Source of the DNA: a virus
Direction: 5' to 3' (one strand)
Length of the DNA stretch: 64,000 nucleotides
Virus record (IMG/VR): IMGVR_UViG_3300047666_001259
Coordinates: 41,909 to 105,908 of that record
In this document: one piece after another, positions 1 through 64,000 of the stretch
How positions within the stretch are numbered: the stretch's first letter is position 1
Layout: each line of letters starts with the position of its first letter
Position numbers and translations under genes: made by a program
The notes under the pieces: generated by a model
Told to the model about the DNA's origin: nothing
The model's database searches: none
Seen by the model: only the letters and a program-made list of their open reading frames with translations

Positions 1-2781
1 CAATAACCTTGTTCTCATGTGATAGGTCGGTATTGCGTTTTCGTCACCTCCCGTATGGTTTAAAGATACTATAGGGACTGAGAACCCTTCTGGCCCTTCG
101 GCTTTCAAGTTATTTCCCCCATTATAAAGAGTGATATTTTTCCAAACTAAACCGTATCTTGCTTTAGTGTATTTAAAGTCATCAAAATCAAATACTGCAT
201 TTGTCGGAAGGATTAACTCTAAGTGATTAAATGATCCAAATAAACCAAAAGGTATTGGGTATGATTGATTTGGGGTTAAAGTAATCATGCCCATAATATC
301 CACATCGACAACTCCTTTATTAGTGATTTCTAACGTCATAGCTTGCATGGTAAGCATATTACCCTCACTATCATTTGACCAGAACTTTCTACCTCCAGCG
401 CCTCCATCGTTTTTCGTCTGTGGTCTTAATCTATTTCCTGACTTACCTCTTTGAGCGTAAAACTTTCCGAACTTCAATTTTACAAACTGAGAAATTGGCA
501 CTGGGTCTGGTGAAACCAAGTTATAAGGAGATGGGTCTAATATTCTATAAATATCTAAAGAACCCTCTCTAATATTAGGGGAGTTTCCCATTTCTAAAGC
601 AATTCTTCTTCCATCTTCAAAATTTTCAAAACTAATTGAATTACTATAAGGAGCAACGGAAGTGTAGTAGCTAGTAGTAGCTTCGCTCTCTGAGACTGTT
701 AAGTTTGGTCTGTCAGTATCGTTTTCTAACATAGCCTCTGAACCTCCCCACCAAGGGTAACTAAACACTCTCGGCATACCTTCGGGTCTTAACCAATACC
801 CGTACCCACACTCAACTCTCTGATATTTCTCCCCATTTAAAACAGATGAGACACCATTATCAATCGGAAACAAAACATTTGGTTTATAACCGTTGGCATA
901 CATTTCATTCTGGTTAACTCCTTGTTCGTACTTATATAGATAATTTTGGGTCACTGTCTTAGAAAAATTGTTCTTAAACCAATTTAAACTAGCCCCAACA
1001 CCTCCATCATAAGAAACCCCATAGCCTCCCGTACCACCCAAGCCAGAATCTGAATTTTCATCACTAAAGTCAGCAAACTGCCTTCCAACTAGATCACCAT
1101 CTATATACTTTGGTCGTTCAATATATTTTTTACCTTCCTCACTAAGAAGGTTGAAGTCAGGATTCATTACCACAGGCACTTTTGGAATGCTATATTTTTC
1201 TGGATACAAAGGACTCCAAGGTTTTTCGTAAGGAAAGAACCCCTCAACACCAACTGATCCTGCGTTTGGTGTTGAGTAAGATGTATTGTTTCTGTTTAGA
1301 TTAAAATGATCTCTTGTTGCATACTCAACCTCATCGAGATGAGTTTTTTCTAACCCTGTATGTCTAAATACGGCATCCTTAGAAATGTATTGTTGCGATA
1401 TCTGATAACCAGCTAGCCAAACTCCTCTCTTGCCAGTTGGGTTTCCATTAGCATCAGTTCTAAACCCGTCAGGGTCATACATATTAGCTGGAATCTTAAA
1501 AGCATGATATCCTTTAGTTCTAAATTCAGCATTCTTTTTTCTTTGAGCAAACTCATTATACCAAAATATTCTTGAATCCTCATCACGGTCATACATGTTG
1601 TGGATTTCAACAATTTCTTTATTTTTGATTGGATAACCTTCTTGAGACATATCTCTAACTGAAAAAGTTAGTGGTGAATTATAGCCTTTAGCCTGTAATT
1701 CCTCAATAGCTTTTCCTTCAAAAGAAATTGGAGTTGTAAAAAAGGTAACCCATTTTCTTAAATCTAGATTCACATCAATATTTACTTCCGTATAACCTGT
1801 TTGAAATGAACCCCAGTTTGGAATAATATCTAACGGAATCTGACGGTAGAACAAACTAGGAATAGTATCTAAGTTTGGTTCGTCATTTACTGGGAATGGG
1901 AAATTGTTCAAAGCAATCTCATCCTTCGTTAGTCCTTGTTTAAATAAATCTACTTCAAACAACATTACTTGACTTCCTGTCGGAACATTGTTTAGAATGA
2001 ACTCCCCATTATCGTTGGTGTATGTGAAGTGTTTGTAGTGAGAAGGGATAGTGTCAAACTCGCTACCACTTCTTAGATATTCTGAATTGTCTTGATTAAA
2101 AGACTGAGGGTCAAAGTACTCGTCTGGACTTGAACCTTCTTTTAGGTTTAAAGTAATTCTGTCACCTTGAGAATCTAAAGCTCCGAGTCTTGGGAACTGA
2201 GTTGAAGGCACAAAAACACCAACTGGCACATTGGCTAGTGGAATCCTTATTTTATTCCCTATTTCGTCTCTAATTGGCTGTAAAGCATTAAGAGTCCCCA
2301 TTAGAGTCCCCGTGTCTGCCTCTTGATCAGGTAAGCTGTTGGTGAGATTATTGTAAACGTCAAGCGTATTTAAAAAATCTCTTGATCTAACAAGTTTTGT
2401 TGTAACAAATAAATCATCAATCTCTGCATCGTGAAAAAAGACAAACGACTTTGAGTCTCCCCCAAATCTTATGCTCATCTCTTCTAAAAAAGTTAATTTG
2501 AATGCATTTTTATCCTCCTCGTTAAAAACGAAATTATAAGCATTCGCATAACTATGTCCTGTGTAATATTGATCGAACTCAGTTGGTCGTACTAAATTAT
2601 TTTGAGAGTTTCTCAACCAAACCTCGTTTCCATCAAATTGATTTACGTATTGTGGAACACCCTGTTGATTCAACAGGACAATCGAAGGCACACTATCTTT
2701 CTCACCCAACGGTATTTTGGTGTCGAAAAACACTACTGTTGTTCCTGTGCGTGACTTTTTAAGTAAAATTTCCTCTTGCAT
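1..2781 (-). CDS. Large virion structural protein (baseplate/tail-associated), 3' end runs off the window
   Basis: Absent from the ORF track. ATG at 2781 (MQEEILLKKSRTG...), frame open where checked, including the left edge. Contains YTNDNGEFILNNVPTG...EVDL, typical of the conserved protein next to baseplate genes in large Bacteroidota phages. Preceded by TATTTAT. Confidence 0.7.
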   Translation of the reverse strand, partial: MQEEILLKKSRTGTTVVFFDTKIPLGEKDSVPSIVLLNQQGVPQYVNQFDGNEVWLRNSQNNLVRPTEFDQYYTGHSYANAYNFVFNEEDKNAFKLTFLEEMSIRFGGDSKSFVFFHDAEIDDLFVTTKLVRSRDFLNTLDVYNNLTNSLPDQEADTGTLMGTLNALQPIRDEIGNKIRIPLANVPVGVFVPSTQFPRLGALDSQGDRITLNLKEGSSPDEYFDPQSFNQDNSEYLRSGSEFDTIPSHYKHFTYTNDNGEFILNNVPTGSQVMLFEVDLFKQGLTKDEIALNNFPFPVNDEPNLDTIPSLFYRQIPLDIIPNWGSFQTGYTEVNIDVNLDLRKWVTFFTTPISFEGKAIEELQAKGYNSPLTFSVRDMSQEGYPIKNKEIVEIHNMYDRDEDSRIFWYNEFAQRKKNAEFRTKGYHAFKIPANMYDPDGFRTDANGNPTGKRGVWLAGYQISQQYISKDAVFRHTGLEKTHLDEVEYATRDHFNLNRNNTSYSTPNAGSVGVEGFFPYEKPWSPLYPEKYSIPKVPVVMNPDFNLLSEEGKKYIERPKYIDGDLVGRQFADFSDENSDSGLGGTGGYGVSYDGGVGASLNWFKNNFSKTVTQNYLYKYEQGVNQNEMYANGYKPNVLFPIDNGVSSVLNGEKYQRVECGYGYWLRPEGMPRVFSYPWWGGSEAMLENDTDRPNLTVSESEATTSYYTSVAPYSNSISFENFEDGRRIALEMGNSPNIREGSLDIYRILDPSPYNLVSPDPVPISQFVKLKFGKFYAQRGKSGNRLRPQTKNDGGAGGRKFWSNDSEGNMLTMQAMTLEITNKGVVDVDIMGMITLTPNQSYPIPFGLFGSFNHLELILPTNAVFDFDDFKYTKARYGLVWKNITLYNGGNNLKAEGPEGFSVPIVSLNHTGGDENAIPTYHMRTRLL

Positions 2782-2906
2782 TTTGTACTTTGTCTTTGAT
2801 ATAAATAATACATGTTAAATTTCTGAAAGTAAAGAATTTTAATTATCTTTGATTTATTATGAGAAGCTAGCGTATTAAAAAAACAAAAATTTGAAGAAAT
2901 ATCATA

Positions 2907-3086
2907 ATGGAACTATCAAAAATAAATAATGTAGTTTTTGAAAACATTGATTTCAATGACTACCCAGATTACTCAGATGCTTATATATTTAGTGCTGACT
3001 ATGACGGAAAACCAATGAGTAAAATAGAATTAGATTCACTTCCTAGCGAGTGGGTTTATGAACTGTTAATCAAACAATTAGACTAA
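2907..3086 (+). CDS. Small acidic phage protein (59 aa)
   Basis: Hand-translated MELSKINNVVFENIDFNDYPDYSDAYIFSADYDGKPMS...; lies downstream of the TATCTTTG box at 2844. Confidence 0.65.
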   Translation: MELSKINNVVFENIDFNDYPDYSDAYIFSADYDGKPMSKIELDSLPSEWVYELLIKQLD

Positions 3087-3087
3087 A

Positions 3088-3516
3088 ATGGAATTAACAG
3101 AACAAGACAGGCAAGACCTTAAAGTAGAAATAGATCACATTTTTGACTCAGGAGCAAATAATATTCGTTTATCTGAAATGATGGATAGATTTATCTCTCA
3201 AAAAACAGGCTCTTTAGATGTAAATTGCTTGGGCGAAACTCAAGATATGGAGTACTTAGAGAAGAATCTCCTTGCCTCTTTAAAGAAATTACCGCATGAA
3301 ATAAAATATCCAGAAGTAGATGGATTTTATAAGCACTATAAAGGTGGGGTGTATAAATTCATGTCTATGTCTGAACATACAGAGACAGGAGAAAAATTAG
3401 TCATTTACCAATCTTTATTATTCGGAAGTATCTACGCTAGACCTTTAGAAATTTGGAATGAAAGTGTAAATGTTGGATCAGAAGTAGTGCCGAGGTTCAA
3501 AAAAATGACTACTTAA
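3088..3516 (+). CDS. DUF1653-domain protein
   Basis: C-terminal YKHYKGGVY...HTETGEKLVIYQSL...YARPLEIW...RF motif. Confidence 0.8.
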   Translation: MELTEQDRQDLKVEIDHIFDSGANNIRLSEMMDRFISQKTGSLDVNCLGETQDMEYLEKNLLASLKKLPHEIKYPEVDGFYKHYKGGVYKFMSMSEHTETGEKLVIYQSLLFGSIYARPLEIWNESVNVGSEVVPRFKKMTT

Positions 3517-3520
3517 AATT

Positions 3521-3709
3521 ATGAAATGCGAAAAACATAAGAAAGGCATGATTGTACTTCATGCTTTCTCAGAAGGTGAATGTATTATTTGTGATACTCA
3601 TATTGACACTGCCCACATTCCCTGCGATTTGGTTTGTCAAAAATGTAGTGAAGAAAAAAACTTATGCCATATTTGTGGTGAATCTACTGCTTGCCCTGAC
3701 AAGCAATAA
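3521..3709 (+). CDS. Small Cys-rich (Zn-binding) protein
   Basis: Multiple CxxC/CxxH motifs in 62 aa. Confidence 0.6.
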   Translation: MKCEKHKKGMIVLHAFSEGECIICDTHIDTAHIPCDLVCQKCSEEKNLCHICGESTACPDKQ

Positions 3710-4019
3710 CATCATCTAGCTCCTTCTTTATAGTTTCCATATATGATGCATCGAAAACATCATAAAAGAATCCTATCCTCATTGTGTGATAGGAGTTGTT
3801 TATAATATTTTTAAATTCTCTCTGATTATCTTGCTCATACCTTTGAAATGAATCCTTAGAATCTAGGACTTCAACAGGAAATCTATGAAAAAATAACTCA
3901 AAATGATCTCCACATTCTTCTTGTAATTCAACCATTTCATTATAAGTACAGTCCGTAGGCTTAACGGTAGAGCCTAAAGTCAAACAAAAAATCAACAGTA
4001 TAAAGATTGATAGCTTCAT
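3684..4019 (-). CDS. Hypothetical secreted/membrane protein
   Basis: Hydrophobic N-terminus; coupled to the stop of the wedge gene. Confidence 0.5.
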   Translation of the reverse strand: MKLSIFILLIFCLTLGSTVKPTDCTYNEMVELQEECGDHFELFFHRFPVEVLDSKDSFQRYEQDNQREFKNIINNSYHTMRIGFFYDVFDASYMETIKKELDDVIACQGKQ

Positions 4020-5890
4020 TATAAAGAAGCTACACGGATTGAAACATCTTTTGCTACATCCATAATCTCGAACATCACCAAAGGTAAACCTCTTACTGAA
4101 TTGTCTAGTAAGTCAATCTCAGTAATATAACCCCCTGTTTCAGGAATCAATTGTGTGTTTGATCCAGCTTGTGGGTGAAGAGTTTCTGAATAACCACCAT
4201 CTTGCATGTTGAAGAACTTAATCTCGACAACGTTAATCACGCCCGGTACCTCTCGGAGGGTGTCTACAATTTGAGATACGTAAATATGCTCATTCATTTC
4301 CCATTTTTCTACATCAAAGAAATCGTTAATCTCTTTCACTGTAGCTTGCTTAATCTCTTTTGAATTAAAGTTATCTCCATCAATCAACAGATCAACATTT
4401 ATTCTAAGATTTATAATCTTTCCATCGTTGATCTCAACAAAGTCGTTTATCATTCTGTAACGAGAAATGTAATTAATCAAATTGTCTTTAATTCTATCGG
4501 TTGAAGGAGATACTAGTTTTCCATTTCCAGCTCTGGAAATGATATGCATGATTACCTTATTCTCATCAACTTCAGCTGCAATTCTAAATGGTGATCCGAA
4601 TTTTCCATCAATCTGATAGGCACGAGATGTGTAATCCCTGAGAGTAACACATCTCTCTTGAGCTGCGTGGTTAGCTGCTGTGTTGCTGACGATTTCTTCA
4701 ACAGAAGGCAATCCTCTACCCCCAAGAGCTGGAAATGGGTTACTTACTCTTGTTGAAGCTACGACTGCATCGTTAGTTCCTTGGTCGATTCCCGGGTTGG
4801 TTGAGTTGATATTACTAACCTCCTGTAAAACATTTGCCCCAACATTAGAAGTCAAACCCCCACCAGCTCTATACTTTACATAAACAGTACAATTTGCAGG
4901 TAATTTTTTTCCTAAAGCCTTATTATCTAGTACATCTCCAATATTGATCGCACTCTGAGGCTTGAAAGGATTTTCAACCCCAATCAATGAGTCCAAATAA
5001 TTCTCATAAGCATCATACGACTCTACGCCACCACCAAAAGTAATCCTACAAGAACCGTCTGCTAAAAATTCTTTCTCAAACCTTCTAGGAACTTCTTTCC
5101 AATATCCTTGGAAATTTCCATTTGCATCTTGAACATCTGATTGCTTAAAAAATAAATCATCAGTCGGAAGAAAGTCTACTTCATACCATTTAATCGAATC
5201 GTTGTTGAAATCTGAAAATGTTGGATTAGAATCCAACCCTAACTGCTCGTATATGATTATAGAATCTACATGAAGAACATTCTTATCAGGGATATTGAAT
5301 TTATAGAAAGGCTTATTGCCATCAGTAATTTCTCTTTTTATGATCTTAGTAACCCCTGCCTTAACCTTTTCTCTCTTTACGATTTGATATCTAAGAAGTT
5401 GTTGGTTCTGGTTTAAAACCTCATTAATAACTCTGTTTGGTATTCCGTCTTCCGAGAAGTCAGAAGAAAAATCTATATCTTCAAGAGTTTCAAAAACTTG
5501 ACCACCACCAGCAACCCTTAACCCTGAACGGTATATTGGTAAATATGAAGTGTCTGGCCCGTCAGAGGTAGCTGGTACATCAATGATTATATCAACAACT
5601 GTTACCGCAGGGCGTACACCCGGCACCCTATAACCTTTGGTTTTTGCCAACCTATAAGCATCAACTCTTTGACGAACTCCGTCTAAAAACAGTGAGTTGA
5701 ATTTTTTGTCCGCAAGGTGAGAAAGAAGATCACCAACATAGGCATTCAAGTCGAGTATTGCCATGCCCGGTGATGCTACATTGAAATCTTGCCACTCATC
5801 TGGATAAAAGGCTTTTAGATAATTCTCCAAATCTGTTCTAATGGAAGAAAAATTTCTACTTAAATAATTAACTTGTACTTGATCTGACAT
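4019..5890 (-). CDS. Baseplate wedge subunit (T4 gp6 / baseplate J-like)
   Basis: N-terminal YLSRNFSSIRTDL...LDLNAYVGDLLS; FGGG; YRAGGG..SNV; AAQERCVTLRDY; C-terminal VPGVINV. Confidence 0.9.
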   Translation of the reverse strand: MSDQVQVNYLSRNFSSIRTDLENYLKAFYPDEWQDFNVASPGMAILDLNAYVGDLLSHLADKKFNSLFLDGVRQRVDAYRLAKTKGYRVPGVRPAVTVVDIIIDVPATSDGPDTSYLPIYRSGLRVAGGGQVFETLEDIDFSSDFSEDGIPNRVINEVLNQNQQLLRYQIVKREKVKAGVTKIIKREITDGNKPFYKFNIPDKNVLHVDSIIIYEQLGLDSNPTFSDFNNDSIKWYEVDFLPTDDLFFKQSDVQDANGNFQGYWKEVPRRFEKEFLADGSCRITFGGGVESYDAYENYLDSLIGVENPFKPQSAINIGDVLDNKALGKKLPANCTVYVKYRAGGGLTSNVGANVLQEVSNINSTNPGIDQGTNDAVVASTRVSNPFPALGGRGLPSVEEIVSNTAANHAAQERCVTLRDYTSRAYQIDGKFGSPFRIAAEVDENKVIMHIISRAGNGKLVSPSTDRIKDNLINYISRYRMINDFVEINDGKIINLRINVDLLIDGDNFNSKEIKQATVKEINDFFDVEKWEMNEHIYVSQIVDTLREVPGVINVVEIKFFNMQDGGYSETLHPQAGSNTQLIPETGGYITEIDLLDNSVRGLPLVMFEIMDVAKDVSIRVASL

Positions 5891-5903
5891 CTTCTTTTGT
5901 TTT

Positions 5904-6293
5904 TTAAACTACTGGGTTTTGAAATTGGAATGACAAATTTATCTCGTCTTCCAGTGAATTGAATACAACTATGCTGTAAACAAATCTCACTTTCAAAACG
6001 TAAGTGTTTTCATCAAATTCAAAGATTAATTCTTCTAATTTAATTTCTGGAATTACATCCTCTATAACTTGCCTAACTTCGGCTTCTAGCATATCCTCAG
6101 TAATATCATCCCAAGGATCAAAAATATAGTTATAGAAAGGTGAATAAACGTTAGAGCGCATGGGACGCTGACCCGGTTTCGTAGTCATCAACGAAATCAA
6201 GTTTGTCTTAATCGCATCTCTGGTGGTTTTTGTGGTTTGAAACCTACCTCCTTGAGAAGAGTCATTAAACGGAAAAGCTATGCCTATATTCAT
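5904..6293 (-). CDS. Baseplate protein gp25 / GPW family
   Basis: IGIAFPF...AIKTNLISLMTTKPGQRPMRS motif; start moved to ATG 6293. Confidence 0.85.
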   Translation of the reverse strand: MNIGIAFPFNDSSQGGRFQTTKTTRDAIKTNLISLMTTKPGQRPMRSNVYSPFYNYIFDPWDDITEDMLEAEVRQVIEDVIPEIKLEELIFEFDENTYVLKVRFVYSIVVFNSLEDEINLSFQFQNPVV

Positions 6294-6365
6294 TTTTATA
6301 CCTTTGTATTCATAATGTAAATAATGCAGCAAAAAAAATAAACTAATTAAATCTTTTTGCCACAG

Positions 6366-6372
6366 TATTTAT
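6366..6372 (+). promoter_or_regulatory. Putative late promoter TATTTAT (also 40506, 51913 on +; 2801, 11730, 16563, 18863, 29245, 31382, 57347 on -)
   Basis: On the coding strand 4-30 nt upstream of structural and putative late genes. Confidence 0.65.
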
Positions 6373-6386
6373 AATAAAAGTTCACA

Positions 6387-7805
6387 ATGGGAATCTACAG
6401 AATATATCCTTCCTCATCAAACACTATTGCTAACGGTAGGTATGCTACATACAACTCTAGCCAGAATGCCGTAGCCAATTTGTGGTATGGAGGTGGAATG
6501 GGTGCAAACACCTCTTTCCGTCAAAATACTTACAGTAGATTTATGATGCAATTTGACCTATCTACTTTAATGCAAAATTTTGCAGACAAGACAATTGTTT
6601 CTGGAAGTGTATCTTCTTATAAATTAAAAATGACCAGTACTGTTGTAGGTGGTCGTGAATTAGAGAGGGAGGGAAGGATTGCAAAGTTAGATGCAGTTAT
6701 TGCTACGTCTTATGACCTTCTTGCTTTTCCGATCAATAAAGATTGGGATGAAGGTAGGGGTTATGATATTCTAGAATCTGAATTTGTATTTACCCAATAT
6801 GGTGTTCCTAGAATTACTGGTTACTCAAACTGGAATTCGGCAACGACCCTAACCGCTTGGGATGAAGATGGAATTTTTGAAGACCCATCAGCTTCTACAA
6901 TTAACAACGCTACTCAACATTTTGCTTTAGGAAACGAGGATATTAATATGGACGTTACAGACATAGTTAGCTCTTGGGTTGACGCATCGGCTGCAAACAA
7001 CGGTGTAGCGCTATCGTTTTTACGTCCCTACGAGCTTATAAGCTCCGATACACAGAGTTTCACGTCTTTCTTTACCCAACACACCAATACAGCTTTAAAG
7101 CCTCATATAGAGGTTAATTTCGATCAATTGATTGAAGATGATCGTTTGTATGTTTCTAATAATAGAACATCCAAGCTTTACCTCTACACTTTTAGTGGTG
7201 ATTCACCAGCAAACTATGTATCAATTGGGTCGGTTGATATCACCGACAACGCTGGAACTGTAATTTATTCTGGTTTACCTGTCAATCAAACTGAAAGAGG
7301 AGTTTATTATGTGGAAGTTCTAATGAGTGGAGCTACTAGAGGTCAGAAATATAAAGACGTATGGAATGACGTTGTATTTAATGCAGGAGTAGACTCAACA
7401 ACATTTACTCAAACATTTACAATTAAAGATAATTACTACCAAAGAACTCCTTCGGTAAATGATTATTCAGTTGATATTTATGGAATTGAAAATGGTCAGA
7501 AAATTGTAACGGGAGACAAAGTGAAAATCTTCTGCGATCTTAGGTCAAACTACCAATCTTTTAAAGCTCCTTCTAATCCATTTAGAATGTTTTATAGAAT
7601 TGTGATGAATTCACAAGTAGAGGTTGTGCCTTGGAGTCAAGTGAATAGAATCGTTACGGATAATTGTCTTTCTCACTATATTGATCTAGATACTATTTGG
7701 TTGCTTCACAACCAAAATTATAGAGTTGAATTTAAAATGCAAGAGTACGGAACCAACAGAAGGCTTCCTGAAACTCTTGAGTTTAAAGTAATTAACCCTT
7801 TTTAA
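6387..7805 (+). CDS. Virion structural protein (DNRLRE-like N-terminal domain)
   Basis: SRFMMQFD, WDEGRG, MDVTDIVSSW..NNG, HTNT..PHIEV motifs; late-type TATTTAT upstream. Confidence 0.65.
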   Translation: MGIYRIYPSSSNTIANGRYATYNSSQNAVANLWYGGGMGANTSFRQNTYSRFMMQFDLSTLMQNFADKTIVSGSVSSYKLKMTSTVVGGRELEREGRIAKLDAVIATSYDLLAFPINKDWDEGRGYDILESEFVFTQYGVPRITGYSNWNSATTLTAWDEDGIFEDPSASTINNATQHFALGNEDINMDVTDIVSSWVDASAANNGVALSFLRPYELISSDTQSFTSFFTQHTNTALKPHIEVNFDQLIEDDRLYVSNNRTSKLYLYTFSGDSPANYVSIGSVDITDNAGTVIYSGLPVNQTERGVYYVEVLMSGATRGQKYKDVWNDVVFNAGVDSTTFTQTFTIKDNYYQRTPSVNDYSVDIYGIENGQKIVTGDKVKIFCDLRSNYQSFKAPSNPFRMFYRIVMNSQVEVVPWSQVNRIVTDNCLSHYIDLDTIWLLHNQNYRVEFKMQEYGTNRRLPETLEFKVINPF

Positions 7806-8184
7806 TAGCGGCTCTAGGCTCAAGGTCTCCTTGTAACATTCTCCTAAGGGAGCTAACAATGTCTTCTTCAAATTGTTTTACGTAATCCTGCGCCTCATTG
7901 CAATAGCTGGAAATAATCTCATAATTTCTATAAGAACTATCTGATTCAATTCCCCACAATACTCTGATCCCAGTTTCTTTAGACAAAACTTGTAAATCCA
8001 TTATGTAAATTTTGTTGGAATCTTTTAGGCTTGATTTATCTAATTCTTCGAAGAAAGGAATCACCTCTTCCTCAACTTCTAAACAATCATTGTCGCTAAA
8101 AAAAACAAAGTTAACTTTATAGTTTTTTATTAAGCGCTTTATATCTCTTTTACTTGAATCCGTTATCTCGTAGTTCTGTTTCAT
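7792..8184 (-). CDS. Hypothetical protein
   Basis: ORF track; ATG 8184 preferred as start. Confidence 0.5.
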   Translation of the reverse strand: MKQNYEITDSSKRDIKRLIKNYKVNFVFFSDNDCLEVEEEVIPFFEELDKSSLKDSNKIYIMDLQVLSKETGIRVLWGIESDSSYRNYEIISSYCNEAQDYVKQFEEDIVSSLRRMLQGDLEPRAAIKKG

Positions 8185-8389
8185 TTGGGTATCCTGTTTT
8201 TTTGTAACACGTTGTACAATACTTGTAGACATTGTTGCTCTCCCCAAATTTAAGCATTTTTTCTGAATGATTACAATCATTTTGAAAAATAGTTAATTCT
8301 TCTTGAAGAATCGCCATCTGCTTTATAATTTCAGAACACCTTTCATGCCTGTTTACTTTTTGAACCTTAGGTTCGCTATTCTTTCTCAT
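8150..8389 (-). CDS. Small protein with Cys/His (Zn-ribbon-like) motifs
   Basis: CNH...CTTC. Confidence 0.55.
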   Translation of the reverse strand: MRKNSEPKVQKVNRHERCSEIIKQMAILQEELTIFQNDCNHSEKMLKFGESNNVYKYCTTCYKKTGYPNETELRDNGFK

Positions 8390-8462
8390 GTGAGTCTAAA
8401 ATACTGTAATGATAAGTACATTATAGATTTTTCTAACTCTTATGTTTCCAAAAGGAAAGGTT

Positions 8463-9398
8463 TTAGTTTATTCTTACATAAGAAGAAATTATTCTCTGCA
8501 ATTCCCCATCAACAGTGTATCTTGAGAGCTGTTCTGATAGAGACGTTGGAGCTAATGGGCTTTGTGGAGTGTGAATATGAGTCAACAACAACCTGATCAT
8601 CAAATCAAGCAATTTAATCAACTCATCACCTTTAACGGAAGGGCTTAATGAGTTAGCTAAATCTCCAAAAGAACTTAAATTATCATTTTTCTCAAACTTC
8701 GCAATACTCTTGTCTCTAAATTTACCTAAATGAGAATATAGATTAATTACTGTTGATGTAAGGTCAGATTTCGAATAAGCTTTTAACTCAACATCTTCAT
8801 CAGTGTTTTCTTTTTGAGAAATACTAAGGAAAGCAGGTGTTTTGGTGTTTGGTTGTAAAGTTCCTTTTTCAAAAGCTCCCGCCACCAGTCTAACTTCTTT
8901 TGATTTCAGTATTACCCAAGCATCATCACGACCTTCTAATCCTACATCAAAACCTTTAGGGATATCTAAATTACTTAAATCTTTACTTGAAATCTGAGCT
9001 TTAGAATTTGTAGCTGTATCCTTATATATGTTCTTAGCACTAGAATAGGATTCAATCTTGTGTTGAAATTGAGAAGTGTGGACTGGCCCTGACCAGTATC
9101 TGATTCCCGTATTATTCTTTGGGTCTTCTAAAAATACAAAGACCATTTCACCTACTCTAGGTTTAGAATAAATAAAAGAACTCTTCAAAGGTACACACCA
9201 AGGAAGTTCATTGACATTCTTAGCCAAACGATCACGATCATCAATCCTTACTTTGATCCTACCTTGAGCCAAAGGGTCATCAACAAACTCTACTTTAGCA
9301 GGGTAGACGTTTCTAAAATTAGCATCACCCTTGCTTGAGTAGCTTTTTTGACCCTGAATATTCAGGTTATGTCGCATCTGCTCATCAAATCCACTCAT
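8463..9398 (-). CDS. Baseplate hub/spike, gp5 / VgrG OB-fold
   Basis: VDDPLAQGRIKVRI...LPWCVPL...PRVGEMVFV OB-fold signature; C-terminal HIHT metal-binding spike motif. Confidence 0.85.
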   Translation of the reverse strand: MSGFDEQMRHNLNIQGQKSYSSKGDANFRNVYPAKVEFVDDPLAQGRIKVRIDDRDRLAKNVNELPWCVPLKSSFIYSKPRVGEMVFVFLEDPKNNTGIRYWSGPVHTSQFQHKIESYSSAKNIYKDTATNSKAQISSKDLSNLDIPKGFDVGLEGRDDAWVILKSKEVRLVAGAFEKGTLQPNTKTPAFLSISQKENTDEDVELKAYSKSDLTSTVINLYSHLGKFRDKSIAKFEKNDNLSSFGDLANSLSPSVKGDELIKLLDLMIRLLLTHIHTPQSPLAPTSLSEQLSRYTVDGELQRIISSYVRIN

Positions 9399-9607
9399 TA
9401 CAATTGATTTATTAGTTCACTATGATTGTGACTTAGTTTATTTAAATCCTCAATACTCTTTACTACCGCTAAACGAATAATTTCCTTTTTTTCAATAGTT
9501 TCCTCTTTATCAAGGTCATCACACATCTCAAGGATTAAGTCCCTCAGAGATATAATTTCTTTTTCAACATTCTTTGCTGATTTTAATATTTTATCTTTTC
9601 CGATCAT
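9398..9607 (-). CDS. Hypothetical protein
   Basis: ORF in a translationally coupled operon. Confidence 0.5.
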   Translation of the reverse strand: MIGKDKILKSAKNVEKEIISLRDLILEMCDDLDKEETIEKKEIIRLAVVKSIEDLNKLSHNHSELINQL

Positions 9608-10014
9608 CTTGCTATTCCAATTCCAGTGTGAGGTGCAATTGTGGCTCCAACTACTGAGATTGGCCCACCTGCATTAGCTCCGTTTGCATTTAACAAAGCT
9701 CCTTGATCTAATACTACATCAACTCTCATTTGACCTTGAAGGTGGTCAACAACTTCTTCGCACATCACTTTTACAAATGCCTCGAATACATTTGGTGTTC
9801 CGTCAGCAAGAACTCCTGTAGGGATTCCCGCTTCATCAAATCTTGAAACTATGGAAGAAGAAAGTAGTTGAGAGTTCAGCCCGGGTCTACCCTTTGCCAT
9901 CAATATCTGTCCAATAGAAAGTCTAGGGACAGGAATCCTATCCTCTTCCAACATGAACAAAAGAAAGTTTGCCACCTCCTCTGATTTATTTAATCCTTGA
10001 TCTATTTTTAACAT
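9604..10014 (-). CDS. Putative baseplate/spike-associated structural protein
   Basis: RPGL...AGIPTG...GANAGGP motif; adjacent to gp5-like gene. Confidence 0.55.
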   Translation of the reverse strand: MLKIDQGLNKSEEVANFLLFMLEEDRIPVPRLSIGQILMAKGRPGLNSQLLSSSIVSRFDEAGIPTGVLADGTPNVFEAFVKVMCEEVVDHLQGQMRVDVVLDQGALLNANGANAGGPISVVGATIAPHTGIGIAR

Positions 10015-10023
10015 CTTGTTTTT

Positions 10024-11289
10024 TTAAGCGGTTGGTATTGGTACTATGGTTGCTAAAGTCGATGCAGCAGCGGCAAATTTTCTTGCTTTCTCTGCCGTTT
10101 CAGCAACGTCTCCCAGCATTCCAAACCTAGCCTTTATTTTTTCAGCCTTTCTTCTTTGTCTTTCTAAGAAAGTTCTAGCAAAATAGTTTGTCACTAATCT
10201 TTTGAAAACTTTGATTACTTCCAACAAGATAATTGCTAACAACCCTTTTAGTAGAAGGTTTAATATTCTTTCGGAGAATTCAGCTTTTTCTTGGTTGTCT
10301 GGGTCGTTTATAATAGAGCAGGGATCAGAAAGTAAACTATCCTTTGTTACATTAACTCCCGCAGGAGTTGATTGAATAGCGTCCATAATTGGATCAATAT
10401 AAGCGTAAATTATAGTAGAAAAATATCCAATCAACTTCTCTATTAATATTCTGAAGAAACTTTTACCAGCCTTATTAGCGTTCTGTTCGTTATTAATTCC
10501 TTGTGTTTGACTTTGAACGTAATTCACCATCACCTCCATACTTTGAGCTGGAGTCACAGCTTGACCTTCTATGGTTTCTGTTCCTCCTCCTTCAAAAATA
10601 AAAGATGGGTCTTCTGGTAATTTAATCTTTATTGTCTGACAATTTATCTCAAACTCTACTTGCCCAGCCTCTAATTGTCTTTTTAAAGCTATTCTATTGT
10701 ATTCTAAATCTTGATCCTTAACAATTGCTTTGTTTGATAAATCAAAATTCGAAGCAGCGCATACAGCTGCATTAATAAGCCTATCTCTTTCAGCAGCACT
10801 AGGATTTAAATATTCTCCCGCTGGTGAGTCCTTCCCTCCAAATATCATTAAAGCTAAATCTTTAGCCATCTGTTGCTTAAAAGTTTCTAGAAAATTAGTC
10901 GGCATCACAGCACTAAAATAAGCCATGTTTTGTGACTTAAAACTTGAGGCAGTTTCTGCGTCTATTGCACCTGATTGATTGATGTTTGGTAAAGAAATCC
11001 CCTTCTTAGAGAGAGTTTCTGCCAACCCATCTAGAACAGTATCTTCTAAAAAACTTGATCCAGCACCAAAAAGCCTATCAATAAAAACCAAAAACAATAC
11101 CTCAGGTTGAATACCCATACTCTCCATCACTTTGTTTAGATAATCAAACATAGAAACTTGTTGAAATTTCGGAATGTTTATCTGCTTAAACAAAGGAATG
11201 TTTAACAGGTTTTTCATCGAAGATATTTTCGATACAAGTTCTGACTGAGAACTTGTTAAAGGATTTTGGGCTGGTACGTTAAAAGCCAT
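10024..11289 (-). CDS. Putative virion structural protein
   Basis: 421 aa ORF in the baseplate operon. Confidence 0.5.
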   Translation of the reverse strand: MAFNVPAQNPLTSSQSELVSKISSMKNLLNIPLFKQINIPKFQQVSMFDYLNKVMESMGIQPEVLFLVFIDRLFGAGSSFLEDTVLDGLAETLSKKGISLPNINQSGAIDAETASSFKSQNMAYFSAVMPTNFLETFKQQMAKDLALMIFGGKDSPAGEYLNPSAAERDRLINAAVCAASNFDLSNKAIVKDQDLEYNRIALKRQLEAGQVEFEINCQTIKIKLPEDPSFIFEGGGTETIEGQAVTPAQSMEVMVNYVQSQTQGINNEQNANKAGKSFFRILIEKLIGYFSTIIYAYIDPIMDAIQSTPAGVNVTKDSLLSDPCSIINDPDNQEKAEFSERILNLLLKGLLAIILLEVIKVFKRLVTNYFARTFLERQRRKAEKIKARFGMLGDVAETAEKARKFAAAASTLATIVPIPTA

Positions 11290-11714
11290 TATCTTTCTTT
11301 ATTGTTGTCGTTATCTATTTTTCTCTTTTCTTTCTTTGATCTCCTACCGTCTCTCATGTCTTTTGCCATTTCAGCAAAAAGCTCTCTCTCTTCAAGAGTG
11401 ACAGCAGAAGCTTGAGTCGATTCATCTAATTCGCTATATGCAATCTTCTGGATCGAATTTGCTATATCAATGATTGATGATGACGACTTCGAAGCAAGCT
11501 CTAAATAAGAGATTGCTGTCTTACCAAGCATGGCAATCATTTCTCCCTCATCCATTTCGTTTGCAGCCGCTCGGTACATATCCATTGATTCATTTCTTTC
11601 TTCCATTTTAAGCTTAATGGCATAGTTCATCAGTTCGGTATAAGAGTCTTTGGTAGTTTCGACTACAGGAGTCTTACTATTACTCTCTTCTGGTGTTAAA
11701 TTTTGATCTTCCAT
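11289..11714 (-). CDS. Hypothetical protein (first gene of a late operon)
   Basis: ORF; TATTTAT just upstream on the coding strand. Confidence 0.55.
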   Translation of the reverse strand: MEDQNLTPEESNSKTPVVETTKDSYTELMNYAIKLKMEERNESMDMYRAAANEMDEGEMIAMLGKTAISYLELASKSSSSIIDIANSIQKIAYSELDESTQASAVTLEERELFAEMAKDMRDGRRSKKEKRKIDNDNNKER

Positions 11715-11748
11715 ATCAATTTGTTTTTCATAAATAAAGCATTAAAAA

Positions 11749-12135
11749 TTATCTACTTTTAAGAAAATTAGTTTTCATCACAGCATATTTAAATTCTAAG
11801 CTTCTTGTGATGTTTAATAAAGCGGGTTTACTTGCCCTAACAGGAGTCTCTCGGATTAAATATTGGATGAAGTGTTTCCTTGAGTGAATAATCTCTTTCA
11901 ATTCAGAATATGGCATTTCATTAAAGTCTTCAATTAAACTAGCCACCGTCTGAAAAAAGAAATATTTCTCATCGTTATCTGTATTCAAATACATATCGCA
12001 ATCATGGTCTAACCCAGCTAGTATAAAATGATAAAAGCCAGCACAGTTCTGGTTATTGATCCCTGCGTGGCTTTTGTCATTAAATATAGTTCTGAGGAAA
12101 GAGTAAAAAATTGCTTGTCTTACTTCTAAATCCAT
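11749..12135 (-). CDS. Hypothetical protein
   Basis: ORF coupled to the sigma gene. Confidence 0.5.
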   Translation of the reverse strand: MDLEVRQAIFYSFLRTIFNDKSHAGINNQNCAGFYHFILAGLDHDCDMYLNTDNDEKYFFFQTVASLIEDFNEMPYSELKEIIHSRKHFIQYLIRETPVRASKPALLNITRSLEFKYAVMKTNFLKSR

Positions 12136-13010
12136 TATCCTTCTTCTTTCTTCTTTATAAATCCTTGTTTCTTAACTCGGTAGAAGGCTCTGATCCTAGT
12201 TAGAGAGTAAGTGATATCTTTTCTCTGTAACCCAGTTTCTTCCGCTATCTCTTTATAAATATCAACTTTATTATAAGCTCCAATTTTATGGTGTTCCGTT
12301 AGGATATACACTAGAGCTTTTGAAACTGTGATATCATTCTTTGTCCACTTACTCTCTTCACCTTTCTCAATTTCTTCTTCAAGAAGAGATTTTATGTAGT
12401 GAAAGAGTTGGAACATGATATCCATTTCTTCTAATGGCAATCCCTCCTCATCTAAGCTCTCCAGTCTCTTCGCATCCACTTCTGGTTTATGATCTTCATA
12501 ATCCAAAAGTCTAGACTTAGTTTCGTGGGTCTTCTTTATTTCATTCATACAATAGTTCTTCGCCATTGTCCCGAAATAAGAAAAAGATTTATGACCCTTG
12601 TAAGGATCAAAGTTTGCAAACTTGTCGTGTATGTGACCAAGACAGTCGTTGTGAGCTGTCCTTACGTCAATGTCATATCTGAAAAGTTTATATCTATAAA
12701 TGATATTCTCGACTAACCTGTTTAAAGGTTTTTCTAAATGCTTTATGTACAAGCGATTCTTCTTATCTTGTACTTCCTCGCTCATAGACCATTCAATCTT
12801 GTCTTGAAACTCCGCCAGAGTTCCATCTTCAATTGTTGAGTCATAAGTTTCTTTCCTGTTTTCTAAGTACTGTTTCATCTTAGCAGTTAAAAATCGAGTA
12901 TCCATTTCTAAGAACACTCTCACCGCCTCTTCTGTTTCAGCTGTCCAGTATATTTTCTTCTTCTTTTTTTCAGGTATTACATTAACTATTGGTGCTGTGT
13001 TACCTGTCAT
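12135..13010 (-). CDS. Phage sigma factor (T4 gp55-like late sigma, sigma region 2 plus C-terminal HTH-like region)
   Basis: YWTAETEEAV...LVENIIYRYK...NFDPYKGHKSFSYFGTMAKNY resembles the FDP..K..F.YF core of gp55/sigma-2. Confidence 0.7.
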   Translation of the reverse strand: MTGNTAPIVNVIPEKKKKKIYWTAETEEAVRVFLEMDTRFLTAKMKQYLENRKETYDSTIEDGTLAEFQDKIEWSMSEEVQDKKNRLYIKHLEKPLNRLVENIIYRYKLFRYDIDVRTAHNDCLGHIHDKFANFDPYKGHKSFSYFGTMAKNYCMNEIKKTHETKSRLLDYEDHKPEVDAKRLESLDEEGLPLEEMDIMFQLFHYIKSLLEEEIEKGEESKWTKNDITVSKALVYILTEHHKIGAYNKVDIYKEIAEETGLQRKDITYSLTRIRAFYRVKKQGFIKKKEEG

Positions 13011-13458
13011 TATATTTTTTATTTTTTTTAATCTTATAAATCTCGTTCATAACATAACTTTTTATTATTGTACTGTAGTAAGAGTAAGATTTATATCCTA
13101 TGTAGGGATTAAAATTTGTAAATTTTTCATATACATAACTTAAACAATCATTATGAGCTGTTATTATATCAATGCCATAATCGGATAGCATGTAACGATA
13201 AAAAATGTTTTCTATCATTTGATTTAAAGGTTTTTCTAATTGATTTTTGTACAATCTATTTTTCTTATCTTGCACTTCTTCACTCATTGACCATTCAATT
13301 TTCTTCTGATACGATGCTAAACTACCTTTAAGACACCTAGTTAAAAATTGAGTGTCCATCTCTAAAAACAACCTAACAGATTCTTCCGTTTCATCTGTCC
13401 AACATATGTTGTTATTTTCAGGCGGTGCAGTTTTTTTTCGCTCTGCGTTACCTCTCAT
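13000..13458 (-). CDS. Truncated paralog of the adjacent sigma factor (N-terminal domain only)
   Basis: Shares KIEWSMSEEVQDKKNRLY, LEKPLN, AHNDCL, NF.PY.G.KS.SY with 12135..13010. Confidence 0.75.
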   Translation of the reverse strand: MRGNAERKKTAPPENNNICWTDETEESVRLFLEMDTQFLTRCLKGSLASYQKKIEWSMSEEVQDKKNRLYKNQLEKPLNQMIENIFYRYMLSDYGIDIITAHNDCLSYVYEKFTNFNPYIGYKSYSYYSTIIKSYVMNEIYKIKKNKKYNDR

Positions 13459-13460
13459 TT

Positions 13461-14423
13461 TTACGCTGTTTGTTCGATTAATTCTACTCTGCTTAAATCG
13501 TCATCGAAGAATACATAATCATCTAGAGCTGCTTGCGTCCAGTGTTGAATCTCTCCTTGAGTAATTCCACCATTTTCAGGCTTCAATTGTGTAAGGTGAG
13601 AAGGAATTTTAGAAGATTTATGAGTAAATGTATCGGTAGCTGTGTGTCTCAGCAAATAACCTACTCTTGGGATATTCATCACCTGAATATCGTTGTATAC
13701 CATTCTCAAAAAGAATTCGTAATAGTTTGTTATTTTTAAACATCCTTTCATAGGATACATTAAACCATCTCTTTCCTCAATATTATCACTCTCCTCCACT
13801 AAAGATGACACTCGATAAAGTGCGCCTAAAGGGTGAATACAATTAAATCTACTCAATAACATATAGTCATAGTATCCTGCGGATTCAGCCATGTTGTCTG
13901 CCCAGCAGAATTCATTAATATATGAAGTAAATGATTCAGCGATCATATTCTTGATCAAAGGTAGGAAGATTCCAACTTTAGCGTTTTCTTCAGCATATTT
14001 CTCTGCTATTTCGTACCACTTAAGAGATACTTCATCTTCACATTCAACAACCGAGAAATAATCATACCCAGAATCTACCGCTAGTTGGAACGTCTTATTA
14101 AAGATGTCCGCAAAGCTATTAATCTCGATCTGCTCAATTGTGTGATTTACCTCTGTTCCATCGAAATATTCGATTTTCTTTTCAGTTTCTTTTCCATCCT
14201 CATCTTCTCCGTCTACGAAAACAGAAATAGTAGGCTTCTTAATAACTTCAGAAATTGTCTCTAACTCGTCATCTGCAAAACCTTCGTGTAGAAATACTAC
14301 ATCAATGGGTTTGTCTTGCATAGAAAGTCCGTATAGACACTTATTTAAAAGCTCAATTCTTAAGTCTTTGTTGAGGTATACCCCAACAAGTGTATTAGTT
14401 TGTTTTTGCGGCTTCAAGCTCAT
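13461..14423 (-). CDS. Glycosyltransferase (GT-A / family 2-like)
   Basis: YFSVVECEDE (DxD-like), YEFFLRMVYNDIQVMNIPRVGY; adjacent to a GT-B gene. Confidence 0.6.
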   Translation of the reverse strand: MSLKPQKQTNTLVGVYLNKDLRIELLNKCLYGLSMQDKPIDVVFLHEGFADDELETISEVIKKPTISVFVDGEDEDGKETEKKIEYFDGTEVNHTIEQIEINSFADIFNKTFQLAVDSGYDYFSVVECEDEVSLKWYEIAEKYAEENAKVGIFLPLIKNMIAESFTSYINEFCWADNMAESAGYYDYMLLSRFNCIHPLGALYRVSSLVEESDNIEERDGLMYPMKGCLKITNYYEFFLRMVYNDIQVMNIPRVGYLLRHTATDTFTHKSSKIPSHLTQLKPENGGITQGEIQHWTQAALDDYVFFDDDLSRVELIEQTA

Positions 14424-15603
14424 GTGTTCTTTCAGTTTTATATTCTTTAATAATTTCAAAAATTCTTTCCTTCTCACCACTTACGGTATAATTCTTAAGA
14501 AGGTCTTCATAGTCAGATTGGATTTGTGGAACATCCATTTCTCCAGATAACCATTTTTCCAATGCTACACCTAAAAGTTCTACCATTTGGAATATTTCTC
14601 CGTTGTGCGCCCAGAATCCATTATTATCCTTCACATACTCTTTTGAGCCGAATGGGAACCATCCAACTACGTGAGTACCAGAAGCCATTGATTCTAGTGG
14701 TAATGTACCAAATCCAGCAATCTCATCTGTATACATACAGAAAGCGAATTCTGAAAGTCTTTCAGCAAACTCTTCACGCTTCAAACCTCCTAGCTCCACA
14801 AATCTCACCCATCTTAGGTGTGGGTTTACAGCACGGAACATTTTAATGATGTTCATTACTTTGAGATTAGTTTCTTGACCTCTTGGGGTCATGAAAGCCA
14901 CCATAGGCTTTTTCTTTGAGATTTCCTCTGGAAGTTGAAAGACTTCTCTATCGATCCCTTGACGAATCTTCTTGATGTTCATGCCCGGCATCGTGGTGTT
15001 GATAAACTCGGTAATAGCATCCGAAACAGAAACAACGTCTCTAATTCCGAAGTTTTGCCAGCTTTGACCATCCTGCATTCCAGTAAGGACATATGCCCAA
15101 CTTTGCGCTAACACAATTCTCTTACAAGAAACTTGTGCTGTCATTTGCATAATATTAGGGAATCCCTCAGGGATAAACATAAAGTCTTCCGACTGAACTT
15201 GAAGTGGCGTAGTTTCAAACGTAACTACCTTACCTTCCGAGTTGATCGTCTTTGCCTCTTTGTCTCCTAATGCTTTGAATTCTATTTTACTAATATCAAA
15301 ATCAACCCAATCAGCATTAAATGTATTAAAAATGTCTACTCTCTTTTTAGCTTTCACAGACTCTTGTTGTGATAAGTTAGGGTCGTGTTGTGGCTCATAC
15401 CACACCTTGATATCATATCTCTCAGATAAGTGAGATGCCAACCTTAAGAGAACGCCAACGCCACCACTAGGGGTAGGCATTGCAGGACAATAAAAATGTA
15501 CAGTGAATTTATCTCCTCTGATTCTTTCTACCACCTGATCGATTAGTTCGTTACGGCTAACCTCTTCTTTTTGGACTTCTTGCTCTTGAATTTCTTCTGC
15601 CAT
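14395..15603 (-). CDS. Glycosyltransferase (GT-B / family 4-like)
   Basis: PSGGVGV N-terminal motif; GFGTLPLESMASGTHVVG signature. Confidence 0.8.
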   Translation of the reverse strand: MAEEIQEQEVQKEEVSRNELIDQVVERIRGDKFTVHFYCPAMPTPSGGVGVLLRLASHLSERYDIKVWYEPQHDPNLSQQESVKAKKRVDIFNTFNADWVDFDISKIEFKALGDKEAKTINSEGKVVTFETTPLQVQSEDFMFIPEGFPNIMQMTAQVSCKRIVLAQSWAYVLTGMQDGQSWQNFGIRDVVSVSDAITEFINTTMPGMNIKKIRQGIDREVFQLPEEISKKKPMVAFMTPRGQETNLKVMNIIKMFRAVNPHLRWVRFVELGGLKREEFAERLSEFAFCMYTDEIAGFGTLPLESMASGTHVVGWFPFGSKEYVKDNNGFWAHNGEIFQMVELLGVALEKWLSGEMDVPQIQSDYEDLLKNYTVSGEKERIFEIIKEYKTERTHELEAAKTN

Positions 15604-15740
15604 AATTGTTTTATTTGGATTACTAAGTCAAACTTAGACAGCTAGGATTTAAAATTCAAGTTTTTTTTAAAAAAACTATTTAACCATGTTTTTTTTGATT
15701 TTCACGATCAATCTTCTTATTTTAATTAAAATTATACACA

Positions 15741-15956
15741 ATGGATTTAAATTCAGCAATTAAAGTACTTATCGACAGCACTCTTAAAGCTCAAGAAAGT
15801 GGGCTTTACTCTTGGTATGAATCAAGAGATATAGCTAACGCAGTTGACGCTATAGAAGAAATTTCTAGACAACAACAAGAAATATTAGCAGCTCAACACG
15901 TTAAAAAAGAAAACGAGCAACCAGCTATCCCGCCTGTTGCTCGTCCTCAAGAGTAA
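15741..15956 (+). CDS. Hypothetical protein
   Basis: ORF track. Confidence 0.55.
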   Translation: MDLNSAIKVLIDSTLKAQESGLYSWYESRDIANAVDAIEEISRQQQEILAAQHVKKENEQPAIPPVARPQE

Positions 15957-15964
15957 GTTTGATT

Positions 15965-16546
15965 TTAAAGGATTCTATACTGAGAATCCCTTTTTAGAAT
16001 GAAGTCATTTTTCGTTTCAACGAAGAATGATTCTTTAATTGTGTCGTATATTACAGTTTCCTTGCTATCTTTACCTAGATCAATGTAAACTCCAACTACA
16101 TTATCCCAATCTGCATTCCAGTGGTTTTTTCCGTAGATTTCTTTGTATCCATTACCTTCTAAGATAGAATTAATCTCATCGAGAGAATCTCTCACGTCAC
16201 TCACCATCCCATTTCTAGCGGAAACCAGAATAGATTTCGTCTTGTTTGGGAATGACTCTAAAAGACCTTTTGAAAAGTCATCGTATTCAAATGTGCTTTC
16301 ATGCAATAACTTTTGTCTGTTGAATTCCATATCAACATGTTCAGTTAATGGCTTACCATTAACTGCTTTAACATTGTAAAGGATGCCATCATACTTTCCT
16401 TTCTCAAACGACCTTCTTTTAAACTTGATGGTTTTCTTAACTGTCTCGTCTTCTTTTCCTTCGTTAAGAATCTTAATTGTATTCAACGTCCTGCTTTCAC
16501 GAATTCCGATTAACTCCAAATTCCTCTTTTTTCCTGTTTGTTCCAT
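15965..16546 (-). CDS. Hypothetical late protein
   Basis: TATTTAT upstream; IRE/LNE/LHE motifs. Confidence 0.55.
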   Translation of the reverse strand: MEQTGKKRNLELIGIRESRTLNTIKILNEGKEDETVKKTIKFKRRSFEKGKYDGILYNVKAVNGKPLTEHVDMEFNRQKLLHESTFEYDDFSKGLLESFPNKTKSILVSARNGMVSDVRDSLDEINSILEGNGYKEIYGKNHWNADWDNVVGVYIDLGKDSKETVIYDTIKESFFVETKNDFILKRDSQYRIL

Positions 16547-16580
16547 AACTTTTTCATTTCTAATAAATAGTTAAGGAAAT

Positions 16581-16853
16581 TTATTTTTTGCCACTTTTAA
16601 TGTTATCGAGATTGATATTCAACCCACTTAACATGCCGTTATCTTGCACTTTATCATTCTGGCTTCTAATCCCTTTCTTTTGATCAGTAAAGGCTGTTTC
16701 TAGTATTGTTTCTATGATCTCGGAAGAAACCCCTATTAATCTATTTTTCATTTGGTCTGCATCTAAACCCTCTTCGTTATTATGCCAGCTTGCTATCTTA
16801 AAATAAGTTAGCTTAACAAGCTCGTCCATGTCAATCTGTATTTCTTTCATCAT
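16581..16853 (-). CDS. Hypothetical protein
   Basis: ORF track. Confidence 0.5.
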   Translation of the reverse strand: MMKEIQIDMDELVKLTYFKIASWHNNEEGLDADQMKNRLIGVSSEIIETILETAFTDQKKGIRSQNDKVQDNGMLSGLNINLDNIKSGKK

Positions 16854-17250
16854 CTATCATTTTTAAACATTTATCTATTATACTACTTTTTATGTCATAC
16901 TCCAAATTAACAACACCACCCTCTCCTTCAATTTTCTTCTCAATTCTCCATTCAGCACCCTCTTTCTTAGTGTAGTGCTTCATGGTGGAATATTCGTTTC
17001 CTGATTCAATGATTTTCATCCAAGTATAATCTTTCGGAAGAAGTTGATATACAATCTGTTTTTTAGAAACCATAATACTTTCATACAGCTTCCCGTCTTT
17101 ATGCTTTTCTATTTCTAGGTAGTTTGCAAAGTTCACTCCCGTCATTTTGGGATTAAATACATATTTATAGGAGACACCATCTTCTGCCTCAGTCGTGAAG
17201 TTGTGAGTGGTTCCCATAAAATGAGAAGAGTGATAATTAGAAGTCTTCAT
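16831..17250 (-). CDS. Hypothetical protein
   Basis: ORF track; ATG 17250 preferred as start. Confidence 0.5.
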   Translation of the reverse strand: MKTSNYHSSHFMGTTHNFTTEAEDGVSYKYVFNPKMTGVNFANYLEIEKHKDGKLYESIMVSKKQIVYQLLPKDYTWMKIIESGNEYSTMKHYTKKEGAEWRIEKKIEGEGGVVNLEYDIKSSIIDKCLKMIDDERNTD

Positions 17251-17266
17251 ACTAAAAGATAACAAC

Positions 17267-18223
17267 GTGGCTAAGAAAAATCAAATAGAAGACCGAAAAC
17301 CTGTTTTAAGAGATGCCATGCTCTACTATTATTTAGAGTTTGAATCTGAAGTTTTAACTGGAGAAGATATCAAAAAACTTTTAAGTTATGCCGATTTAGA
17401 TAAGGTTCCAGATAGGGTCATCCTTCTAAATGATATCTACTCAGAAAACCTTGACTGGAACCAACTATCCAACGCAAAAATAGCTAGACTAATTTCTATG
17501 TTCATTGACCGTAAGGATGTCCAATTCATTCTGGATAAAGTCAATTTGAAAGAAAAAAAATTTAAGATCAGGGAAATCATTTGGTGTATAGCTAGAATGC
17601 CTGAACTTACAGAAAATACTTTTGGAATAGATTTAAAAAAACTCACAAAAAAAGATGCCTACACTCTATTGAGTCTTGGGCATGATTATTTTATTGACAG
17701 GATCGATATATCTCGATACAGGTTCAATCCAACAGAGATATATAAAATTGTCAGATCATATCTGTTCGACAGACCAATTATGGAAAAAGTTAAATCTAAT
17801 ACATTAGAAGGGTTTCACGTATCTCAAGTATTAATCAATACTGGGAGAGATAATCTTGATCTTATAAAATTAGAGAAACTCACCCCAAGTCATTGGGTAG
17901 AAGTTTTAGGGAAAAGGAAATTTTTATTTGATCTTTGTGATTTCAGTAAGTTTCTCGAAGAGGATGTAATCTTTGCTATTAAACTAGTATCAATATTTCC
18001 CGATTATCAACCTGCTCATAATTTCATTCTAAAAAAGAAAGACACTATTGGGGATAAAGGGTGGGGTATGTTGTTAGAGTTGTTTCCAACTAAATACATA
18101 GATCACTGCGATTACGGTAGCTTGTATGAAGGTACGTGGGTTAAAGTTGTAGACAAACATCCAGAGCTTCTATCTTATAGAGCTAAAGTGGTTAAGAAGG
18201 CTCCAGAACTTCCGATAATATAA
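17267..18223 (+). CDS. Hypothetical helical-repeat protein
   Basis: 318 aa with recurring W..(V/L)L...P units. Confidence 0.5.
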   Translation: MAKKNQIEDRKPVLRDAMLYYYLEFESEVLTGEDIKKLLSYADLDKVPDRVILLNDIYSENLDWNQLSNAKIARLISMFIDRKDVQFILDKVNLKEKKFKIREIIWCIARMPELTENTFGIDLKKLTKKDAYTLLSLGHDYFIDRIDISRYRFNPTEIYKIVRSYLFDRPIMEKVKSNTLEGFHVSQVLINTGRDNLDLIKLEKLTPSHWVEVLGKRKFLFDLCDFSKFLEEDVIFAIKLVSIFPDYQPAHNFILKKKDTIGDKGWGMLLELFPTKYIDHCDYGSLYEGTWVKVVDKHPELLSYRAKVVKKAPELPII

Positions 18224-18844
18224 TTACTTCTCAGTTTCAATTATAGTAATCCCCATACTGTGAGGTGCTGGGTATTTTCCACCAAAATACGGAAACAATT
18301 TATATGTGAACCACTGGAGTAAACCAGTTGGGTTTTTATCAACTCTTTTTAACGCTCTTTCTCCATCAATATTTTTAGCTTTGAATTCATAATAGGTTTT
18401 GAAAGCATCTAAATCCAACTCCACCCACTCTTCAGGTAAACAATCGATTAATTTTTCGTACTTTCGCTCCCCGTTAACATAGCAGTAAGTGTGAATTTCT
18501 ATTTTTTGACCCATAGCTCTCCATCCAAATCTTGCGGAATTTTTATGGTGGTGACCAAAAGAGAATCCAAAAAGTTTATTGATTTGATCGTATTGATCAG
18601 GTAGAGTATAAAGGCATTCTTTATCAAATTTCACTTTGATATTTAAGTCTTTCATTTTAAAATAAAAGAAAACCCAAACCAACGCAGTCATAACTATAGA
18701 TGCCCAGCCGTAAATATTTTCAATGTTACTATTCAAGAATATTCCTGCGGTCAAAAAAATCATTCCAAGCGGATAAAGTAATTCCTGAAACTTCAGCCCT
18801 TTAAAAAAATGTTTACCTTGCTTAATATTGAATCTCTTTTCCAT
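18224..18844 (-). CDS. Membrane-anchored protein with a beta-sandwich-like domain
   Basis: Two TM helices, then INKLFGFS.GHHHKNSARFGWR...LFPYFGG. Confidence 0.55.
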   Translation of the reverse strand: MEKRFNIKQGKHFFKGLKFQELLYPLGMIFLTAGIFLNSNIENIYGWASIVMTALVWVFFYFKMKDLNIKVKFDKECLYTLPDQYDQINKLFGFSFGHHHKNSARFGWRAMGQKIEIHTYCYVNGERKYEKLIDCLPEEWVELDLDAFKTYYEFKAKNIDGERALKRVDKNPTGLLQWFTYKLFPYFGGKYPAPHSMGITIIETEK

Positions 18845-18905
18845 CGTTCTTTGAATTTGCTAATAAATATGTATATATTATCTTAACTTTTATTGAAAAA
18901 ACAAA

Positions 18906-20111
18906 ATGATAAATTTAGAATACTGTTTAATTGAAAATCAATACAGCAAAGACAAAGAAACTATTGTCTGCATTACACGTAAGGGGGAAATAGAACTAGA
19001 TAGGTCAATCACAGAAGATTTGAACTACAAGAGAGCGGTCTTGATTCTACAGAAATATGAATTCCTCGCATTAGAGAAATTATGGTTTGAATGTTACAAG
19101 AGTGATGGTTTAGATAAAGAGCAGCTTGCGAAAGACTTTTATGATATTGGGATTGATCAATCTGAAGATTTAAAAAACCACTTAAAGGATATGATTGAAC
19201 TTACTTTTGAACTAGAAAGCGACTCTCCTGTTAAAGATAATGGTGATCCTGAGTTTTTTGTACCAGACCAAAATAGTTACACAATTAATATTGACGATAA
19301 GTCAGTAGACACTACTGACTCAAATACGTTTAATTTCACAGATATTAACTTTACCGCTAACAATACAGAAAAAGCTAAGCCAACTTACCAAGCAAGCAGA
19401 AACAGTTTGATATCCTACAAAACTCCAGAGAACAAAGAAGTTGTCTCATTCTGTTTTTATCTTTTCTTAGATGCAAAGCTTTCTGTTAACGGAGAATACT
19501 ATTTCCTTTTTAGAGGAGATTTCTTTAATGAGATAGGAAGTGAATCATCCAACTTCATTAAGCCAATAAAATTAGACTTTAAAAGAATTGTGTATGACGT
19601 TAACGCTGTACAAAATAAAATTGTCTTTGAAAGCATAAAAACTTCACAAGAAATTATGGAAGACATTGATTGCCTGTTCTCCACTAAATACAAATTCTTT
19701 AAAGAGTTAAAAAATTCCAAAGGAAAAACTACAAAAGGAACGATGGATTTAGATTTCAACATTCTTGAGATCAAAGACTGTATTGATAAGGGTGCTAAAA
19801 TCGTTTTTGAGACATCAATGATGGACTTTCAGACACTTTGTGTGATAAGTGACCGAGTAGAAAAAGAAATCGAAGCAGAGTTATCTGATATGATGCCAGT
19901 AGTATTTTTACAAAAAGCTGTTGACGAACTACATGAGAAAATAAACACAAAAAGAGTAGAGGCAGCTACGGCAGAGGATTATGAAGACGCTTCCAAATAC
20001 AAAGAGCTTCTTGAAGCTGTAGAGGGAAAAAGAAATATGATTTACTCTTACCCTAGTAAAGACATGCCGATGGAAGATTACTTTGAGAAATTCAAGATAG
20101 GAAAATTCTAA
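18906..20111 (+). CDS. Hypothetical protein with C-terminal UVR-like motif
   Basis: AATAEDYEDASKYKELL. Confidence 0.5.
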   Translation: MINLEYCLIENQYSKDKETIVCITRKGEIELDRSITEDLNYKRAVLILQKYEFLALEKLWFECYKSDGLDKEQLAKDFYDIGIDQSEDLKNHLKDMIELTFELESDSPVKDNGDPEFFVPDQNSYTINIDDKSVDTTDSNTFNFTDINFTANNTEKAKPTYQASRNSLISYKTPENKEVVSFCFYLFLDAKLSVNGEYYFLFRGDFFNEIGSESSNFIKPIKLDFKRIVYDVNAVQNKIVFESIKTSQEIMEDIDCLFSTKYKFFKELKNSKGKTTKGTMDLDFNILEIKDCIDKGAKIVFETSMMDFQTLCVISDRVEKEIEAELSDMMPVVFLQKAVDELHEKINTKRVEAATAEDYEDASKYKELLEAVEGKRNMIYSYPSKDMPMEDYFEKFKIGKF

Positions 20112-20140
20112 AATATGGCTTGTTATTAGAATATTTTTTC

Positions 20141-20148
20141 TATATTTG
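20141..20148 (+). promoter_or_regulatory. Bacteroidota housekeeping -7 box TAnnTTTG (also 2844, 29295, 31423, 57398 on +; 15629, 44997, 50052 on -)
   Basis: Matches the established Bacteroidota primary-sigma consensus; located at operon starts. Confidence 0.75.
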
Positions 20149-20169
20149 CTGTGACAAAAAAGCACAAGT

Positions 20170-21294
20170 ATGGATTACAAAGACTACAAGCCTTGGGTGC
20201 AAACCAAACTATCGCCCAAATTCCACTCAGACCCTGAAGATGATCGGGAGAGTGAATTGAGAACAGTTATTGAAGACTTCATTAAAGTCGGAAATCAACT
20301 AGATGTTCTTAAAAAGAACAAATTTTACGGAAGAGTTAAAGGTCATCCCAATCACGTAGAGTCAGGGGTTGAGGTTCGTCCCTCAGATTCTAATTTTATA
20401 AAAGAATCTGAAGATGAACAGCTTCTTCATGCTATTATCGGAATGGCAACTGAAACAGTAGAAATGCTGGAGGCGATCTATGCCTCAAAATGGAAAGGAG
20501 AAGAATTCGATACAGTGAATTTCTTTGAAGAAATGGGAGACCTTGAGTTTTACCGTAGCATTCCATTTAATAACCTCGATTGGACTGAGAAACAAGTCCG
20601 TGATACCAATTATTTCAAGTTAGAGAAAAGATATCCAGAGGGTTACACTGATAACAGTGCGAATAACCGTGATCTGGAATCAGAAAGAGAAATTCTCGAA
20701 AAAGGTTTGTCAGAAAAAGTCACCACAATTATCGATGAACCAGTAATTCTGGTTTTCTATCTCAATGTTGGTAATTTAGAAGAATGTGATGTGCAGGAAT
20801 CCATTGAAAAGATCAAGCATCAATTCCGTTTTAAAGATGAAAAATTTTTAAGTTTTTTTATTCCTGTGCGTAACCAAGATTCTAAGGTCGAATGTATCTA
20901 TCCTGTTCTCCTTGATGATACACAAAAATCAAAAGTCAAAAAAGCAATTCAGCGACTCGAAAAAGAAATACCTGAAATAAGCTATAAATTTATTTATGTT
21001 GCCTTAACAAGTTTTGATGCATTTCATGGAATAAAAGTTCCAGCAAGATTTGAAAATTTGATGAGGGAAATTGAATCCACTTATGACGAGATGATTGAAG
21101 GTGTGTTTACTGATTATGACGAGTACAGAAGTTTTGAAGTTGAATGCGCTTCGCAAGCAAGGCATGGTTCAAACGGAACAACTGAGTATGAATCTCTTAA
21201 AACAGATGATTTAACTGACCTTTTTGATGTAGAAAAAGAACAGATAATAAAACTTGAAAGTTATAAATTTCTAACCTTCAGTTATGATGTCTGA
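20170..21294 (+). CDS. MazG-like NTP pyrophosphohydrolase fused to additional domains
   Basis: HAIIGMATETVEMLE...EEMGDLEFY...N..KLEKRYPEG. Confidence 0.8.
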   Translation: MDYKDYKPWVQTKLSPKFHSDPEDDRESELRTVIEDFIKVGNQLDVLKKNKFYGRVKGHPNHVESGVEVRPSDSNFIKESEDEQLLHAIIGMATETVEMLEAIYASKWKGEEFDTVNFFEEMGDLEFYRSIPFNNLDWTEKQVRDTNYFKLEKRYPEGYTDNSANNRDLESEREILEKGLSEKVTTIIDEPVILVFYLNVGNLEECDVQESIEKIKHQFRFKDEKFLSFFIPVRNQDSKVECIYPVLLDDTQKSKVKKAIQRLEKEIPEISYKFIYVALTSFDAFHGIKVPARFENLMREIESTYDEMIEGVFTDYDEYRSFEVECASQARHGSNGTTEYESLKTDDLTDLFDVEKEQIIKLESYKFLTFSYDV

Positions 21295-21691
21295 AAGAAA
21301 AATTATCGAAAAAGGTCTTATAAATGACGAGTATTTTTATCTATCTTTAATAGAGGTGGGGGCTAAAATTCCATTAAAATTTAAACCTTTAATGGAGGAA
21401 ATAAAAACTAACTTTAATGGAAGTTTTGAATATATATTTGATAATTATGAAGATTATCAAATACAAGTAGAAGTTTTCAAATCTAACAATGATATTGAGT
21501 CATACGAGACAATAGAATATGAAGATGATTATAATGCAATACTTTCTGATTTATGGAATATTTCAGAAAATAAATTATTAAAGCTCAAAAGTTATAAAGA
21601 ACTTAAAAAGAAAGATATTATTGAAAAGCTGAATGCAGCCAATGAAAGTAAAGATTTGCTTTCAACAATAAAACATCAAAAATTAAAGTAA
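21284..21691 (+). CDS. Hypothetical protein (resembles the C-terminal part of the upstream MazG fusion)
   Basis: KIP.KF..LM.EI...F.Y..Y...L.DL......KL.SYK shared with the C-terminus of 20170..21294. Confidence 0.55.
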   Translation: MMSERKIIEKGLINDEYFYLSLIEVGAKIPLKFKPLMEEIKTNFNGSFEYIFDNYEDYQIQVEVFKSNNDIESYETIEYEDDYNAILSDLWNISENKLLKLKSYKELKKKDIIEKLNAANESKDLLSTIKHQKLK

Positions 21692-21695
21692 CAAC

Positions 21696-22805
21696 ATGAA
21701 CAATCTAGATAAACAATACCAAGACTTACTTCAAGATATTCTTGAAAACGGCACAAAAAAAGGAGATAGAACAGGAACAGGAACTATCTCAGTGTTCGGA
21801 AGACAAATTCGACACAACATGAAAGATGGGTTCCCTCTTTTGACTTCCAAGAAAATGGCAACCAAACAAATTATCACTGAACTTCTTTGGTTCTTACGTG
21901 GTGAGACAAATATTCAATCTCTAGTTCAAGATGGAAACTATATTTGGGTTGGTGATGCTTATAAGAAATACACCACGTACCACAATAACCATCCAACTAT
22001 CCACTCCAATAGATTTGAGATTCTTTCTAGAAAAGATTTCATCGAAAAAATCAAAACTGATAACGATTTTGCTAAACAATGGGGCGATTTAGGGCCAATC
22101 TACGGGAAACAGTGGAGAAAGTGGACTTCCACTTATTTTGATAAATACACCTCTCAAGACCCGAAAGATTTATCAGTTCACGTAGATCAAATTGCAGAGA
22201 TGATAGATAAGCTCAAAAACCGACCAGATGATCGAAGAAATATGGTTACTGCTTGGAATCCAGCTGAAGTAGATGCCGCAACACTTCCTCCATGTCATTA
22301 TGGTTTTCAAGTTTGGACAAGAGAACTCTCTATAAGTGAAAGAAATATGATCATGTACGATCACCCTGAGTTTGATGTAGGTGATGTTCCAATAGGAAAG
22401 CGAGAAGAGGAAGATAAAGAACATTATCTCAAAATGGATCACCAATTATGTGATGGGTATAATGTTCCAAGGCGAGGAATTTCACTTCTCTGGAATCAAA
22501 GGTCTTGTGATACTCCTTTAGGGATTCCGTTTAACATTGCTTCTTACGGAGCTTTGTTGCAAATATTAGCCCAAACAGTAAACATGGTTCCTGAGGAGTT
22601 GATTGGAAATCTTGGCGACACTCACATTTATTTGAACCAAGTAGATGCAGTAAAAGAACAGCTTAAAAGAGCTTCTCACAAACTACCTCAATTGGAAATT
22701 GAAATACCAAAAGGAATGACTGACCCTGCTGAGTTAAAGTATGAAAACTTCAAGTTATTAAATTATATATCAGAAGACAAAATTGCCTTCGAATTATCAA
22801 ATTAA
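21696..22805 (+). CDS. thyA: Thymidylate synthase
   Basis: DRTGTGT, ELLWFLRG, LGPIYGKQWR, LPPCH, QRSCD..LGIPFNIASY, GDTHIY. Confidence 0.97.
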   Translation: MNNLDKQYQDLLQDILENGTKKGDRTGTGTISVFGRQIRHNMKDGFPLLTSKKMATKQIITELLWFLRGETNIQSLVQDGNYIWVGDAYKKYTTYHNNHPTIHSNRFEILSRKDFIEKIKTDNDFAKQWGDLGPIYGKQWRKWTSTYFDKYTSQDPKDLSVHVDQIAEMIDKLKNRPDDRRNMVTAWNPAEVDAATLPPCHYGFQVWTRELSISERNMIMYDHPEFDVGDVPIGKREEEDKEHYLKMDHQLCDGYNVPRRGISLLWNQRSCDTPLGIPFNIASYGALLQILAQTVNMVPEELIGNLGDTHIYLNQVDAVKEQLKRASHKLPQLEIEIPKGMTDPAELKYENFKLLNYISEDKIAFELSN

Positions 22806-23123
22806 ATGAAAAAATACAAAGCATACCTAAAACAAAGCGGAGAAGGTTGTGATTACACAATTGGATGCGCTCAAACTGTGGTGGGATTTTTAGCAGAGAA
22901 CATGGAGTCAGCTCACCTTAGGCTTAAAGAGATTATTATGGATGAATACACTGGAGAGCGCCAGTTAGATTCAGCAAATATTTACGAAGTAACTGAGGAG
23001 GTGTCTGTAAATTTAGAAACACTCTATGCTGAGTATAATGAAATGCAAAGAGCTGCCGCTCAGGGTTATAAACTCCAGAAGGAAAGAGAAGAATACGAAC
23101 GACTAAAAAATAAATTTGAATAA
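22806..23123 (+). CDS. Hypothetical protein
   Basis: GEGCDYTIGC motif; coupled ORF. Confidence 0.55.
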   Translation: MKKYKAYLKQSGEGCDYTIGCAQTVVGFLAENMESAHLRLKEIIMDEYTGERQLDSANIYEVTEEVSVNLETLYAEYNEMQRAAAQGYKLQKEREEYERLKNKFE

Positions 23124-23353
23124 TGGCAAAAAAAGATGAATCATGGAAAGAGGAATGGAAAGACATGCCTGAATTCCACCAAGAAGATTTAACCTCTCAC
23201 AGAAAAGTTGTTATTCATTTTAGAAATGACGAGGATGTGGAAGAATTCGCAAATCTTATTGGTCAGAAATTAACTCCGAAACAAAAAAGCACTTGGTTTC
23301 CTCACATGGAGCCAAGAAGATATGCACACTTAAGATATACTGATGAATCCTAA
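23123..23353 (+). CDS. Small partner of the TET-associated glycosyltransferase
   Basis: EWKDMPEF.QED...VIHFRN.EDVEEFA.LIGQ.LT...STWFP, a family usually found next to or fused with TAGT genes. Confidence 0.65.
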   Translation: MAKKDESWKEEWKDMPEFHQEDLTSHRKVVIHFRNDEDVEEFANLIGQKLTPKQKSTWFPHMEPRRYAHLRYTDES

Positions 23354-24197
23354 ATATCCCATTTACATCCCATCCAAAGGAAGGTGGGAAACAAGGAAAA
23401 CAGTAAAGGCTCTTGAGGCAATTAATGTGCCTTACAGTATTGTTGTAGAACCTTTTGAGTATGATTTGTATTCGGCAGTTATTAATCCTGACAATATTCT
23501 GGTATTACCAGAAAATGACATGAAATTAATAGGGTCAAGAAACTGGATAAAAGCACACTCAATTGAAAAGGGTTTTAAAAGACACTGGCAACTTGATGAT
23601 AATATTGAACAGTTCAATAGGCTTAACCAAAATTTGCAAGTAAAGGTTTCTTCTGGAACAGTTTTTAGGTGTATTGAAGACTTTACCGATAGATATGAAA
23701 ACGTAGCTTATTCAGGTTTTCAATATGACCACTTCGCAAAAGCTAAAACAAAAATGTCGCCCTACATTTTAAACACAAGAATTTACTCTTGTACGCTAGT
23801 AAATAACAGCGTACCGTTTAAATGGAGGTCAATATACAATGACGACACAGATGTTTGCTTACAAGCTCTTAAAAGCGGTTGGTGTACAATATTATTTAAT
23901 GCTTTCCTACAATGTAAAGCAACAACGATGACCGTCAAGGGAGGAAACACGGAAGAGTTATACTTGATTGAAGATGGTCGAAAGAAGATGGCTCAAGCGT
24001 TAGTGGATTTACATCCAGATGTTGCGAGAGTAGCGTGGAGGTTTAATAGATGGCAACATGTTGTAGATTACAGTTCATTTAAGTCAAACAAACTAAATAA
24101 AAGAGAGGGTTTAGTAGTTCCCGACAGAGTGAATAACTACGGAATGGTCTTGAGAGATTTTGGAACTCCAAAGAACGTTCCTGAACAATATAAATAA
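23343..24197 (+). CDS. TET-associated (GREB1-like) glycosyltransferase, putative DNA base modification
   Basis: YPIYIPSKGR, RNWI, HWQLDDNI, RIYSC.L, YNDDTD, KGGNT, RWQHVVDY. Confidence 0.8.
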   Translation: MNPKYPIYIPSKGRWETRKTVKALEAINVPYSIVVEPFEYDLYSAVINPDNILVLPENDMKLIGSRNWIKAHSIEKGFKRHWQLDDNIEQFNRLNQNLQVKVSSGTVFRCIEDFTDRYENVAYSGFQYDHFAKAKTKMSPYILNTRIYSCTLVNNSVPFKWRSIYNDDTDVCLQALKSGWCTILFNAFLQCKATTMTVKGGNTEELYLIEDGRKKMAQALVDLHPDVARVAWRFNRWQHVVDYSSFKSNKLNKREGLVVPDRVNNYGMVLRDFGTPKNVPEQYK

Positions 24198-24314
24198 AAA
24201 TAATGAGACTAATTGACTACCTGCTGATAGCTGATATGAATTCTTTGAAATCTAAATATGAGATTATACTTTGGACAGGAGAAAAGGGAGCAGAACAATT
24301 TAAAACAAAAAACG

Positions 24315-25646
24315 ATGAATTACGAAAAAATTAAAGAAGGAATCGAAGTATTCGGGTTCTGTGGTAAAATTGGAACTGGCAAAAATTATATTGCCGAACA
24401 AATTTTCCAAAAGATGATGCCAGAAAAGCAGACAGCAGTTTTAGCGTTTGCAGATCAACTAAAAATTGATGGAATTGTAAAGCTTGGTTTGGAGCGTTAC
24501 AAATGTTTTGTTGAGAAAGATGAATTCACAAGAAAATCCCTTCAACGCATCGGAACAGAAGAGGGTAGAGATGTTTATGGAAAAGATTTATGGATCAACT
24601 ATATGAGAGAGTGGATCATGGTCAACGCTGAGCGTGGAGTTAAAAGATTTATCATTTCGGATGTTCGTTTCAAAAATGAGTTTGATCTAATAGCGGAAGA
24701 ATTTAATGGAATCAATATTAGAGTAAATGCTCCCGAAAGAAATAGAGAAAAATTGATCCAAGAAGCTAAGGGTGATGAGGAAAAACTAGCACTATTATCA
24801 GCTCATATCTCTGAAACTGATTTAGATGAAGGTAGAGATTTTGGTTACACAATCACTAACGACTATCAAGATAACGCTGTACTTCAAGTCAGAGAACTTA
24901 TAAAAGAAATTAAAGCAAAGGATAAAGAGGATTTAGTAGTATTTTGTGATGTTGATGACACAATCTGTAAATGCGGTATTTATTATGAAAGTATCATTAA
25001 TGAAGTTCGAGATTTGATCTGGAGTAACCTATCAATCAGGGTTGATAAAGAATTCTTTAATGACTCTTACAATTCTGCTTTTAAAAAGAGAGATGGAGGT
25101 TATTATAAAGTCTTCTTTGAGCTTACTAGATTTGCAAACTCACTAGCTGGAACTGTTGAGGAATTTAACATGCACATCAACCCTAAAAATTATGCAAGAA
25201 TTCATAAAAAAGCTTACGAATTAGGTATGAGTGTATTCGATGTAAATTATGAAGAAATACCAAATAGAATCAATGAGTTACGGGAGCTTCAAAAGAGTGC
25301 TAGAGTAGTTTTATTTACAATGGGTGATCATTTGGAGCAATCTAAAAAAATATGTCAGCTAGGCATACAAGATATTGAGTTTGAAATATTTGACTTCAAA
25401 GACGCAACGATATTTAGAAATTTAATGCATAAGTATCCAGCTCATAAGTACGCAATGATTGGGGACTCTCTCCAGAGAGATGTTCTTTCAGCAAAAGAGG
25501 CTGGTGTAGATTACCCTATTTTAATGTTGGCAAAGCCAAATCCTTTTGTAAATTATGACAAATCAGAAGAGGAAGGATACCATATTGTCAAAAGTATTGA
25601 GGAGGCTAAAGTCTTCATTGAGAGAGAAGTTCAGGTGTCTCAGTAA
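24315..25646 (+). CDS. Deoxynucleoside monophosphate kinase fused to a HAD hydrolase
   Basis: GFCGKIGTGK, AFADQLK, R..LQRIGTE.GR, ISDVRFKNE, HISE (T4 gp1-like); then DVDDT...MIGDSLQRD (HAD). Confidence 0.85.
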   Translation: MNYEKIKEGIEVFGFCGKIGTGKNYIAEQIFQKMMPEKQTAVLAFADQLKIDGIVKLGLERYKCFVEKDEFTRKSLQRIGTEEGRDVYGKDLWINYMREWIMVNAERGVKRFIISDVRFKNEFDLIAEEFNGINIRVNAPERNREKLIQEAKGDEEKLALLSAHISETDLDEGRDFGYTITNDYQDNAVLQVRELIKEIKAKDKEDLVVFCDVDDTICKCGIYYESIINEVRDLIWSNLSIRVDKEFFNDSYNSAFKKRDGGYYKVFFELTRFANSLAGTVEEFNMHINPKNYARIHKKAYELGMSVFDVNYEEIPNRINELRELQKSARVVLFTMGDHLEQSKKICQLGIQDIEFEIFDFKDATIFRNLMHKYPAHKYAMIGDSLQRDVLSAKEAGVDYPILMLAKPNPFVNYDKSEEEGYHIVKSIEEAKVFIEREVQVSQ

Positions 25647-25670
25647 ATTTTTATCAACACTAGAGCTAAA

Positions 25671-26069
25671 ATGATAAATGAACCATATTTAAAAATACAT
25701 TTCTATAATAAACCAATAATGTTAGATAAAAAAAAGTTCTATGATTTGGGAGACAATCTTAATTCCAAAATTCATAGCCAAACCTTTTGTGAAGCAATTT
25801 CATTAGATAAGTTTGAGGGTTGGACAGAAGTAGGCAAAGTCTACAATCTTAAAGCGCAGGGTAAAGAATTTGGTGAGGCAAGAATTCTTGCTGTTCATGA
25901 ATGCGACAAGTCAGATGTGTACAGTAGGAGCTTACCTTCGATGTTGATGTCTTTAGCATCGGGAGAGAGCAGTACTAGATGGGCTGAAAAGCTTGAAGAC
26001 TTATCTCCTAAATTTTATTTTGTATTGTTTGAAAGAATAGTTCAGTTAGAACTAAATCTTAGTGACTAG
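25671..26069 (+). CDS. Hypothetical protein
   Basis: ORF track. Confidence 0.5.
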   Translation: MINEPYLKIHFYNKPIMLDKKKFYDLGDNLNSKIHSQTFCEAISLDKFEGWTEVGKVYNLKAQGKEFGEARILAVHECDKSDVYSRSLPSMLMSLASGESSTRWAEKLEDLSPKFYFVLFERIVQLELNLSD

Positions 26070-26478
26070 GATCAACGTCAGTTGGTGTTGGTAGAGAATC
26101 TAATTCAGGGGGAGAATAAGTGCTAGTAGGATTTGAAGTTGGAACGGGAACGGGTTGAAGAACAACTGTTCCTGTAGTTCTATCCAGAAGTAACTTAACA
26201 TCCCCCTTAATTTCCCACACATCATCTTCAATAGCTTCTGTGTCTTCAGATACTTCTTTTACTTCAAGAAGAACTTCTTGTTTCATTTTATTCAATCTCT
26301 CAATGTCCTTTTGTTGATTTTCATCAATTGCAGAGTTAAGATTTAAATAGAAATACACGAGCAATCCCATAATAATAGACGAGACAATTCCTAAGAACCA
26401 AAAAATAGTTTTAATATTTGTGGTTACAGTTGAATCTTCATTGAACTCCTTATTTCCTACTTTAAGTCTATTTCCCAT
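26059..26478 (-). CDS. Single-TM coiled-coil membrane protein
   Basis: TM segment IFWFLGIVSSIIMGLLVYFYL; Pro-rich tail; ATG 26478. Confidence 0.55.
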   Translation of the reverse strand: MGNRLKVGNKEFNEDSTVTTNIKTIFWFLGIVSSIIMGLLVYFYLNLNSAIDENQQKDIERLNKMKQEVLLEVKEVSEDTEAIEDDVWEIKGDVKLLLDRTTGTVVLQPVPVPTSNPTSTYSPPELDSLPTPTDVDPSH

Positions 26479-26479
26479 T

Positions 26480-26944
26480 TTAAAAAGATGTGCAGCTATC
26501 CCAAGTAATAAAATACTGTGTGTTTGGCTGTAAGTTATACAAACTAGACACCGCTCTAGTTTCAGCAAAGTTTATTAATAAATATCTATCTTGATAAATT
26601 ACTTGATCACCGTAAGGCGTAATTGCGTGAACTTTAAAGTTCGTTATGTAAGTAGCTGATCCCACACCACCTTTTCTGCTTTCGCCATAAATGTATAAAA
26701 CATTCCAATAATATCCTTGACTCCAAGTTGTGTTGCTAATAGCTGCTTTAAAATGAGAATTCCCATTCCAGTGGGCATTCCACTGAATTGAGTTCACATG
26801 CATCTTATTAACATAAGGAGTTGATTCAGAGTAAGATATCCCTATCTTTTCCTTTTCTGTTGAATCAAATGTTGAATTTGCAACAGCCGAAGGAAACAAA
26901 GTTAGAGATAAAATTAAAAACAAATATGTTAAGAGCTTTTTCAT
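26480..26944 (-). CDS. Secreted hypothetical protein
   Basis: Signal peptide MKKLLTYLFLILSLTLFPSAVA. Confidence 0.55.
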   Translation of the reverse strand: MKKLLTYLFLILSLTLFPSAVANSTFDSTEKEKIGISYSESTPYVNKMHVNSIQWNAHWNGNSHFKAAISNTTWSQGYYWNVLYIYGESRKGGVGSATYITNFKVHAITPYGDQVIYQDRYLLINFAETRAVSSLYNLQPNTQYFITWDSCTSF

Positions 26945-28494
26945 ATATCGTAAATATGTTCGTTTCCGTAATTTTTTGCATAATCTTTAATAAACACACC
27001 GGCTATAGAGTTTGCTTCATCCTCGATGTCCCCACCAATATCTTGTACTGGATCACCAATATTAAACAACCCAAGTTCTCTCTGCCTGTTGTGAACTAGC
27101 TCATGAGCAATACTTCTTAAGATATCTACCATAGCTCTACCTCCGCAGACAATGTAATTCTCATTATAGTAAGGAGAATAAGCTGCTGTAGTCATCCCAT
27201 CCTTTTTCTTATCCATTAAAATAACTTTAATAGGCTCTTTCATTTCAAGCTTGAATTGAACAAAGCACATGAAGTCTTGTATGGTCTCTAATTTTATAGG
27301 GGTCATTCCTCTAATTTCTCCCTCTATCGTAATCCAATTCTCATCGTCCTCGATATCCTTGGCTTCGTTTATTTTGTTTTTTGCTACCTTCTTTTTTTCT
27401 TTAGCCATTTCAGGATTGGTAGTAAAAGCAAAATCATCAACATCACCTTTTTTCATTTGCTTAGCAGCTTTTCCAGCTTCTCCCGAAGGCTCAATGTCTC
27501 CTGACTGCATTTGGTCAACAACATTGAAAAACTTTCTTTGCTTGTCCGATACAGCTTTCTCATCAATTGAGATGTAATCGTTAAAGGATTTTATCTTAAG
27601 ATCAGATAATGTGTCTAGATACCCTTTCTTTCTAAGGTATTTAAAAGCTAAATTTGCTGCACTCAGCTCTTCTTTATCAGTTTCAAGACCTTTAGAACGA
27701 GCATTCCATATTTTATCAGAGATTCTATCTACTAGTCCCCCGATTTTGTCAAACCCATTTGCTTTCTCAGCTTTTTCAATCATTCCAATAAAAGAAACCA
27801 CCTTCTTTTTAACATCTTCGACATCAATTTTAGAGTTGTTCTTTTCTGGTTTTGTGTTCCATGTATTTTTTACAAGAGAATACTCACCATTAGAGTGAGT
27901 TTTTTGTTCAGAGTCTTGAGCATACAATTCTATATCGTGTCCTTTAATGCGAACATCGTACTTAGAATTCCAAACAGTTTTCTTAGCATGAAGAAATTCA
28001 GATACTAAATCTTCATCATCATCGATCTTATCGTAATCAATCACAAGGTGAACATCAATATCGCTAGTTTCGTTGTAAGTATAATGAGCCATTGACCCAA
28101 CTATAACAACATCTCTAATAGGTGCTTTGATCTTTAAGAACTCATAAAAGTCTTTTGCAGCCGTAAGAAGGGCAGTGCGGACATCACTCTTGAGAGTTTG
28201 GTCTTTATCCCACAGAATATCACTCAAACCATCTTTAATCACCCCAGAGGCTTTAAAATCGATATCGTCAACATTGATCTCATCTAAAATTTCTCTGTAC
28301 CTGTGAGGGTAGAAGTATTTTTTAGATGGGCTATTTGGGTTTCTATGTGCGGCTGATTTCTTAGACGCAAGGGAAGTGTTACGGGGGGATTCTTGAGTTA
28401 AGTCCTCGTTTTCTGTCGAAAGAATAAACTTATCGTCAGCTCCATTCCTCTCGGAAATATTTTTCTTTTTGTAAGTTCTTGAACTTCTTGACAT
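26941..28494 (-). CDS. Pol-beta-superfamily nucleotidyltransferase fused to a DUF3008-like linker and a HEXXH zincin domain
   Basis: IVGSMAHYTYNETSDIDVHL...ELYAQD; AVSDKQRKFF...AKQMKKGDVDDFA; AHELVH...EDEAN. Confidence 0.75.
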   Translation of the reverse strand: MSRSSRTYKKKNISERNGADDKFILSTENEDLTQESPRNTSLASKKSAAHRNPNSPSKKYFYPHRYREILDEINVDDIDFKASGVIKDGLSDILWDKDQTLKSDVRTALLTAAKDFYEFLKIKAPIRDVVIVGSMAHYTYNETSDIDVHLVIDYDKIDDDEDLVSEFLHAKKTVWNSKYDVRIKGHDIELYAQDSEQKTHSNGEYSLVKNTWNTKPEKNNSKIDVEDVKKKVVSFIGMIEKAEKANGFDKIGGLVDRISDKIWNARSKGLETDKEELSAANLAFKYLRKKGYLDTLSDLKIKSFNDYISIDEKAVSDKQRKFFNVVDQMQSGDIEPSGEAGKAAKQMKKGDVDDFAFTTNPEMAKEKKKVAKNKINEAKDIEDDENWITIEGEIRGMTPIKLETIQDFMCFVQFKLEMKEPIKVILMDKKKDGMTTAAYSPYYNENYIVCGGRAMVDILRSIAHELVHNRQRELGLFNIGDPVQDIGGDIEDEANSIAGVFIKDYAKNYGNEHIYDI

Positions 28495-28506
28495 GTTCGA
28501 GGGGTT

Positions 28507-29214
28507 TTAAATTAATTTTTCAAAATCCTCGCTGCTGTATTCATACCAAGTTTCAAATAGTTGATTGAAAACATTCAAGGAATGTCCTGCTTTAGAGGCG
28601 TTCATTTGATTTGCTTCATCAAGCTTGTCAAAATCAAAATTAGCTTTCTTTACTAGGACACACTCTTCTTTGTCCATAATAACTACTAATCTGTCTTGAT
28701 TCTGCGGAAGACCCCACATTCTAGATTCTTTGATTCTACCTTTGTCTTCAGGGATTTCATAACCCATTAATCTTTTAAAGGTATCTTGCTCCTGTTCTTT
28801 CTTGTAGCTCTGCTTCTTTTGATCGTTGTAAACCTTCATAGCCTCATTGATCTTTGGGTTTCCTTTTTCCCAAGACTTCCCTTCTTGACCTGTAGGGACT
28901 TTAATTGTGGAGTCGGGGTTAAATGATGGGCAAATTGCTGGAATAGAGTTTCCTGATTTGTCGGTCATTCCCGGCAATAGAAGCTCATCCTCATCCTGAT
29001 GAAGCTTAGAATCATGCATCTCATTAATTGAAGTGAAAATACCTTTTTCCAAATCTTCTTTCATTTGATTCACATCAGCCATAAGAGAATCAATATCATA
29101 TTCCTCCCCTTCAGGAAGAATAATATTCTTCTCAACAGCATCAGCCTTTTGGTCAGAGGTTAAATCCCTGTTCAATTTCTCCAAAAGTTTTTCGAAACTT
29201 GTTTTATTTTTCAT
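28507..29214 (-). CDS. Hypothetical late protein
   Basis: TATTTAT upstream; LLE/INE motifs. Confidence 0.5.
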   Translation of the reverse strand: MKNKTSFEKLLEKLNRDLTSDQKADAVEKNIILPEGEEYDIDSLMADVNQMKEDLEKGIFTSINEMHDSKLHQDEDELLLPGMTDKSGNSIPAICPSFNPDSTIKVPTGQEGKSWEKGNPKINEAMKVYNDQKKQSYKKEQEQDTFKRLMGYEIPEDKGRIKESRMWGLPQNQDRLVVIMDKEECVLVKKANFDFDKLDEANQMNASKAGHSLNVFNQLFETWYEYSSEDFEKLI

Positions 29215-29322
29215 CGCAAAGTTGTAGATATATGTTCTCTGTTAATAAATACCTAAAAAAAACCCCTTATTTTAAGCTCTTTTAAAAAAATTAGTATCTT
29301 TGTAAAGAACAAACTTAAAAAG

Positions 29323-29835
29323 ATGACAAAAGAAATTCAAGAAAATGCTCAAAAAGTAATCGATGCTGGAATAGCACACGATGGGCAGAGACCTACTATG
29401 TTTGACTCACTAGACTACGCTCTAGAGGGATATGTGATTCTGACTAATGGGGATTTTAGGTCTGTTTACAACAAACAGACCATTATCGAAACCCTCTCTA
29501 AAGAATATCAGGAAGATTGTGACCCTGAAGATGATCCGATGGAGATGGCGTATGAGTGGTTTTATTTCAATATTCTCGGAACAGGTCTTTCCGAAGGGAC
29601 TCCAGTATTTATGGAAGGGTTTTATGATGACCTATTTTCTGACCTAGAATTATCCGAAGACGAAGACCTCTTCATGAAGACAATAGTGGAGGATGGTGTT
29701 TGGTCTATTTTCGAATGTGGAGCTGAAAGTTTTGAGTATGATTACCTATTGGTTTTTGATGCTAAAAAAATGAAAGCCCTCGATATTTCTACCGAAGGCT
29801 TTCCAGATTGTAGTGCTTTTCTTCAAAGGTTATGA
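29323..29835 (+). CDS. Hypothetical acidic phage protein
   Basis: EWFYFNILG...GTPVF motif; TATCTTTG promoter upstream. Confidence 0.6.
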   Translation: MTKEIQENAQKVIDAGIAHDGQRPTMFDSLDYALEGYVILTNGDFRSVYNKQTIIETLSKEYQEDCDPEDDPMEMAYEWFYFNILGTGLSEGTPVFMEGFYDDLFSDLELSEDEDLFMKTIVEDGVWSIFECGAESFEYDYLLVFDAKKMKALDISTEGFPDCSAFLQRL

Positions 29836-31377
29836 AAGTAACTCTGTAAACCTTTGAGCTTCAGCCTGAGCTAACCATTTACCCATTTCTGGGGTTCCAT
29901 TAGTAAGCCCTGCTGCTTCCGCATCCTTACCACCTAATTTAGGTAGATTGATGTAGTCCATAAAAGCTTCAATCATCTTTGGATCACCCATTCCTAACAG
30001 CCCAGCTTTTGCTATCTGCTCAAAAGAAGCAGACTGTTTGTCTCTCTTTGATTTAGCATTGTTTGGGTTTAGGGATTTTAGGTCAACCAAATAAGAGACC
30101 GCCTTAGCAAAATCCCCAGAGTACTTTGCAGCCATTAAAGCCTTGAAAAGCTTATTTGGGTTGTTGTTTCTAGCAATCGAAGCCAAAACAACAACCTGAT
30201 CGTGATCATTTACCAATTTCTCTTTAACATTAACGTTAATGTTAGGGAGAACCTGTGGCATCATTCCAAAATCCTCAAGCATATCCAAGTAGTTTTGGAC
30301 AGACTTAGCTTGTTGTATTCCCTTCAGAAACTCAGCCATAATAGCTTCAGCTGGCTGACCTCCGAGAGAATTGTTCTGACGGATAGAATCAGCAGTCGCT
30401 TGATCCAAAGGGTTACCAACACGAGCAGCAAACCTAATTGCCCTCATAACTCTAATTCTGTGTTCATCAAACCTTTGAGTAGGATCACCTACAGTTCTTA
30501 CAATTCCGTTCTTGATATCCTCGATACCACCAACGAAGTCAATGATTTCTTTAGAATCAATATCATAGTATAAGGCGTTGATCGTCAAATCACGTCTGTA
30601 AGCATCTTGGTCAATGGTTGAGTATGCAGTTTCAGGTTTAGTGTGATCATCTCCGATGTCAGTTCTAAACGTAGCAATCTCATACAATCCGATATCAGTA
30701 TTAGGAATATGATCAGGAGTGGCTACGTGGACTACGGGGAATGTAGCACCAGCTTCTTTGATTCCGTACCCACCAACTGCATTAAACATAGCCAAAATCT
30801 CTTGCGGCTTGGCATCAGTTGCTAGATCGTAATCTTTAGGTTGCACCTTATTTAAGGCATCTCTAACTGCCCCTCCAACAACATACAGTTCAAATCCAGA
30901 CTTCGTAAAAATCTGGTTAATCACCAACAGGTCATTCGGTAAAGATAGCTCAAAAGGCACTCTTATTTCGTTTTCTATTTTCTTCAAAGCTTGTTCCATT
31001 AAATCTATTTCTTCAATTGTTGCTTCCACCTCTCTTTCTTGTGGAAGAACCTTAATCCCTTTCTTCTCTAGGAAAGCAACTAAAGCTACCGTCAAAGGTA
31101 CGGAAATTACTCCACCCGCCAAAAGACCTAAAGCTTTTCCTACGTCACCAGTTTGCCTTTTAAGAAAAACCTTCTCTTGTTTAGTGACTTTTTGTCTTTT
31201 GAGGATTCTCATGAGAATCTCCATTGCTTGCTTAGTCTCTTGAGTTTCTCGTTTAATAACATCAGGGGCTTGTTTCTTAACATCCTTAGTTGTATCCCAA
31301 GCCTTATTGACTCCCTTTCTTATTTTCTGAAAAACATTCTCCTTAACGAGCTGTTTTAACTGTTCTTCTTCTTTCAT
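29830..31377 (-). CDS. cca: tRNA nucleotidyltransferase (CCA-adding / poly(A) polymerase family) with an N-terminal LETM1-like extension
   Basis: YVVGGAVRD...KDYDLAT, EIATFR, DAYRRDLTINAL, RVMRAIRFAAR. Confidence 0.88.
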   Translation of the reverse strand: MKEEEQLKQLVKENVFQKIRKGVNKAWDTTKDVKKQAPDVIKRETQETKQAMEILMRILKRQKVTKQEKVFLKRQTGDVGKALGLLAGGVISVPLTVALVAFLEKKGIKVLPQEREVEATIEEIDLMEQALKKIENEIRVPFELSLPNDLLVINQIFTKSGFELYVVGGAVRDALNKVQPKDYDLATDAKPQEILAMFNAVGGYGIKEAGATFPVVHVATPDHIPNTDIGLYEIATFRTDIGDDHTKPETAYSTIDQDAYRRDLTINALYYDIDSKEIIDFVGGIEDIKNGIVRTVGDPTQRFDEHRIRVMRAIRFAARVGNPLDQATADSIRQNNSLGGQPAEAIMAEFLKGIQQAKSVQNYLDMLEDFGMMPQVLPNINVNVKEKLVNDHDQVVVLASIARNNNPNKLFKALMAAKYSGDFAKAVSYLVDLKSLNPNNAKSKRDKQSASFEQIAKAGLLGMGDPKMIEAFMDYINLPKLGGKDAEAAGLTNGTPEMGKWLAQAEAQRFTELLS

Positions 31378-31434
31378 ACGTATAAATACTTTAAAGTATT
31401 CTTTGTTAAAACGAAAATTTTGTACATTTGTTGC

Positions 31435-31593
31435 ATGATAGAAATATTAGAAAAAATTGTACCTTCGCAAACAGGCGACCCTCTCGGTCAAGTTATTGAT
31501 TTATTTGATGACCTTACGGATGGAGAAAGAGTCATAGTGATGGATGGGTTTAACCAAAGAACAGGAAAGAAGCTAGAAAATTCAGAAAAATAA
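31435..31593 (+). CDS. Small hypothetical protein (52 aa)
   Basis: Hand-translated MIEILEKIVPSQTG...; directly after the TACATTTG box; stop overlaps next ATG. Confidence 0.5.
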   Translation: MIEILEKIVPSQTGDPLGQVIDLFDDLTDGERVIVMDGFNQRTGKKLENSEK

Positions 31594-31781
31594 TGGAAAG
31601 AGATTCGACAGAATACAAGTTAGCTGAGAAAATAGTGCAACTAGAAAAAGCTTTGAGGGTAGCAAACAGAGCTTTGGAGTTGAGTGGCTCTTACGGAGTC
31701 CACCCTGACATATCAGTTAGTTTTAGGGAAAGTCAGAAGTTCCACAAAAGAGTAAGAGAAGTAATAAAAGAAAACAAATGA
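31593..31781 (+). CDS. Hypothetical protein
   Basis: ORF track. Confidence 0.5.
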   Translation: MERDSTEYKLAEKIVQLEKALRVANRALELSGSYGVHPDISVSFRESQKFHKRVREVIKENK

Positions 31782-32185
31782 AGAAAGATAAAGAACCATT
31801 ATTCCATTTAGAATTTGTTACAGAAGAAGATCAAAAAAAGAAAGATGCTGAAACAATTTCCAATCTCAAAGAGGAACAGAAGAGTGAGTTCGTTTTTGAA
31901 GGAGAATCTCTTTATTTAGATTATTCAGGTCACGCTTTTTTGAATGGATTCTTTAATAGTTACATTACCAAATCTAGCATAAGAGCTACACAATATCTTA
32001 GCGGATTCTGGAATATAAATGGTGATGGCTACAATTATGAAGATGGCAAATTTATAAAAATAGAATACCCTGAACAACCATCAGAGCCAATAGATTTCAA
32101 TAATATTAGTTTTCCGATAGTAAAAAATGTTGTTGCAAAACTAATTTCTGATGATTTAGTTTCAGAAACACCAAAACACGATTGA
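31778..32185 (+). CDS. Hypothetical protein with a C-terminal motif resembling T4-like major capsid protein
   Basis: FPIVKNVVAKLISDDLVS. Confidence 0.5.
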   Translation: MKKDKEPLFHLEFVTEEDQKKKDAETISNLKEEQKSEFVFEGESLYLDYSGHAFLNGFFNSYITKSSIRATQYLSGFWNINGDGYNYEDGKFIKIEYPEQPSEPIDFNNISFPIVKNVVAKLISDDLVSETPKHD

Positions 32186-32207
32186 TAATAAGCAAATTAA
32201 CAGGGTT

Positions 32208-32417
32208 ATGAATGTAAAAGAAAAAACCTTCAAAATGGTGGACTGGAATGATATATTACCTATAGTTCCTGAACACAGTTATTTATGGGACGTTGGAAAT
32301 GATTCCTTCACCATTTACTTTATTAATGATCCCAGTGAAGAAGATGATCCTATCTCTAAATTTCTTATTGAGAAATATGATAATATTAGTGTGGGGGATT
32401 CAATATTAATAGGATAG
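32208..32417 (+). CDS. Hypothetical protein
   Basis: ORF track. Confidence 0.5.
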   Translation: MNVKEKTFKMVDWNDILPIVPEHSYLWDVGNDSFTIYFINDPSEEDDPISKFLIEKYDNISVGDSILIG

Positions 32418-32423
32418 AACAGA

Positions 32424-32858
32424 ATGACAAAGAAGAAAAAGAAAATAGTACAAATTGATCTTGACGGAGTTATGGTCGATTACATGGAGCAAAAGGAAAA
32501 CGGCTCTCTTCACCAAGATGAAAGAGGCTTCTTTTTGACAATGAGACCAATAGTTGGAGCTGTAGATGCTTATCACAGACTTCATTATAGTGAAGAATAT
32601 GAACCTTACATTCTTTCTACCGCACCTTGGAGCAACACTTGGTCTTGGATGGAAAAAAGAATCTGGGTCGAAACTTTTATTGGTGAGAAAGCTTTTAAGA
32701 AGCTCACTTTGACTCATAACAAAAACTTAGTCATAGGTGATTATTTAGTCGATGATAGACCTTTTAATGGTGCAGCTGAGTTTACGGGAGAATGGATTCA
32801 AATGGGTTCGGAGAAATTTCCAGACTGGGACGCAGTGTTAGAATATTTAGGAGTATGA
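32424..32858 (+). CDS. 5'(3')-deoxyribonucleotidase (NT5C, HAD family)
   Basis: DLDGVMVD, ILSTAPW, EKRIWV, K.L..GDYLVDDR. Confidence 0.88.
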   Translation: MTKKKKKIVQIDLDGVMVDYMEQKENGSLHQDERGFFLTMRPIVGAVDAYHRLHYSEEYEPYILSTAPWSNTWSWMEKRIWVETFIGEKAFKKLTLTHNKNLVIGDYLVDDRPFNGAAEFTGEWIQMGSEKFPDWDAVLEYLGV

Positions 32859-33079
32859 GATACTTTAAAAGGAAATTCAAAACCACTCAAGGAGTTAGGT
32901 TAGCTATCTTCCTGAAGAGACCTTATGATTGGGTTAGATTAAAGCTAGAAGGACAATCTATACTTTCTCACAAGTATAGTTATTCTCTCATTGGTTTTGG
33001 GGAGTATCAAGGAAGATATAAGATAGTAAATTTAATCATTACTCAAGAGATGATTGATGATATAAAAAAAACAATTTGA
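32855..33079 (+). CDS. Hypothetical protein
   Basis: ATGA overlap with the upstream gene. Confidence 0.45.
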   Translation: MRYFKRKFKTTQGVRLAIFLKRPYDWVRLKLEGQSILSHKYSYSLIGFGEYQGRYKIVNLIITQEMIDDIKKTI

Positions 33080-33162
33080 AGAATCATTTTTAAAACTTGT
33101 CCATATAAGAAACTTATCAGTCGAGCAGAGAAAGCTCTAGAATTATAATAAAACCAAAAACA

Positions 33163-33372
33163 ATGAAAGAATTTAATACCATAGGAACTATTACATTTGA
33201 TTTCAGTATCGATGTTGAAGCCTTAACGGAAGAAGAAGCTGAAGCAAAAGCGTTGGAGATAGTTAAGAATTATTACCACCTAAGCGTTACTGGTGCATAT
33301 CATCAAAAAGATGAAATAAAAATCAAACACCTAGACACAGGAGTTTCTCGAAATATTCAGACGGAATTTTAA
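33163..33372 (+). CDS. Hypothetical protein
   Basis: VEALTEEEA motif. Confidence 0.5.
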   Translation: MKEFNTIGTITFDFSIDVEALTEEEAEAKALEIVKNYYHLSVTGAYHQKDEIKIKHLDTGVSRNIQTEF

Positions 33373-33388
33373 CAGAACGGCTTTGATT

Positions 33389-33414
33389 TGCAACAAATAA
33401 TTTTTTCTTGCGTT
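33389..33414 (+). promoter_or_regulatory. ECF-type promoter TGCAAC-N16-CGTT (other copies at 33957, 44992, 50268, 53836, 58080, 62230 on +; 53205-53230 on -)
   Basis: 8 copies, spacer exactly 16 nt, each about 8-25 nt before an ATG. Confidence 0.8.
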
Positions 33415-33432
33415 AAATAAAAAAAATTTAAC

Positions 33433-33939
33433 ATGCAAATAAAACTAAAAAGTAATAGTTTAAAGAATCTTTCATTTATCTTTGATGCTCTTGGAACGTT
33501 AAATTTATCTTACGAAGATGAAGTAAGTATCAACCAGCATTTAAATTCAATAAAAATTGATATCCACCATCTTCAATATAAAGGAGAATTTGATGGTGAT
33601 AAATTTATAGATTTTATTGATCGAGTTAAGTTTGTTAATAATCTAGAAATCAAACACCCTAACTGCTTAGCTGAGAGGATATTTGCTTTAGATATATTAA
33701 AATCAAACGGTGTTGATTTATCTCAACCAAAAATAGGTGAATACGAGGTGGTTAAAAAAAAGTCGAGCGAGAGATTTTTTCAAAAATCCTCTGGTAATAT
33801 TAGTAGTGTTTTTAGTTTTGTAAACCTTGTTGGTGACAAATTAATTTTCAGTTCTATCACTATAAATAAGTTTAGTTCATTTGAGATAATAAGTAAAATT
33901 TTAATTGATAAGGTTGAAAATTATAAAACTCAAAACTAA
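33433..33939 (+). CDS. Hypothetical protein
   Basis: Preceded by TGCAAC-N16-CGTT. Confidence 0.5.
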   Translation: MQIKLKSNSLKNLSFIFDALGTLNLSYEDEVSINQHLNSIKIDIHHLQYKGEFDGDKFIDFIDRVKFVNNLEIKHPNCLAERIFALDILKSNGVDLSQPKIGEYEVVKKKSSERFFQKSSGNISSVFSFVNLVGDKLIFSSITINKFSSFEIISKILIDKVENYKTQN

Positions 33940-34007
33940 TTCTTTGCGAAACGATTTGCAACAAAACGATAAATAATACGTTAAAGAGGAAACAAACAAG
34001 TAAATAT

Positions 34008-35282
34008 ATGACTCACAAGGAGCTAACAAACATCGAAGGAAGGTATACGCAGTCAACTATTGATGACGATTTATATAAGCTGAACATGCAGTACGCAGCC
34101 TTTGTTCTTTTTCCAAGAGCTAAAGTTCAATATAAGTACATCCTTCGATCTGATGTTAAATTCCCAAAAGGATTCGGAGCCGTCCTGAGAGACATCATCC
34201 ACCAATATTCTGGACTTACTGCTCCAGAAGGTGCAGAAGAGTTTCTTAATAGAAGATGTGGGTATTTACCTCCTACTTTTATAAACTTCTTATTGAATTT
34301 CCGTTTCAACCCTTCTGAGGTTGGAATTATTCAACATAAAGATGGATCAATTGAAATTGATATCGAAGGATACTTTTTCTCAGCTATTAGATGGGAAGTA
34401 ACTTTGATGGCAACAATATCTGAGCTTTACTTCCTAATGACGGGAGAGGCTGATAAGATTGATATCGAAAGAATGAACAATTCTGGAGAAAAAGCAAGTC
34501 ATCTTAGATTGCATGCAATCAAGTTTGCTGAATTTGGAACTCGAAGAAGATTCTCTTATAAAAACCAACTTCATACAGTTAAAGAATTGAAGAGAACTGG
34601 TTGGGACAGTTTTATCGGAACATCTAATGTTCACATCGCCATGATGGAAGATTTAACTCCAATTGGAACTCAAGGTCATGAGTGGTTCATGTTTCACCTA
34701 GCCATGTATGGTGCTAGAATGGCAAATGTCATGGGAATGAGAAATTGGGCTGATGTCTTTAATGGAGACAACGGAATTATCCTTCCTGACACATTTACTA
34801 CTGATGAATTCTTAAAAGTATTTGACAAAAGAATGTCTAAGCTTTATGATGGATCAAGATGGGATTCTGGAAGCTATAAGGATTTCACCGACAAATTCGT
34901 TGAACATTACAAAAAATTCAAAATAGATCACACTTCTAAACAATATGTTTACAGTGATGGGATTAACTCTTTACAAAAGTGTTATGATATCGTAAGCTAC
35001 GGAAATAAAGTTCACGATATTCCTAGATCAAACTTACCTTTAGGTATCGGAACTTGGTTTACCAACGACTTTGAAGGAATCACTCCTTTGAATCAAGTAA
35101 TCAAAATGTGGGCAGCACAACCAATCGAAGACGGAAGGTGGATTGATGTTTGTAAAATTTCTGACTCTTTCGGTAAAGTTACTGGAGAGAAAGAAGAAGC
35201 GGACTTGACTATGAAGGTGCTTGGGGTTAATTTAGAAGACCTTCAGAAAAAGAGTGAAGAAGCAGAAGTGTCAGAAGTATAA
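34008..35282 (+). CDS. pncB: Nicotinate phosphoribosyltransferase
   Basis: DDDLYKLNMQ, EFGTRRRFS, GTSNV, PIGTQGHEW, DT, R.DSG, SDG, GIGT.FTND, KISD..GK. Confidence 0.92.
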   Translation: MTHKELTNIEGRYTQSTIDDDLYKLNMQYAAFVLFPRAKVQYKYILRSDVKFPKGFGAVLRDIIHQYSGLTAPEGAEEFLNRRCGYLPPTFINFLLNFRFNPSEVGIIQHKDGSIEIDIEGYFFSAIRWEVTLMATISELYFLMTGEADKIDIERMNNSGEKASHLRLHAIKFAEFGTRRRFSYKNQLHTVKELKRTGWDSFIGTSNVHIAMMEDLTPIGTQGHEWFMFHLAMYGARMANVMGMRNWADVFNGDNGIILPDTFTTDEFLKVFDKRMSKLYDGSRWDSGSYKDFTDKFVEHYKKFKIDHTSKQYVYSDGINSLQKCYDIVSYGNKVHDIPRSNLPLGIGTWFTNDFEGITPLNQVIKMWAAQPIEDGRWIDVCKISDSFGKVTGEKEEADLTMKVLGVNLEDLQKKSEEAEVSEV

Positions 35283-35692
35283 TGGAAAAAATGGGAAGCA
35301 AATTAACACATAGATTTACAGTATTTCCTCAAGACACCAACAATCTCCAAACTTTATTTGGAGGAAAATTGATGGCTGAGATGGATTTAGCAGCAGCAAC
35401 TCTTTGTAGAAAGCTTTTGATAACATCTGAAGCAGAAGGAGCGGTTACTGCATCTTTCTCTAGGATTGATTTTACAGCACCTGCTCATGTGGATGACTTA
35501 ATCGAAATCAAAGCTGAGTTAAAGATGATTGGAAAATCTTCATTGAGGATACGGTTGGTGGCTTCAAAAGAAGACCCAGACGGAAAGGTAATAAAAATTG
35601 GGAGTTCTAACGCAACTTTTGTATCTTTGAAAGAAGGGAAATCTTTTCCTCATGGAATTAACTGGAACAATGTATGTTCCGAATACTTTTAA
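35282..35692 (+). CDS. Hotdog-fold acyl-CoA thioesterase
   Basis: VFPQDTN...LFGGKLMAEMDLAA...IDF.AP...IGKSSL. Confidence 0.85.
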   Translation: MEKMGSKLTHRFTVFPQDTNNLQTLFGGKLMAEMDLAAATLCRKLLITSEAEGAVTASFSRIDFTAPAHVDDLIEIKAELKMIGKSSLRIRLVASKEDPDGKVIKIGSSNATFVSLKEGKSFPHGINWNNVCSEYF

Positions 35693-35695
35693 AAT

Positions 35696-36334
35696 ATGAT
35701 TACAATAGGTTTATATTTCGGATCATTTAACCCGCTCACGAGAGCGCACTACAAAATTGCAGAACATTCTTTGACTCATTTGGATGAAGTTTGGTTTGTG
35801 GTTTCTCCCGCCAATCCTGATAAGGAAGCAACTGGAGAGTTAGAAGATGCTAGTCATAGGCTTGAAATGGTTAAAAGAACAGTGGATTTCTATAATGAAA
35901 ACAAGAAATCTGTAAACCTATTTGCTTCTGATGTAGAGTTTCATCTTCCTAACCCATCTTGGACTGATTCTTCAATTAAGAAGATTAAAGAAGAGCTTCT
36001 TAGAGATCGAGGTTTGAATGAGGGTGAATATGATCTTCGAATCATTTGTGGTCGTGACACTCACTACAGAATTCAAACTTGGAAGAACAAAGATTACATT
36101 ATTGACAACTGTAGTTTCTTGGTTTATGACCGTGCTGGAGTTGATTCAGTAGAAGACGAAGCTCTTCATCTAAAGAGTTATTATGTTAATGATCTTGGCA
36201 TCCTTCCAATATCTTCTACAATAGTCCGAGAGACTATTCATAAAGGAGGAGAAATATTTAATCTCGTCCCAGATGTCGTTGACTGTTACATTAGAGAGAA
36301 CGGCTTGTATCCTTACAAAACTAAGAAACGATGA
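35696..36334 (+). CDS. nadD: Nicotinate-nucleotide adenylyltransferase
   Basis: YFGSFNPLTRAH, VWFVVSP.NP, I.G.D, WK, ISSTIVRE. Confidence 0.88.
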   Translation: MITIGLYFGSFNPLTRAHYKIAEHSLTHLDEVWFVVSPANPDKEATGELEDASHRLEMVKRTVDFYNENKKSVNLFASDVEFHLPNPSWTDSSIKKIKEELLRDRGLNEGEYDLRIICGRDTHYRIQTWKNKDYIIDNCSFLVYDRAGVDSVEDEALHLKSYYVNDLGILPISSTIVRETIHKGGEIFNLVPDVVDCYIRENGLYPYKTKKR

Positions 36335-36594
36335 TCCCAATAGATATAGAACATGAACTCTATTATGATCGTGGCAAGCCTGAGTTAAGAGAGAGAACTC
36401 GTAATAGATTAATTAAGATGAAAGAGGTTGGGATGGAAGCATACCATAACTATCAATTCGGTTATGAAGGTGTGATGTCAGGTCTTTGGATTGAAAGAGT
36501 TTGGGGCTTTAGTGAAGAGAGATGGAATAAATACATGAAATGGGCAACGGACTTAATTAAAGAGAAAACAGATGAAGCTACTAAGGTGTCCTAA
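36331..36594 (+). CDS. Hypothetical protein
   Basis: Coupled ORF. Confidence 0.5.
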   Translation: MIPIDIEHELYYDRGKPELRERTRNRLIKMKEVGMEAYHNYQFGYEGVMSGLWIERVWGFSEERWNKYMKWATDLIKEKTDEATKVS

Positions 36595-37930
36595 TTGTAA
36601 TGACGTTATCCGTTTAGTTCATATTGAATGGAGAACTTGTGAGTGTGGAGGTTGTGGAGGTCAATATAATAAAGACCTCATGAGCGCAACCATCGGAGGG
36701 AAATGCGATGTAATTGGGCTATCAAATTTATTCTTCAACGAAGACTTTAGAAAAAAGACTTGGGAAGAAAAAGTGGAATTCAGAAAAGAAATTAACCATT
36801 ACCCCGCTGAGATTTGGTTCGGAGAGATGCAAGGCGACAATCAGATCATTCGTATTGAAGACCCTAAAGGTGGGAGAATTGAAATGGATGTAGAGTTTGA
36901 CCCAGAGAGTGAAACTACTAAATCAATCATCACAGACAAAAGAAATTATTTTGTTAACCTTGCTGACGATACAAAGCCGAAAGAATTAATTATTCATAAT
37001 AAAATGGTTCCGTCTTTTAGAGATGCTGAAATGAGATTGGGAGGAAAGTCTTCCGCTGTTGAAGCCATAACAGATAGAACAAAAGAACAAAAGAACAATA
37101 ACATGGAGACAATCAATTACGAAGAAGTAGCAACCCATATTACCAAGTGGTTGAAAAATTACAGCGTAAAAGCTGGGGCTAAAGGATATGTTCTTGGTAT
37201 TTCAGGAGGAGTGGATTCAGCGGTAGTTTCTACTTTGTGTGCCAGAACTGGACTGCCTCTAACTTGTTTGGAAATGCCGATCCACCAAAACGAAGAACAT
37301 GACACTCGTGCTGCAAGACATATTGATTGGCTTGAAGAAAATTTTGATTACGTAACAAGAGAAAGAGTTGATTTGACAGCAACTTTCGATTTGTTCATGA
37401 ACTCAAACAGTATTATTCAAGGTGGGGACATGTCCGCTGTTCGGCTAGCAGGAGCCAACGCCAGAAGTAGACTTAGAATGGTTCAGCTTTACTTAATAGC
37501 TTCAATCAAGAATATGTTGGTCTGCGGTACGGGAAACAAGGTTGAAGATTTTGGTGTAGGATTCTATACTAAGTACGGTGATGGAGGAGTTGATGTAAGT
37601 CCAATTGCAGACCTTTTAAAGACAGAAGTTTGGGGATTGGCAAAACACCTTGGAATAAACGAAGAAATCGTTTCTGCCATACCTTCAGATGGTTTGTGGG
37701 GAGATACTAGATCAGATGAAGATCAGATTGGAGCCTCTTACCCAGAGCTTGAATGGGCAATGGCTTATATCGATAAAAATTACACTGACATTTCAATGGG
37801 GGTTCATCCTTACAATGATGTTACGGAAAGACAAATGGAAGTAATTGACATTTATAGAGGATTCAATTCTCGAAACCAACACAAGATGGTAGAGATTCCC
37901 GTTTGCGATGTTTCTAAATTTAGAAATTAA
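36572..37930 (+). CDS. nadE: NH3-dependent NAD+ synthetase with an N-terminal Zn-ribbon domain (NadE domain from about 37103)
   Basis: LGISGGVDSAV, NARSRLRM, GTGNKVE..VGFYTKYGDGG, PIADL.KTEV, PSDGLW, DEDQIG, NQHK. Confidence 0.92.
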   Translation: MKLLRCPNCNDVIRLVHIEWRTCECGGCGGQYNKDLMSATIGGKCDVIGLSNLFFNEDFRKKTWEEKVEFRKEINHYPAEIWFGEMQGDNQIIRIEDPKGGRIEMDVEFDPESETTKSIITDKRNYFVNLADDTKPKELIIHNKMVPSFRDAEMRLGGKSSAVEAITDRTKEQKNNNMETINYEEVATHITKWLKNYSVKAGAKGYVLGISGGVDSAVVSTLCARTGLPLTCLEMPIHQNEEHDTRAARHIDWLEENFDYVTRERVDLTATFDLFMNSNSIIQGGDMSAVRLAGANARSRLRMVQLYLIASIKNMLVCGTGNKVEDFGVGFYTKYGDGGVDVSPIADLLKTEVWGLAKHLGINEEIVSAIPSDGLWGDTRSDEDQIGASYPELEWAMAYIDKNYTDISMGVHPYNDVTERQMEVIDIYRGFNSRNQHKMVEIPVCDVSKFRN

Positions 37931-37948
37931 TAACATTTAAATCGAATT

Positions 37949-38260
37949 ATGAAAAAAGAAAATTTAATAGAACAATATAAAGAAATATCGAAAACATATT
38001 CATCTTTTGAAGATTGTTATAATCTTGTAACAGAAACTAATAATGTAGAAATATGTAAATTTTGTTTAGATTCTGATGGTATTTGGAAAAGACTTGAATT
38101 ACAATGGATGTTGGAATTTTTTCAAACCAACGAAGAATATGAAAAATGTGAAGTTTTGAAAAAATTAATAGAAGAACATTTTATTGCTGATGAATATAAA
38201 CAAAATGAGTTGAATAGTAAATTAGATGAATATGTTTCTTATATAAATAACGGTAGTTAG
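37949..38260 (+). CDS. Hypothetical protein, UVR-like motif
   Basis: LEFFQTNEEYEKCEVLK; very AT-rich; left flank of the cassette array. Confidence 0.55.
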   Translation: MKKENLIEQYKEISKTYSSFEDCYNLVTETNNVEICKFCLDSDGIWKRLELQWMLEFFQTNEEYEKCEVLKKLIEEHFIADEYKQNELNSKLDEYVSYINNGS

Positions 38261-38601
38261 TAATCCTATATAAGAATAGTAATAAAGGACGTGGAACTGC
38301 CGCTAATGAAATAATGAGTGGTTATGCGTTGTATAATAACAACTGTGCTGAACCCACTTGGTTACTTACTGAGTTTAATTATTTAAAAGAAACAACAAAT
38401 ATTAAATTCAAAAAATACTTTGGATATAAATTAACTGAAGAAGAAAGCGTTGTGTTTTGCTATGAAAATGATTGATATAATGAGTGAGACACTAAGGAGT
38501 GCAAAGGGAGTGCCTAATGGCTCTTTTCGGTGTGCCGATGACGAATGTATGTTATCCCCCTCTCATTCATTATATCTTTTGTTATTGTGCGTTTTAATAC
38601 A

Positions 38602-38810
38602 CTCTAACGGTTTGTGTATGGGTATTTTTTGCCCGATTTAATAATAACTAAAATTTAATAAAATGACTGAGGAAATTAAGCAATTACTGATTGACTGTGC
38701 AAACTTTATCCAACCGTATGATGATGGAGGAAACGAAGCTGAAAGGTTAATGATAAGACTTGATGAAGCACTAAAGCAAGGGTAATAATTACCTATACAC
38801 GTTGTTGTAT
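38602..38810 (+). repeat. attC-like site A (209 bp, loop carries a 40-codon ORF)
   Basis: CTCTAAC 38602-08; arms 38614-34 / 38780-800; GTTGTAT 38804-10. Confidence 0.8.
38663..38785 (+). CDS. 40-aa ORF inside an attC-like loop (possibly truncated)
   Basis: MTEEIKQLLIDCANFIQPYDDGGNEAERLMIRLDEALKQG*; A-rich leader. Confidence 0.5.
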   Translation: MTEEIKQLLIDCANFIQPYDDGGNEAERLMIRLDEALKQG

Positions 38811-38897
38811 GTCTTTTTTAATTGCATACAATATGTTGTATGTGCCGTTATGAGGCACGAGCAATGAATTTTAAACCTTGTTAGGCACTTTACGATA

Positions 38898-39089
38898 ATG
38901 GATAAGATGGAATCATTCACGTACAAAGGCTTCAAGGTAGACCCAACTTGTTATAACTATGGTTTTGAATGTATAGTTCAAGACGAAGCACCAAAGCTAT
39001 TTGGTATGTCTATAAATGGCATCAAGTTAGAGATTGACGAATGGATTAAAAAAGAAAAAAGGGAAGGGGAAAACTTAGAGTACCTATAA
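38898..39089 (+). CDS. Cassette ORF, hypothetical
   Basis: Follows GTTAGGCAC at 38880; ends in a degenerate complement TAGAGTACCTATA. Confidence 0.55.
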   Translation: MDKMESFTYKGFKVDPTCYNYGFECIVQDEAPKLFGMSINGIKLEIDEWIKKEKREGENLEYL

Positions 39090-39106
39090 AATTAAAGACA
39101 AATAAA

Positions 39107-39412
39107 ATGAACGAATCAAAAGAAATGATGGGGGAGCAATGTTTAACCGAAAAACAAACATTAAAAACCTCTTTAGAAAAATTAAACCAAAGAAACTATG
39201 AACTGAATGATATTGCGTCATTAAGTTCTCTATTAGTAGAAAAATTCTTTAACCCTAATAACGAGCCTAGAGATAATCAAGGTTCTGATAGAGAAAAAGA
39301 AAGACAGCCTGATAATATAGTTGAAGTTTTTGACGAGGTATCTAAAAAGCTTGGTAATAACATAAACACTATTGGGAGCAATTTGCAAAGAATATTGGCA
39401 ATAATGGAATAA
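39107..39412 (+). CDS. Cassette-region ORF, hypothetical coiled coil
   Basis: ORF track. Confidence 0.55.
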   Translation: MNESKEMMGEQCLTEKQTLKTSLEKLNQRNYELNDIASLSSLLVEKFFNPNNEPRDNQGSDREKERQPDNIVEVFDEVSKKLGNNINTIGSNLQRILAIME

Positions 39413-39481
39413 CCAACTTGTGAGCGTGGGCTTTTTCTTATTAGCAGAATGTTTGATTTGAAACTGAATTTAGCCCATGAC

Positions 39482-39575
39482 TTACAACGTTTAGGCTAAG
39501 GTTAGTAGCCTTTAATACTAACCATTAAATTATAACAAGACCTATTGAGGCTATTAATTTTAGCCATTGTTAGGC
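39482..39575 (+). repeat. attC-like site B (94 bp)
   Basis: TTACAAC; 17-bp stem 39494-510 / 39549-565 (3 G-T pairs); GTTAGGC. Confidence 0.85.
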
Positions 39576-39585
39576 ATAGTTTATT

Positions 39586-39789
39586 ATGGAAGCAAGAGAA
39601 TTTTACGACAAAAGAATTAACGAAGAACCGACTATTGGAAGCGTACAGTTAATGGAAGAATATGCAAAACATATTATTGAAATTAACTTTTGTGATGGCT
39701 CTCCTATTGAATTTAACAAACTATCGGTTGAGCAACTAAAAACAATTCACAAAAATATAAATAAGTGTGTCGATTGGGTTAACTCCTAA
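39586..39789 (+). CDS. Cassette ORF, hypothetical
   Basis: Between GTTAGGCATAGTT and AATTGTGCCTAAC; LMEEYAK motif. Confidence 0.6.
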   Translation: MEAREFYDKRINEEPTIGSVQLMEEYAKHIIEINFCDGSPIEFNKLSVEQLKTIHKNINKCVDWVNS

Positions 39790-39793
39790 TTGT

Positions 39794-39924
39794 GCCTAAC
39801 GGAATTGTATAAGGTTTCGTTACGTAGATTAAATAATAAATTAACAAATAAAAACTGAATTGTGATTAAGCAAGAAAATAATAAACAAACAGAAATTAGT
39901 AATGAACTTTATACGGTGTTATGC
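39794..39924 (+). repeat. attC-like site C (131 bp)
   Basis: GCCTAAC; arms 39807-23 / 39899-914 with one bulged T; GTTATGC. Confidence 0.85.
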
Positions 39925-40200
39925 CCCGTTAATTTGTTTAGGTACTTCCTTCGCAAGCAATACAAAGACGTTGAAATTAGTAACGAAGAATGCGATGAAT
40001 TAAACACAGACTTTCACAAACACTTAACAAGCCTAAAGTTAAGCGAAAAGCAAAAGGAAAACATAATGCCTAAAAGTGAAATAGATGTAATAATGAACTC
40101 TGAACACCCATTAAGAATGGATGGATTTAGCCCTGCTTATGTTTTTCATTTTGGTGAATATATAAAAAGTAGAGCAGTCGCATTGGCTAATGGGGCATAG
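39862..40200 (+). CDS. Cassette ORF starting inside the site C loop
   Basis: GTG start in the loop; reads through GTTATGC (ELYTVLCPV); TAG stop lies in the next site's left box. Confidence 0.6.
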   Translation: MIKQENNKQTEISNELYTVLCPVNLFRYFLRKQYKDVEISNEECDELNTDFHKHLTSLKLSEKQKENIMPKSEIDVIMNSEHPLRMDGFSPAYVFHFGEYIKSRAVALANGA

Positions 40201-40205
40201 CTGTT

Positions 40206-40394
40206 GTTATCGGCAGTTTAATTGAAAAATATCAAAAAGTTCGCAATAAAAATCAGGAGCAATTTATGACTCAATTTGGAAATGAATATTCTATATCAAA
40301 CGCACTTTTATTGGAAGAAAGAGATTGTTGCGACAGATTTATAGAAGATTTGAAAAAACTGCCGATAACGGCTGATGATAAACAATCGTTTTAA
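40206..40394 (+). pseudogene. Headless cassette ORF (62 codons) after a collapsed site
   Basis: VIGSLIEKYQKVRN...LKKLPITADDKQSF* open from the GTT; upstream hairpin reduced to GCATAGC-tgtt-GTTATCG. Confidence 0.5.
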
Positions 40395-40416
40395 TGTTGT
40401 TTATCATTTGTTATGT
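40363..40416 (+). repeat. attC-like site E (54 bp, minimal)
   Basis: CGATAAC-ggctg-ATGATAAACAA-tcgttttaatg-TTGTTTATCAT-tt-GTTATGT. Confidence 0.85.
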
Positions 40417-40525
40417 GTAGGTGTGGTTAATTAAGGTAGAATGTTTAATCGGAGAACTGAACAAAAATTTTAAAAGAAAAAGAAGGGTTGATTTTAAAAT
40501 TTGAATATTTATATATAAACATATT

Positions 40526-41044
40526 ATGAGTGAAGATATGAGAAAAATGATTGATAAAGCTAAGAACTTTAATCAGTTTTTAAATGAAAACGAAAATTTA
40601 ATGAACCAAATATTAGATAAAATTAGTTCTAATGGTATAACATCATTAAATACTGGTGAATTAAAATATTTGAAACAATATTCTTCTGGACAAATAAATC
40701 CAGATTTAGAAAAAGCACTTCAAGTTGAAAGTGGTTTTGTTTTTGTTTCAAAAAATATACCACTGTTAAGATTTGAATATAATTTCACCGAAGAATCAGA
40801 TGAAGAATATCAAAAAATGCTACACAAAGGAACCGTTTATATTGACGGATTAGAATTTGATGGAGATATTTATTGTGATGAAAATGGAAAATATGAAGCA
40901 TTCGATTTTCACACATATCAATCCAATGATGATGGCACAACTGACCAAATAGAAGATTTAGCTTACTATGATGATGAGTTAGATGGTAAGATAGAAAAAT
41001 TCTTTAAAAATGAAGTTTCTCCTTACTTAACCTATTCATTTTAA
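40526..41044 (+). CDS. Cassette-borne late-type protein
   Basis: Own TATTTAT at 40506; N-terminus ...NFNQFLNENE; ILDKISSNGITSLN.GE..YL. Confidence 0.65.
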   Translation: MSEDMRKMIDKAKNFNQFLNENENLMNQILDKISSNGITSLNTGELKYLKQYSSGQINPDLEKALQVESGFVFVSKNIPLLRFEYNFTEESDEEYQKMLHKGTVYIDGLEFDGDIYCDENGKYEAFDFHTYQSNDDGTTDQIEDLAYYDDELDGKIEKFFKNEVSPYLTYSF

Positions 41045-41093
41045 AAAGTTGGCGGGATTTTTCTTTTAAAATTTTCAACCGAAATGTTGATTA

Positions 41094-41133
41094 GAACGAT
41101 AAACGGAACGATAAACGGAACGATAAACGGAAC
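41094..41133 (+). repeat. 12-bp tandem repeat (GAACGATAAACG x3.3)
   Basis: Directly visible. Confidence 0.9.
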
Positions 41134-41139
41134 ACTTAC

Positions 41140-41236
41140 ACATAACGTTAAGTATATGGTTTTGTAAGCCATAGCAGAAATTTACAAATTAAAAACGAAT
41201 ATTAATTAGGCTTATAAACTATATACATTGTTGTGT
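41140..41236 (+). repeat. attC-like site F (97 bp)
   Basis: ACATAAC; arms 41152-70 / 41209-26 with one bulged T; GTTGTGT. Confidence 0.85.
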
Positions 41237-41270
41237 GTAATACGGGATTTAAGCCACAAACTTTATAAAA

Positions 41271-41453
41271 ATGCAAAGAAAGATAAATTGCAAACACAAC
41301 AACATGGGTGCTTGGTGTACCAACAAGGATATAAAACGCTCATTGTTTGGTATAGGTGCAAGATGTTGTACTGAATTTAATGACAAAAAATGTGATTTAA
41401 AAGAAATTAGAACAAGGAAAGGCAAGCCGCCACCAAGACCAACGAAAGCGTAG
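41271..41453 (+). CDS. Cassette ORF, small Cys-rich protein
   Basis: Between GTTGTGTGTAATAC and GTATTACACACAAT. Confidence 0.6.
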   Translation: MQRKINCKHNNMGAWCTNKDIKRSLFGIGARCCTEFNDKKCDLKEIRTRKGKPPPRPTKA

Positions 41454-41459
41454 TATTAC

Positions 41460-41684
41460 ACACAATGTTATGGATATGGATTGATTTTTAACGGATAAAT
41501 AAACACAGAATTATGAATATAGACGAAGAAAATAAAGCAAAAGAATTTTACATTAAGAGTGCTATAAATGGCATTCATACACCACGAACTAATATGGTTG
41601 AGATAAACTATTTAGATATGCTAAAGCTAATGCACTCTTACAGCCAAGAGGTAGTTAAAAATTTATCTATATCTGGTGTTAAGA
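41460..41684 (+). repeat. attC-like site G (225 bp)
   Basis: ACACAAT; arms 41473-92 / 41654-73; GTTAAGA. Confidence 0.8.
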
Positions 41685-41851
41685 ACTGGGTGGCGGTTAA
41701 AGACTCTATGCCCGAAAATTGCGACCAAGTTTTTGTAAAGTATGAAAATGGCAAATATGGAATAAATGAATGGTGGAAAAGTGATGATTGCTGGAAATAC
41801 CAATTTGATAATATGATAGTAAAAGAATGGTGTAAGCCACCTTGTTCTTAA
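41513..41851 (+). CDS. Cassette ORF with a C-terminal DUF551-like domain, starting inside the site G loop
   Basis: WVAVKDSMPE...V...W...P.PP; stop is the TAA of TCTTAAC. Confidence 0.65.
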   Translation: MNIDEENKAKEFYIKSAINGIHTPRTNMVEINYLDMLKLMHSYSQEVVKNLSISGVKNWVAVKDSMPENCDQVFVKYENGKYGINEWWKSDDCWKYQFDNMIVKEWCKPPCS

Positions 41852-41915
41852 CGTCTCGTATATGGTGTCGGAATTTTATTTTTCTTAAAATTATGCATTA
41901 TATACTTTGTTACCA
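41846..41915 (+). repeat. attC-like site H (70 bp)
   Basis: TCTTAAC-gtctc-GTATATGGTG...CATTATATAC-ttt-GTTACCA. Confidence 0.8.
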
Positions 41916-41945
41916 ATAGTACGGATTTTAATAACTAAATTTAAT

Positions 41946-42227
41946 ATGAAAACAATAACTTCAATTATAGCACTAGCTAAGGCATTTTTTATATTGCTTG
42001 TTAGGCGTAGTGCTTCTTTACCGCAAGTCTTAATGACTAAAAATGATTTTGAATTAGTTTTAAACCACTATCTACTAAATTATTGGGATATAAAACATGA
42101 AAATATTGATGGATTTGAACATTTAACAATTCAAAATCATTTACCATTTTATAAAAAAAGGTTTGAAGAAATGAAAAAAGTAATTGATGAACGCAAGATT
42201 ATTCGTGTGATGGTGCATTACACCTAA
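41946..42227 (+). CDS. Cassette ORF reading through the half site at 42000
   Basis: ATG 41946; ILLVRRSAS spans GTTAGGC; stop is the TAA of ACCTAAC. Confidence 0.55.
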   Translation: MKTITSIIALAKAFFILLVRRSASLPQVLMTKNDFELVLNHYLLNYWDIKHENIDGFEHLTIQNHLPFYKKRFEEMKKVIDERKIIRVMVHYT

Positions 42228-42273
42228 CACTGGAATAGATTGCGTTTCAATGCAACTCTATGGAATGTTAAAG
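42222..42273 (+). repeat. attC-like site J (52 bp)
   Basis: ACCTAAC; ATAGATTGC-gtttcaat-GCAACTCTAT; GTTAAAG. Confidence 0.75.
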
Positions 42274-42307
42274 CACGTTTTAATGTGCTAAATTTTAAAT
42301 TCATAAA

Positions 42308-42592
42308 ATGAAAGATTTGAAACCAAATTTTAAATCAGTTAGAGAACTCTGTGAAGAGTTCGGAGTTCAGGTAGAGCTTTCTTTCGGGAAGAAATTTAGA
42401 GCTATCGTGAGCAATGATGAAGAAATTCATGTGTTACAAAACGGATGGGATAAAAATCTAATTGAAGAAATCTCAGCCTTATCTGCTGAGATGTGGAAAA
42501 GAGAAGAAAAAAGATATAAGGAGATTTCTGATAGGCTTAAAAACTTAGACCCTGAAATCTTTCCAGACAACTTATTTGAAGATAAAGAATAA
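42308..42592 (+). CDS. Hypothetical protein
   Basis: ORF track. Confidence 0.55.
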   Translation: MKDLKPNFKSVRELCEEFGVQVELSFGKKFRAIVSNDEEIHVLQNGWDKNLIEEISALSAEMWKREEKRYKEISDRLKNLDPEIFPDNLFEDKE

Positions 42593-42792
42593 TGGTAAGA
42601 AGGAGCGATATTTGGTTTTTTGGAGTAATTGCATTTGCGATGTTCCTAATAATATATGATGTAGTTACGCAGACATTTCAACCTTGGCATAACTACTGGA
42701 TGATTCTCCTGATACCTTATGTTCCTATTAAGATTTTTTATTCAAAATCAAAGCTGTTCAGATGGCTTAATACAGATATATGGAAAAGTTAA
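42592..42792 (+). CDS. Small 2-TM membrane protein
   Basis: Two hydrophobic segments. Confidence 0.55.
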   Translation: MVRRSDIWFFGVIAFAMFLIIYDVVTQTFQPWHNYWMILLIPYVPIKIFYSKSKLFRWLNTDIWKS

Positions 42793-43244
42793 AAGCAGCA
42801 ATCGAACTTAAGAGTAAGTATAACCAAATGGAGCTTGAAGAAGTGGCTGAAGAGTTCTCTAGATTCTCTGGTCAAAAAATTCCTCAGAAAGCTATTGAGG
42901 ATTTTAGATTTGTTGGTCTAAACAATGTAGACTTTTTAACATCTGATTGGCTAAACCGATACAGCTTGAAAAATCTTTTTCAATACGAGGTTAAGAAAGA
43001 AAAGAATAAAATACCAAACCCAGAAGATGGTGAATTCCTAATCATGAGAATCATGCACACTTCTGATAAACAATTCCAAAAAGGAATGAATGTTTATGTG
43101 CTAAATAACGAAACTGAAGGAAACTGGGTTTCCCGACATTGTGATACAGGTTATTTAACAATTCCAAAAAAGTTTAGGCATATGGAGGTTAAAGTCTTTG
43201 AATATAACGATGACAATTGGTATTTAACAGGACTTAAATCTTGA
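42780..43244 (+). CDS. Hypothetical protein
   Basis: ORF track. Confidence 0.5.
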   Translation: MEKLKAAIELKSKYNQMELEEVAEEFSRFSGQKIPQKAIEDFRFVGLNNVDFLTSDWLNRYSLKNLFQYEVKKEKNKIPNPEDGEFLIMRIMHTSDKQFQKGMNVYVLNNETEGNWVSRHCDTGYLTIPKKFRHMEVKVFEYNDDNWYLTGLKS

Positions 43245-43282
43245 GTTTCTCATTTGTTTTTATTAATTTAAAAATAAAACAA

Positions 43283-43672
43283 ATGGAAAACTCAGAATTT
43301 TCACTTTCAGGAGGCAATGATACAATCGGATTAGATTCAATCGGAACTGGTGATGGTGTTATAACAATCACAAACGGAACCACAACAAGTTGGGTTCAAC
43401 TTGAGCCTCAGCCTCAGTATGTTGATCAAGAGATATTGGAATATAATGTTTCGGAAAACAGAAAAAATATAGAAATTATTGTCAAGCAAAAACAGGCTTG
43501 GGGACAGACCTACATAGGAACTACTCCAAACTTTTCTGTTGATGAAAGAATTTTAAAAAGAATCTATAAAGTTAGAAATGGGAAGTTGAAGCTATTTAAA
43601 GAAGAAGTAGGAGAGGTTATACCTCCTCAACACATTCCAGAAAGTTATAGGTTCAATGAAGAGAAGAAGTGA
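43283..43672 (+). CDS. Hypothetical protein
   Basis: ATG MENSEF after an A-rich leader. Confidence 0.5.
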   Translation: MENSEFSLSGGNDTIGLDSIGTGDGVITITNGTTTSWVQLEPQPQYVDQEILEYNVSENRKNIEIIVKQKQAWGQTYIGTTPNFSVDERILKRIYKVRNGKLKLFKEEVGEVIPPQHIPESYRFNEEKK

Positions 43673-44090
43673 TAAGTCAGTGTTAACGAAAGCCTTCGCA
43701 ATAGCGAAAAGAAATGGCTTTGATGTAAATCCTGCCATATTCACTGACGCTAGAACTGACAGTTGGTTGATTTCAGACCAAAAAAATTACTACAACCTTA
43801 TTTTTGATCACAGATTTGCTAGAGCTTTGTTCGGCAAAGAATTAGTGACGATTGATCCTTACGGTGAAGAATTTGAAGAAGATGAAAAAGAATTCTATCA
43901 AATAGATTTAGTCAAGACAGTAACAGCAGGGAATTTCCCGCTAGCTGGACTAGTTTATATCGAGGATGGTGTCGAAATCCCTCATTGGCAATATCACTTA
44001 AGTCACATGGCTCTATCTGAAGACCCAGTGGATTACTTAAGGATTTACCTGAAAGACTTCGACAGACTCACCAAGAAAATTGAGAAGTAA
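43656..44090 (+). CDS. Conserved phage hypothetical protein
   Basis: LIFDHRFARALFG...WQYHLSHMALSEDPVDYL. Confidence 0.6.
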   Translation: MKRRSDKSVLTKAFAIAKRNGFDVNPAIFTDARTDSWLISDQKNYYNLIFDHRFARALFGKELVTIDPYGEEFEEDEKEFYQIDLVKTVTAGNFPLAGLVYIEDGVEIPHWQYHLSHMALSEDPVDYLRIYLKDFDRLTKKIEK

Positions 44091-44092
44091 TA

Positions 44093-44992
44093 TTAACTCA
44101 TTGTAATAGGGGCGATATTTTTGTTAAATTTGTCCCAAAGCTTCTCAATCAACTCACTTTTTGTAACCTCAGTGTTTCCTTTTTTCTTAAGAGTAATCAC
44201 CTCACAACCAGTTAACCCGTATCTGTTTCCGCTTTTGTAAGGATTTTTTCCTACACTCAAATTGTAATCAAAATAAAACAAATCTTCCCCCTCATCGTCA
44301 AGGTTTTTTTCCACTCTATCTGATATATCATAGCATATCACTTCTGGAACAAAGTAATTCCCTTTTCCATCAGTTACGAATTCATTGTGAGGAATAGATT
44401 CAATTTCTTTAATGTATTCAGTGAAGACTTCTTTGGCTGACTTAAATTTATAGTCCTCATCTTCTATAAAATCAACATTGTAATCTCTGGACTCTATATT
44501 TCCTTCTTCGTTGAATTCTATAAAACAACATCCGTATCCAATTGTTGTTTCAAATTCAAAACGGTCACAACCATCGTAAGAGCTATATCTTTCAGACAAG
44601 TAATGAATGTTATCCAATCTACCCTCTTGATTTTCTCCAAGCCTTCTTATCTTTCTTACAAACTCACCCTGCTTGCTAGGGATTCCTTCTGAGTGAAACC
44701 TATTGAAGTATTGACAAACATCAAACTTCTTGTTGATCAAATAGATTTTTGTCTTTTGCTTTAACTCTTCAATTTCTTCTTTCGGAATAACCACTGAATT
44801 ACCATCAGGGTCTTGACATAAAACTTCTTTACCACTCAAGTCCTGAATGACTTTCAAATTGATGTGATGCCTATAATTAAATGTTTCTGGAGTCTCAATA
44901 GCCTTAATTTGCTCCACTAATGCTGGGTCGAGATTTTTGTAAACACTATGAGCGTCTGAATCTTCTTTTATCTTTTCTAATAGTTCTATCAT
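44093..44992 (-). CDS. Hypothetical protein
   Basis: ATG 44992 just after TATATTTG on the minus strand. Confidence 0.55.
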   Translation of the reverse strand: MIELLEKIKEDSDAHSVYKNLDPALVEQIKAIETPETFNYRHHINLKVIQDLSGKEVLCQDPDGNSVVIPKEEIEELKQKTKIYLINKKFDVCQYFNRFHSEGIPSKQGEFVRKIRRLGENQEGRLDNIHYLSERYSSYDGCDRFEFETTIGYGCCFIEFNEEGNIESRDYNVDFIEDEDYKFKSAKEVFTEYIKEIESIPHNEFVTDGKGNYFVPEVICYDISDRVEKNLDDEGEDLFYFDYNLSVGKNPYKSGNRYGLTGCEVITLKKKGNTEVTKSELIEKLWDKFNKNIAPITMS

Positions 44993-45029
44993 GCAACAAA
45001 TATACAAAATTTACGTTAAGTATAGTATT

Positions 45030-46184
45030 ATGTGGAAATGTTTTGGTTATACGGAAAAAGTAGAAGATTTAGACTGGCAAGCAATTACCAATAAGTTTGA
45101 ATGGATTAGGGATATGATAGGTGTCCCTCAAGACCCCGTGTTCCATGCTGAAGGTGACGTTTGGACGCACACACGCATGGTTACGGAAGAAGTTATATCT
45201 CATCCAGACTTTCTAAAATTAGACTTACAAACCAGACACATCATGTTTACATCTGCTTTGTTGCATGATGTCGAAAAGAGATCAACCACTCAGGAAGAGT
45301 TTAACGAAGAGTTAGGTAGAATCCAGATCGTTGCACCATCTCATGCTAAAAAAGGTGAATACACCGCCCGTCAAGTTCTCTACCGTGATCTTGACTGCCC
45401 TTTTGATGTCAGGGAAAAGATTTGCAGAATCGTAAGATATCATGGACTCCCTATTTTCGCAATAGAAAAAGATAATCCACAAAAATCTGTTATTCAAACT
45501 TCCCTCTACGGAATAAATCACTTATTGCGTATTTTTTCTGAATGTGATATGAGAGGAAGGGTGTGCGGTGATTTTGAGTCTCAAATGTATCGCATTGAAT
45601 TGTTCGAAGAGCTTTGTAAAGAGAACAACTGTTTTGATAAACCTTATGAGTTTGAGTCAGACTTATCTAGATTTATCTTCTTCAAAAAGAGCCAATCCTC
45701 TCCAGATTATGTTCCTTTCAATAACATTGAAATGACAGTTCACTTGATGTGTGGAATACCTGCTTCGGGGAAAGACCACTTTATCAAGAATAACCTGCCT
45801 GATCTCCCAATGATATCGCTAGATGATATCCGAGAGGAGCTTGGATTTAAAGCTGGAACAGGAACTGGTCAAGCTATTCAGGAGGCTAAAGAACGTGCGA
45901 AGCAATACTTGAGAGTTGGTCAAGATTTTGTTTGGAACGGAACAAACATCACAAGAGAAACTAGAATGCAGTTGATTGATTTGTTTACTTCATATAAAAT
46001 ACACCCCGCCAGAGTGGTGATTCAGTATGTGGAAACTGCATCAAATCAGCAGGTTGTGCAAAATAAAGACAGAAAAGCTGTTGTTCCCTCGAAAATTATT
46101 GCTAAATTTGTAAGAAATCTTGAAGTGCCTGATTTGTCAGAAGCACATCAGCTCAATTACAATTTAAACTATGGCAGTAACTAA
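45030..46184 (+). CDS. HD-domain phosphohydrolase fused to a P-loop (polynucleotide kinase-like) domain
   Basis: PQDPVFHAEGDVWTHT, LLHDVEK, H..KG, YHG, CD..GR; MCGIPASGKD, SLDDIR, VWNGTN. Confidence 0.85.
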   Translation: MWKCFGYTEKVEDLDWQAITNKFEWIRDMIGVPQDPVFHAEGDVWTHTRMVTEEVISHPDFLKLDLQTRHIMFTSALLHDVEKRSTTQEEFNEELGRIQIVAPSHAKKGEYTARQVLYRDLDCPFDVREKICRIVRYHGLPIFAIEKDNPQKSVIQTSLYGINHLLRIFSECDMRGRVCGDFESQMYRIELFEELCKENNCFDKPYEFESDLSRFIFFKKSQSSPDYVPFNNIEMTVHLMCGIPASGKDHFIKNNLPDLPMISLDDIREELGFKAGTGTGQAIQEAKERAKQYLRVGQDFVWNGTNITRETRMQLIDLFTSYKIHPARVVIQYVETASNQQVVQNKDRKAVVPSKIIAKFVRNLEVPDLSEAHQLNYNLNYGSN

Positions 46185-47079
46185 AAAAAGACCAGCAAGA
46201 AAACCTCGATCATTCAAGAAAACGTTTTCACCATATAAAGCCCTCAAGGTTGATGAACAACACTTAGAGCTTGAAGGTAAAATAATCCCAATTAACGGCA
46301 TCACCTTTCAACAGAGTGGAGATATCCTAAGTGAAATCCCTCACCCAAAAGCAGAAGGAGCAACTCTGACCACTCACAGCAACTCTGCTTTAGAAAGATA
46401 TAGTCCCAATAACATCGATTGTGTTCAGTTTTGGCAAAATGCCACTAGAGACTTCCCAATCAATGCAATCGCAGGTAGTCAATGTATGAGTGTGAAAGAC
46501 ATTGATGACAACCATAAACAGTTGATTCATCACGAGTATTTCAAAAACTTTGTCGGAACTCTAAAAAAAGAAGAAAAGGTTTTAGAGATCGGAGTAGGAT
46601 ATGGCTCTCTTTATAAAGCTCTTCTAGCTGAAGATAGAATTAAAAAGGAAGATTGGAATTTTTTGGATGTAGTGAAGTTAATCGATTTCGAACACCCAAA
46701 CTTCTACTTAGGAAATGGATGGGACATTCCAAGAAAAAATGGAATTCCAGAAAAGTTTGATGTAGTGGTTAGTCATAACTGCTTCCAGCACTTATCTCAT
46801 GACCAAAGAGTTTCTTATTTGATTGACATCTTTGATCGATTAAAGTCTGGCGGCAGACTTCATTTCAACGCATTTGTATTTGATGATCAAGATCACTCGA
46901 ACATTGAGTTCTTTACAGGAGTGAGTGAAGATGGTTATCCTTTGAGTTTTTTCTTTGGTCAATACACTAAATGCATGCCTTTCACAGATAGTTGCAAACT
47001 CCTTGCGGAGATAGGTTTTAAGGTTGTAGAATTTGACACTGACCACAACAGCGGATTCTTCCATTGTATTAAACCTTGA
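46171..47079 (+). CDS. Class I SAM-dependent methyltransferase
   Basis: VLEIGVGYG, FDVVVSHNCFQHL, RLKSGG. Confidence 0.8.
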   Translation: MAVTKKRPARKPRSFKKTFSPYKALKVDEQHLELEGKIIPINGITFQQSGDILSEIPHPKAEGATLTTHSNSALERYSPNNIDCVQFWQNATRDFPINAIAGSQCMSVKDIDDNHKQLIHHEYFKNFVGTLKKEEKVLEIGVGYGSLYKALLAEDRIKKEDWNFLDVVKLIDFEHPNFYLGNGWDIPRKNGIPEKFDVVVSHNCFQHLSHDQRVSYLIDIFDRLKSGGRLHFNAFVFDDQDHSNIEFFTGVSEDGYPLSFFFGQYTKCMPFTDSCKLLAEIGFKVVEFDTDHNSGFFHCIKP

Positions 47080-47245
47080 TATTTTAGAAAAATTCTTTTA
47101 TATTCCTTTATGGAAGCAAAAGTAATTTCTGAAATAAAAAAAGCTTTAAACTATTTAAAAGAGAATCAGTCGCAAATTTCAGAGGATGTTTCTGAATTTG
47201 AGGACTCGATTCTCTTTGCGTTTAAAGAATTAAAGAAAATAGAGC

Positions 47246-47695
47246 ATGAACAACCAAAACAATAGACCACTGCTGCAACAATGGGCAGGAGGGATTGATT
47301 TTAAGACGATCCTTATCATCATCTTAGGGTTGCTGGTGGCGTTTATATTTCTTTTTAATTCTGGATGGCAACAAAATACTGGTTATTCTGATGATCAAGT
47401 TGATCAGTTAAAAGCTATCTTTGAAGAAAGAATAACTGACTTAGAAGAAGAAAACAGTCAACTAACCGATTCTATAGTAGTGTACACCGAAGTTGCCAGA
47501 CAACTCAGAGAATCTATTACTGATAGAGAAGGCGTAATAGATGGGCTTCAGGAAATAATCGATAAAGAGCAAAAGAAGATTGATGATCTACTTGCACAAA
47601 GAGAAGAGATAAGAGAAGAAATAAAGAGCTTGGACGATAAAGGGTTGGAAGATTGGTGGATAGAATATTTCAAGAGTAAAGAAGAAAAAGAATGA
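47246..47695 (+). CDS. N-anchored coiled-coil membrane protein (spanin-like)
   Basis: Single TM helix plus long coiled coil. Confidence 0.5.
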   Translation: MNNQNNRPLLQQWAGGIDFKTILIIILGLLVAFIFLFNSGWQQNTGYSDDQVDQLKAIFEERITDLEEENSQLTDSIVVYTEVARQLRESITDREGVIDGLQEIIDKEQKKIDDLLAQREEIREEIKSLDDKGLEDWWIEYFKSKEEKE

Positions 47696-48354
47696 AGAGA
47701 CTAATACTAATATCATCTTTGTTGTTTCTATTTTTAGGAACAGGATTCTCTCAGCATAGCTCAGACTTTCTAGCAGAAAGAATTGGCTTTGCCGAGCAAG
47801 ATTCCGTTGATAGAATTACGAGACAAGCGACTGTGGTTTACAGTTCAACTAAAGATACAATAGACTTTCCAGATCAAGTAAACGAGTTTCCTCCGATAGA
47901 GGCAGAGACTGATTCGACTGGATATGTTTTTTTTAATTTTAACAAACCTTATCCGTACTTCAAGTATATTAACGGAACCAATGTTCTTTTGATGACTTCT
48001 ATACAAAGTAGACAAATAGCTAGTGATATCTCAGATTATTCAATTATGGATTCAATCATTGTTTCATATGAATTTAAAAATGCTCACTACCTTAATTTGA
48101 TTGAACAAAAAGATTTCACTATCCTTGATTTAGAAGGAATAATCACACAAAAAAATAGTACAATAGATGCTCACGACTCTATGTTGGCTAACAAAGACGC
48201 TATCATAGATGAAAAAGATACAGAGATCAGATTACTAAATGATGACATAGAACTCAAGAACAAAGCTCTTAAGAAGCAAAAATGGCTTATTGGTGGAAGT
48301 TTAGGAATAGCTATTGCTGTACCTGTAGCTGTCTTGATTTTTGGAAACAAATAA
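47692..48354 (+). CDS. Signal-peptide coiled-coil protein with C-terminal TM (spanin-like)
   Basis: Signal peptide, coiled coil, KKQKWLIGGSLGIAIAVPVAVLIF. Confidence 0.5.
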   Translation: MKRLILISSLLFLFLGTGFSQHSSDFLAERIGFAEQDSVDRITRQATVVYSSTKDTIDFPDQVNEFPPIEAETDSTGYVFFNFNKPYPYFKYINGTNVLLMTSIQSRQIASDISDYSIMDSIIVSYEFKNAHYLNLIEQKDFTILDLEGIITQKNSTIDAHDSMLANKDAIIDEKDTEIRLLNDDIELKNKALKKQKWLIGGSLGIAIAVPVAVLIFGNK

Positions 48355-48360
48355 AAAATA

Positions 48361-48921
48361 ATGGAAGAAAACAATAACATAGAAACTCAATCGGAAGAAA
48401 ATAATCTTCTATCTGAGACTCAGGCGCAAAAAAACAACCAGTTGGTTACGCAGTTAAAAGATGCCTTGTTAATTAATCAAGTTTTAGCCTCATCGGTTGA
48501 AATTCTTGGTGAAGCTCATTTGACAAAAAATGAGAAATACGAAATGATTAGAAACCTGAATGAAGCCTCAACAATTAGTGAGGTTCAAACTCGTGCCAAT
48601 ATCATTAGAGAACAATTTGGAATTCAATCTCAGTCTCAAAACTTTAGAGATATTCAAGAGGACGATAGCTTTTGGTCATCTAGCTTTAGAAATGAGCTAG
48701 ACAATTACTATGATCTTCATAAAGGGGTTAATGTAAAAATGACTCTAGCAGAAAGTTTGATTGAAGTTGAAAAATACTTCAAACTTCTTACGGAGTACGG
48801 TAAATCTAACGAGACCAATGTTCAAAGCATTACTGATAGAATTCTTGAACAAGAACCTAAAGCTAGAACTGGACTCGAAAGACTTAAAGGGCTAAACGTC
48901 TCGATTAACACCATTCAATAA
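48361..48921 (+). CDS. Hypothetical protein with a prohead-scaffold-like motif
   Basis: NQVLASSVEIL...LTKNEKYEMIRNLNEASTISEV. Confidence 0.45.
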   Translation: MEENNNIETQSEENNLLSETQAQKNNQLVTQLKDALLINQVLASSVEILGEAHLTKNEKYEMIRNLNEASTISEVQTRANIIREQFGIQSQSQNFRDIQEDDSFWSSSFRNELDNYYDLHKGVNVKMTLAESLIEVEKYFKLLTEYGKSNETNVQSITDRILEQEPKARTGLERLKGLNVSINTIQ

Positions 48922-50032
48922 AAGAGAAAGCATAATCGTGCTTTTCATCTTTTTCATGTTTTATTGGATCACCTGCTTTCAGCTTGAATTTATTCAGGTC
49001 TGGAAAAAAACTGTCTGCCTCAAATTCTCCTTCTACTTGAGTTTTATAAACTTTACTGATCAATCCCTTATCTAGGAATTCTGAGTATATTTGAGAGCCA
49101 CCACAGACCATAATCTCGTTCTGATCATTGTTCTCTGTCCAGTCAATCGATTTAGCTACTGCTTCTTCAATCGTGTGAACTACAGTTACGTTGTCCTTAG
49201 AACCTTTGTACATCCCACTTTTATCAAGGGCATCAATAGCTACTTGGTAATTTAGGTCTCTAGTAACAACAAAAATGTGTCTCTTTGGTAAATCGAGTCT
49301 CCCAAGAGATTCATAGGTCTTTCTTCCCATAACCAAAGCCTTCCCTATAGTGTTATCTTGGAAATACTTGAAATCATCAGGAAGATGCCATAAAAGCTTG
49401 TTGTCGCTACCAATCTCGTTATTCATCCCAGTAGCCACAATTGCAGAGAAGTTCGGCTCAAAGCCCATTGCTTTACGCACACGAGCATACTGCTGCTCAA
49501 TTGTGCCTGAAGCATCAATCTCAATAACTTTTCCTTTTCCAGCAAAATAATCCAGAATAGGTTTTGTTTCGTCTTCGTATTTTTTAAGTCTTCTTTTGAA
49601 GGTATCTTCCGTATCGTCCTCACGACCTAGCTCTTTAGCTCTGATGTTCATTCTCTCAATGAGAGTAACGTTATCAGTTTTGAAGTGAACAAGAGCTTCG
49701 AATGGCTCTCTACGGTTAAACATATATGAAGCAATATCTTTTGCTTGAGCAATAGTTCTAGGGTAGCCATCTAAAAGAAACCCTGCATCTACGTGTGGGT
49801 ATTCCATAATGAAATGATTCTTCACCATTTCGCTTATAATTTTGTCTGGCAGAAAAGTTCCTTTGTCTACTCCAATCAATTTAGCGTACTCGCCAATTTT
49901 AGTTCCCCTCTCCATTTCCTTTCGGATCATATCTCCAGTAGATAAGTGTTTGAAATTTTGTCTCTCCGCAAGTAGGTTGCAAATTGTTCCTTTTCCTGTG
50001 CAAGGAGCGCCAAAAATTAAGTAATTCTTCAT
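48905..50032 (-). CDS. Adenylate kinase - dihydrofolate reductase fusion
   Basis: GAPCTGKGT, HLSTGDMIR, FLLDGYPRT, GREDD (Adk); IG..NKLLWHLPDDF..F, VMGRKTYES, GGSQIY, ADSFFP (DHFR). Confidence 0.92.
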   Translation of the reverse strand: MKNYLIFGAPCTGKGTICNLLAERQNFKHLSTGDMIRKEMERGTKIGEYAKLIGVDKGTFLPDKIISEMVKNHFIMEYPHVDAGFLLDGYPRTIAQAKDIASYMFNRREPFEALVHFKTDNVTLIERMNIRAKELGREDDTEDTFKRRLKKYEDETKPILDYFAGKGKVIEIDASGTIEQQYARVRKAMGFEPNFSAIVATGMNNEIGSDNKLLWHLPDDFKYFQDNTIGKALVMGRKTYESLGRLDLPKRHIFVVTRDLNYQVAIDALDKSGMYKGSKDNVTVVHTIEEAVAKSIDWTENNDQNEIMVCGGSQIYSEFLDKGLISKVYKTQVEGEFEADSFFPDLNKFKLKAGDPIKHEKDEKHDYAFSFIEWC

Positions 50033-50084
50033 TATCGAATGTTTGTTTTAGCAAATATAGACATAAAGTTGTATATTCGCAAAT

Positions 50085-50270
50085 ATGGAAAAGATAGAGG
50101 ACATAGTTATCGGTCAAGCAATGGGCGATATATTCGATTATTTAAGAAAAAAACACCCTGATAAAGATGTGTTCGAATTCAAGATTGGAAGAGTAAGAGG
50201 TCATGCAGAAAATTCGCTAGACTTAACGATTACAGACTTCGATTATAAAAATATAGACGAGGGTTGTTGA
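50085..50270 (+). CDS. Hypothetical protein
   Basis: TATATTCG box upstream. Confidence 0.5.
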   Translation: MEKIEDIVIGQAMGDIFDYLRKKHPDKDVFEFKIGRVRGHAENSLDLTITDFDYKNIDEGC

Positions 50271-50302
50271 AACAAGTTTCTTTTTTTTACGTTTAACTTA
50301 AT

Positions 50303-51007
50303 ATGTACAAGAAAAAACAGAGCGTTAAGAAGACTTACTCCAATTACACTATCGAGTGTACTTACGAGAGATTTAACGGAACGTATATCAACCAATACCA
50401 CATCACTTACTCTGGAGTTCATCTTCCGAGAGAAACAAAACTTAAAGAAGAGTTTCTTTATTTAGAAGAGTCATGGTGGAACATTCCAGACAATACCAGA
50501 GATACTCAAAAACAAAAAGTATATGATGCCGAAAAAGTAGCTTGGGCAAAAATAGGGAAGACAAAATTTAAAGATCACATGCAAGCCTCTAGGTTTATTG
50601 CAAAGGTGATCTCAAATAAATGGTTTGTTGACAATTTTCATATTCGAAAGATGTCAATGAGACACGATCACAGAAACCACGTTTCAGCCAGAGGTGGAGG
50701 TAAATACAATTGGCACTCTAGAGATGGGAAGATCATTATTCCTGACTGGGCATTATCAGATTATGTTATTCTACATGAGATTGCTCATTGTTGCCAGCAG
50801 TTTAGACCCGGGCATGGGAGAAACTTCTGCTTCATATACCTTCAGCTAGTAAGAAAGTTTGTCGGCAAAGAAGCAGCCGAAGAACTTGAGCTTCAATTCA
50901 AAAAGAACGGAGTACAATATTGGATTTACGGTACAAGAGAACCGCACATTCAAGAAAATTTAGAAACACTCATGAACAAAAGAAATGAAAGCTACTGTCC
51001 TTTTTAA
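50303..51007 (+). CDS. SprT-like zincin metalloprotein
   Basis: QKVYDAE, VILHEIAH...HG.NF...YL.LV. Confidence 0.7.
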   Translation: MYKKKQSVKKTYSNYTIECTYERFNGTYINQYHITYSGVHLPRETKLKEEFLYLEESWWNIPDNTRDTQKQKVYDAEKVAWAKIGKTKFKDHMQASRFIAKVISNKWFVDNFHIRKMSMRHDHRNHVSARGGGKYNWHSRDGKIIIPDWALSDYVILHEIAHCCQQFRPGHGRNFCFIYLQLVRKFVGKEAAEELELQFKKNGVQYWIYGTREPHIQENLETLMNKRNESYCPF

Positions 51008-51726
51008 AGTTCGTGAGGCATTATCTTTCTGATCCTGAAAGTTAAATCCCAATAAGGATTGAGGTCTTCAGTCTTATATTGCTTGTTCAGTCTTTCTAAT
51101 TGAATAAAGACCACTTTACTGAGTACTTCAACCCCAGAAGATGAGGTAAAGACTATAACCACTTTCTTTTCATCAAAACCATCACCAATTCTTTCAAATG
51201 ATCTCTTAATAAAGTGATTCATTTTAGTGTGAGCGCCCATCTCTTCTTCATTGATATTAATGATTTTTAATTTTTTATCAAACAGCTGATCGAAGTTCTT
51301 CTCATTGAACTTTCCAGCAATCGCTTCATCTTGATAAAGCATTGATCCCTTTATTCCGAATATTTTCTCTTCCTCTGGAAAGTGAATGTAGACCGTCTCG
51401 ACTGAATCTTTCTTATAGACATCAAAACCCAATGCTTTAAGCTTGTCGATCATATCGGAAGCCTCACTTACCTCGAAGTCACTAATTTTGGACTCTATCT
51501 CAAAAAGACTGCTCTTTAGTTTCTTTAAACCCTCTTTCCCTTCCTGAAGGTTTTCCTTCATTATTTCAATATCAGTCTCATAACAAGAGATTTCGTGTTC
51601 TTCTCTTTGAATTTTTTTAACCAATTCATCTTTCTCTATTCTTAGATTAAAAAGATTTGGAGACTGCAACTCCTCTTTTACTACTGTTTCGTTTGTGAAA
51701 TTACAAACTGTATATCCTGTACCCAT
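51004..51726 (-). CDS. Hypothetical coiled-coil protein
   Basis: ORF track. Confidence 0.5.
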   Translation of the reverse strand: MGTGYTVCNFTNETVVKEELQSPNLFNLRIEKDELVKKIQREEHEISCYETDIEIMKENLQEGKEGLKKLKSSLFEIESKISDFEVSEASDMIDKLKALGFDVYKKDSVETVYIHFPEEEKIFGIKGSMLYQDEAIAGKFNEKNFDQLFDKKLKIININEEEMGAHTKMNHFIKRSFERIGDGFDEKKVVIVFTSSSGVEVLSKVVFIQLERLNKQYKTEDLNPYWDLTFRIRKIMPHEL

Positions 51727-51940
51727 TACTATGTGTTTTATACAATATATGAATAAATTAATTGAAATTCAAGAAAAAAAAGTTGTCAACAAATATATAA
51801 TGAATCTATAGAAACACAAGTCTAACGGCAATGAAACCTCGATAAAAACTCCTCCCTATTATATTGATCTTTTTCTTTATATTGCTATTTTACCAAACAA
51901 CAAATAAGAAGCTATTTATTTTCAAAGAACATAAATTGTT

Positions 51941-52825
51941 ATGAGAAAACTACTTACTATCCACTTAGTCTGCTGCGCTCTTTTATTCTCAGTCTTTATA
52001 AGCTGTAAAAAAGAGGTCATCGAACCAGACGCTCCACAAATAGAAAATGTTATAAGAACAACTGAGATGCCTACTCAAGAAGAGTTTGACAAAAAAGTTG
52101 ATTGTGTATACCAGATGTTACAAAACACTGGTAACGAAGAAATAATGGCTATTGAGTATCAAGTAGTTCATAATACAATGAAAGAAGCATATAAGAATAA
52201 AAGAAAGGTATGTTATGACACAATAGACCTTCTTGGTTTGCTTGCGGAATACGGAATAACTACTCCAGATTATATTCCTGTTTGGAACAGCCACTTTCAA
52301 GATGCAAATTGCACTGTTGCACAATGGCAATATTTCGCTAAAGAAAGAGGAGAAGATGGAACGGCAGAGAATACAGACTTAATTCCTGATCAAGTTATAT
52401 GGACTGTTTCTGGAACTGATGTTGATGCTACCGCTACAGAAGGAACTTTGAAATTTGTTACATATACCACTAATTTAGAAGGAGATACTATTCCTAACAC
52501 AAATTGCCCGGGTACGTTTCAACCACCCTGTAATGGCGCTCATCCAGTAGATGTTACAGCTACAGTGGGGATCGCTGTATATCAGAGGTCTAATATTAGC
52601 TACGGACATGTAAATAACGTTCCTGTTGGAATAGCCCCACCTTGTACTGAGTATTCAAGTGCTGATATCACGAATTCTTCAACATTCGACTTTGACTGTT
52701 TTTGTCCAATCGTATTTGATGAGTTTGAGTTCTTAATCGATGATGGTCTAGTGTGGGATTTGAATGGGGATCATTCTGTTAATTCAGCTGATCTTCTAAT
52801 TTTATTGGCAGCTTACGGTTGTTAA
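51941..52825 (+). CDS. Lipoprotein with a dockerin/EF-hand-like motif
   Basis: Lipobox FISC-KKE; DLNGDHSVNSADLLILLAAYG. Confidence 0.7.
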   Translation: MRKLLTIHLVCCALLFSVFISCKKEVIEPDAPQIENVIRTTEMPTQEEFDKKVDCVYQMLQNTGNEEIMAIEYQVVHNTMKEAYKNKRKVCYDTIDLLGLLAEYGITTPDYIPVWNSHFQDANCTVAQWQYFAKERGEDGTAENTDLIPDQVIWTVSGTDVDATATEGTLKFVTYTTNLEGDTIPNTNCPGTFQPPCNGAHPVDVTATVGIAVYQRSNISYGHVNNVPVGIAPPCTEYSSADITNSSTFDFDCFCPIVFDEFEFLIDDGLVWDLNGDHSVNSADLLILLAAYGC

Positions 52826-53196
52826 TCCTCTTCTTTTACTAAAACAAATTCTGGACTCACACTATAGATGAGATTTTTATATTGAAAATCTTTCGTAAGG
52901 TACACATGAATAGAGTCGCCTTCTTGGATACAACCCCAAGAATGAAGGTAACTGTCTTGAGTAATGTGGTGTCTGTAATTTTCATACTCCAAAAACAAAT
53001 CATCCCTACCATTACGTTCATTTTTTTGAACACAAATAGTTGCAGCTAAGACTTTTTCATCTCCTCTCGGATCGCATTTGGTTAGAATGACCGCAAATAT
53101 CCCAAAGAACATAACAGTCCAAAGGAAACCTCGGATTCTCAAGCCCATTAGAAGGACTAGAAATAATAGCAAGAAAAATAAAGTAGTTACACTCAT
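52822..53196 (-). CDS. Membrane protein
   Basis: Two N-terminal TM segments; GGTAAC-N16-CGTT upstream. Confidence 0.55.
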   Translation of the reverse strand: MSVTTLFFLLLFLVLLMGLRIRGFLWTVMFFGIFAVILTKCDPRGDEKVLAATICVQKNERNGRDDLFLEYENYRHHITQDSYLHSWGCIQEGDSIHVYLTKDFQYKNLIYSVSPEFVLVKEED

Positions 53197-53215
53197 AAAG
53201 TGTTAACGAAAAAAA

Positions 53216-53809
53216 TTAATCATTGTTACCATCGTAACCTCTTAATTTTCTCATCTTAAGATAGAATGGAGAAGTTTTCTTAGCAATACTAAGTTTCTCC
53301 TCGTCATTTGCATCATAGAACTCTAAGCTATTAAAGTTGGAGTCTGGCGCTTTAGAATAAATTATATTACTTAGAAAGTTCTTGTCGGTACTAGTCTGAA
53401 AGTCACTCCATTCTGGATTCTCTTTCTTTTTAATATCGTCTCGTTTAAAAAACTTACTCCAAACACCATATGCTTCATCAGTAGTGTTCCCAGTTCGATC
53501 AGGCATTAACCCTTTAGGGAAAACGTCCATCATTGCAATCTCGTACATTGATGCTCCGAAGTTAGGAGAAGCTGCCACACCTGTTACTTCGTAGTCTCCA
53601 GAATTAGTTTGAAAAATCTCTATGTTTCCAACAACTTTATCTGTTACAAAATCAAACAGATTATAAGAGGTGCGTCCACCAGACTTTTCTACTACAACTT
53701 TCATTGATTCGGCAAATTCGCCTATACCAATTCTAGCTTCAGGTAGAACTTCTTGTTCGCATTTGCAAATATGCTCTTGAATTTTGTTTCTTATCTTGTC
53801 TCTTAGCAT
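53216..53809 (-). CDS. GNAT-like late protein
   Basis: YEV.GVAA..NFG..MYEIAM...LMPDR...A..VW; IQE/LPE leader. Confidence 0.5.
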   Translation of the reverse strand: MLRDKIRNKIQEHICKCEQEVLPEARIGIGEFAESMKVVVEKSGGRTSYNLFDFVTDKVVGNIEIFQTNSGDYEVTGVAASPNFGASMYEIAMMDVFPKGLMPDRTGNTTDEAYGVWSKFFKRDDIKKKENPEWSDFQTSTDKNFLSNIIYSKAPDSNFNSLEFYDANDEEKLSIAKKTSPFYLKMRKLRGYDGNND

Positions 53810-53870
53810 TGTAATAACTTTCTTTCTCTAAATAGTGAAACATTTATGTATTTTTTACGTTACACAAATT

Positions 53871-54521
53871 ATGGAACAAGATACATTTACAGAGATTGAA
53901 GAGAAATATATCAACCGACCATTTGAAGAAGAGCATATGTCTTTTGAAGATTTTCAAAAAATAGACGATATTCGAGAGAAAACAAAGGTTAGTAACAAAA
54001 CTCACAAAGAAAGACTTGAAAGAGCAAACTCTTTCCGAGAGCTTCAGAAAGGTGACCGTGTTTACTTCACTTATAAGTATGAAAATAAGTCCTATAATTT
54101 TATCGGAACAATTACTTCGATAAAAGGAAAAAATCGATACTCTCAAGAATTTGAAGTTGAGAACCAGATTGGTAGATTCAAAGGTCTTAATAGATTAGAT
54201 AACGGAATCAGGTTTCGTGCAAATTTAGATTATTCTCACGTAGAAATTCCTATTGCACTTAAAGAGGTTCCTACAAAGAAGCTTCTTAATCAGTTTAGAA
54301 TGTCTAGGAACTCCGAGTTTCGATGCTATGGGTATTATGATAGCTATTACTATGGGGGAGAAGTAGAGACCCTTAATGAGGCTCTAACTGAATTGGAGGA
54401 CACAAAATTTCTTGTAGTAAAAGGTGTGTATGCAACAATTCTTCAAATGAGAGCTGAGCTTTCCACTAGAGAGCATGTTCTTTCTAAATTTGAAAAGAAA
54501 ATTCAAAGACAACTCAAATGA
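53871..54521 (+). CDS. Hypothetical protein
   Basis: ATG 53871 downstream of TGAAAC-N16-CGTT; ELSTREHV motif. Confidence 0.55.
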   Translation: MEQDTFTEIEEKYINRPFEEEHMSFEDFQKIDDIREKTKVSNKTHKERLERANSFRELQKGDRVYFTYKYENKSYNFIGTITSIKGKNRYSQEFEVENQIGRFKGLNRLDNGIRFRANLDYSHVEIPIALKEVPTKKLLNQFRMSRNSEFRCYGYYDSYYYGGEVETLNEALTELEDTKFLVVKGVYATILQMRAELSTREHVLSKFEKKIQRQLK

Positions 54522-55457
54522 TATCAGATTTCATCACAAATATGACTTTACTCCAGTATTTGGGGATAGCAGTTTTAACGTTTTTGTCTACTATGCTTAT
54601 TGGATATGAGCTTCACTTCAGTCGTGTTTTTAGAAACGAACTATATGATGATCTGAATTTCTGGAATATTATCCTTACTGCCTTCTTTTCTTTAATATGG
54701 ATAGTAACAATTCCTATCTTTTTTATAGTAGTATTAATTTTCAACGCAACAAAACTTTTCAAATAATGAATTACTTACCAATTGAAGTTATTTTATTAAT
54801 TTCTATTTGCTTTCTTCTTTTAAGCGTTTTGCTCAAAGATAAGATTCAAAAAGCATTCCACCCAGCTATTCTTTACTTTCTAGGAGTAGCTCTCCTTCTA
54901 TTTTCTGTCGGAGCTTATTTCTTTACAGAGGACGAATGTACTTATGAATTTGTCGGAACTTACCCTATTGAATTCTCTCAAGGTGGGAATATAAATTACT
55001 TTTTTGATTATGATGGAAATCTATATGATGCTGAAGCAGTTGTGGAAAATTTTTCTAGTTCCAGTAAAAAAGTGTATATTTACTCTTCAGAAGAAGATAA
55101 ATCTTCTTTAAGAAGTGTTTTTCAAGCCGAAAGGCGATTGGAATTTCGATCCGCTGAAGACAAGTATATATTGAGAATAAACAGAGATAAAGAAGTGAGA
55201 GAATGATGTGTTACCTTGTTTTTGCAATTTTGATTTTTATTGCATTTCCGTTAATATCTTACGGATCAGTTAAGTTTTTTGACTGGAGAGAATTTGGGCT
55301 TTTTGAGAAGGATAGATGGGATTCCAACAAGATCACTTACGTTGGCGGTGATTCCTCAGTAGCTTGGCTTATAGGCTCTTTTGCTTGGGGTATTGTTTTA
55401 ATCTTAAGCTCTGTGGTTCTTATAGTCACAGAAGGCGCAAAACTCTTAAAAAGATAA
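54518..55457 (+). CDS. Three small membrane proteins (54518-54766, 54766-55206, 55203-55457)
   Basis: Coupled ORFs with TM segments. Confidence 0.5.
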
Positions 55458-55459
55458 AC

Positions 55460-55843
55460 ATGAAAAAATTAGCAACACTAATACTGGGGATGTTCTTGGT
55501 TCTAGGAACCGCATTCGCCCAAACGGAAGAGGACTTCTATTCTCTATTTTTAGAGAAAGGCTACGATCTGGAAGAAAGAATACTAATCTCAATCGCTGAA
55601 CAATTCCAAACAGATGATAAAGCCACCTTCACACAAGACAGTACTTATTATGTGGTAACCATAGGGGGAGACCTTCTATGCGAAACTCATTTTAATGATG
55701 CTGAAGAGGTTGCGTTCACTCAGCATGATGTTGACTCTAACTTTTCTTACTTCTCATCTGGATATTACTATATCGTATTTTTAGACAAAATGAAAATGTA
55801 TAAACTATGTCCTATATCCAGAGCTTTAAAGGGAGAGAAGTAA
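55460..55843 (+). CDS. Secreted hypothetical protein
   Basis: Signal peptide MKKLATLILGMFLVLGTAFA-Q. Confidence 0.55.
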   Translation: MKKLATLILGMFLVLGTAFAQTEEDFYSLFLEKGYDLEERILISIAEQFQTDDKATFTQDSTYYVVTIGGDLLCETHFNDAEEVAFTQHDVDSNFSYFSSGYYYIVFLDKMKMYKLCPISRALKGEK

Positions 55844-56190
55844 ATCTTAATCTTCCCGTAAAAATATATCGATGCCTTAACAGAAAAGGTGTAGTGTTTT
55901 CTGTTCAGCAGAAAGGTAAAGTAGTTGGTCACACTAGCGATTTTACTCTAGTGAATGCTGTGTTTAAAGTCTCCAAATCAGGACAGAAAAGAGCAAGAGA
56001 ATCACAAACTCGAAATGTTCATGCATTTGTTGTGGGAAATGTAGTTGAAAATTTTATAGGAGAACAAAAAAAAGGGAGAGTAAAATACAATCCCTTTTTA
56101 AATGATTTTTTCTATATAGAAAGCTCGGAAGACATTATTGAAAAAGCTGATAGATTACACTTCTCTAATGAAGGTCTATTTGTGATTTAA
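55807..56190 (+). CDS. Conserved phage hypothetical protein
   Basis: IYRCLN...FSVQ...FKVSKSGQ.R......NVHAFV.G...YNPF. Confidence 0.65.
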   Translation: MSYIQSFKGREVNLNLPVKIYRCLNRKGVVFSVQQKGKVVGHTSDFTLVNAVFKVSKSGQKRARESQTRNVHAFVVGNVVENFIGEQKKGRVKYNPFLNDFFYIESSEDIIEKADRLHFSNEGLFVI

Positions 56191-56495
56191 GCTCCTCCCC
56201 AGAATGCAGCCCAAAGTGCAAGCGCAGCAATGATGGTTCCAAGAATCGTAGCAATAGTGTTATTCCTAGTCATACGTTTGTTGAATTCAATTTCTTTCAC
56301 TTCAGCAGTGTTCTTCATAATACCTACCTCTTTTTCAAGAGCCTCAATGTCTTGTTCTAGTTCTAAATTTAGAGTCTTAATCTCAATTAAGTTTTCTCCC
56401 ATAGTTCTAAACTCCCTATAAAGATGCTTTAAAAGCTCTTTCTCAGTCCATACATCTGGATTAATCAGTTGGTCTTTTTCGTTTTTTTCTGACAT
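56187..56495 (-). CDS. Coiled-coil protein with C-terminal TM (holin/XhlA-like architecture)
   Basis: Coiled coil then IATILGTIIAALALWAAFW. Confidence 0.5.
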   Translation of the reverse strand: MSEKNEKDQLINPDVWTEKELLKHLYREFRTMGENLIEIKTLNLELEQDIEALEKEVGIMKNTAEVKEIEFNKRMTRNNTIATILGTIIAALALWAAFWGGA

Positions 56496-56505
56496 CTTTC
56501 TTTGT

Positions 56506-56913
56506 TTATTCGCTTACTGGCAAAGCAGTAGCTAACCAATAATCTTTTTCTTTACTTTCAGAAGAGGAAATCCATCTCATCTTCTGATAACTTCCATCTT
56601 TTTTGATGTATCTGTTAGTTATCATTTCTCCTTTCTTAGGCTTGCCTTCCACCTCTCTGTTATAAATATCTAAAGTTCTTTTTACATCGTCTGGATGAAT
56701 AAAAGTTGCGAAAGGAACAGCGCATAATTCTTCTTTAGTGAAACCAAGTATTTTTGCCCATGATTTATTGACATACAGGAACTTACCCTCTCTGCCGATA
56801 ACCACATTCATGGTCTTACTATTTTCAAAAAAATCTTTATAAGTTTGCGACTTATCGAATATTTTGTCTACGAGATCATAAAATGCATCTCTATTGTTTA
56901 AATTAACCATCAT
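56506..56913 (-). CDS. Stand-alone PAS-domain protein
   Basis: FFENS...GKFLYVNKSW..ILGFT.EEL...PF..FIHPDD...NRY..KDGSY. Confidence 0.88.
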   Translation of the reverse strand: MMVNLNNRDAFYDLVDKIFDKSQTYKDFFENSKTMNVVIGREGKFLYVNKSWAKILGFTKEELCAVPFATFIHPDDVKRTLDIYNREVEGKPKKGEMITNRYIKKDGSYQKMRWISSSESKEKDYWLATALPVSE

Positions 56914-57331
56914 AACCCTTGACTATTCTTTCATTTTTATCTAAAGGAAGACAAACAGCCATAATATGCTTGTTCTCATCTATTGTAGCGCTAATCCAAC
57001 TTACCCTTTGGTAGTCGCCATCTAGCTTTCTAAACCTACAACAAAACCCTTTTGAGAGGACTCCTGATTTGCATTCCTTAATTTTGTTAAACATTTTCTG
57101 AGTTTTATCTATATCATCTGGATGAATATAAACCAAAAATGGGATAGCACACAATTCCTCTTCCGAGAAACCAGTTAACTCAGCCCATCTGCTATTTACA
57201 TAGGAGAATTTACCCTCTGTATTCATAACCATATTAAGAGTTTGACTCTCGTAGAAAAAATCAGCATAAGCCTCCCTCTCTTTGTAAACCAAATCTAATA
57301 CAGTTTCTAATTTATTTTTGTCTTCTAACAT
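56903..57331 (-). CDS. Stand-alone PAS-domain protein (paralog)
   Basis: GKFSYVNSRW..LTGFSEEEL...IHPDD...R.RKLDG.Y. Confidence 0.88.
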   Translation of the reverse strand: MLEDKNKLETVLDLVYKEREAYADFFYESQTLNMVMNTEGKFSYVNSRWAELTGFSEEELCAIPFLVYIHPDDIDKTQKMFNKIKECKSGVLSKGFCCRFRKLDGDYQRVSWISATIDENKHIMAVCLPLDKNERIVKGYDG

Positions 57332-57419
57332 GTAAAGCGCTTTGATATAAATAGTAAATAAAAACCTCTGTTTTTGAAACCCTTCATTATTTTTGCTTAT
57401 CTTTGAAAAAAAACAAACA

Positions 57420-57689
57420 ATGGCAAAACAAGAAATGGTAGATGTTTTTGATGCTCAAGAACTCGCAGTTAATATTCTAGGACTAGATGAAAATCTAGAA
57501 TATGATGATGTAGAAGAAGCTTTTATGAAAAAATTCCACACCGATCTAGATCATTTCGCATACCTTCTAGGTTATTTAGTTCCCATGATTGATGTTGGAA
57601 CCTCAGAGTTAACTGGCAATTCTTATAAAGGGTTCTCAATTGATTTGGGCGGTGATGACCGCATGTTCATCGTTAAAACTGAGGTTTAA
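57420..57689 (+). CDS. Hypothetical protein
   Basis: ATG after the TATCTTTG box; S.LTG..YKGF motif. Confidence 0.55.
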   Translation: MAKQEMVDVFDAQELAVNILGLDENLEYDDVEEAFMKKFHTDLDHFAYLLGYLVPMIDVGTSELTGNSYKGFSIDLGGDDRMFIVKTEV

Positions 57690-58084
57690 TGAATCTATTC
57701 CAACTCCAAAAGACCACACTTAACTCTGGCAAGGTTTCAGAGTTCAAGATAGAATGCGATGCGTTAACCGATGAAGATTGGAATTGTATCGCTTTTCTTT
57801 TAGCAGAAAAATTACCCAACTTCAAAAGAACAATAGGTGCGCCTAAGGGCGGTAATATATTGGCTGAAAAAATGGCAGAATATGCTACCGATAAAGATTC
57901 TCTTCCCACGTTAATTTGTGATGATGTGTTGACAACTGGTGGTTCTATGAGACGTTTTAAGACTATATTAGAGACTACTGAGAGCTATGGGGGCGCAAGA
58001 TATACTGGCGATAAATTCATTGGAGCAGTGGCGTTCCTGAGAGGAAAATGCCCACAATGGATAACTCCTTTACTAAGGATGTAA
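57689..58084 (+). CDS. Type I phosphoribosyltransferase (orotate PRTase-like)
   Basis: SG..SEFKIECDAL, G.PKGG, LICDDVLTTGGS. Confidence 0.8.
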   Translation: MNLFQLQKTTLNSGKVSEFKIECDALTDEDWNCIAFLLAEKLPNFKRTIGAPKGGNILAEKMAEYATDKDSLPTLICDDVLTTGGSMRRFKTILETTESYGGARYTGDKFIGAVAFLRGKCPQWITPLLRM

Positions 58085-58113
58085 CATTTTTAAATTAATC
58101 ACGTTAGAGAATT

Positions 58114-58494
58114 ATGAATATCATTAATATCAATGGCAAAACTATCCACACTAATGGCTCTAGTATTTCCATAAACAATAACCAATTATACATTGATGGA
58201 AAACTTCAGGATCAAGGAGATGTAAAAGTCTTTAATATTACTGTTGAAGGAGATGTTGGCTCAATATCAGGAGGATTCTCCGACATTACAGTAGGTGGAA
58301 ACGTTACTGGTAACATTAATAATGGCTCAGGAGATGTTGAGTGCAACAATGTTGGTGGCTCAATAGCAACAGGCTCAGGAGATGTCGATTGCAAAAACGT
58401 AGGAACAAACATCAAAACAGGATCAGGTAGCGTCAAGTGTGGAGCGGTTGCTGGAGATGTTAAGACAGGATCAGGAAAAATAGTACATAAATAA
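58114..58494 (+). CDS. Beta-strand repeat protein (DUF4097-like)
   Basis: Repeated V.G.I.TGSGDV.C. Confidence 0.7.
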   Translation: MNIININGKTIHTNGSSISINNNQLYIDGKLQDQGDVKVFNITVEGDVGSISGGFSDITVGGNVTGNINNGSGDVECNNVGGSIATGSGDVDCKNVGTNIKTGSGSVKCGAVAGDVKTGSGKIVHK

Positions 58495-58498
58495 AACT

Positions 58499-59620
58499 AT
58501 GAGAAAACCCCGTTGGATAATTCAAGATAATCTCATTTCTGAGAATGATCGAAATGAACTACAAGAAGTCCTAGACTCTCTAGGGATACCTCATGTTGAG
58601 GTAGTTGTACTTCCGTTCTCGGAAGACCTTCCTGAATTCCCAATAGATGCCGAACACGAAAACATCTATTATGGATCGACCACGTTTATGAACAACCTCT
58701 ACAAGCAACTTAAGCCAATAGGTCTTTTCTATAACCACGAAACTTTCTCCATGAAAAATTACATGGAGAAATGGGGTGAGCATATGTTTAATCACGGTGC
58801 AGAATTTACTACAATTTCCCAATTCATCAGAAACACTGAAGATGATGATAAAACTAAAATCTTTATCAGACCAGACGGAGATGGAAAAGAGTTTGACGGG
58901 ACTGTGGGTAGCGCCAGAAGTGCCAAGCTCATGCTGAAAAATTTGCTTCACAACGACCCAAAAGTTGATAGTTGGTTTGAAATCATGGTAGGTGAAGCTT
59001 ATGCAATTAAACGAGAGTGGAGGATTTATATGGTTAACGGAGAAGCTGTCTCAGCGTCTCAGTATCGAAACAACCATACCCTCTCGAAGAACTCTGAAGT
59101 TTCTTACGAAATAAAGAAATTTGCTGAAGAAAGAGCAAAGGAGTACCAACCTCACGAAGTCTTTGCAATGGATATTTGTGAAGCCTTAGATGATGGTGAA
59201 TTAAAACTCTATATCCTAGAATGCGGGTGTATGAATTCGGTTGGATTCTACCACTGTGACAAGCAAGGGTATATAGAAGGGGTGACCAACTATATTGTCT
59301 CGAAACAAATTCCAGATCACACTCTTCTAATCAATGGTGAAGCTCACCCTTGGTCAGAAGAAATAGAAGTTATAGATGAGAGTGAGTTCGGAATGAACAT
59401 CACCATATGCTTCGACTGGTCTTATAGAAAAAGGCAGGTTGAAACAAGACATAACTGCACTGAGCTACATCACCTCTACCATAAAGAGAGAAGGGATTGG
59501 TTTCACCAACTTGATTCTGCTTTTGAAAGTGATATTCACGGAACAGGAGGAACGAAGAGTATGAATAAACTCAAATGGATCAAAGCGGAAAAAGCTTTAA
59601 TCTTACATAAAGAGTACTAA
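58499..59620 (+). CDS. ATP-grasp domain protein (DUF4343/R2K-like) with a C-terminal extension
   Basis: YGS, FIRP....KEF.G, EWR..V.G....SQY, MDI, ILE.G.MNS.GFY. Confidence 0.75.
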   Translation: MRKPRWIIQDNLISENDRNELQEVLDSLGIPHVEVVVLPFSEDLPEFPIDAEHENIYYGSTTFMNNLYKQLKPIGLFYNHETFSMKNYMEKWGEHMFNHGAEFTTISQFIRNTEDDDKTKIFIRPDGDGKEFDGTVGSARSAKLMLKNLLHNDPKVDSWFEIMVGEAYAIKREWRIYMVNGEAVSASQYRNNHTLSKNSEVSYEIKKFAEERAKEYQPHEVFAMDICEALDDGELKLYILECGCMNSVGFYHCDKQGYIEGVTNYIVSKQIPDHTLLINGEAHPWSEEIEVIDESEFGMNITICFDWSYRKRQVETRHNCTELHHLYHKERRDWFHQLDSAFESDIHGTGGTKSMNKLKWIKAEKALILHKEY

Positions 59621-59642
59621 TTGTAAAATTCCGTCTAGACAT

Positions 59643-59678
59643 AAAAAAGCCAGTACATTCTCAGTACTGGCTTTTTTT
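59643..59678 (+). terminator. Bidirectional intrinsic terminator
   Basis: AAAAAA-GCCAGTAC-attctca-GTACTGGC-TTTTTTT between convergent genes. Confidence 0.9.
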
Positions 59679-59679
59679 G

Positions 59680-60006
59680 TTAACACATTTTTTTCAATTT
59701 CATCAATCTTCCTTTAGTGTTTAATTCTTTTCTTTTTAGAACCTTCCCTCCAATCGGAAGAACCACCACTAAGTTATCTGATTTTGCATAATAAGTATGA
59801 TACCTCTTTCCTCTTATAGAGCAACGAATATTCATAATCCCATTAATAACTGAGACCTCTACCGCTTTCATACCATTCAACCTACTCTGACTATCTTGAG
59901 TTTGCATCCAAGCCGATGCTTTCATAAAATATTCACCAACCTGAAGATTTTCAGCTTTGATTAATTTAGTGTGACCAGAAGAAGTTTTTCTTTTTAATAA
60001 TTTCAT
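59680..60006 (-). CDS. Basic hypothetical protein
   Basis: MKLLKRK..SGH.KLIKAENL.VG. Confidence 0.55.
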   Translation of the reverse strand: MKLLKRKTSSGHTKLIKAENLQVGEYFMKASAWMQTQDSQSRLNGMKAVEVSVINGIMNIRCSIRGKRYHTYYAKSDNLVVVLPIGGKVLKRKELNTKGRLMKLKKMC

Positions 60007-60125
60007 GATTTCATGAGTTCGTTAACAACTATCCAATTCGCAAAAATATATCCCTGATGTAAAAAAATTACACCCTATAGCTTGGCTTTTAAACGATCCA
60101 ATAGAAGCTCAGAGAACTCTTTGTC

Positions 60126-60722
60126 CTAATGAGTGATGAAAGTTCTCCTACCGTTCTCATTTCGCTTATCAGCTTGCATTTTTTTACAAGAACCTTTAAG
60201 ATGATCTATTTTCTTTTGCTTTAATTTTTTCATTCTAACCCAATTATATTATATTCGTTTTCTAGAAGAAACGCCTTTTCCATCCGTTCCATCCGAGTAA
60301 ACACTTCAGCCCATGCTTTTTTATTAGATTCGGCATGTTGTATAACCCCAGTCAACACCAAACACTTATCAGCCCTCATTTTTTTAGAGGGAGAACTTTT
60401 TAAATGACCCATGCTTTTTCTTCTTCTAAGTGTTTTCATACCCTTCTATCCTGTATGCCATTTAACTCCACCACCTCTTCTAGTTATTTTGAATTTATTA
60501 TCAGCCCTCATTTTTTTAGAAGGAGGTCTTTTTAAATGACCTATACTCTTTTTATCTCTAAGTGTTTTCATATCAAAATTCTAAGTCATCAATAGTTTTA
60601 AAAGTGTCAAACCTAAGATCAAGGTAAAACAGCTCAACGATAGGTGAAAGCTTCTGGTTTCTAATCTTTTTGCAAGAACCCTTAAAGTGATCAATTTTCT
60701 TTATTCCCTTCCGAGTCTTCAT
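60126..60722 (-). CDS. Four tandem paralogous basic micro-proteins (60573-60722, 60446-60571, 60230-60439, 60126-60233)
   Basis: Hand-translated; shared MK..+.KK..(G/D)H(L/F)K....KK(M/I) leader; DNA direct repeats. Confidence 0.65.
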
Positions 60723-61072
60723 ATCATCTTCTTTATTATTTTCCTCTTCTTTTCAACCTGAAACACTTCATCCTCAAGTATTAAATGGACTCCTACTACC
60801 ACCTTTTTCTTTTTCTTTATTGGAGGTGCATCATTTATATCACTCAAAAAACTTTCAGGATTCCTAGTTCTTGAGAGTTCACATAAAACAATGTTAAAGA
60901 TACGCTTAAATGTCATTTCGTCTATCGATCTTAGTTCAATAGAAGTAACCACAAACCTTCTGTCATACTCTTGAAACTCATCGCCAACAATCACATCTCC
61001 TCGCTGTAAATCAGCAGCCAACTTAGTCGATACCTTCTTTTGCTTTAGGCTTTTCCCGTTGATTAATTTCAT
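60719..61072 (-). CDS. Basic hypothetical protein
   Basis: A.DLQRGDVI...RFVV. Confidence 0.55.
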   Translation of the reverse strand: MKLINGKSLKQKKVSTKLAADLQRGDVIVGDEFQEYDRRFVVTSIELRSIDEMTFKRIFNIVLCELSRTRNPESFLSDINDAPPIKKKKKVVVGVHLILEDEVFQVEKKRKIIKKMI

Positions 61073-61383
61073 CTATATTTGGTTGTTATTAATTTCTTCT
61101 TCTCTACCAAAACAGGCATTAAAATATCAAATGGCAAAATAACAACCGAATTCTTTCCTAATTTTCTCTCGCTATTTTTTGTCCCCCTATTATATAATTT
61201 ATAGACTTTTACCAAAAAAAACCACGTTGCACTTCTATTTAAACCATCATCTACACCTAAAACAACAAACCTACCATCTGATCTATCAATCACATGACCA
61301 CGCTCTAATTTTTGAGGCATCAGGGTTTGAAGTTTTTTATTTCTCCCTTCTGGACGCTTTACTAACTTCCCTAAATCTTTCAT
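61069..61383 (-). CDS. Basic hypothetical protein (paralog of 60719..61072)
   Basis: KLERGHVI....GRFVV; ATGA overlap at 61380-83. Confidence 0.55.
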   Translation of the reverse strand: MKDLGKLVKRPEGRNKKLQTLMPQKLERGHVIDRSDGRFVVLGVDDGLNRSATWFFLVKVYKLYNRGTKNSERKLGKNSVVILPFDILMPVLVEKKKLITTKYR

Positions 61384-61979
61384 TTGATCTTTATCATTGT
61401 GTACCTTCCGTCCTTTAAGGTAATGTAGATACAATCCTTCTTCTCAATCGAATATATCGTGTAGTTGGAATCGTTCAGTCTTCCTTCGTAAGAAATTCTC
61501 TCCCCCTTAAACTCGTCAACCCCACCCAATCTCTCATCCGTAGCTGAAATAAACGCTACTGACTGATCTAAGATTGGAATAAAATGTTCTGGCACAATTA
61601 AATTCAAATCTGCCTTGCTGTTCCCGATATCCTTAATCATCTCCTGATTCACCTGATGAATCAACAACCAAAAAGCTCTCCGTCTAGATGCGTCATCTTT
61701 TTCAGAATCAACAAAATCATACATTCCTAGAATTGTTTTTTCACTGACCTCTTCTGACTCGTTCTGCTCTCCCGTGATCTCCTGAGATGAAAATGAAGAC
61801 TCACCCATCCCACTAGTTCTTACAATAAGTTCCAAATCGAAAAGTAAACCCTCTTGAATCTTGTTTGCTTTTCCCGATCTCACCACATCACTTACAGTCT
61901 CTTCAACCAATTTTTTAATGTGGTCACTATAACCAGAATATTCTGATTTATACTTTTTGATATCGATCTTAAATCCCAT
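61380..61979 (-). CDS. Hypothetical protein
   Basis: ORF track; TATTTTTG upstream. Confidence 0.5.
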   Translation of the reverse strand: MGFKIDIKKYKSEYSGYSDHIKKLVEETVSDVVRSGKANKIQEGLLFDLELIVRTSGMGESSFSSQEITGEQNESEEVSEKTILGMYDFVDSEKDDASRRRAFWLLIHQVNQEMIKDIGNSKADLNLIVPEHFIPILDQSVAFISATDERLGGVDEFKGERISYEGRLNDSNYTIYSIEKKDCIYITLKDGRYTMIKIK

Positions 61980-62263
61980 TGTGTCTAGTTTTATCTACAA
62001 AAATAGAAAAAATTCCTCATAAAATCAATTTTCTCATTGCAATACTTTTTTGCATATTTGCTTTGTACTTAAAAAACCGAGTATAGCTCTGTTTGCTACA
62101 GGATTAGCTTTTTCAAACACAGATGAGATCAACCAATTAAAAGAAGAGGTCAAAAGTTTGAAGAAAAATTCTTAAAATAAGTCTCGGCAAATTTTTTTTT
62201 TGACACCCTAAGATTTAACCCAACCTTTTTGTAACAAATCAAAGATAATCACGTTATATAATC

Positions 62264-62590
62264 ATGGATACAATGGATCAAATAAAAAGAGACTACGAAT
62301 TAGGTCTCCCAGTTCTAACGAAAATTTTTGAACTAAAAAAAGATAAACTTATCCCCCTTATAAAGAAGGTTTGCCAAGGAGTAATCTCGGAACACTACAA
62401 CCACCTCTTTGAGCCAAAAAATGTCAGAGTCACCAAAAAAACAGTAGACGATGAAGTCTCTGAAATTAGAATTGAATTCTATGACGCTCTCTTAATCAGC
62501 CCTATGGGTATTCATCTCTCTCCCGAAAATGGAGCAAACAAAAAAATTATTGCATTTAACGAAACTTTTACCCTAGAAAATCTAATCTAG
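62264..62590 (+). CDS. Hypothetical protein
   Basis: TGTAAC-N16-CGTT upstream. Confidence 0.55.
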   Translation: MDTMDQIKRDYELGLPVLTKIFELKKDKLIPLIKKVCQGVISEHYNHLFEPKNVRVTKKTVDDEVSEIRIEFYDALLISPMGIHLSPENGANKKIIAFNETFTLENLI

Positions 62591-62653
62591 TCTTTATCTT
62601 AAAAAATTTAATCTAACCTTTTCCGACACAACACACACATGTTTTAGGAAAAC

Positions 62654-62690
62654 AAAAAAAAGGAGAGCTGTTATGGCTCTCCTTTTTTTT
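62654..62690 (+). terminator. Bidirectional intrinsic terminator
   Basis: A8-GGAGAGC-tgttatg-GCTCTCC-T8. Confidence 0.9.
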
Positions 62691-62708
62691 ATATAATAGG
62701 TAAATGAA

Positions 62709-63020
62709 TTACCACTCGATCTCCCACTTTCTATCAGTCTGCTCATCTACAGTGATTGTAGAAAAATTTCCTAGAGTCGAAACTGCTTGGATATTCGCTT
62801 GAATGATTACAGTGTTTGTAGTTGATGCTGTCAATATAGAATTACTAGGAACTACAACCTGTGAGAAGTTTGAAATTGTCTGATTTGACTCTACTTGATT
62901 AATATCTGCTAAGTCACCCAAAACAATACTCTTGTAAGCGCCAACGAAAACTCTCTTTGGCATTCCGCTTGCCTTGTAATGGAACCAAGCGTTTGTTGGT
63001 CTGTTGTTTGTTACTTTCAT
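62709..63020 (-). CDS. Hypothetical (possibly structural) protein
   Basis: ORF track. Confidence 0.5.
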   Translation of the reverse strand: MKVTNNRPTNAWFHYKASGMPKRVFVGAYKSIVLGDLADINQVESNQTISNFSQVVVPSNSILTASTTNTVIIQANIQAVSTLGNFSTITVDEQTDRKWEIEW

Positions 63021-63086
63021 GTTATAAAGTATTTAAAGGTTAATGCTAATTAATATCTTAAACTTTTTTCAAACCTACTCGTTTGC

Positions 63087-64000
63087 TTAAACAATTCTTG
63101 TTATACTTCCACTTGTAATGCTGTAAGTGTTTCCGTTGTAGGTATAGTCACCATTAGACAAAGCTGTAGATAATCCAGAGTCTGTATAAACATTCAAGCC
63201 AGTCTGAAGCGAAGAGCCTCCCACTACATAAACTGTAGTGTTGACTCTACCTTGCGCCCAAGCGTAAGAGTCAAAAGCTGCTCCGACTGCATTAATATTT
63301 CCAGCAGCTGTAATCCTACCAGTAGTAAATGTTATGTATTTCCAAGGATCAGTCTGAAATACTGTTCTTGAAACAGAAACTGGAGAGAACCCTTGATCGT
63401 CACTGTAAAAGTAAGTTGCATCAGATAAGTCATATACATCCTCTCCAACCTCGTTGTAGAATGTATAAGATGTTCCTGAAGAGCCTGATAAGTAATAAGT
63501 GTCTGATTCCATTGCGTAATTTGAAGAAGACTGCCTAATACCGCTATTAAAGGTTATCTTTTGATTGGTGTCGGAAGCAGGTACGTCATATTTAAGGGTG
63601 GCACTTATGTTGTAAACAGTGGTTAAGGCTTCGTCTTGGTAGATGGTCGCACTCGGTTGTGATAGACTGACTCCATCCGCCACATAAACAGTATAAACCG
63701 TAGTTCCGATCTCATTAGTTAAAGTGTAACTATCAGCTCCAGCAGACCCGTTAATATGAGAAATAAGACCATTTGTAATCGTAATCGTATCCTCAGCATA
63801 CTTGTAATCTCCATTATATCTCGATGCCAATTGAGTAGGAGTTCTAGAGGTATTAAAAATCGTCCTTCCAATAATAGCTAAGTCACCCAAACTGTTTACA
63901 GAAAAAGCATGCTTCTGACCATCTTTTACCATCAAAAAGCCTTGCTTGTCAGAGTTGATCTCCACAACCTTTCTCTGCCACCTAGCAGTATCAGTTACAG
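63087..64000 (-). CDS. Tail-fibre/virion beta-rich repeat protein, 5' end outside the window
   Basis: Frame open to the window end; repeated T(V/I)Y.D..L.T...G.Y...ITF..G.I units. Confidence 0.6.
   Translation of the reverse strand, partial: VTDTARWQRKVVEINSDKQGFLMVKDGQKHAFSVNSLGDLAIIGRTIFNTSRTPTQLASRYNGDYKYAEDTITITNGLISHINGSAGADSYTLTNEIGTTVYTVYVADGVSLSQPSATIYQDEALTTVYNISATLKYDVPASDTNQKITFNSGIRQSSSNYAMESDTYYLSGSSGTSYTFYNEVGEDVYDLSDATYFYSDDQGFSPVSVSRTVFQTDPWKYITFTTGRITAAGNINAVGAAFDSYAWAQGRVNTTVYVVGGSSLQTGLNVYTDSGLSTALSNGDYTYNGNTYSITSGSITRIV

Follow-up and report, generated by a model that had tools for sequence, protein, structure and literature searches.

The window analyzed here, the whole 64,000-nucleotide stretch of viral DNA taken from a 106-kb IMG/VR contig of a large marine phage that is about 31% complete, contains near 38.5-42.3 kb a series of small genes and hairpin sites, all lying on the + strand. 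The leftmost hairpin (38474..38583) has arms at 38474-38489 and 38561-38576 (16 nt, 94%) followed by TTTT-GTT; it has no AAC upstream and is probably a distal, partial site. Site A (38606..38806) shows the order AAC-N5-arm..arm-GTT, holds a 40-aa open reading frame (ORF, 38663-38785) in its loop and is matched by the covariance model R1, described below, at 38602-38810 (35.3 bits), outside the training set of the model. A preliminary description of the region had placed sites to the left of 39486; these do exist, but the body that follows them (38880..39488; ORFs 38898-39089 and 39107-39412) is without flank complementarity, only four of 14 nucleotides being paired.

From 39569 to 42228 seven bodies succeed one another, each with GTT and a flank at its start and a complementary flank and AAC at its end, and with hairpin sites between them. 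Site B (39486..39571; R1 55.2 bits) precedes body 1 (39569..39800; ORF 39586-39789), and site C (39798..39920; 36.8 bits), the loop of which contains the start of ORF 39862-40200, precedes body 2 (39918..40201). Several sites are decayed. The AAC at the end of body 2 has become AGC, and the adjoining site D (40199..40208) is a 4-nt remnant from which the hairpin has been deleted. Body 3 (40206..40369; ORF 40266-40394), site E (40367..40412; 41.2 bits), body 4 (40410..41146; ORF 40526-41044, encoding a DUF6576 protein), site F (41144..41232; 52.8 bits) and body 5 (41230..41466; ORF 41271-41453) follow. Body 5 ends in AAT, with which site G (41464..41680), also decayed, starts; this site pairs 20-nt arms (41473-41492 and 41654-41673) around a 161-nt loop that includes the start of ORF 41513-41851, the C-terminal half of which lies in body 6 (41678..41852). 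Site H (41850..41911; 51.4 bits) leads into body 7 (41909..42228), which consists of a leader and ORF 41946-42227 and is composite. The hairpin of site H indeed closes at a GTT, at 41909-41911, but the flank that pairs with the end of body 7 starts instead from an internal GTT at 42000, 91 nt further on (the leader plus 18 codons). The series finishes in a terminal element (42226..42290) composed of AAC, a small hairpin and GAAT-GTT, then a terminator-like hairpin. Array 1 of the same contig ends in an identical type of element (L087:4617-4690), and the element is a candidate attI-like end. In relatives an AAC half-site stands before a recombinase gene; here the next gene is a 94-aa ORF without relation to it.

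The flanks of these bodies are complementary in a chained manner. All seven GTT/AAC flank pairs reported in the preliminary description were found again at its coordinates, with 11, 12, 14, 13, 13, 12 and 12 matches per 14 nt for bodies 1-7 in order, as against a mean of about 7/14 for non-cognate pairs. When only the 11 nt outside the triplets are considered, cognate flanks match at 8-11 positions, against an average of 4.57 (sd 1.35) off the diagonal; none of the other orders among the 5040 permutations of the seven bodies does as well as the observed pairing. By a cruder measure, the number of flank pairs with at least 12/14 matches, the region contains six, where dinucleotide shuffles give 1.7 +/- 1.5 and the remaining genome 1.05 in 4.2 kb; the shuffled-sequence control named beforehand as a possible refutation was passed. 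AT-rich sequence yields many weak inverted repeats, and both a generic inverted-repeat finder and a simple 11/13 scan were noisy in it; an origin of the array by chance is nonetheless contradicted by the permutation, shuffle and covariance-model controls and is rejected. The chained flank complementarity of the seven bodies is confirmed, and the hairpins and the division into units described before are likewise real.

A further detail had to be corrected, namely that bases outside AAC and GTT do not pair within a site: TAAC and GTTA pair over 4-5 nt. Hairpins are far more stable when each site is joined to the beginning of the body that belongs to it than in the sequence of the array itself (in two examples, -23.0 against -12.7 and -24.7 against -15.7 kcal/mol). 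Complementarity of the cassette start to its own inverse core, which in integrons is the footprint of a circular cassette, is present in this array and also holds in contig L094 and in Freya_10. The proposal that circular cassettes have integrated here is supported, with the refinement that the sites are not canonical attC sites.

The sites belong to a family with the consensus yAAC-N5-GTATATGG..loop..CTATATAC-N3-GTTr; their stems covary, and a G.T pair in them is conserved. Among 38 aligned sites, compensatory changes occur in 8 of 11 stem pairs, and one stem pair is G.U in 27. The + strand folds more stably than the other strand in six of seven sites; fold energies and the conserved G.T pair both favour the coding strand. 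In its yAAC and GTTr ends, 5-nt and 3-nt spacers and covarying inner stem, the family fits the imperfect RYYYAAC/GTTRRRY hairpin of integron sites, which has inner (L) boxes and an unpaired spacer, the full RYYYAAC consensus being satisfied by only part of the sites. Searching the whole 106-kb contig with R1, a check that had been called for, yielded nine matches, four of them untrained, all on the + strand and all within two arrays; NadE-encoding phage contigs used as control loci (about 1.3 Mb) gave a single marginal match. With six R1 matches and three degenerate sites within 3.8 kb, the present array has the tandem sites on the gene strand that characterize the family. No match was obtained when the 64-kb window was searched against Rfam at gathering thresholds.

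Members of this site family occur widely among the phage contigs of IMG/VR, and cultured phages of Polaribacter and Cellulophaga carry them as well. A 15-mer of site A is present in more than 117 IMG/VR contigs, most of which have the same anatomy; by estimate, a hundred or so such matches would be expected by chance in so large a collection, but a chance origin was rejected because the matches have context and anatomy in common. In two subfamilies of the sites, identity profiles fall to background level just outside AAC and GTTA, and many GTT flanks are succeeded by a leader motif that is conserved. For sites A, B, F and H, homology to other contigs begins within a few nucleotides of AAC. Copies of site B in L127 and L152 (88-92% identical) begin at AAC, and site F is homologous to L104, L090, L180 and L202 from AAC to or just beyond GTT (41232; 41246 for L202). 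At sites B and H homology continues across GTT into the leader or gene start, as it does at site C when compared with L153, where the ORF 39862-40200 has a homologue with an ATG start. Some homology breakpoints lie inside genes or hairpin loops, away from AAC and GTT.

No recombinase of any class searched for (tyrosine, serine, Y1 transposase) was found in the recovered 106-kb contig. This absence fits the earlier suggestion of a recombinase encoded elsewhere. Clustering of the ORFs neighbouring the 15-mer matches produced methyltransferases, terminase and DnaB, and no recombinase, which was detected only by searching whole records. It is present in 5 of 50 site-bearing records, in four of these 1-3 kb downstream of the array, and a tyrosine recombinase is missing from seven of nine near-complete site-bearing phage records. 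The array-linked enzyme is an Xer-like tyrosine recombinase of ~267 aa and not an IntI. Its best sequence and structure matches are XerA (4a8e, E 1e-34) and XerC/D, its scores all lying under the Xer equivalog cut-offs. Its alignment with IntI4 consists of two blocks, the enzyme having 37 aa in place of the 85 present in IntI4, and it reaches 152.6 bits against TIGR02249, for which the cut-off is 265; the additional domain specific to integron integrases is wanting. In a reciprocal test on 78 recombinase loci, 170 of 170 R1 matches were upstream of and co-oriented with the gene, and an independent regular-expression scan of 413 kb counted 89 upstream + strand sites against none downstream. About 45 nt ahead of the recombinase ATG a half-site, yAAC/TAT.ATATA, is conserved. 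That the Xer-like enzyme acts on these sites is inferred, there being no biochemical evidence to link the two. Hairpin-guided single-strand transposition of the IS200/IS605 (HUH) type, or MITE-like elements, could also leave hairpin sites with short, conserved, cleavage-like triplets; this explanation is very improbable, since the contig is without a Y1 transposase, the recurrent neighbour is a tyrosine recombinase and the units stand in ordered arrays instead of being dispersed.

Evidence for the movement of units comes from cultured phages with the same site family. Isolates of Polaribacter phage Freya are 99.9-100% identical over the flanking sequence compared, whereas Freya_1, 5, 6, 9 and 10 differ by 0.3-4.9 kb; the differences are whole units cut exactly at AAC, and every junction falls directly after yAAC beside the integrase gene. 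A 1169-bp unit bounded by AAC on both sides occurs, 99.6% identical, at a different array position in Danklef. The predicted unit-wise gain and loss with breakpoints at AAC was thus observed in these phages. Natural crossover takes place at the AAC, in the 5' part of the hairpin; a hairpin therefore moves with the gene downstream of it, and each site sits upstream of its gene. The canonical G/TT crossover with the site downstream of the gene was set aside in view of these AAC-side junctions; since loop contents have been swapped, G/TT might still serve as a second point of exchange. Colinear relatives of the present array were not found in IMG/VR with the upstream 103-aa ORF, NadE or the downstream 154-aa ORF, nor by a NadE search of JGI metagenomes; the best NadE match is 70%, on a contig that stops at that gene. 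In the absence of both a recombinase and colinear relatives, activity and mobility of this window's own cassettes are inferred and have not been shown.

These observations also bear on the view that the sites are intergenic regulatory hairpins, either terminators or promoter-stem-loop modules like the PeSLs of T4-type phages, shuffled by homologous recombination between repeats. PeSLs are stem-loop modules between small early genes in hyperplastic regions, near-identical repeats that homologous recombination shuffles; they are not known to have private flank complementarity or a linked recombinase. The sites do lie between small early-type genes, many GTT flanks are followed by the conserved leader motif, and some breakpoints are away from AAC and GTT. 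This view is unlikely, however, as it leaves unexplained the private inverted repeats around the bodies, the junctions exactly at AAC by the recombinase gene, and the way in which the sites strictly keep one orientation to that gene and lie next to it.

We therefore think it quite likely that the 38.5-42.3 kb region is an orphan cassette array, one without a recombinase, and part of an integron-like system of gene exchange carried by phages. Every unit would consist of a folded site (yAAC, a 5-nt spacer, an inner arm of the GTATATGG type, a loop, the complementary arm, a 3-nt spacer and GTTr), then a short leader and then a small gene, the next AAC forming its end. In the excised circle the end flank of a unit is expected to pair with its start flank, lengthening the hairpin, and it is because of this pairing that each body here would carry a private inverted repeat. 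The coding (top) strand is inferred to fold, and the enzyme is inferred to cut the 5' arm at AA/C, in the way that IntI cuts a folded attC strand. In relatives, the recombinase encoded directly downstream of the array behind the conserved half-site would swap units at the AAC beside it, so that site, acceptor site and recombinase would be arranged as in an integron, the cassette genes being opposite in direction. In the present phage either the enzyme acts in trans, coming from the ~70% of the genome that was not recovered, from a co-infecting phage or from the host, or the array is a fossil.

A wider reading, towards which we lean with more reserve, is that marine Bacteroidota phages, among them jumbo phages, possess an integron analogue of their own, in which a short Xer-like recombinase, an AAC half-site acceptor immediately upstream of its gene and arrays of self-contained cassettes (folded top-strand site, leader and gene) would allow exchange between unrelated phage families during infection, with orphan arrays serviced in trans. 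It would represent a second, independently organized cassette-capture platform and a main source of turnover among the accessory and anti-defence genes of phages. When ten cassette proteins were compared with Pfam and PHROGs, only DUF6576 and one weak PHROG match were obtained, and no full-length relatives were found for the proteins of ORFs 40526-41044 and 39107-39412; the recurrent cargo of arrays includes DNA methyltransferases, which points to counter-defence. Integrons have been regarded as a bacterial invention dependent on IntI. Here their logic of folded single-strand sites, circular cassettes and an acceptor beside a tyrosine recombinase would operate in lytic-type and jumbo phages with an enzyme that is different and simpler and with opposite gene polarity, which may be how phage genomes come to have hyperplastic regions of small ORFan genes. 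On this account, lysogeny need not be read from the "integrase" genes of Freya, Danklef and Ingeline. As the evidence consists of natural variation in cultured Polaribacter phages, the system can be tested at the bench.

It remains to consider whether the array is a fragment of an ordinary bacterial integron (CALIN) that the phage captured from its host and on which a host IntI acts. It meets the definition of a CALIN (at least two close attC-type sites and no integrase) only if its sites count as attC-type; the core triplets and some whole boxes do resemble attC R boxes of the GCCTAAC and GTTAGGC type. CALINs have been described in phage genomes, including Polaribacter phage P12002L, where HattCI alone called a family member as an attC, P12002L_attC1 (Qi, Rajabal, Ghaly, Tetu, and Gillings, 2023; PMC9892861). 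This site falls inside an R1 match (L308 30005-30059, minus strand), one of nine around methyltransferase genes in P12002L. It was the sole failure among the six phage sites assayed with IntI1, no junction being verified (Qi et al., 2023; PMC9892861). That study found only two sites per phage and handled them as ordinary attC; neither the family and the recombinase linked to it nor the junctions at AAC and the opposite gene direction were described there (PMC9892861). A host CALIN is further opposed by the family's own conserved inner box and spacer geometry, found in phage contigs, by genes lying on the folding strand, and by a linked enzyme that is without the IntI insertion and under integron-integrase cut-offs; we consider it unlikely.

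The phage-borne, integron-like system that we favour can be set beside three known systems. With PeSLs the phage arrays share small early genes separated by stem-loop modules. With Xer/dif, IMEXs and archaeal XerA they share a recombinase of the XerA and XerC/D kind, but its presumed substrates are arrayed hairpin sites, not the 28-bp duplex dif. With integrons and CALINs they have in common cassettes delimited by folded, imperfect hairpins that carry AAC/GTT core triplets, cassette starts complementary to cassette ends, an acceptor site beside a tyrosine recombinase where turnover is concentrated, and the existence of integrase-less arrays. In integrons, however, ORFs are opposite to the folded strand and attC is downstream of the ORF; in the phage arrays genes are on the folding strand, co-oriented with the recombinase, and the site stands before the gene. 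The phage arrays differ further in their sequence-conserved inner box, in an Xer-like enzyme about 50 aa shorter where IntI has its specific insertion, in the unreactivity of the one tested family member with IntI1 and in being carried by phages.

Sequence inspection of array 2, the cassette array of the window (about 38.5-42.3 kb), showed small ORFs of one orientation with hairpins between them, each hairpin starting with AAC and finishing with GTT. Seven consecutive bodies, the ORF-holding stretches that run from a GTT to the next AAC (39569-39800, 39918-40201, 40206-40369, 40410-41146, 41230-41466, 41678-41852 and 42000-42228), have complementary flanks: between the 14 nt from GTT and the 14 nt up to the next AAC, 11-14 positions are complementary, as against a mean of about 7 of 14 for non-cognate combinations. 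With the triplets removed, 8-11 of 11 positions are complementary on the diagonal and 4.57 ± 1.35 off it, and the true flank order is the unique maximum among 5040 permutations, thus bearing out the claim of the preliminary description that each GTT flank pairs with the flank of the next site. The shuffled control proposed there was less clear-cut, since a cruder count of flank pairs gave 6 in the region versus 1.7 ± 1.5 in shuffles, only a moderate excess; the strength of the flank signal lies in the ordered chain and not in this count. In computed folds, each site joined to the start of its own body forms a near-continuous hairpin that is far stabler than the sequence found in the array. The main correction to the earlier parse concerns site H, whose hairpin ends at GTT 41909 and not at 42000.

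The sites share one plan: yAAC and, after a 5-6-nt spacer, an inner arm of the GTATATGG type; then a loop of 9 to about 180 nt and the complementary arm, with a spacer of 3 nt before the closing GTTr. When 38 sites of the window and of other contigs were aligned, 8 of 11 stem pairs proved to carry compensatory double changes. Because one stem pair is G.U in 27 of the 38 sequences, which would be a C.A mismatch on the opposite strand, and because the + strand fold is the stabler one in six of seven reconstructed sites, the folding strand is likely the coding strand. A custom covariance model of the family (R1), a search that the preliminary description had put forward, matches nine sites in the entire contig, all on the + strand and all within array 2 or array 1, the second array of the contig (G000 32.4-34.7 kb, + strand). 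Four of these nine were absent from the training set, and control loci of NadE-encoding phage contigs gave one marginal match in about 1.3 Mb. Array 2 comprises six model-grade sites, three degenerate sites and a terminal element common to array 1; it shows some decay and has no adjacent recombinase. We conclude that array 2 truly belongs to this phage cassette system, its present activity being inferred at most. Colinear relatives of array 2 were sought and not found, and profile searches assigned no known function to its cargo proteins beyond a DUF6576 match.

The site family is widespread. A 15-mer of site A (AAC plus inner arm) is present in more than 117 IMG/VR contigs, most of which have the same stop-rich upstream flank ending in yAAC and the same closing arm and GTT. 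Two subfamilies show cross-contig identity of 80-100% from AAC to GTTA, falling to background immediately outside. The homology of window sites A, B, F and H to other contigs starts within a few bases of AAC and, for B and H, runs past GTT into the leader; site C aligns in the latter manner with locus L153.

The preliminary description had suggested looking for a tyrosine recombinase or HUH nuclease, and none emerged: no tyrosine recombinase, serine recombinase or Y1 transposase was found in the recovered 105,908-bp contig. PF00589 matches occur in 8 of 50 site-bearing records. Five of the matches fall in small proteins, with open frames of 191-285 aa, and the recombinase gene lies 1-3 kb downstream of the sites, co-oriented with them, in four records. 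In locus L094, the recombinase ATG stands about 50 nt behind the ..AAC that closes an array of 11 or more R1 sites (1397-7213). The best matches of this Xer-like protein of about 267 aa are archaeal XerA, integron integrase and XerC/D, all under curated cut-offs. Its alignment with XerA (4a8e) runs over the full length, and it has 37 residues where IntI4 (2a3v) has 85; therefore the insertion carried by the integron integrase is missing from the phage enzyme. In a reciprocal test on 78 further IMG/VR loci encoding relatives at 63-82% identity, all 170 R1 matches (E <= 0.001) lie upstream of the recombinase and on its strand, and an independent regex-plus-pairing scan found 89 sites upstream versus 0 in 413 kb downstream. 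The last cassette yAAC stands right before the recombinase gene and is followed by a conserved TAT.ATATA motif, the two together being, as judged from sequence, a putative half-site in attI position. Note also that many recombinase contigs (L313, L315, L318, L340-L342, L380, L382, L386 and others) start or end at most a few hundred bases upstream of the gene; array heterogeneity in the population may break assemblies there.

Homologues of the recombinase (about 37% identity), annotated as 'integrase', are encoded by the cultured Polaribacter phages Freya_1 to Freya_10 (MT732463-72) and Danklef and by Cellulophaga phage Ingeline. Between Freya isolates, identity is 99.9-100% across the several kb that were compared on each side of the array; they differ by 0.3-4.9 kb directly upstream of the 'integrase' gene. 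Each junction consists of ..yAAC followed by one common sequence that starts ACCCCTATAAC and extends 57 nt to the ATG; about 440 bp between two such AACs in Freya_6 are missing from Freya_10. A 1169-bp unit bounded by AAC on both sides is 99.6% identical in Freya_10 and Danklef_1, with different neighbours and order. Unit-wise gain and loss at AAC, as anticipated in the preliminary description, is thus observed in Freya and Danklef isolates, not in array 2 itself. Ingeline has an AAC junction continuing as ACCC..ATAAC ahead of its 'integrase', as in Freya, and complementary body flanks are found also in the L094 and Freya arrays. The paper describing Freya makes no mention of cassettes or hairpins and reads the 'integrase' as a possible sign of lysogeny (PMC8776804). 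In Danklef_1 the 'integrase' (L219 5973-6492) is annotated with 44 aa only beside an opposite-strand ORF, and the match is confined to residues 107-267, which may mean a disrupted gene; the array upstream of it is nonetheless intact. In both Freya and Danklef, the gene next after the recombinase encodes an HNH endonuclease (L214 4969-5592; L215 872-1495).

The source contig, a single IMG/VR virus record of which the window covers bases 41909-105908, has a CheckV completeness of about 31%. Its larger genes include those for NadE, a CCA/poly(A)-polymerase-type enzyme and an R2K ATP-grasp protein, and a 517-aa protein has its nearest phage-collection relatives in Lak megaphages of Prevotella, Maribacter phages and cyanophages, from which we infer a fragment of a large phage. 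Bacteroidota, named earlier as its host group, remain likely, since the site family is common to cultured Polaribacter, Cellulophaga and Maribacter phages, and are not proven.

Some units are irregular. The C-terminal 57 aa of ORF 41513-41851, which begin shortly ahead of GTT 41678, have counterparts of 54-87% identity in L303, L304 and L305, where the loop-encoded N-terminal part is unrelated; L303 has kept the hairpin arms and replaced the loop content. The 172-aa DUF6576 ORF 40526-41044 has only its 5' leader and first 23 codons in common with L006 (40508-40598 versus L006 5983-6073, 88% DNA identity), similarity ending abruptly thereafter, and body 7 holds a GTT flank in its interior, at 42000. 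Such irregularities suggest extra exchange points or secondary deletions. Very short 'bodies' of 27-29 nt (38581-38608, 38804-38832 and 41909-41935) are either empty cassettes or a leader-motif AAC read as a site start. Many bodies begin with GTTr, about 6 nt and a conserved leader, rGTrCGGATT..TAAC, A-rich from there to the ATG (41909-41946, 41230-41270; L087 3650-3690, 3900-3935; many other loci), which may be a promoter, translation signal or accessory binding site. Both arrays end in the same element (42226-42290; L087 4617-4690), namely AACAC.., a small hairpin, GAAT-GTT-AAAG and a second hairpin, whose stem differs between copies by compensatory TG/CA swaps; its start in array 1 resembles the junction before the Freya and Ingeline integrase. 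Counterparts of the 103-aa ORF between nadE and array 2 (37949-38260) occur, with identities of 65-86%, in five further viral contigs, among them records of 380 kb and 242 kb, and none of the window neighbours of the ORF accompanies them; the ORF behaves like a mobile module, and no AAC/GTT sites were seen at its borders.

The most recurrent identifiable array cargo is DNA methyltransferases (N6_N4_Mtase, MT-A70, Mom-like; L094 1499-1995, 5861-6457; L308 29248-32126, 37305-38816; further loci in neighbour-ORF clusters), suggesting an anti-restriction role. IntegronFinder and HattCI, run over 10,705 phage genomes, had yielded 17 CALINs, one of them in Polaribacter phage P12002L (Qi et al., 2023; PMC9892861). 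Of nine R1 matches in P12002L (locus L308), eight are found around its methyltransferase and Mom-like genes on the minus strand, which is the gene strand, and the ninth is on the plus strand (14499-14628); P12002L_attC1, located by its primer sequence (supplement of PMC9892861), falls at 30015-30046 within an R1 match. It is the only one of six sites without a verified IntI1 junction (PMC9892861), a failure that fits a different cognate enzyme. Our literature search, of incomplete coverage, found no account of the site family, of the Xer-like enzyme that goes with it or of junctions at AAC; prior publication is not excluded.

These observations establish the site family and its covariation, the strict linkage and polarity of the sites relative to an Xer-like recombinase, and unit differences cut at AAC; the mechanism is inferred. 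The cassette unit would be C-hairpin-GTT-leader-gene-..AA; upon its circularisation both private flanks would lengthen the hairpin, and the folded top strand would be cut between AA and C on the 5' arm. In integrons, the bottom strand of attC folds and is cut by IntI between AA and C, and this strand also encodes intI, downstream of attI. Seen from the folded strand, sites, acceptor and recombinase therefore follow one another in the phage system as they do in the integron; the cassette genes alone are inverted, so that each site lies upstream of its own gene, a layout that accounts for the ORFs with starts in hairpin loops (sites A, C and G).

Follow-up and report, generated by a model that had tools for sequence, protein, structure and literature searches.

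Small accessory phage genes bounded by repeated stem-loops are known from the PeSL (promoter-early stem-loop) cassettes of T4-type phages, in which the stem-loops are direct repeats for homologous recombination and are thought to aid shuffling. To our knowledge, PeSLs lack a dedicated recombinase, an AAC/GTT core and co-varying unit ends. The locus described here resembles them in that small accessory genes lie between repeated stem-loops, and resembles the integrons (IntI, attI, attC), especially sedentary ones such as the VCR array of Vibrio cholerae, in being an array of promoter-poor small cassettes. For attC, efficient binding and cleavage of the bottom strand alone is the established rule (PMC3458562). 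Clusters of attC without integrase (CALINs), which like the present array are recombinase-less attC-type clusters between small phage genes, were identified in 17 cases in phages by Qi et al. (2023) using canonical attC models and tested with IntI1, one being located in a Bacteroidota phage, Polaribacter phage P12002L; the passages searched in that paper contain no mention of an Xer-type recombinase family, mirrored genes or a G.T code (PMC9892861). No published description of a mirrored phage cassette system was found in the literature.

The DNA under study (hereafter the window) is the whole stretch of 64,000 nucleotides from virus record IMGVR_UViG_3300047666_001259, a 106-kb phage fragment with two arrays, one at 38.2-42.3 kb of the window and the second 47 kb upstream of it. 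We consider it quite probable that both are recombinase-less arrays of an integron-like gene-cassette system of Bacteroidota-type phages, an estimate that covers the whole explanation, including the unit structure, the exchange at breakpoints and the mechanism on a folded coding strand, of which strand use and chemistry are inferred. The sites in the window take the form xxxAAC, 4-6 nt, stem-loop, 1-4 nt, GTTxxx, and lie between ORFs on the + strand. A covariance model, R1, was built from the sites of 40 relatives and trained on coding-strand sites. It detected five sites at E<=0.013, all on + (39477-39580, 39789-39929, 40358-40421, 41135-41241 and 41841-41920), and weaker + matches at 38455-38592, 38788-38848 and 42217-42278; no match below E 0.8 was obtained on the - strand of the window. 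In the second array, four more sites were detected at E<=0.03, all on +. The features of the 38.2-42.3 kb array are as follows.

38455..38592, + strand: decayed site (R1 16.8 bits, E=0.13); AAT (38467-38469) replaces AAC, followed by gatt, the stem, tttt and GTT 38581-38583
38474-38489/38561-38576, + strand: stem of this site, 16 bp (inverted repeat I4); pairs read by hand, with one G.T as in the initial annotation
38581..38610, + strand: ORF-less unit read from the sequence, GTTATTGTG, CGTTTTAAT loop, ACACTCTAAC
39417..39488, + strand: unit without ORF, its ends pairing as TTGTGAGCGTGGGCT / AGCCCATGACTTACAA (two G.T, an extra base in the right arm)
39477..39580, + strand: recombination-type site (R1 53.9 bits, E=2e-9; also found by the scanner); AAC 39486-39488, gttta, 19-bp stem with four G.T, att, GTT 39569-39571; right-hand box GTTAGGCATAGT
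39586..39789, + strand: cassette ORF of 67 aa between GTTAGGCATAGT (39569-39580) and ATTGTGCCTAAC (39789-39800), which form 10 Watson-Crick and 2 G.T pairs of 12
39789..39929, + strand: site of the 120-nt class, AAC 39798-39800, GTT 39918-39920; top R1 match in the window (63.5 bits, E=2e-11)
40190..40217, + strand: decayed junction without hairpin, read from the sequence (weak R1 match, 8.9 bits); ATGGGGCATAGC (AAC changed to AGC; pairing partner GTTATGCCCCGT, 39918-39929), then tgtt and GTTATCGGCAGT
40206..40369, + strand: cassette body with 42-aa ORF 40266-40394 (inverted repeat I14), flanked by GTTATCGGCAGTTT and AAACTGCCGATAAC, complementary at 14/14 positions
40358..40421, + strand: site with the family's generic short hairpin (ATGATAAACAAT, CGTTTTAAT loop, GTTGTTTATCAT), AAC 40367-40369, GTT 40410-40412; R1 36.8 bits on +, 12.3 on -
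40410..41146, + strand: cassette body with 172-aa ORF 40526-41044 (DUF6576-like N-terminus), flanked by GTTATGTGTAGG and CTTACACATAAC (11 Watson-Crick and 1 G.T)
41135..41241, + strand: site (R1 50.7 bits, E=1e-8); AAC 41144-41146, gttaa, GTATATGGTTT...AAACTATATAC, att, GTT 41230-41232
41230..41469, + strand: cassette body with 60-aa ORF 41271-41453, read from the sequence; boxes GTTGTGTGTAAT and ATTACACACAAT (41455-41466, AAC changed to AAT), then immediately GTT without hairpin
41678..41852, + strand: 17-nt inverted repeat I8, GTTAAGAACTGGGTGGC / GCCACCTTGTTCTTAAC
41841..41920, + strand: site (R1 21.6 bits, E=0.013); AAC 41850-41852, gtctc, GTATATGGTGT...GCATTATATAC stem with 3 G.T and a bulged T in the left arm, ttt, GTT 41909-41911
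42217..42292, + strand: last, weak site (R1 12.6 bits, E about 1); AAC 42226-42228, GTT 42267-42269, then a terminal hairpin, GTTAAAGCAC-GTTTTAAT-GTGCT, with no recombinase gene downstream

The sites of the family resemble those of integrons in having AAC/GTT outer boxes, an unpaired spacer and a long imperfect inner stem beside a variable loop, and their lengths fall into classes of about 45, 85 and 122 nt. Also shared with integrons are cassette borders within a conserved triplet, a right-hand junction box belonging to the neighbouring cassette, near-identical sites flanking unrelated ORFs, and divergence of arrays at the recombinase-proximal site. The family differs in that the outer boxes pair across 12 nt and that an invariant G.T wobble takes the place of extrahelical bases in the stems; the window also lacks any recombinase. 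On the coding strand, a mobile unit runs from C through a spacer of 4-6 nt, a structured hairpin, a spacer of 1-4 nt and GTT-N6-AGT to the leader; a small ORF and its trailer come next, and ATT-N6-AA closes the unit. Each unit carries two end boxes of 12 nt that are complementary to each other, so excision as a circle would be expected to restore a complete site, in which an asymmetric internal loop separates an outer stem of 12 bp from a long inner stem. A total of 174 out of 274 units pair at >=8/9 variable positions, while shuffled partners gave 22.7 on average. RNAalifold analysis of 40 sites yielded 25 pairs, 19 of them with compensatory changes, and a G.U at inner-stem pair 14 in 40/40. 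The RTATA/TATAY inner boxes pointed out in the initial annotation were found again as GTATAT/ATATAC at 41152, at 41858 and in the second array. Its view of the main stems as site hairpins failed for some of them, as the 39417-39488 stem pairs the two ends of an ORF-less unit; the bulged T it placed in left arms is present at 41850-41911, the irregularities elsewhere being a 2x1 loop at 41144-41232 and an extra right-arm base at 39416-39493 and 42226-42266.

Neither a PF00589 recombinase nor the recombinase-proximal motif was found anywhere in the record to which the window belongs, and thus the argument on polarity leans on relatives. Several junctions of the window are decayed (AAC to AAT or AGC, hairpins lost), which fits an array without recombinase supply in cis. 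Pattern scan and scanner (both pattern and stem scanners being our own) detected the site family in other phage contigs. It is present in more than 60 of these, as arrays of 3-19 sites that immediately precede, on the same strand, the gene of a 270-aa Xer-type tyrosine recombinase; the L088 array is followed after about 250 nt by a PF00589 recombinase. Relatives of the recombinase numbered 206, from which 80 loci were kept, and the position of sites was judged in those with upstream DNA. In nearly every such locus the sites are directly upstream on the recombinase strand, and almost never downstream. In relatives, the last element of the array, about 60-130 nt ahead of the recombinase, is a conserved TAAC|TAT.ATATA site, at which the arrays of otherwise identical phages part. 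The recombinase retains the full R-K-H-R-H-Y catalytic set. Its closest structural relatives by sequence are Xer recombinases (archaeal XerA, bacterial XerC/D), the best being Pyrococcus XerA 4a8e (E=3e-48, end-to-end alignment); however, Xer enzymes act in dimer resolution at one double-stranded dif site, whereas the phage-family enzyme adjoins arrays of dozens of structured sites.

Among 336 phage units, the ORFs are on the strand of site polarity in 294 and opposite in 6. As the ORFs are on the folding strand, each site precedes its gene, and the recombinase closes the gene row at its 3' end, co-directional with it on the gene strand; in this arrangement the phage arrays differ from integrons. 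The foldable strand runs 5' to 3' towards the recombinase, like the attC bottom strand. The geometry of sites relative to the recombinase is thus that of an ordinary integron, with both the cassette genes and the recombinase gene turned round, so that the inverted, non-canonical class proposed earlier holds for the genes but not for the geometry as seen from the recombinase. As far as can be judged from sequence alone, the data support phage cassettes that are integron-like but mirrored, with the hairpin in front of the gene and folding on the coding strand.

Bacterial chromosomes with homologous recombinases carry the same sites on the strand opposite to their genes: all 43 model matches (43/43) are on -, opposite to the recombinase strand, and in 37 of 38 units the ORFs are on +, opposite to site polarity. 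On the polarity strand G.T outnumber A.C by 72 to 34, a weaker asymmetry than in phages, and the strand difference in DNA energy is not significant (p=0.12).

The G-T wobbles had been described as present only on +, without A-C pairs. A strand-symmetric stem scan of 38200-42350 agreed (G.T 4, A.C 0), although the per-site counts were off by about one, and the site letters A-H could not be mapped onto coordinates. The window alone offers few sites. The second array gave G.T 2 and A.C 0, and the rest of the record outside the arrays 3 vs 7. The spacer asymmetry was likewise recovered, with 4-6 nt after AAC against 1-4 nt before GTT and a longer left spacer in 3/3 window sites. Folding of the own-record sites on both strands favoured + in 13/13 with RNA parameters (by 1.0 to 8.8 kcal/mol) and in 11/13 with DNA parameters (up to 4.9 kcal/mol; one tie, one reversed). 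The bias persists in the larger set: on the phage gene strand G.T number 524 vs A.C 79, the left spacer is longer in 378 of 406 sites, and the gene strand is more stable in 261 of 317 (DNA parameters; Wilcoxon p=7e-41). Taking phages and bacteria together, the asymmetry of wobbles and spacer lengths tracks the site and not the direction of genes.

The same wobbles on the sense strand could arise if the hairpins function at the RNA level in phage transcripts, for instance as terminators, stabilisers or sites of processing, with selection for G-U producing the coding-strand bias and the exchange being incidental. The mean energy gap is indeed larger with RNA than with DNA parameters (-4.2 vs -1.7 kcal/mol), and every site is intergenic or just ahead of a gene, some ORFs even beginning inside the loop. 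Contrary to such a role, the bacterial sites, which have the same spacer asymmetry, are antisense to genes, and polarity is therefore tied to the DNA site; in addition, the sites are linked to a tyrosine recombinase with breakpoints at TAAC, the ends of a unit co-vary with each other, a feature for which an intergenic terminator has no need, and the stems are followed by no T run but by 1-4 nt and GTT-N6-AGT, with no Rfam family matching the hairpins. This RNA (G-U) alternative, already raised in the initial annotation, is disfavoured and we hold it to be unlikely, while a second, RNA-level role in phages is not excluded.

Evidence for cassette exchange came from comparison between arrays. Window cassettes are 72-96% identical to parts of recombinase-linked arrays, with alignments beginning at TAAC: the matches start at 39486, 40365/6, 41143 and 41849, and in all four cases this is the (T)AAC of a site. 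Site 39477..39580 is 92% identical to L281 6029-6131 from AAC, site 41135..41241 is 95% identical to L281 6442-6575 from TAAC, site 41841..41920 matches L219/L222 at 79% from 41849, and the generic short hairpin of 40358..40421 occurs in dozens of other cassettes with alignments from 40365/6. The frames of 39586..39789 and 41230..41469 are present in L281 with unrelated ORFs, AAC being intact in the latter, and the leader and trailer of 40410..41146 are common to L206, L243, L209, L239 and others. Between relatives, L202 and L276 are 100% identical over the 315 nt from TAAC to TAACG within unrelated flanks, L255 and L262 share 422 nt at 97.6%, and for L204 and L243 the common stretch is 372 nt at 83%; nine locus pairs, 86-100% identical on the recombinase-proximal side, break 1-3 nt before the recombinase-proximal AAC. 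The comparisons thus show that phages exchange units with one another, the breakpoints lying within the conserved (A)TAAC(G) 5' of the hairpin and the conserved TAAC(G) setting the limit of crossover resolution.

In the arrays of relatives, matches of at least 90% that include the downstream gene start at the left AAC in 11 sites and at the right GTT in 1, and those with the upstream gene end at the left AAC in 7 and at the right GTT in 2, both exceptions involving the generic short hairpin common to many cassettes. Near-identical cassettes span from the left (T)AAC of a hairpin to the next (T)AAC, and the hairpin therefore moves with its downstream gene, as had been proposed. At 75-90% identity with the downstream body, right-GTT starts (39) approach left-AAC starts (53), and several relatives have the window leader from 40408 onward with a different hairpin, so that the linkage of hairpin and leader is not constant; this we attribute, without test, to diverged hairpins or homologous recombination in shared leaders.

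The opposite assignment would be an ordinary integron array of canonical polarity, in which the non-coding strand reacts with a cut at G|TT, the hairpin goes with the upstream gene and the wobble bias is chance. AAC...GTT sites read identically on both strands, the GTTAGGC/GCCTAAC boxes are like canonical core sites, complementary unit ends are predicted under both polarity models, and the right GTT is the start of some matches; against these stand the breakpoint counts at high identity, the recombinase at the 3' end of the gene row, the excess of G.T over A.C and the own-record model matches, all on +. Canonical polarity, already disfavoured on these grounds, is in our opinion highly improbable. 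Equally little credit is given to general homologous recombination between repeated hairpins or leaders without a site-specific enzyme, the recombinase serving dimer resolution, integration or the like, for although many cassettes share leaders, trailers and the generic hairpin at 85-98% identity, ORFs are exchanged inside conserved frames exactly from start to stop codon, and G003, a contig that CheckV rates as 100% complete, has sites without any PF00589 gene, the breakpoints fall in a 5-nt conserved core between unrelated flanks instead of spreading along the shared stretches, the structure is kept through compensatory changes and an invariant wobble, and the arrays lie strictly beside the recombinase on one side only.

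The assignment of the folding strand to the sense strand, with the hairpin belonging to the downstream gene, is thus supported by three independent lines, the breakpoints, the recombinase position and the bacterial relatives, in agreement with the reactive strand proposed at the outset; the exact cut and the use of single-stranded DNA are inferred. The recombinase would act on the folded coding strand as single-stranded DNA, with strand exchange at AA|C in the manner of IntI on the attC bottom strand, a mechanism that is plausible but unproven. The invariant G.T wobble, an A.C mismatch on the other strand, may mark the strand as the extrahelical bases of attC do, and new cassettes would enter beside the recombinase, which is the downstream end of the phage gene row. 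Unlike IntI, the enzyme of the relatives lacks the IntI-specific insertion of roughly 48 residues; this absence of the domain by which IntI holds folded attC counts against a single-stranded mechanism.

Some further details of the window array were noted. ORF 39862-40200 begins within the loop of site 39789..39929, and repeat 41678..41852 encloses just the C-terminal third of ORF 41513-41851. The ORF-less unit 39417..39488 is more stable on the + strand by 8.6 kcal/mol (RNA parameters). A GTT-N6-CGTTTTAAT-N6'-AAC hairpin, as at 38581..38610, adjoins the recombinase in L202, L218 and L225.

Between the ORFs of the window array (~38.2-42.3 kb), the sites follow the order xxxAAC, 4-6 nt, a stem-loop, 1-4 nt and GTTxxx, the stem base often being GTATAT/ATATAC. 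By a strand-symmetric scan, in which G.T and A.C pairs were counted alike, the + strand of region 38200-42350 gave four G.T and no A.C pairs, with the left spacer longer in 3/3 sites; the remainder of the record gave three versus seven. Fold energies of 13 sites of the same record were better for the + strand in 13/13 cases with RNA parameters and in 11/13 with DNA parameters. At a threshold of E ≤ 0.013, R1, a covariance model built from 40 coding-strand sites of relatives and then run on the window and the record, identified five sites in the window, each of them on the + strand. Folding of the coding strand with G.T but without A.C pairs, as proposed in the initial annotation, is thus real. 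The wobble counts differ from those given there by about one per site; some of its main stems pair both ends of one unit instead of forming a site hairpin; and the bulged T was reproducible at only some sites, single bulges being found in only a few window sites. One ORF start (window 39862) lies inside the loop of its own upstream hairpin (site 39798-39920), and ATG with an open frame is found within the loops of several relatives in an alignment of sites.

Relatives were found by a pattern scan for sites in phage contigs. A first hairpin scan with wide spacers was noisy, and most of the 118 pattern matches were chance AT-rich sequences, which were filtered by stem length. On the best relative contig, of 180 kb, ~250 nt separate the end of the array from a 270-aa tyrosine recombinase encoded downstream on the same strand. 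A total of 206 relatives of this recombinase were identified in IMG/VR and 80 loci were kept; nearly all of those with upstream DNA carry 3-19 sites directly upstream, on the recombinase strand, with almost none downstream of the recombinase or on the other strand. The coding strand of these phage arrays contains 524 G.T versus 79 A.C pairs, the longer spacer is the left one in 378 of the 406 sites, and the coding strand is the more stable at 261 of 317 sites (DNA parameters). Absence of strand bias in a larger set of sites, which would have refuted the initial annotation, was therefore not observed. RNAalifold analysis of a 40-site alignment detected compensatory changes at 19 of 25 pairs, and the consensus is a continuous 20-bp inner stem with G.U at pair 14 in 40/40 sites.

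The G.T excess, the coding-strand stability and the covariation are, taken alone, also readable as RNA structure, and an RNA (G-U) intermediate had been named as the alternative explanation. The deciding control was a set of bacterial arrays. Homologous recombinases (40-50% identity) were found in Flavobacterium, Arundinibacter, Desulfitobacterium and others, with the arrays downstream of the gene:

Loci L297 (Desulfitobacterium sp. Sab5 chromosome), L321, L336, L335, L285 and others, bacterial chromosomes: arrays downstream of and co-directional with the homologous Xer-type recombinase.

When the phage-trained R1 was applied to these arrays, 43/43 matches were on the strand opposite to the recombinase, and the ORFs were on the recombinase strand in 37/38 units, so that the canonical orientation of gene and site is met there. 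The bacterial gene strand has 72 A.C versus 34 G.T pairs, and in 65/72 sites its longer spacer is the right one. The bacterial sites are antisense to the genes, which opposes the RNA intermediate; the polarity is therefore a property of the DNA site rather than of a transcript. In both phages and bacteria the recombinase lies beyond the 3' end of the foldable strand, an orientation shared with the bottom strand of integron attC, and the site geometry is canonical. It is the genes that are mirrored in phages, those of the cassettes and that of the recombinase alike. Of the 'inverted, non-canonical' class inferred earlier, the mirrored genes stand, but the site geometry is not inverted relative to the recombinase. 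The bacterial arrays, with cassettes of 0.6-2 kb, look like unrecognised chromosomal integron analogues, one of them in a Firmicute.

The gene that each hairpin accompanies was identified by pairwise comparison of all units of the relatives' arrays, which is informative where the gene body is common and the neighbours are not. Homology then extends from the left (T)AAC of the hairpin ahead of the gene to the (T)AAC(G) of the site that follows, as between loci L202 and L276 (315 nt common, 100%, with unrelated flanks), L255 and L262 (422 nt at 97.6%), and L204 and L243 (372 nt at 83%). When breakpoints were counted as distinct sites at an identity of at least 90%, matches including the downstream body started at the left AAC in 11 cases and at the right GTT in one, and matches including the upstream body ended at the left AAC in seven and at the right GTT in two. 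Both of these end exceptions pass through the generic short hairpin common to many cassettes, a recurrent short stem-loop as at window 40358-40421. Breakpoints at lower identity were less clean (left AAC 53, right GTT 39, inside the hairpin 14). The inference of the initial annotation, in which the hairpin is inherited together with the downstream gene, exchange is at the left AAC and the coding strand folds, is supported, the exact cut being inferred. Cassettes of the window matched the relatives' arrays at 72-96% identity; the alignments start at 39486, 40365/6, 41143 and 41849, and all of these positions coincide with the (T)AAC of a site. In some relatives the window's leader (40408 onwards) is preceded by another hairpin, and thus hairpin and leader are not inseparable. 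As in integrons, the borders fall within a conserved triplet, here at (A)TAAC(G), and the site is passed on with one of the neighbouring genes. The integron arrangement in which the gene is top-strand, attC follows it on its 3' side and the recombining strand is antisense does not hold for the phage arrays, where ORFs were on the polarity strand in 294 and on the opposite strand in six among 336 units.

Two window segments, 39486-39588 and 41143-41277, are 92-95% identical to L281:6029-6131 and L281:6442-6575 (L281, a locus of a relative) over hairpin, end boxes and leader to the ATG. In the same pairs the trailer is identical from the stop codon (TAATTGTGCCTAAC), and the ORFs between are unrelated and of unequal length. 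VCR cassettes likewise have conserved frames around swapped ORFs, and such frames may bear on how cassettes are made.

An additional feature, unreported in the initial annotation, is that the 12-nt box opening with GTT ahead of an ORF is complementary to the 12-nt box closing with AAC behind that ORF. Complementary end boxes in the window are at 40206/40369 (14/14), 40410/41146, 39569/39800 and 39918/40201. A scan for GTT/AAC inverted pairs (10/12), together with a permissive version, gave mostly background and was replaced by a partner-shuffling test: among the relatives, 174 of 274 units pair at no fewer than eight of nine variable positions, versus a mean of 22.7 for shuffled partners. Position 11 of the end box is G.T in 196/274 units, and pairing between the two boxes at a single junction does not exceed chance. 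The complementarity within units is the signature of units excised and joined as circles; complementary unit ends are predicted by both polarity models.

At the recombinase-proximal end, the last element in arrays of the relatives is a conserved TAAC and then TAT.ATATA, located ~60-130 nt ahead of the start of the recombinase gene. In nine pairs of loci with recombinase regions 86-100% identical, homology was lost 1-3 nt before the recombinase-proximal AAC. The TAAC|TAT.ATATA site, at which otherwise identical phages diverge, thus appears to behave like attI, and the newest cassette would be the one nearest to the recombinase. A GTT-N6-CGTTTTAAT hairpin was also considered as the conserved proximal element and was rejected, being present in only 3/69 loci.

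The source is a 105.9-kb IMG/VR virus record with a CheckV completeness of 31%, of which the window covers bases 41909-105908, and the window is therefore part of a large phage. When the phage collection was searched with the array at the DNA level, only four short matches were obtained, to Cellulophaga and Maribacter phages. The array consists of successive short + strand ORFs, for which Pfam and PHROG searches gave hardly any family match, and is located directly downstream of an NAD-salvage gene cluster. NadE was unsuitable as a synteny anchor, because the contig of the closest relative stops at the gene and the other relatives are only ~50% identical. The cluster and a second array of the same kind are as follows:

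Window 34008-37930: NAD-salvage cluster (NAPRTase, 4HBT thioesterase, cytidylyltransferase-like (NMNAT-type) gene, NAD synthase), adjoining the array on its upstream side.
G000:C1 ~32380-34700 (the window's own record; window coordinates ~-9530 to -7200, outside the window), + strand: second array, identified by R1.
33299-33438 (57.9 bits), 32940-33010, 33592-33660 and 32381-32439, + strand: R1 matches of the second array.

The second array, 47 kb upstream of the window array, has four R1 sites at E ≤ 0.03, all +, three junctions without a hairpin (AAC-N4-7-GTT), and a terminal hairpin, GTTAAAGTGCGTTTTTATGCAC, of the same kind as the end of the window array. The window lacks the TAAC|TAT.ATATA motif and the 106-kb record has no PF00589 tyrosine recombinase; several window junctions are decayed (AAT at 41464-41466 and 38467-38469, AGC at 40199-40201) and some hairpins are missing. 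The window array is therefore a CALIN-like remnant or satellite array. With at least five sites within 2.5 kb, though of a non-canonical type, it satisfies the CALIN criterion (at least two consecutive attC-type sites and no integrase in the vicinity). The 70.7-kb contig of locus L189 (G003), 100% complete by CheckV, has eight candidate + strand sites by our own scanner and no PF00589 match; recombinase-less arrays are therefore not merely a product of fragmentary assemblies.

The attC architecture (R'' ending in AAC, spacer, L'', variable loop, L', spacer and R' starting with GTT, with structure more conserved than sequence) is met by the sites. Extrahelical bases as a strand marker are not, many inner stems being without a non-wobble mismatch under ungapped pairing. 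Nor does the enzyme fit a canonical IntI: the relatives' recombinase retains the complete set of catalytic residues, resembles archaeal XerA most closely, and aligns to XerA unbroken and to IntI4 (2a3v; Vibrio integron integrase) in two pieces, 32 profile positions facing 80 IntI4 residues, so that ~48 residues are missing at the IntI-specific insertion. The record itself has no tyrosine recombinase, and a canonical IntI was rejected as the explanation. An intrinsic terminator (GC-rich hairpin with a U run, or a curated RNA family) is not indicated, the stems being AT-rich and followed after 1-4 nt by GTT-N6-AGT, and there was no Rfam match. IS200/IS605 and REP/RAYT elements, in which a Y1 transposase acts on subterminal hairpins, were dismissed, as no PF01797 (Y1/HUH transposase) match was found in the record and the relatives' enzyme is a tyrosine recombinase.

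For recombination through a folded single strand, with replicative resolution, support is only indirect, from strand-specific wobbles and energies; that the DNA is used in single-stranded form, where exactly it is cut and what the G.T does are inferred. The reading that joins these features is put forward tentatively, with slightly less than an even chance of holding as a whole: a second single-strand cassette lineage, in which a minimal Xer-type enzyme without the IntI I2 domain would act on sites in which strand selection depends on a fixed G.T wobble (A.C mismatch on the opposite strand) in place of extrahelical bases. Phage-mirrored cassettes would carry the site 5' of the gene on the sense strand, where it would double as the gene's leader or start region; insertion of cassettes would take place next to the recombinase, at the end far from the promoter; and the frames of hairpin, end boxes, leader and trailer conserved around unrelated ORFs would represent snapshots of cassette making. 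Integron recombination is thought to need the IntI-specific domain and bulged bases in attC, and hundreds of cassettes here appear mobile without either. The system offers a natural experiment on how a tyrosine recombinase selects one folded DNA strand, and the mirrored layout shows that cassette polarity is separable from gene direction. Accessory genes of a phage can be kept in an array that is open to exchange and is transcribed by the phage itself, and a large exchangeable gene pool, phage and bacterial, has probably been missed by current integron finders. Identical frames around unrelated ORFs are relevant to the old question of cassette origin. Literature searches found nothing closer than Qi et al. 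2023 (PMC9892861), who reported three integrons and 17 CALINs in phages, detected with canonical attC models, and the IntegronFinder 2.0 preprint, in which integrons are nearly absent from Bacteroidetes. The searched passages of PMC9892861 name neither an Xer-type recombinase family nor a mirrored layout.

Several minor features of the boxes and loops were also observed. A 17-nt GTT.../...AAC inverted repeat at window 41678-41852 encloses only the C-terminal 58 codons of ORF 41513-41851, with a weak phrog_924 match there, and this ORF may have arisen by in-frame fusion of a cassette with another gene. The 172-aa cassette has a 12-nt unit repeated three times in tandem in its trailer, close ahead of the end box, at 41092-41132 (AACGATAAACGG at 41095-41130), and the relatives' matches end at 41109/41110, the first copy of the unit. 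The sequence TAGTATTAC (41452-41460) resembles the nonanucleotide of circular Rep-encoding ssDNA viruses; this likeness was regarded as a coincidence, the sequence being a plain ATT-N6 box. The loop CGTTTTAAT recurs at window 38581-38610, 42267-42292 and 40379-40399, and near the recombinase in loci L202, L218 and L225; it is closed either by GTT-N6/N6'-AAC, forming 'empty' units, or by the generic short hairpin, and resembles CGGATTTTAAT, the conserved leader after many GTT boxes.

Follow-up and report, generated by a model that had tools for sequence, protein, structure and literature searches.

The question raised by this locus is why several hairpins, some of them without any gene, share the same core in their loops. 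They were found in the window, a stretch of 64,000 nucleotides (positions 41,909 to 105,908) of the IMG/VR viral contig IMGVR_UViG_3300047666_001259, which is 105.9 kb long and approximately 31% complete. The first-pass annotation regarded them as empty units and shortest sites of two hairpin types and suggested that their core might be the template or the scar of cassette construction. We consider it probable that a large phage of Flavobacteriia carries an integron-like array of gene cassettes here, in which an attC-like site folds into a rod with two loadable ends, the empty end being capped by the core. The core is an integral end part of the site, and in loaded cassettes its two halves enclose the gene; no observation made here identifies it as a construction template or a scar.

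All five elements, i.e. the empty units 38581-38608, 38804-38832 and 42267-42289 and the shortest sites with the core at 40387 and 42243, are present where they had been placed. The motif CGTTTYAATG matches the window three times (40387, 42243 and 42276), always on the + strand and within 1.9 kb, against an expected 0.25 matches; none of 100 dinucleotide shuffles of the window reached three, and the whole 105.9-kb contig holds no additional copy of this motif. The sequence CGTTTTAAT occurs three times in the contig, each time at window positions 38590-42284. The annotation was to be given up if the core were no commoner than chance or absent from homologous arrays. As it is far above chance and present in homologous phage and host arrays, the annotation withstands this test.

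The unit 38581-38608 had been annotated as an empty hairpin, but only seven of its nine arm positions pair and on its own it is unstable (DNA fold -0.7 kcal/mol, z -0.1); it is recognizable by family likeness alone, as model R2, built from independent viral contigs, matches window positions 38567-38624 (E 0.0055). The unit 38804-38832 folds into a good hairpin (z -3.3); its loop, however, is degenerate and matches the core at 7 of 11 positions. The unit terminates in AAT, and the model from independent viral contigs misses it. The unit 42267-42289 folds (z -2.3) but lacks the closing AAC, and R2 matches weakly at 42253-42308 (E 0.11). Some of the window units may be decayed, 38581 being thermodynamically insignificant and 38804 being missed by the model. 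The AAC..GTT sites fold with z -4.6 (40376-40408) and z -2.4 (42234-42262), and model R1 matches window positions 40360-40418 with 70.5 bits. The other array of the contig, which falls outside the window, has two more copies, at contig positions 32902-32939 and approximately 34690.

The core caps two classes of hairpins: type A, which reads AAC-spacer-stem-core-stem-spacer-GTT, and type B, which reads GTT-N6-core-N6-AAC. That one core is common to both types, and that both can take cargo, had been read correctly from the window. Both classes occur in many Flavobacteriia phages and host chromosomes, with freely covarying stems. Among 119 bacterial-genome placements of the 19-mer around the type-A core, GTT lies exactly 13 nt downstream in 36, and AAC lies 15-18 nt upstream of the core in 43. 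The flank complementarity of 114 viral core-N6-AAC matches of type B is bimodal (50 with 8-9 of 9 pairs, 64 with five or fewer), and this is the unbiased evidence. The alignments of type A and type B (A1 and A2) were selected for pairing and their counts are therefore biased: 97.9% of stem cells are paired in 34 type-A sites, with 57 double changes versus 18 in shuffles, and 99.3% of cells in 48 type-B sites, with 96 double changes versus 25. AAC and GTT are invariant in all of these aligned sites, the L boxes resemble GTATATG / CATATAC, and the two sides differ in spacer length (4-6 nt versus 1-4 nt).

As the core is invariant while the stems covary across dozens of unrelated genomes, purifying selection is indicated, and the suggestion of a scar is contradicted. 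We find it scarcely credible that the empty units are scars of gene deletion between inverted arms, or chance AT-rich palindromes. Such origins would suit the degeneration of two of the three window units and the G+C content of the region, which is only approximately 30%. They do not suit the excess of CGTTTYAATG, the identical core on dozens of different stems, or the fixed geometry (a 9-bp stem, 6 nt to AAC and 13 nt to GTT); nor would independent deletions be expected to leave the same 10-11 nt.

On the coding strand, the recombination site runs from AAC through a 4-6-nt spacer, a GTATATG-like L'' box and the apex to the L' box, and then through a spacer of 1-4 nt to GTT and an arm. One strand, presumably folding as single-stranded DNA, would give a rod with an L end and an R (arm) end, and cargo can be carried at either: in class 1 the gene lies between the arms and in class 2 between the L boxes. 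The cargo-free end is closed by a common cap, (T)CGTTTTAATG, in which, judging from folds of single sequences only, C-G, G.T and T-A pairs probably enclose a TTTA loop, one T being bulged. On this reading, types A and B are the two ends of one folded attC-like site; the 'empty units' are unloaded R ends (type B), and the two 'shortest sites' are unloaded L ends (type A). A short Xer/IntI-like recombinase would cleave between the second A and the C of AAC; the cap would be recognized as well and would thereby indicate which strand folds.

The array and those of its units that illustrate this architecture are as follows:

38249..42228, + strand: whole cassette array of approximately 10 units, from the first to the last AAC junction
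38470..38608, + strand: gene-less cassette with spacer, L'' box, non-coding interior, L' box, TTTT spacer and an apparently decayed type-B cap hairpin
38609..38832, + strand: class-2 cassette carrying its gene at the L end, composed of spacer, L'' box, ORF, L' box, GTT spacer and type-B hairpin
39569..39800, + strand: class-1 unit with arm GTTAGGCA, ORF 39586-39789 and arm TGCCTAAC
40206..40369, + strand: GTT..AAC unit with perfect 14-nt arms around 136 nt
40370..41146, + strand: class-1 cassette with its gene at the R end, composed of type-A hairpin, arm, ORF and complementary arm
42229..42294, + strand: terminal double-capped unit with type-A hairpin, GGAAT spacer and type-B-like hairpin

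The first AAC junction overlaps the end of ORF 37949-38260, and the further junctions (AAC or AAT) end at 38469, 38608, 38832, 39488, 39800, 40369, 41146, 41466, 41852 and 42228. After each AAC of the array come a G, another 4-6 nt and then an L'' box resembling GTATATG. The attC-like sites of the window lie at 40373-40424, 41147-41243, 41853-41922 and 42229-42294.

In the gene-less cassette, a 16-nt L'' box (38474-38489) and the L' box (38561-38576) enclose 71 nt of structured non-coding DNA; positions 38462-38608 fold with z -3.9, and the layout and size (approximately 146 nt) are those of gene-less cassettes in viral contigs. The class-2 cassette has its L'' box at 38614-38624, an ORF of 40 aa at 38663-38785 and an L' box at 38790-38800, complementary at 10 of 11 positions. 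The class-1 unit 39569..39800 has inner flanks, TAGTTT and TAATTG, that are nearly identical to the core halves, and its stop codon lies inside the right half; the same arms bracket a different gene (gp6) in Cellulophaga phage phi17:1. Flanks similar to the core halves (AGTTT / AAACT) also line the unit 40206..40369, whose interior holds the start of a doubtful 42-aa ORF (40266-40394). The class-1 cassette 40370..41146 contains a type-A hairpin (40373-40408) bearing the core as its apical cap (40387-40396), and its ORF 40526-41044 (DUF6576) is enclosed by 15-nt arms with one mismatch (40410-40424 and 41132-41146, the latter ending in AAC). The terminal unit follows the last AAC of the array (42226-42228) and precedes a gene starting at 42308; it joins a type-A hairpin (42235-42261, core CGTTTCAATG) to a core-bearing type-B-like hairpin (42267-42294), the one noted above for its missing AAC. 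The contig's other array ends in the same double-capped layout, near contig position 34690.

Filled and empty units were aligned, as the annotation had proposed, and at the GTT..AAC end the cargo lies exactly between the halves CGTT and AATG. In 30 loaded cassettes found in other phages and in arrays of hosts, these halves stand exactly at the borders of the gene; they do so in 16 of 274 perfect-arm pairs from viruses and 14 of 230 from hosts, versus 0 of 241 and 0 of 277 in controls. Exact halves are a minority of the perfect-arm pairs, and other cassettes show variants, e.g. CAGTT..AACCGA or AAT..ACT; in the array of a Lacinutrix host the halves at the cargo borders are visible by eye. Since they sit at the gene borders in loaded cassettes, the two halves of the R-end cap are fixed boundary boxes of the site. 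At the AAC..GTT (L) end, the halves are kept in none of 35 loaded cassettes. Cargo in class 2 is recognizable by its L boxes: for 35 of the 49 viral type-B hairpins, a complement of the preceding L' box lies 85-1243 nt farther upstream, directly behind an AAC (decoys, 2 and 4 of 49), the interval containing an ORF of 47-288 aa or approximately 88 nt of non-coding DNA, and the cassette 38609..38832 shares this architecture.

The same data bear on the suggested template. According to this explanation, the doubly capped empty unit is a chassis into which a dedicated or host process loads an ORF between CGTT and AATG, so empty units would be precursors. It would account for loaded cassettes whose 9-nt arms are identical to those of known empty hairpins, e.g. 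arms GTTAGCAAA / TTTGCTAAC, which hold cargo in L340 and L267 but none in L271, L282, L290 and L326, and for ORF starts and stops only a few bases from the core halves. A common leader and trailer enclose three unrelated ORFs in L102, L113 and L192, and the doubly capped unit terminates both arrays of the contig. However, this pattern is equally expected if the halves are required parts of the site, and the absence of the halves from L-end loaded cassettes means that a simple loop-insertion model does not fit all the data. The arms of many loaded units exceed 9 bp (14-15 bp in several loaded window units versus the fixed 9 bp of the empty hairpin), and neither a loading enzyme nor an intermediate was seen. 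We regard a template as unlikely and return to the two-ended site.

A recombinase is found near such sites in other phages and in one host. Five of the 49 type-B viral loci carry a tyrosine recombinase of 266-296 aa (Xer/IntI-like). In three of the five it shares the strand of the type-B hairpin and begins 21-60 nt beyond the AAC of that hairpin. In the Lacinutrix chromosome, a 278-aa homologue (42% identity) is divergent from a row of at least nine cassettes, a canonical array with the same boxes and spacer asymmetry as the phage sites. The best profile for the recombinases beside related arrays is NF040815 (147-188 bits, cut-off 220), and they match TIGR02249 in two stretches with 73-155 bits (cut-off 265), i.e. 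below the cut-off for an IntI with its specific extra domain, which does not adjoin the array in this contig either. PF00589 has no match in the contig, approximately 31% complete, which thus carries no recombinase; the enzyme would therefore come from the missing part of the phage genome, the host or a co-infecting phage.

Dispersed copies in hosts, which had no adjoining recombinase where examined, bring up transposable elements that are small and non-autonomous, either MITE- or REP-like or mobilized by a single-strand transposase, and that would spread by themselves, independently of cassettes. An element of approximately 110 nt has 13-27 dispersed copies per host genome in unrelated contexts, and copies 90-96% identical occur in unrelated Cellulophaga phages. 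We nevertheless think this very unlikely, as boxes, spacer asymmetry and AAC borders are the same as in the recombinase-adjoining array sites, and hosts also have same-strand clusters between small accessory genes. No transposase recurs nearby, the sole recurrent neighbour being a DNA methyltransferase, as cargo, and unbiased ORF clustering around 120 host and 49 viral sites yielded no transposase family. IS200/IS605 and REP/RAYT elements use a Y1 (HUH) transposase and have no terminal inverted repeats, whereas the units here have complementary ends. Solo copies could be accounted for by cassette insertion outside att sites, which has been reported for classical integrases (bioRxiv 10.1101/2022.09.11.507474). 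A CRISPR repeat or solitary mimic did not fit, as here the stems vary and the loop is constant, the opposite of CRISPR repeats, and no identical repeats are arrayed at regular intervals in the window. The CRISPR repeats of Bacteroidota have GTTG..CAAC ends.

An alternative is a function in RNA: the hairpins might terminate the phage transcripts, serve as sites for their processing or stabilize them, the conserved loop being bound by an RNA-binding protein. All phage-array copies lie on the coding strand between genes, a T run follows the last hairpin of the contig's other array, and attC sites have been reported to be weak terminators (PMC9892861). On the other hand, in those host clusters that were examined the core runs antisense to the genes on either side; its orientation tracks the AAC/GTT asymmetry and not the direction of transcription; a T run is missing after at least four of the five window hairpins, Rfam contains no family matching the hairpins, and cassette borders with neighbouring recombinases indicate a role in DNA. 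Intrinsic (Rho-independent) terminators were rejected, the stems being A+T-rich or short and the T run being confined to the end of the other array. A function in RNA alone therefore seems improbable to us, and a secondary one besides the role in DNA may exist.

The two-ended site resembles the integron attC in its imperfect hairpins, inverse core ..AAC and core GTT.., second pair of boxes and asymmetric unpaired spacer, features by which an attC site is recognized. Cassette-specific complementary ends and, in a host and some phages, a tyrosine recombinase beside the array are likewise shared with integrons. Integrase-less clusters (CALINs) have been reported in virulent phages, e.g. Polaribacter phage P12002L (Qi et al. 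2023, PMC9892861), and as in integrons and CALINs each unit here holds one or a few small accessory genes, DNA methyltransferases being frequent cargo (PMC9892861). In contrast to integrons, the phage genes lie on the strand bearing the folding polarity, so each hairpin precedes its gene. The gene can also sit inside the hairpin between the L boxes, at the position of the variable terminal structure; in window unit 38609-38832 and in the same 35 of 49 viral type-B contexts it is thus not placed between R boxes under a non-coding apex. Further differences are the empty end closed by one invariant cap, with halves that are fixed boundary boxes, and the short recombinase, below the integron-integrase cut-off and with a two-piece profile match.

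ORF-less integron cassettes occur in Vibrio and Treponema arrays, and there too gene-free units with cassette borders are interspersed among loaded ones. Here, however, their minimal form is defined: it is a hairpin of 29 nt whose cap is constant, which recurs in many genomes and doubles as the 3' end of loaded class-2 cassettes. The Vibrio cholerae repeats (VCR) are a homogeneous attC type of one lineage, and such homogeneity is the usual argument for local cassette making from a common site. The site described here is also conserved lineage-wide, but only in its boxes and cap; stems and arms vary with compensation, and hosts and phages share the site type. Arbiol et al. reportedly described in 2010 promoter-early stem-loops (PeSL) flanking small genes in the hyperplastic regions of T4-type phages. 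They similarly bracket small accessory phage genes with conserved hairpin elements that allow modular shuffling, but are thought to work by homologous recombination between conserved promoter elements, whereas here there are 3-nt core borders, cassette-specific ends and an associated site-specific recombinase. The CTX phage employs Xer/dif recombination and integrates by a single-strand hairpin; a short Xer-type tyrosine recombinase and, if folding occurs as proposed, a folded single strand as its substrate would be common to both systems. The present sites have no dif-like 11-6-11 organization and form cassette arrays instead of integrating one element.

Exchange of cassettes was visible in three sister Cellulophaga phages (phi17:1, phi18:1 and phi12:1), which are approximately 96% identical on both sides of one variable slot carrying one, two or three different genes. 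The left identity breaks directly after a common ...TAAC, and the right identity returns directly after the insert's own ...AAC, at a core-carrying type-A hairpin. Three cassettes sharing a frame diverge straight after the type-B AAC. In this small sample, one trio of sister phages and these three cassettes, cassettes are exchanged as units at the core triplet.

In classical integrons, cargo is carried at one end only of the folded attC site; the site described here has two loadable ends and a constant minimal closure, and the two halves of this closure define where the cargo starts and stops with single-base precision. Such cassettes can thus be located by a simple sequence rule in phages and hosts of the Bacteroidota, and the many 'orphan' hairpins of their genomes may be explained. 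Type A, type B and the doubly capped unit would be small defined substrates for studying recognition, strand choice and possibly cargo loading by a short recombinase. We know of no account of how a gene first acquires its attC. It is a doubtful idea that the doubly capped gene-less unit is a working chassis for new cassettes, with ORFs loaded between CGTT and AATG; if so, the birth of integron-type cassettes could be studied with a defined substrate of 29-150 nt. The finding would also bear on the swapping of accessory genes, including anti-restriction methyltransferases, among Flavobacteriia phages.

The contig of 105.9 kb, whose bases 41909-105908 make up the window, was rated 31% complete by CheckV, which makes it a fragment of a very large phage; no tyrosine recombinase was found in it at this completeness, and the window contains no tRNA genes. 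The array stretch, at 38.2-42.3 kb, comes after an NAD-salvage operon and holds about ten small ORFs on the + strand, for which family matches are almost absent. The array region had no match in Rfam. Its main features are:

34008-37930, directly upstream of the array: NAD-salvage operon (nicotinate phosphoribosyltransferase, 4HBT thioesterase, cytidylyltransferase-like protein, NAD synthase)
38470-38608: gene-less cassette, for which the common size is about 146 nt
38609-38832: class 2 cassette, with the gene between L boxes and the core between 9-nt arms
40206-40219 with 40356-40369: complementary arm pair
40370-41146: class 1 cassette, with its L end closed by the core and the gene between arms
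40410-40424 with 41132-41146: complementary arm pair
41230-41243 with 41453-41466: complementary arm pair
42229-42294: doubly capped unit that closes the array but lacks a final AAC; the other array finishes in like manner

All units end in ..AAC, sometimes in AAT. The AAC is followed by G, 4-6 bases and a GTATATG-like box (L''), and ahead of each GTT there is a complementary CATATAC-like box (L') plus 1-4 bases. The arms past GTT and ahead of AAC are complementary inside one unit and differ from unit to unit. A promoter role for the GTATATG box was dropped because the box pairs with a partner downstream and occurs in both orientations. A second array in the contig, upstream of the window, has the same features and two additional copies of the core. 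The cassette of ORF 40526-41044 also contains a perfect 18-nt inverted repeat (40464-40481 with 41058-41075) bracketing the ORF and, just inside its right arm, three tandem copies of the 12-nt unit ACGATAAACGGA (41096-41131). A generic inverted-repeat search was abandoned, as this A+T-rich DNA gave excess noise.

The five sequences named in the first-pass annotation are all present in the window, and the core is commoner than chance: CGTTTYAATG has 3 matches in the window against 0.25 expected, a number reached by none of 100 shuffles. The whole contig has no further copies of this motif, and every copy lies on the coding strand. When folded as single-stranded DNA, four of the five hairpins beat shuffled sequences, at z -2.3 to -4.6, and the fifth, at 38581, folds no better than shuffles (z -0.1). 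The ATG of the core opens just an 8-codon frame in the window, and a start-codon role was therefore discarded.

Close relatives of the array were not found via NadE (the relative ends at the gene) or the HD/kinase gene (none), and the DUF6576 cargo used as a query gave one partial match only. Short pieces of the intergenic elements are shared with Maribacter phage Panino, Cellulophaga phage phi17:1 and an uncultured 462-kb phage. A 34-nt stretch of an intergenic hairpin region (38851-38884) is identical to positions 2501-2534 of the Panino locus L082.

In three sister Cellulophaga phages, one slot contains one, two or three different genes, and the sequence flanking it on either side is about 96% identical among them. 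At the left border, identity ends directly after a common ..TAAC; on the right, every insert ends in its own ..AAC and identity restarts at a core-bearing AAC..GTT hairpin. These borders suggest that the mobile unit begins just past one AAC and extends through the following AAC, its hairpin ahead of the gene; few comparisons stand behind this crossover point. In phi17:1, a direct duplication of 180 bp (locus L083, 858-1037 and 1832-2011) comprising the capped hairpin, a promoter-like region and the first codons of gp5 brackets a gp7-gp6 insert. The inner end of this duplication is not at an AAC, thus not every rearrangement there is site-specific.

The core-bearing AAC..GTT hairpin (type A) also occurs in four further unrelated Cellulophaga phages, at 90-96% identity. 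An exact scan with the 19-mer around the core matched at least 120 bacterial contigs, mostly of Flavobacteriaceae; among 119 placements, GTT lies exactly 13 nt 3' of the core in 36 and AAC 15-18 nt 5' in 43. In an alignment of 34 type-A sites, which had been picked for pairing, 97.9% of stem cells pair and double changes number 57 versus 18 in shuffles. R1, the covariance model of these sites, whose training set demanded A4/T4 beside the core, matches 40360-40418 at 70.5 bits and 13-27 copies in Olleya and Lacinutrix genomes, where they are dispersed or form small same-strand clusters between small accessory genes. A custom AAC..GTT hairpin scanner was too noisy on the host loci and was dropped. 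In Flavobacteriaceae (L096, L133, L153 and other loci) the capped hairpin belongs to a conserved element, about 110 nt long and ending in a T run and ..ACAAAGTCAAG. The contexts of this element are unrelated; in one case it lies about 70 nt past a tRNA-like 3' end.

The GTT-N6-core-N6-AAC hairpin (type B) was sought in viral contigs as the core with N6-AAC directly behind it, which turned up 114 matches. In this count, which is free of selection, complementarity of the 9-base flanks is bimodal: 50 matches have 8-9 pairs (39 of them perfect) and 64 have five or fewer. Type-B stems vary widely, with 99.3% pairing. Their covariance model, R2, matches a unit of the contig's other array (E 2.8e-4) and, in the window, 38567-38624 (E 0.0055) and 42253-42308 (E 0.11), and misses 38804-38832; the E-values of both models are rough. 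The first-pass annotation had proposed that the core might be a scar of cassette construction. This is contradicted by the invariance of the core loop CGTTTTAAT over freely covarying stems, which points to selection.

An L' box precedes the type-B hairpin, and the L'' box of the next unit comes after its AAC. Of 49 type-B hairpins, 35 have the complement of their L' box 85-1243 nt upstream, just past an AAC, as compared with 2/49 and 4/49 for decoys. The paired L boxes enclose either an ORF (47-288 aa) or about 88 nt of DNA that is structured and non-coding. This gives two cassette classes, and the earlier proposal that the two hairpin types share the core and can each hold cargo is borne out. 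The gene-less interiors (38490-38560 in the window; about 85-91 nt in comparison loci L226, L229, L243, L251, L265 and L311) are structured and non-coding, measure about 70-90 nt and have a long closing stem that begins ..AGTG(G/C)GG. They are tRNA-like by eye, yet are not tRNAs, and the ~88-nt interiors match no Rfam family. One of them, in L229, stands directly ahead of a recombinase gene.

On a Lacinutrix chromosome, a gene for a 278-aa recombinase is divergent from at least nine small genes. Sites of 125-160 nt lie between these genes and show, on the bottom strand, the boxes and the spacer asymmetry of the phage sites. Read on the coding strand, these cassettes are GTT-N6-CATT..gene..AACGA-N6-AAC, so that the gene separates the two halves of the reverse-complemented core, and empty hairpins with identical arms occur in viral contigs. 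Among all perfect 9-nt arm pairs enclosing 120-2600 nt, both halves are exact in 16/274 viral and 14/230 host pairs of the GTTR..YAAC kind, and in 0/241 and 0/277 of the GTTY..RAAC control pairs. Other cassettes have variants that keep a C-G pair, an A.C mismatch and an extra A, and the window units 39569-39800 and 40206-40369 carry near-copies of the halves. At the L end, the core halves are kept in none of 35 loaded cassettes. The suggestion that the empty unit is a template for gene loading fits this end poorly, is not required by the data and seems to us improbable.

Two sites of the Lacinutrix array (L338, 13810-14119 and 15381-15727) share an insert of about 190 nt at the AAC|GTT junction. 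This G+C-rich segment consists of nested GTT..AAC palindromes and may be a gene-less unit of another kind. About 250 nt beside the recombinase gene (L338, 10434-11062) are repeated at the opposite end of the array (after 19377) and may represent a docking (attI-like) region in two copies.

Unbiased clustering of ORFs near the sites returned DNA methyltransferases (cargo), phage structural genes and a tyrosine recombinase. The latter, of 266-296 aa, is present at 5 of 49 type-B loci, and in three contigs it starts 21-60 nt past the type-B AAC on the same strand. This short enzyme reached the cut-off of neither the XerA/integron-integrase model nor the integron-integrase model, the second of which matched in two pieces. 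Four host genomes have one homologue each (38-45% identity; 32-39% for their other tyrosine recombinases), and relatives of the Lacinutrix enzyme were found in about 45 Bacteroidota contigs. The Aquimarina homologue locus stops at a contig end. The homologues in Olleya and Formosa that are closest to the phage enzyme were set aside, since their frames are longer (395-406 aa) and small ORFs form no evident row alongside. Two host copies have a tyrosine recombinase at a distance of about 9 kb; these genes lie in conserved core-gene neighbourhoods in both genomes with no arrays adjoining, resemble housekeeping Xer genes and were likewise set aside. Among recognisable cargo beside the sites, N6/N4 DNA methyltransferases are the commonest (L113, L163, L168, L205, L219, L252, L256; L087 656-1459), and the Polaribacter phage cluster in the literature carries them too.

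The hairpins are unlikely to act purely in RNA, given that the core runs antisense to the genes in those host clusters that were inspected. Integrase-less attC clusters have been described in 17 phages, including Polaribacter phage P12002L with its methyltransferase cargo, one site of which recombined with attI1 under IntI1 (PMC9892861). No paper placing the core sequence in such a context came up in a full-text search, whose matches were primers only. Judged from sequence, the core is probably the minimal closure of the unloaded end of a folded, attC-like site, and at the arm end its halves are fixed boundary boxes.
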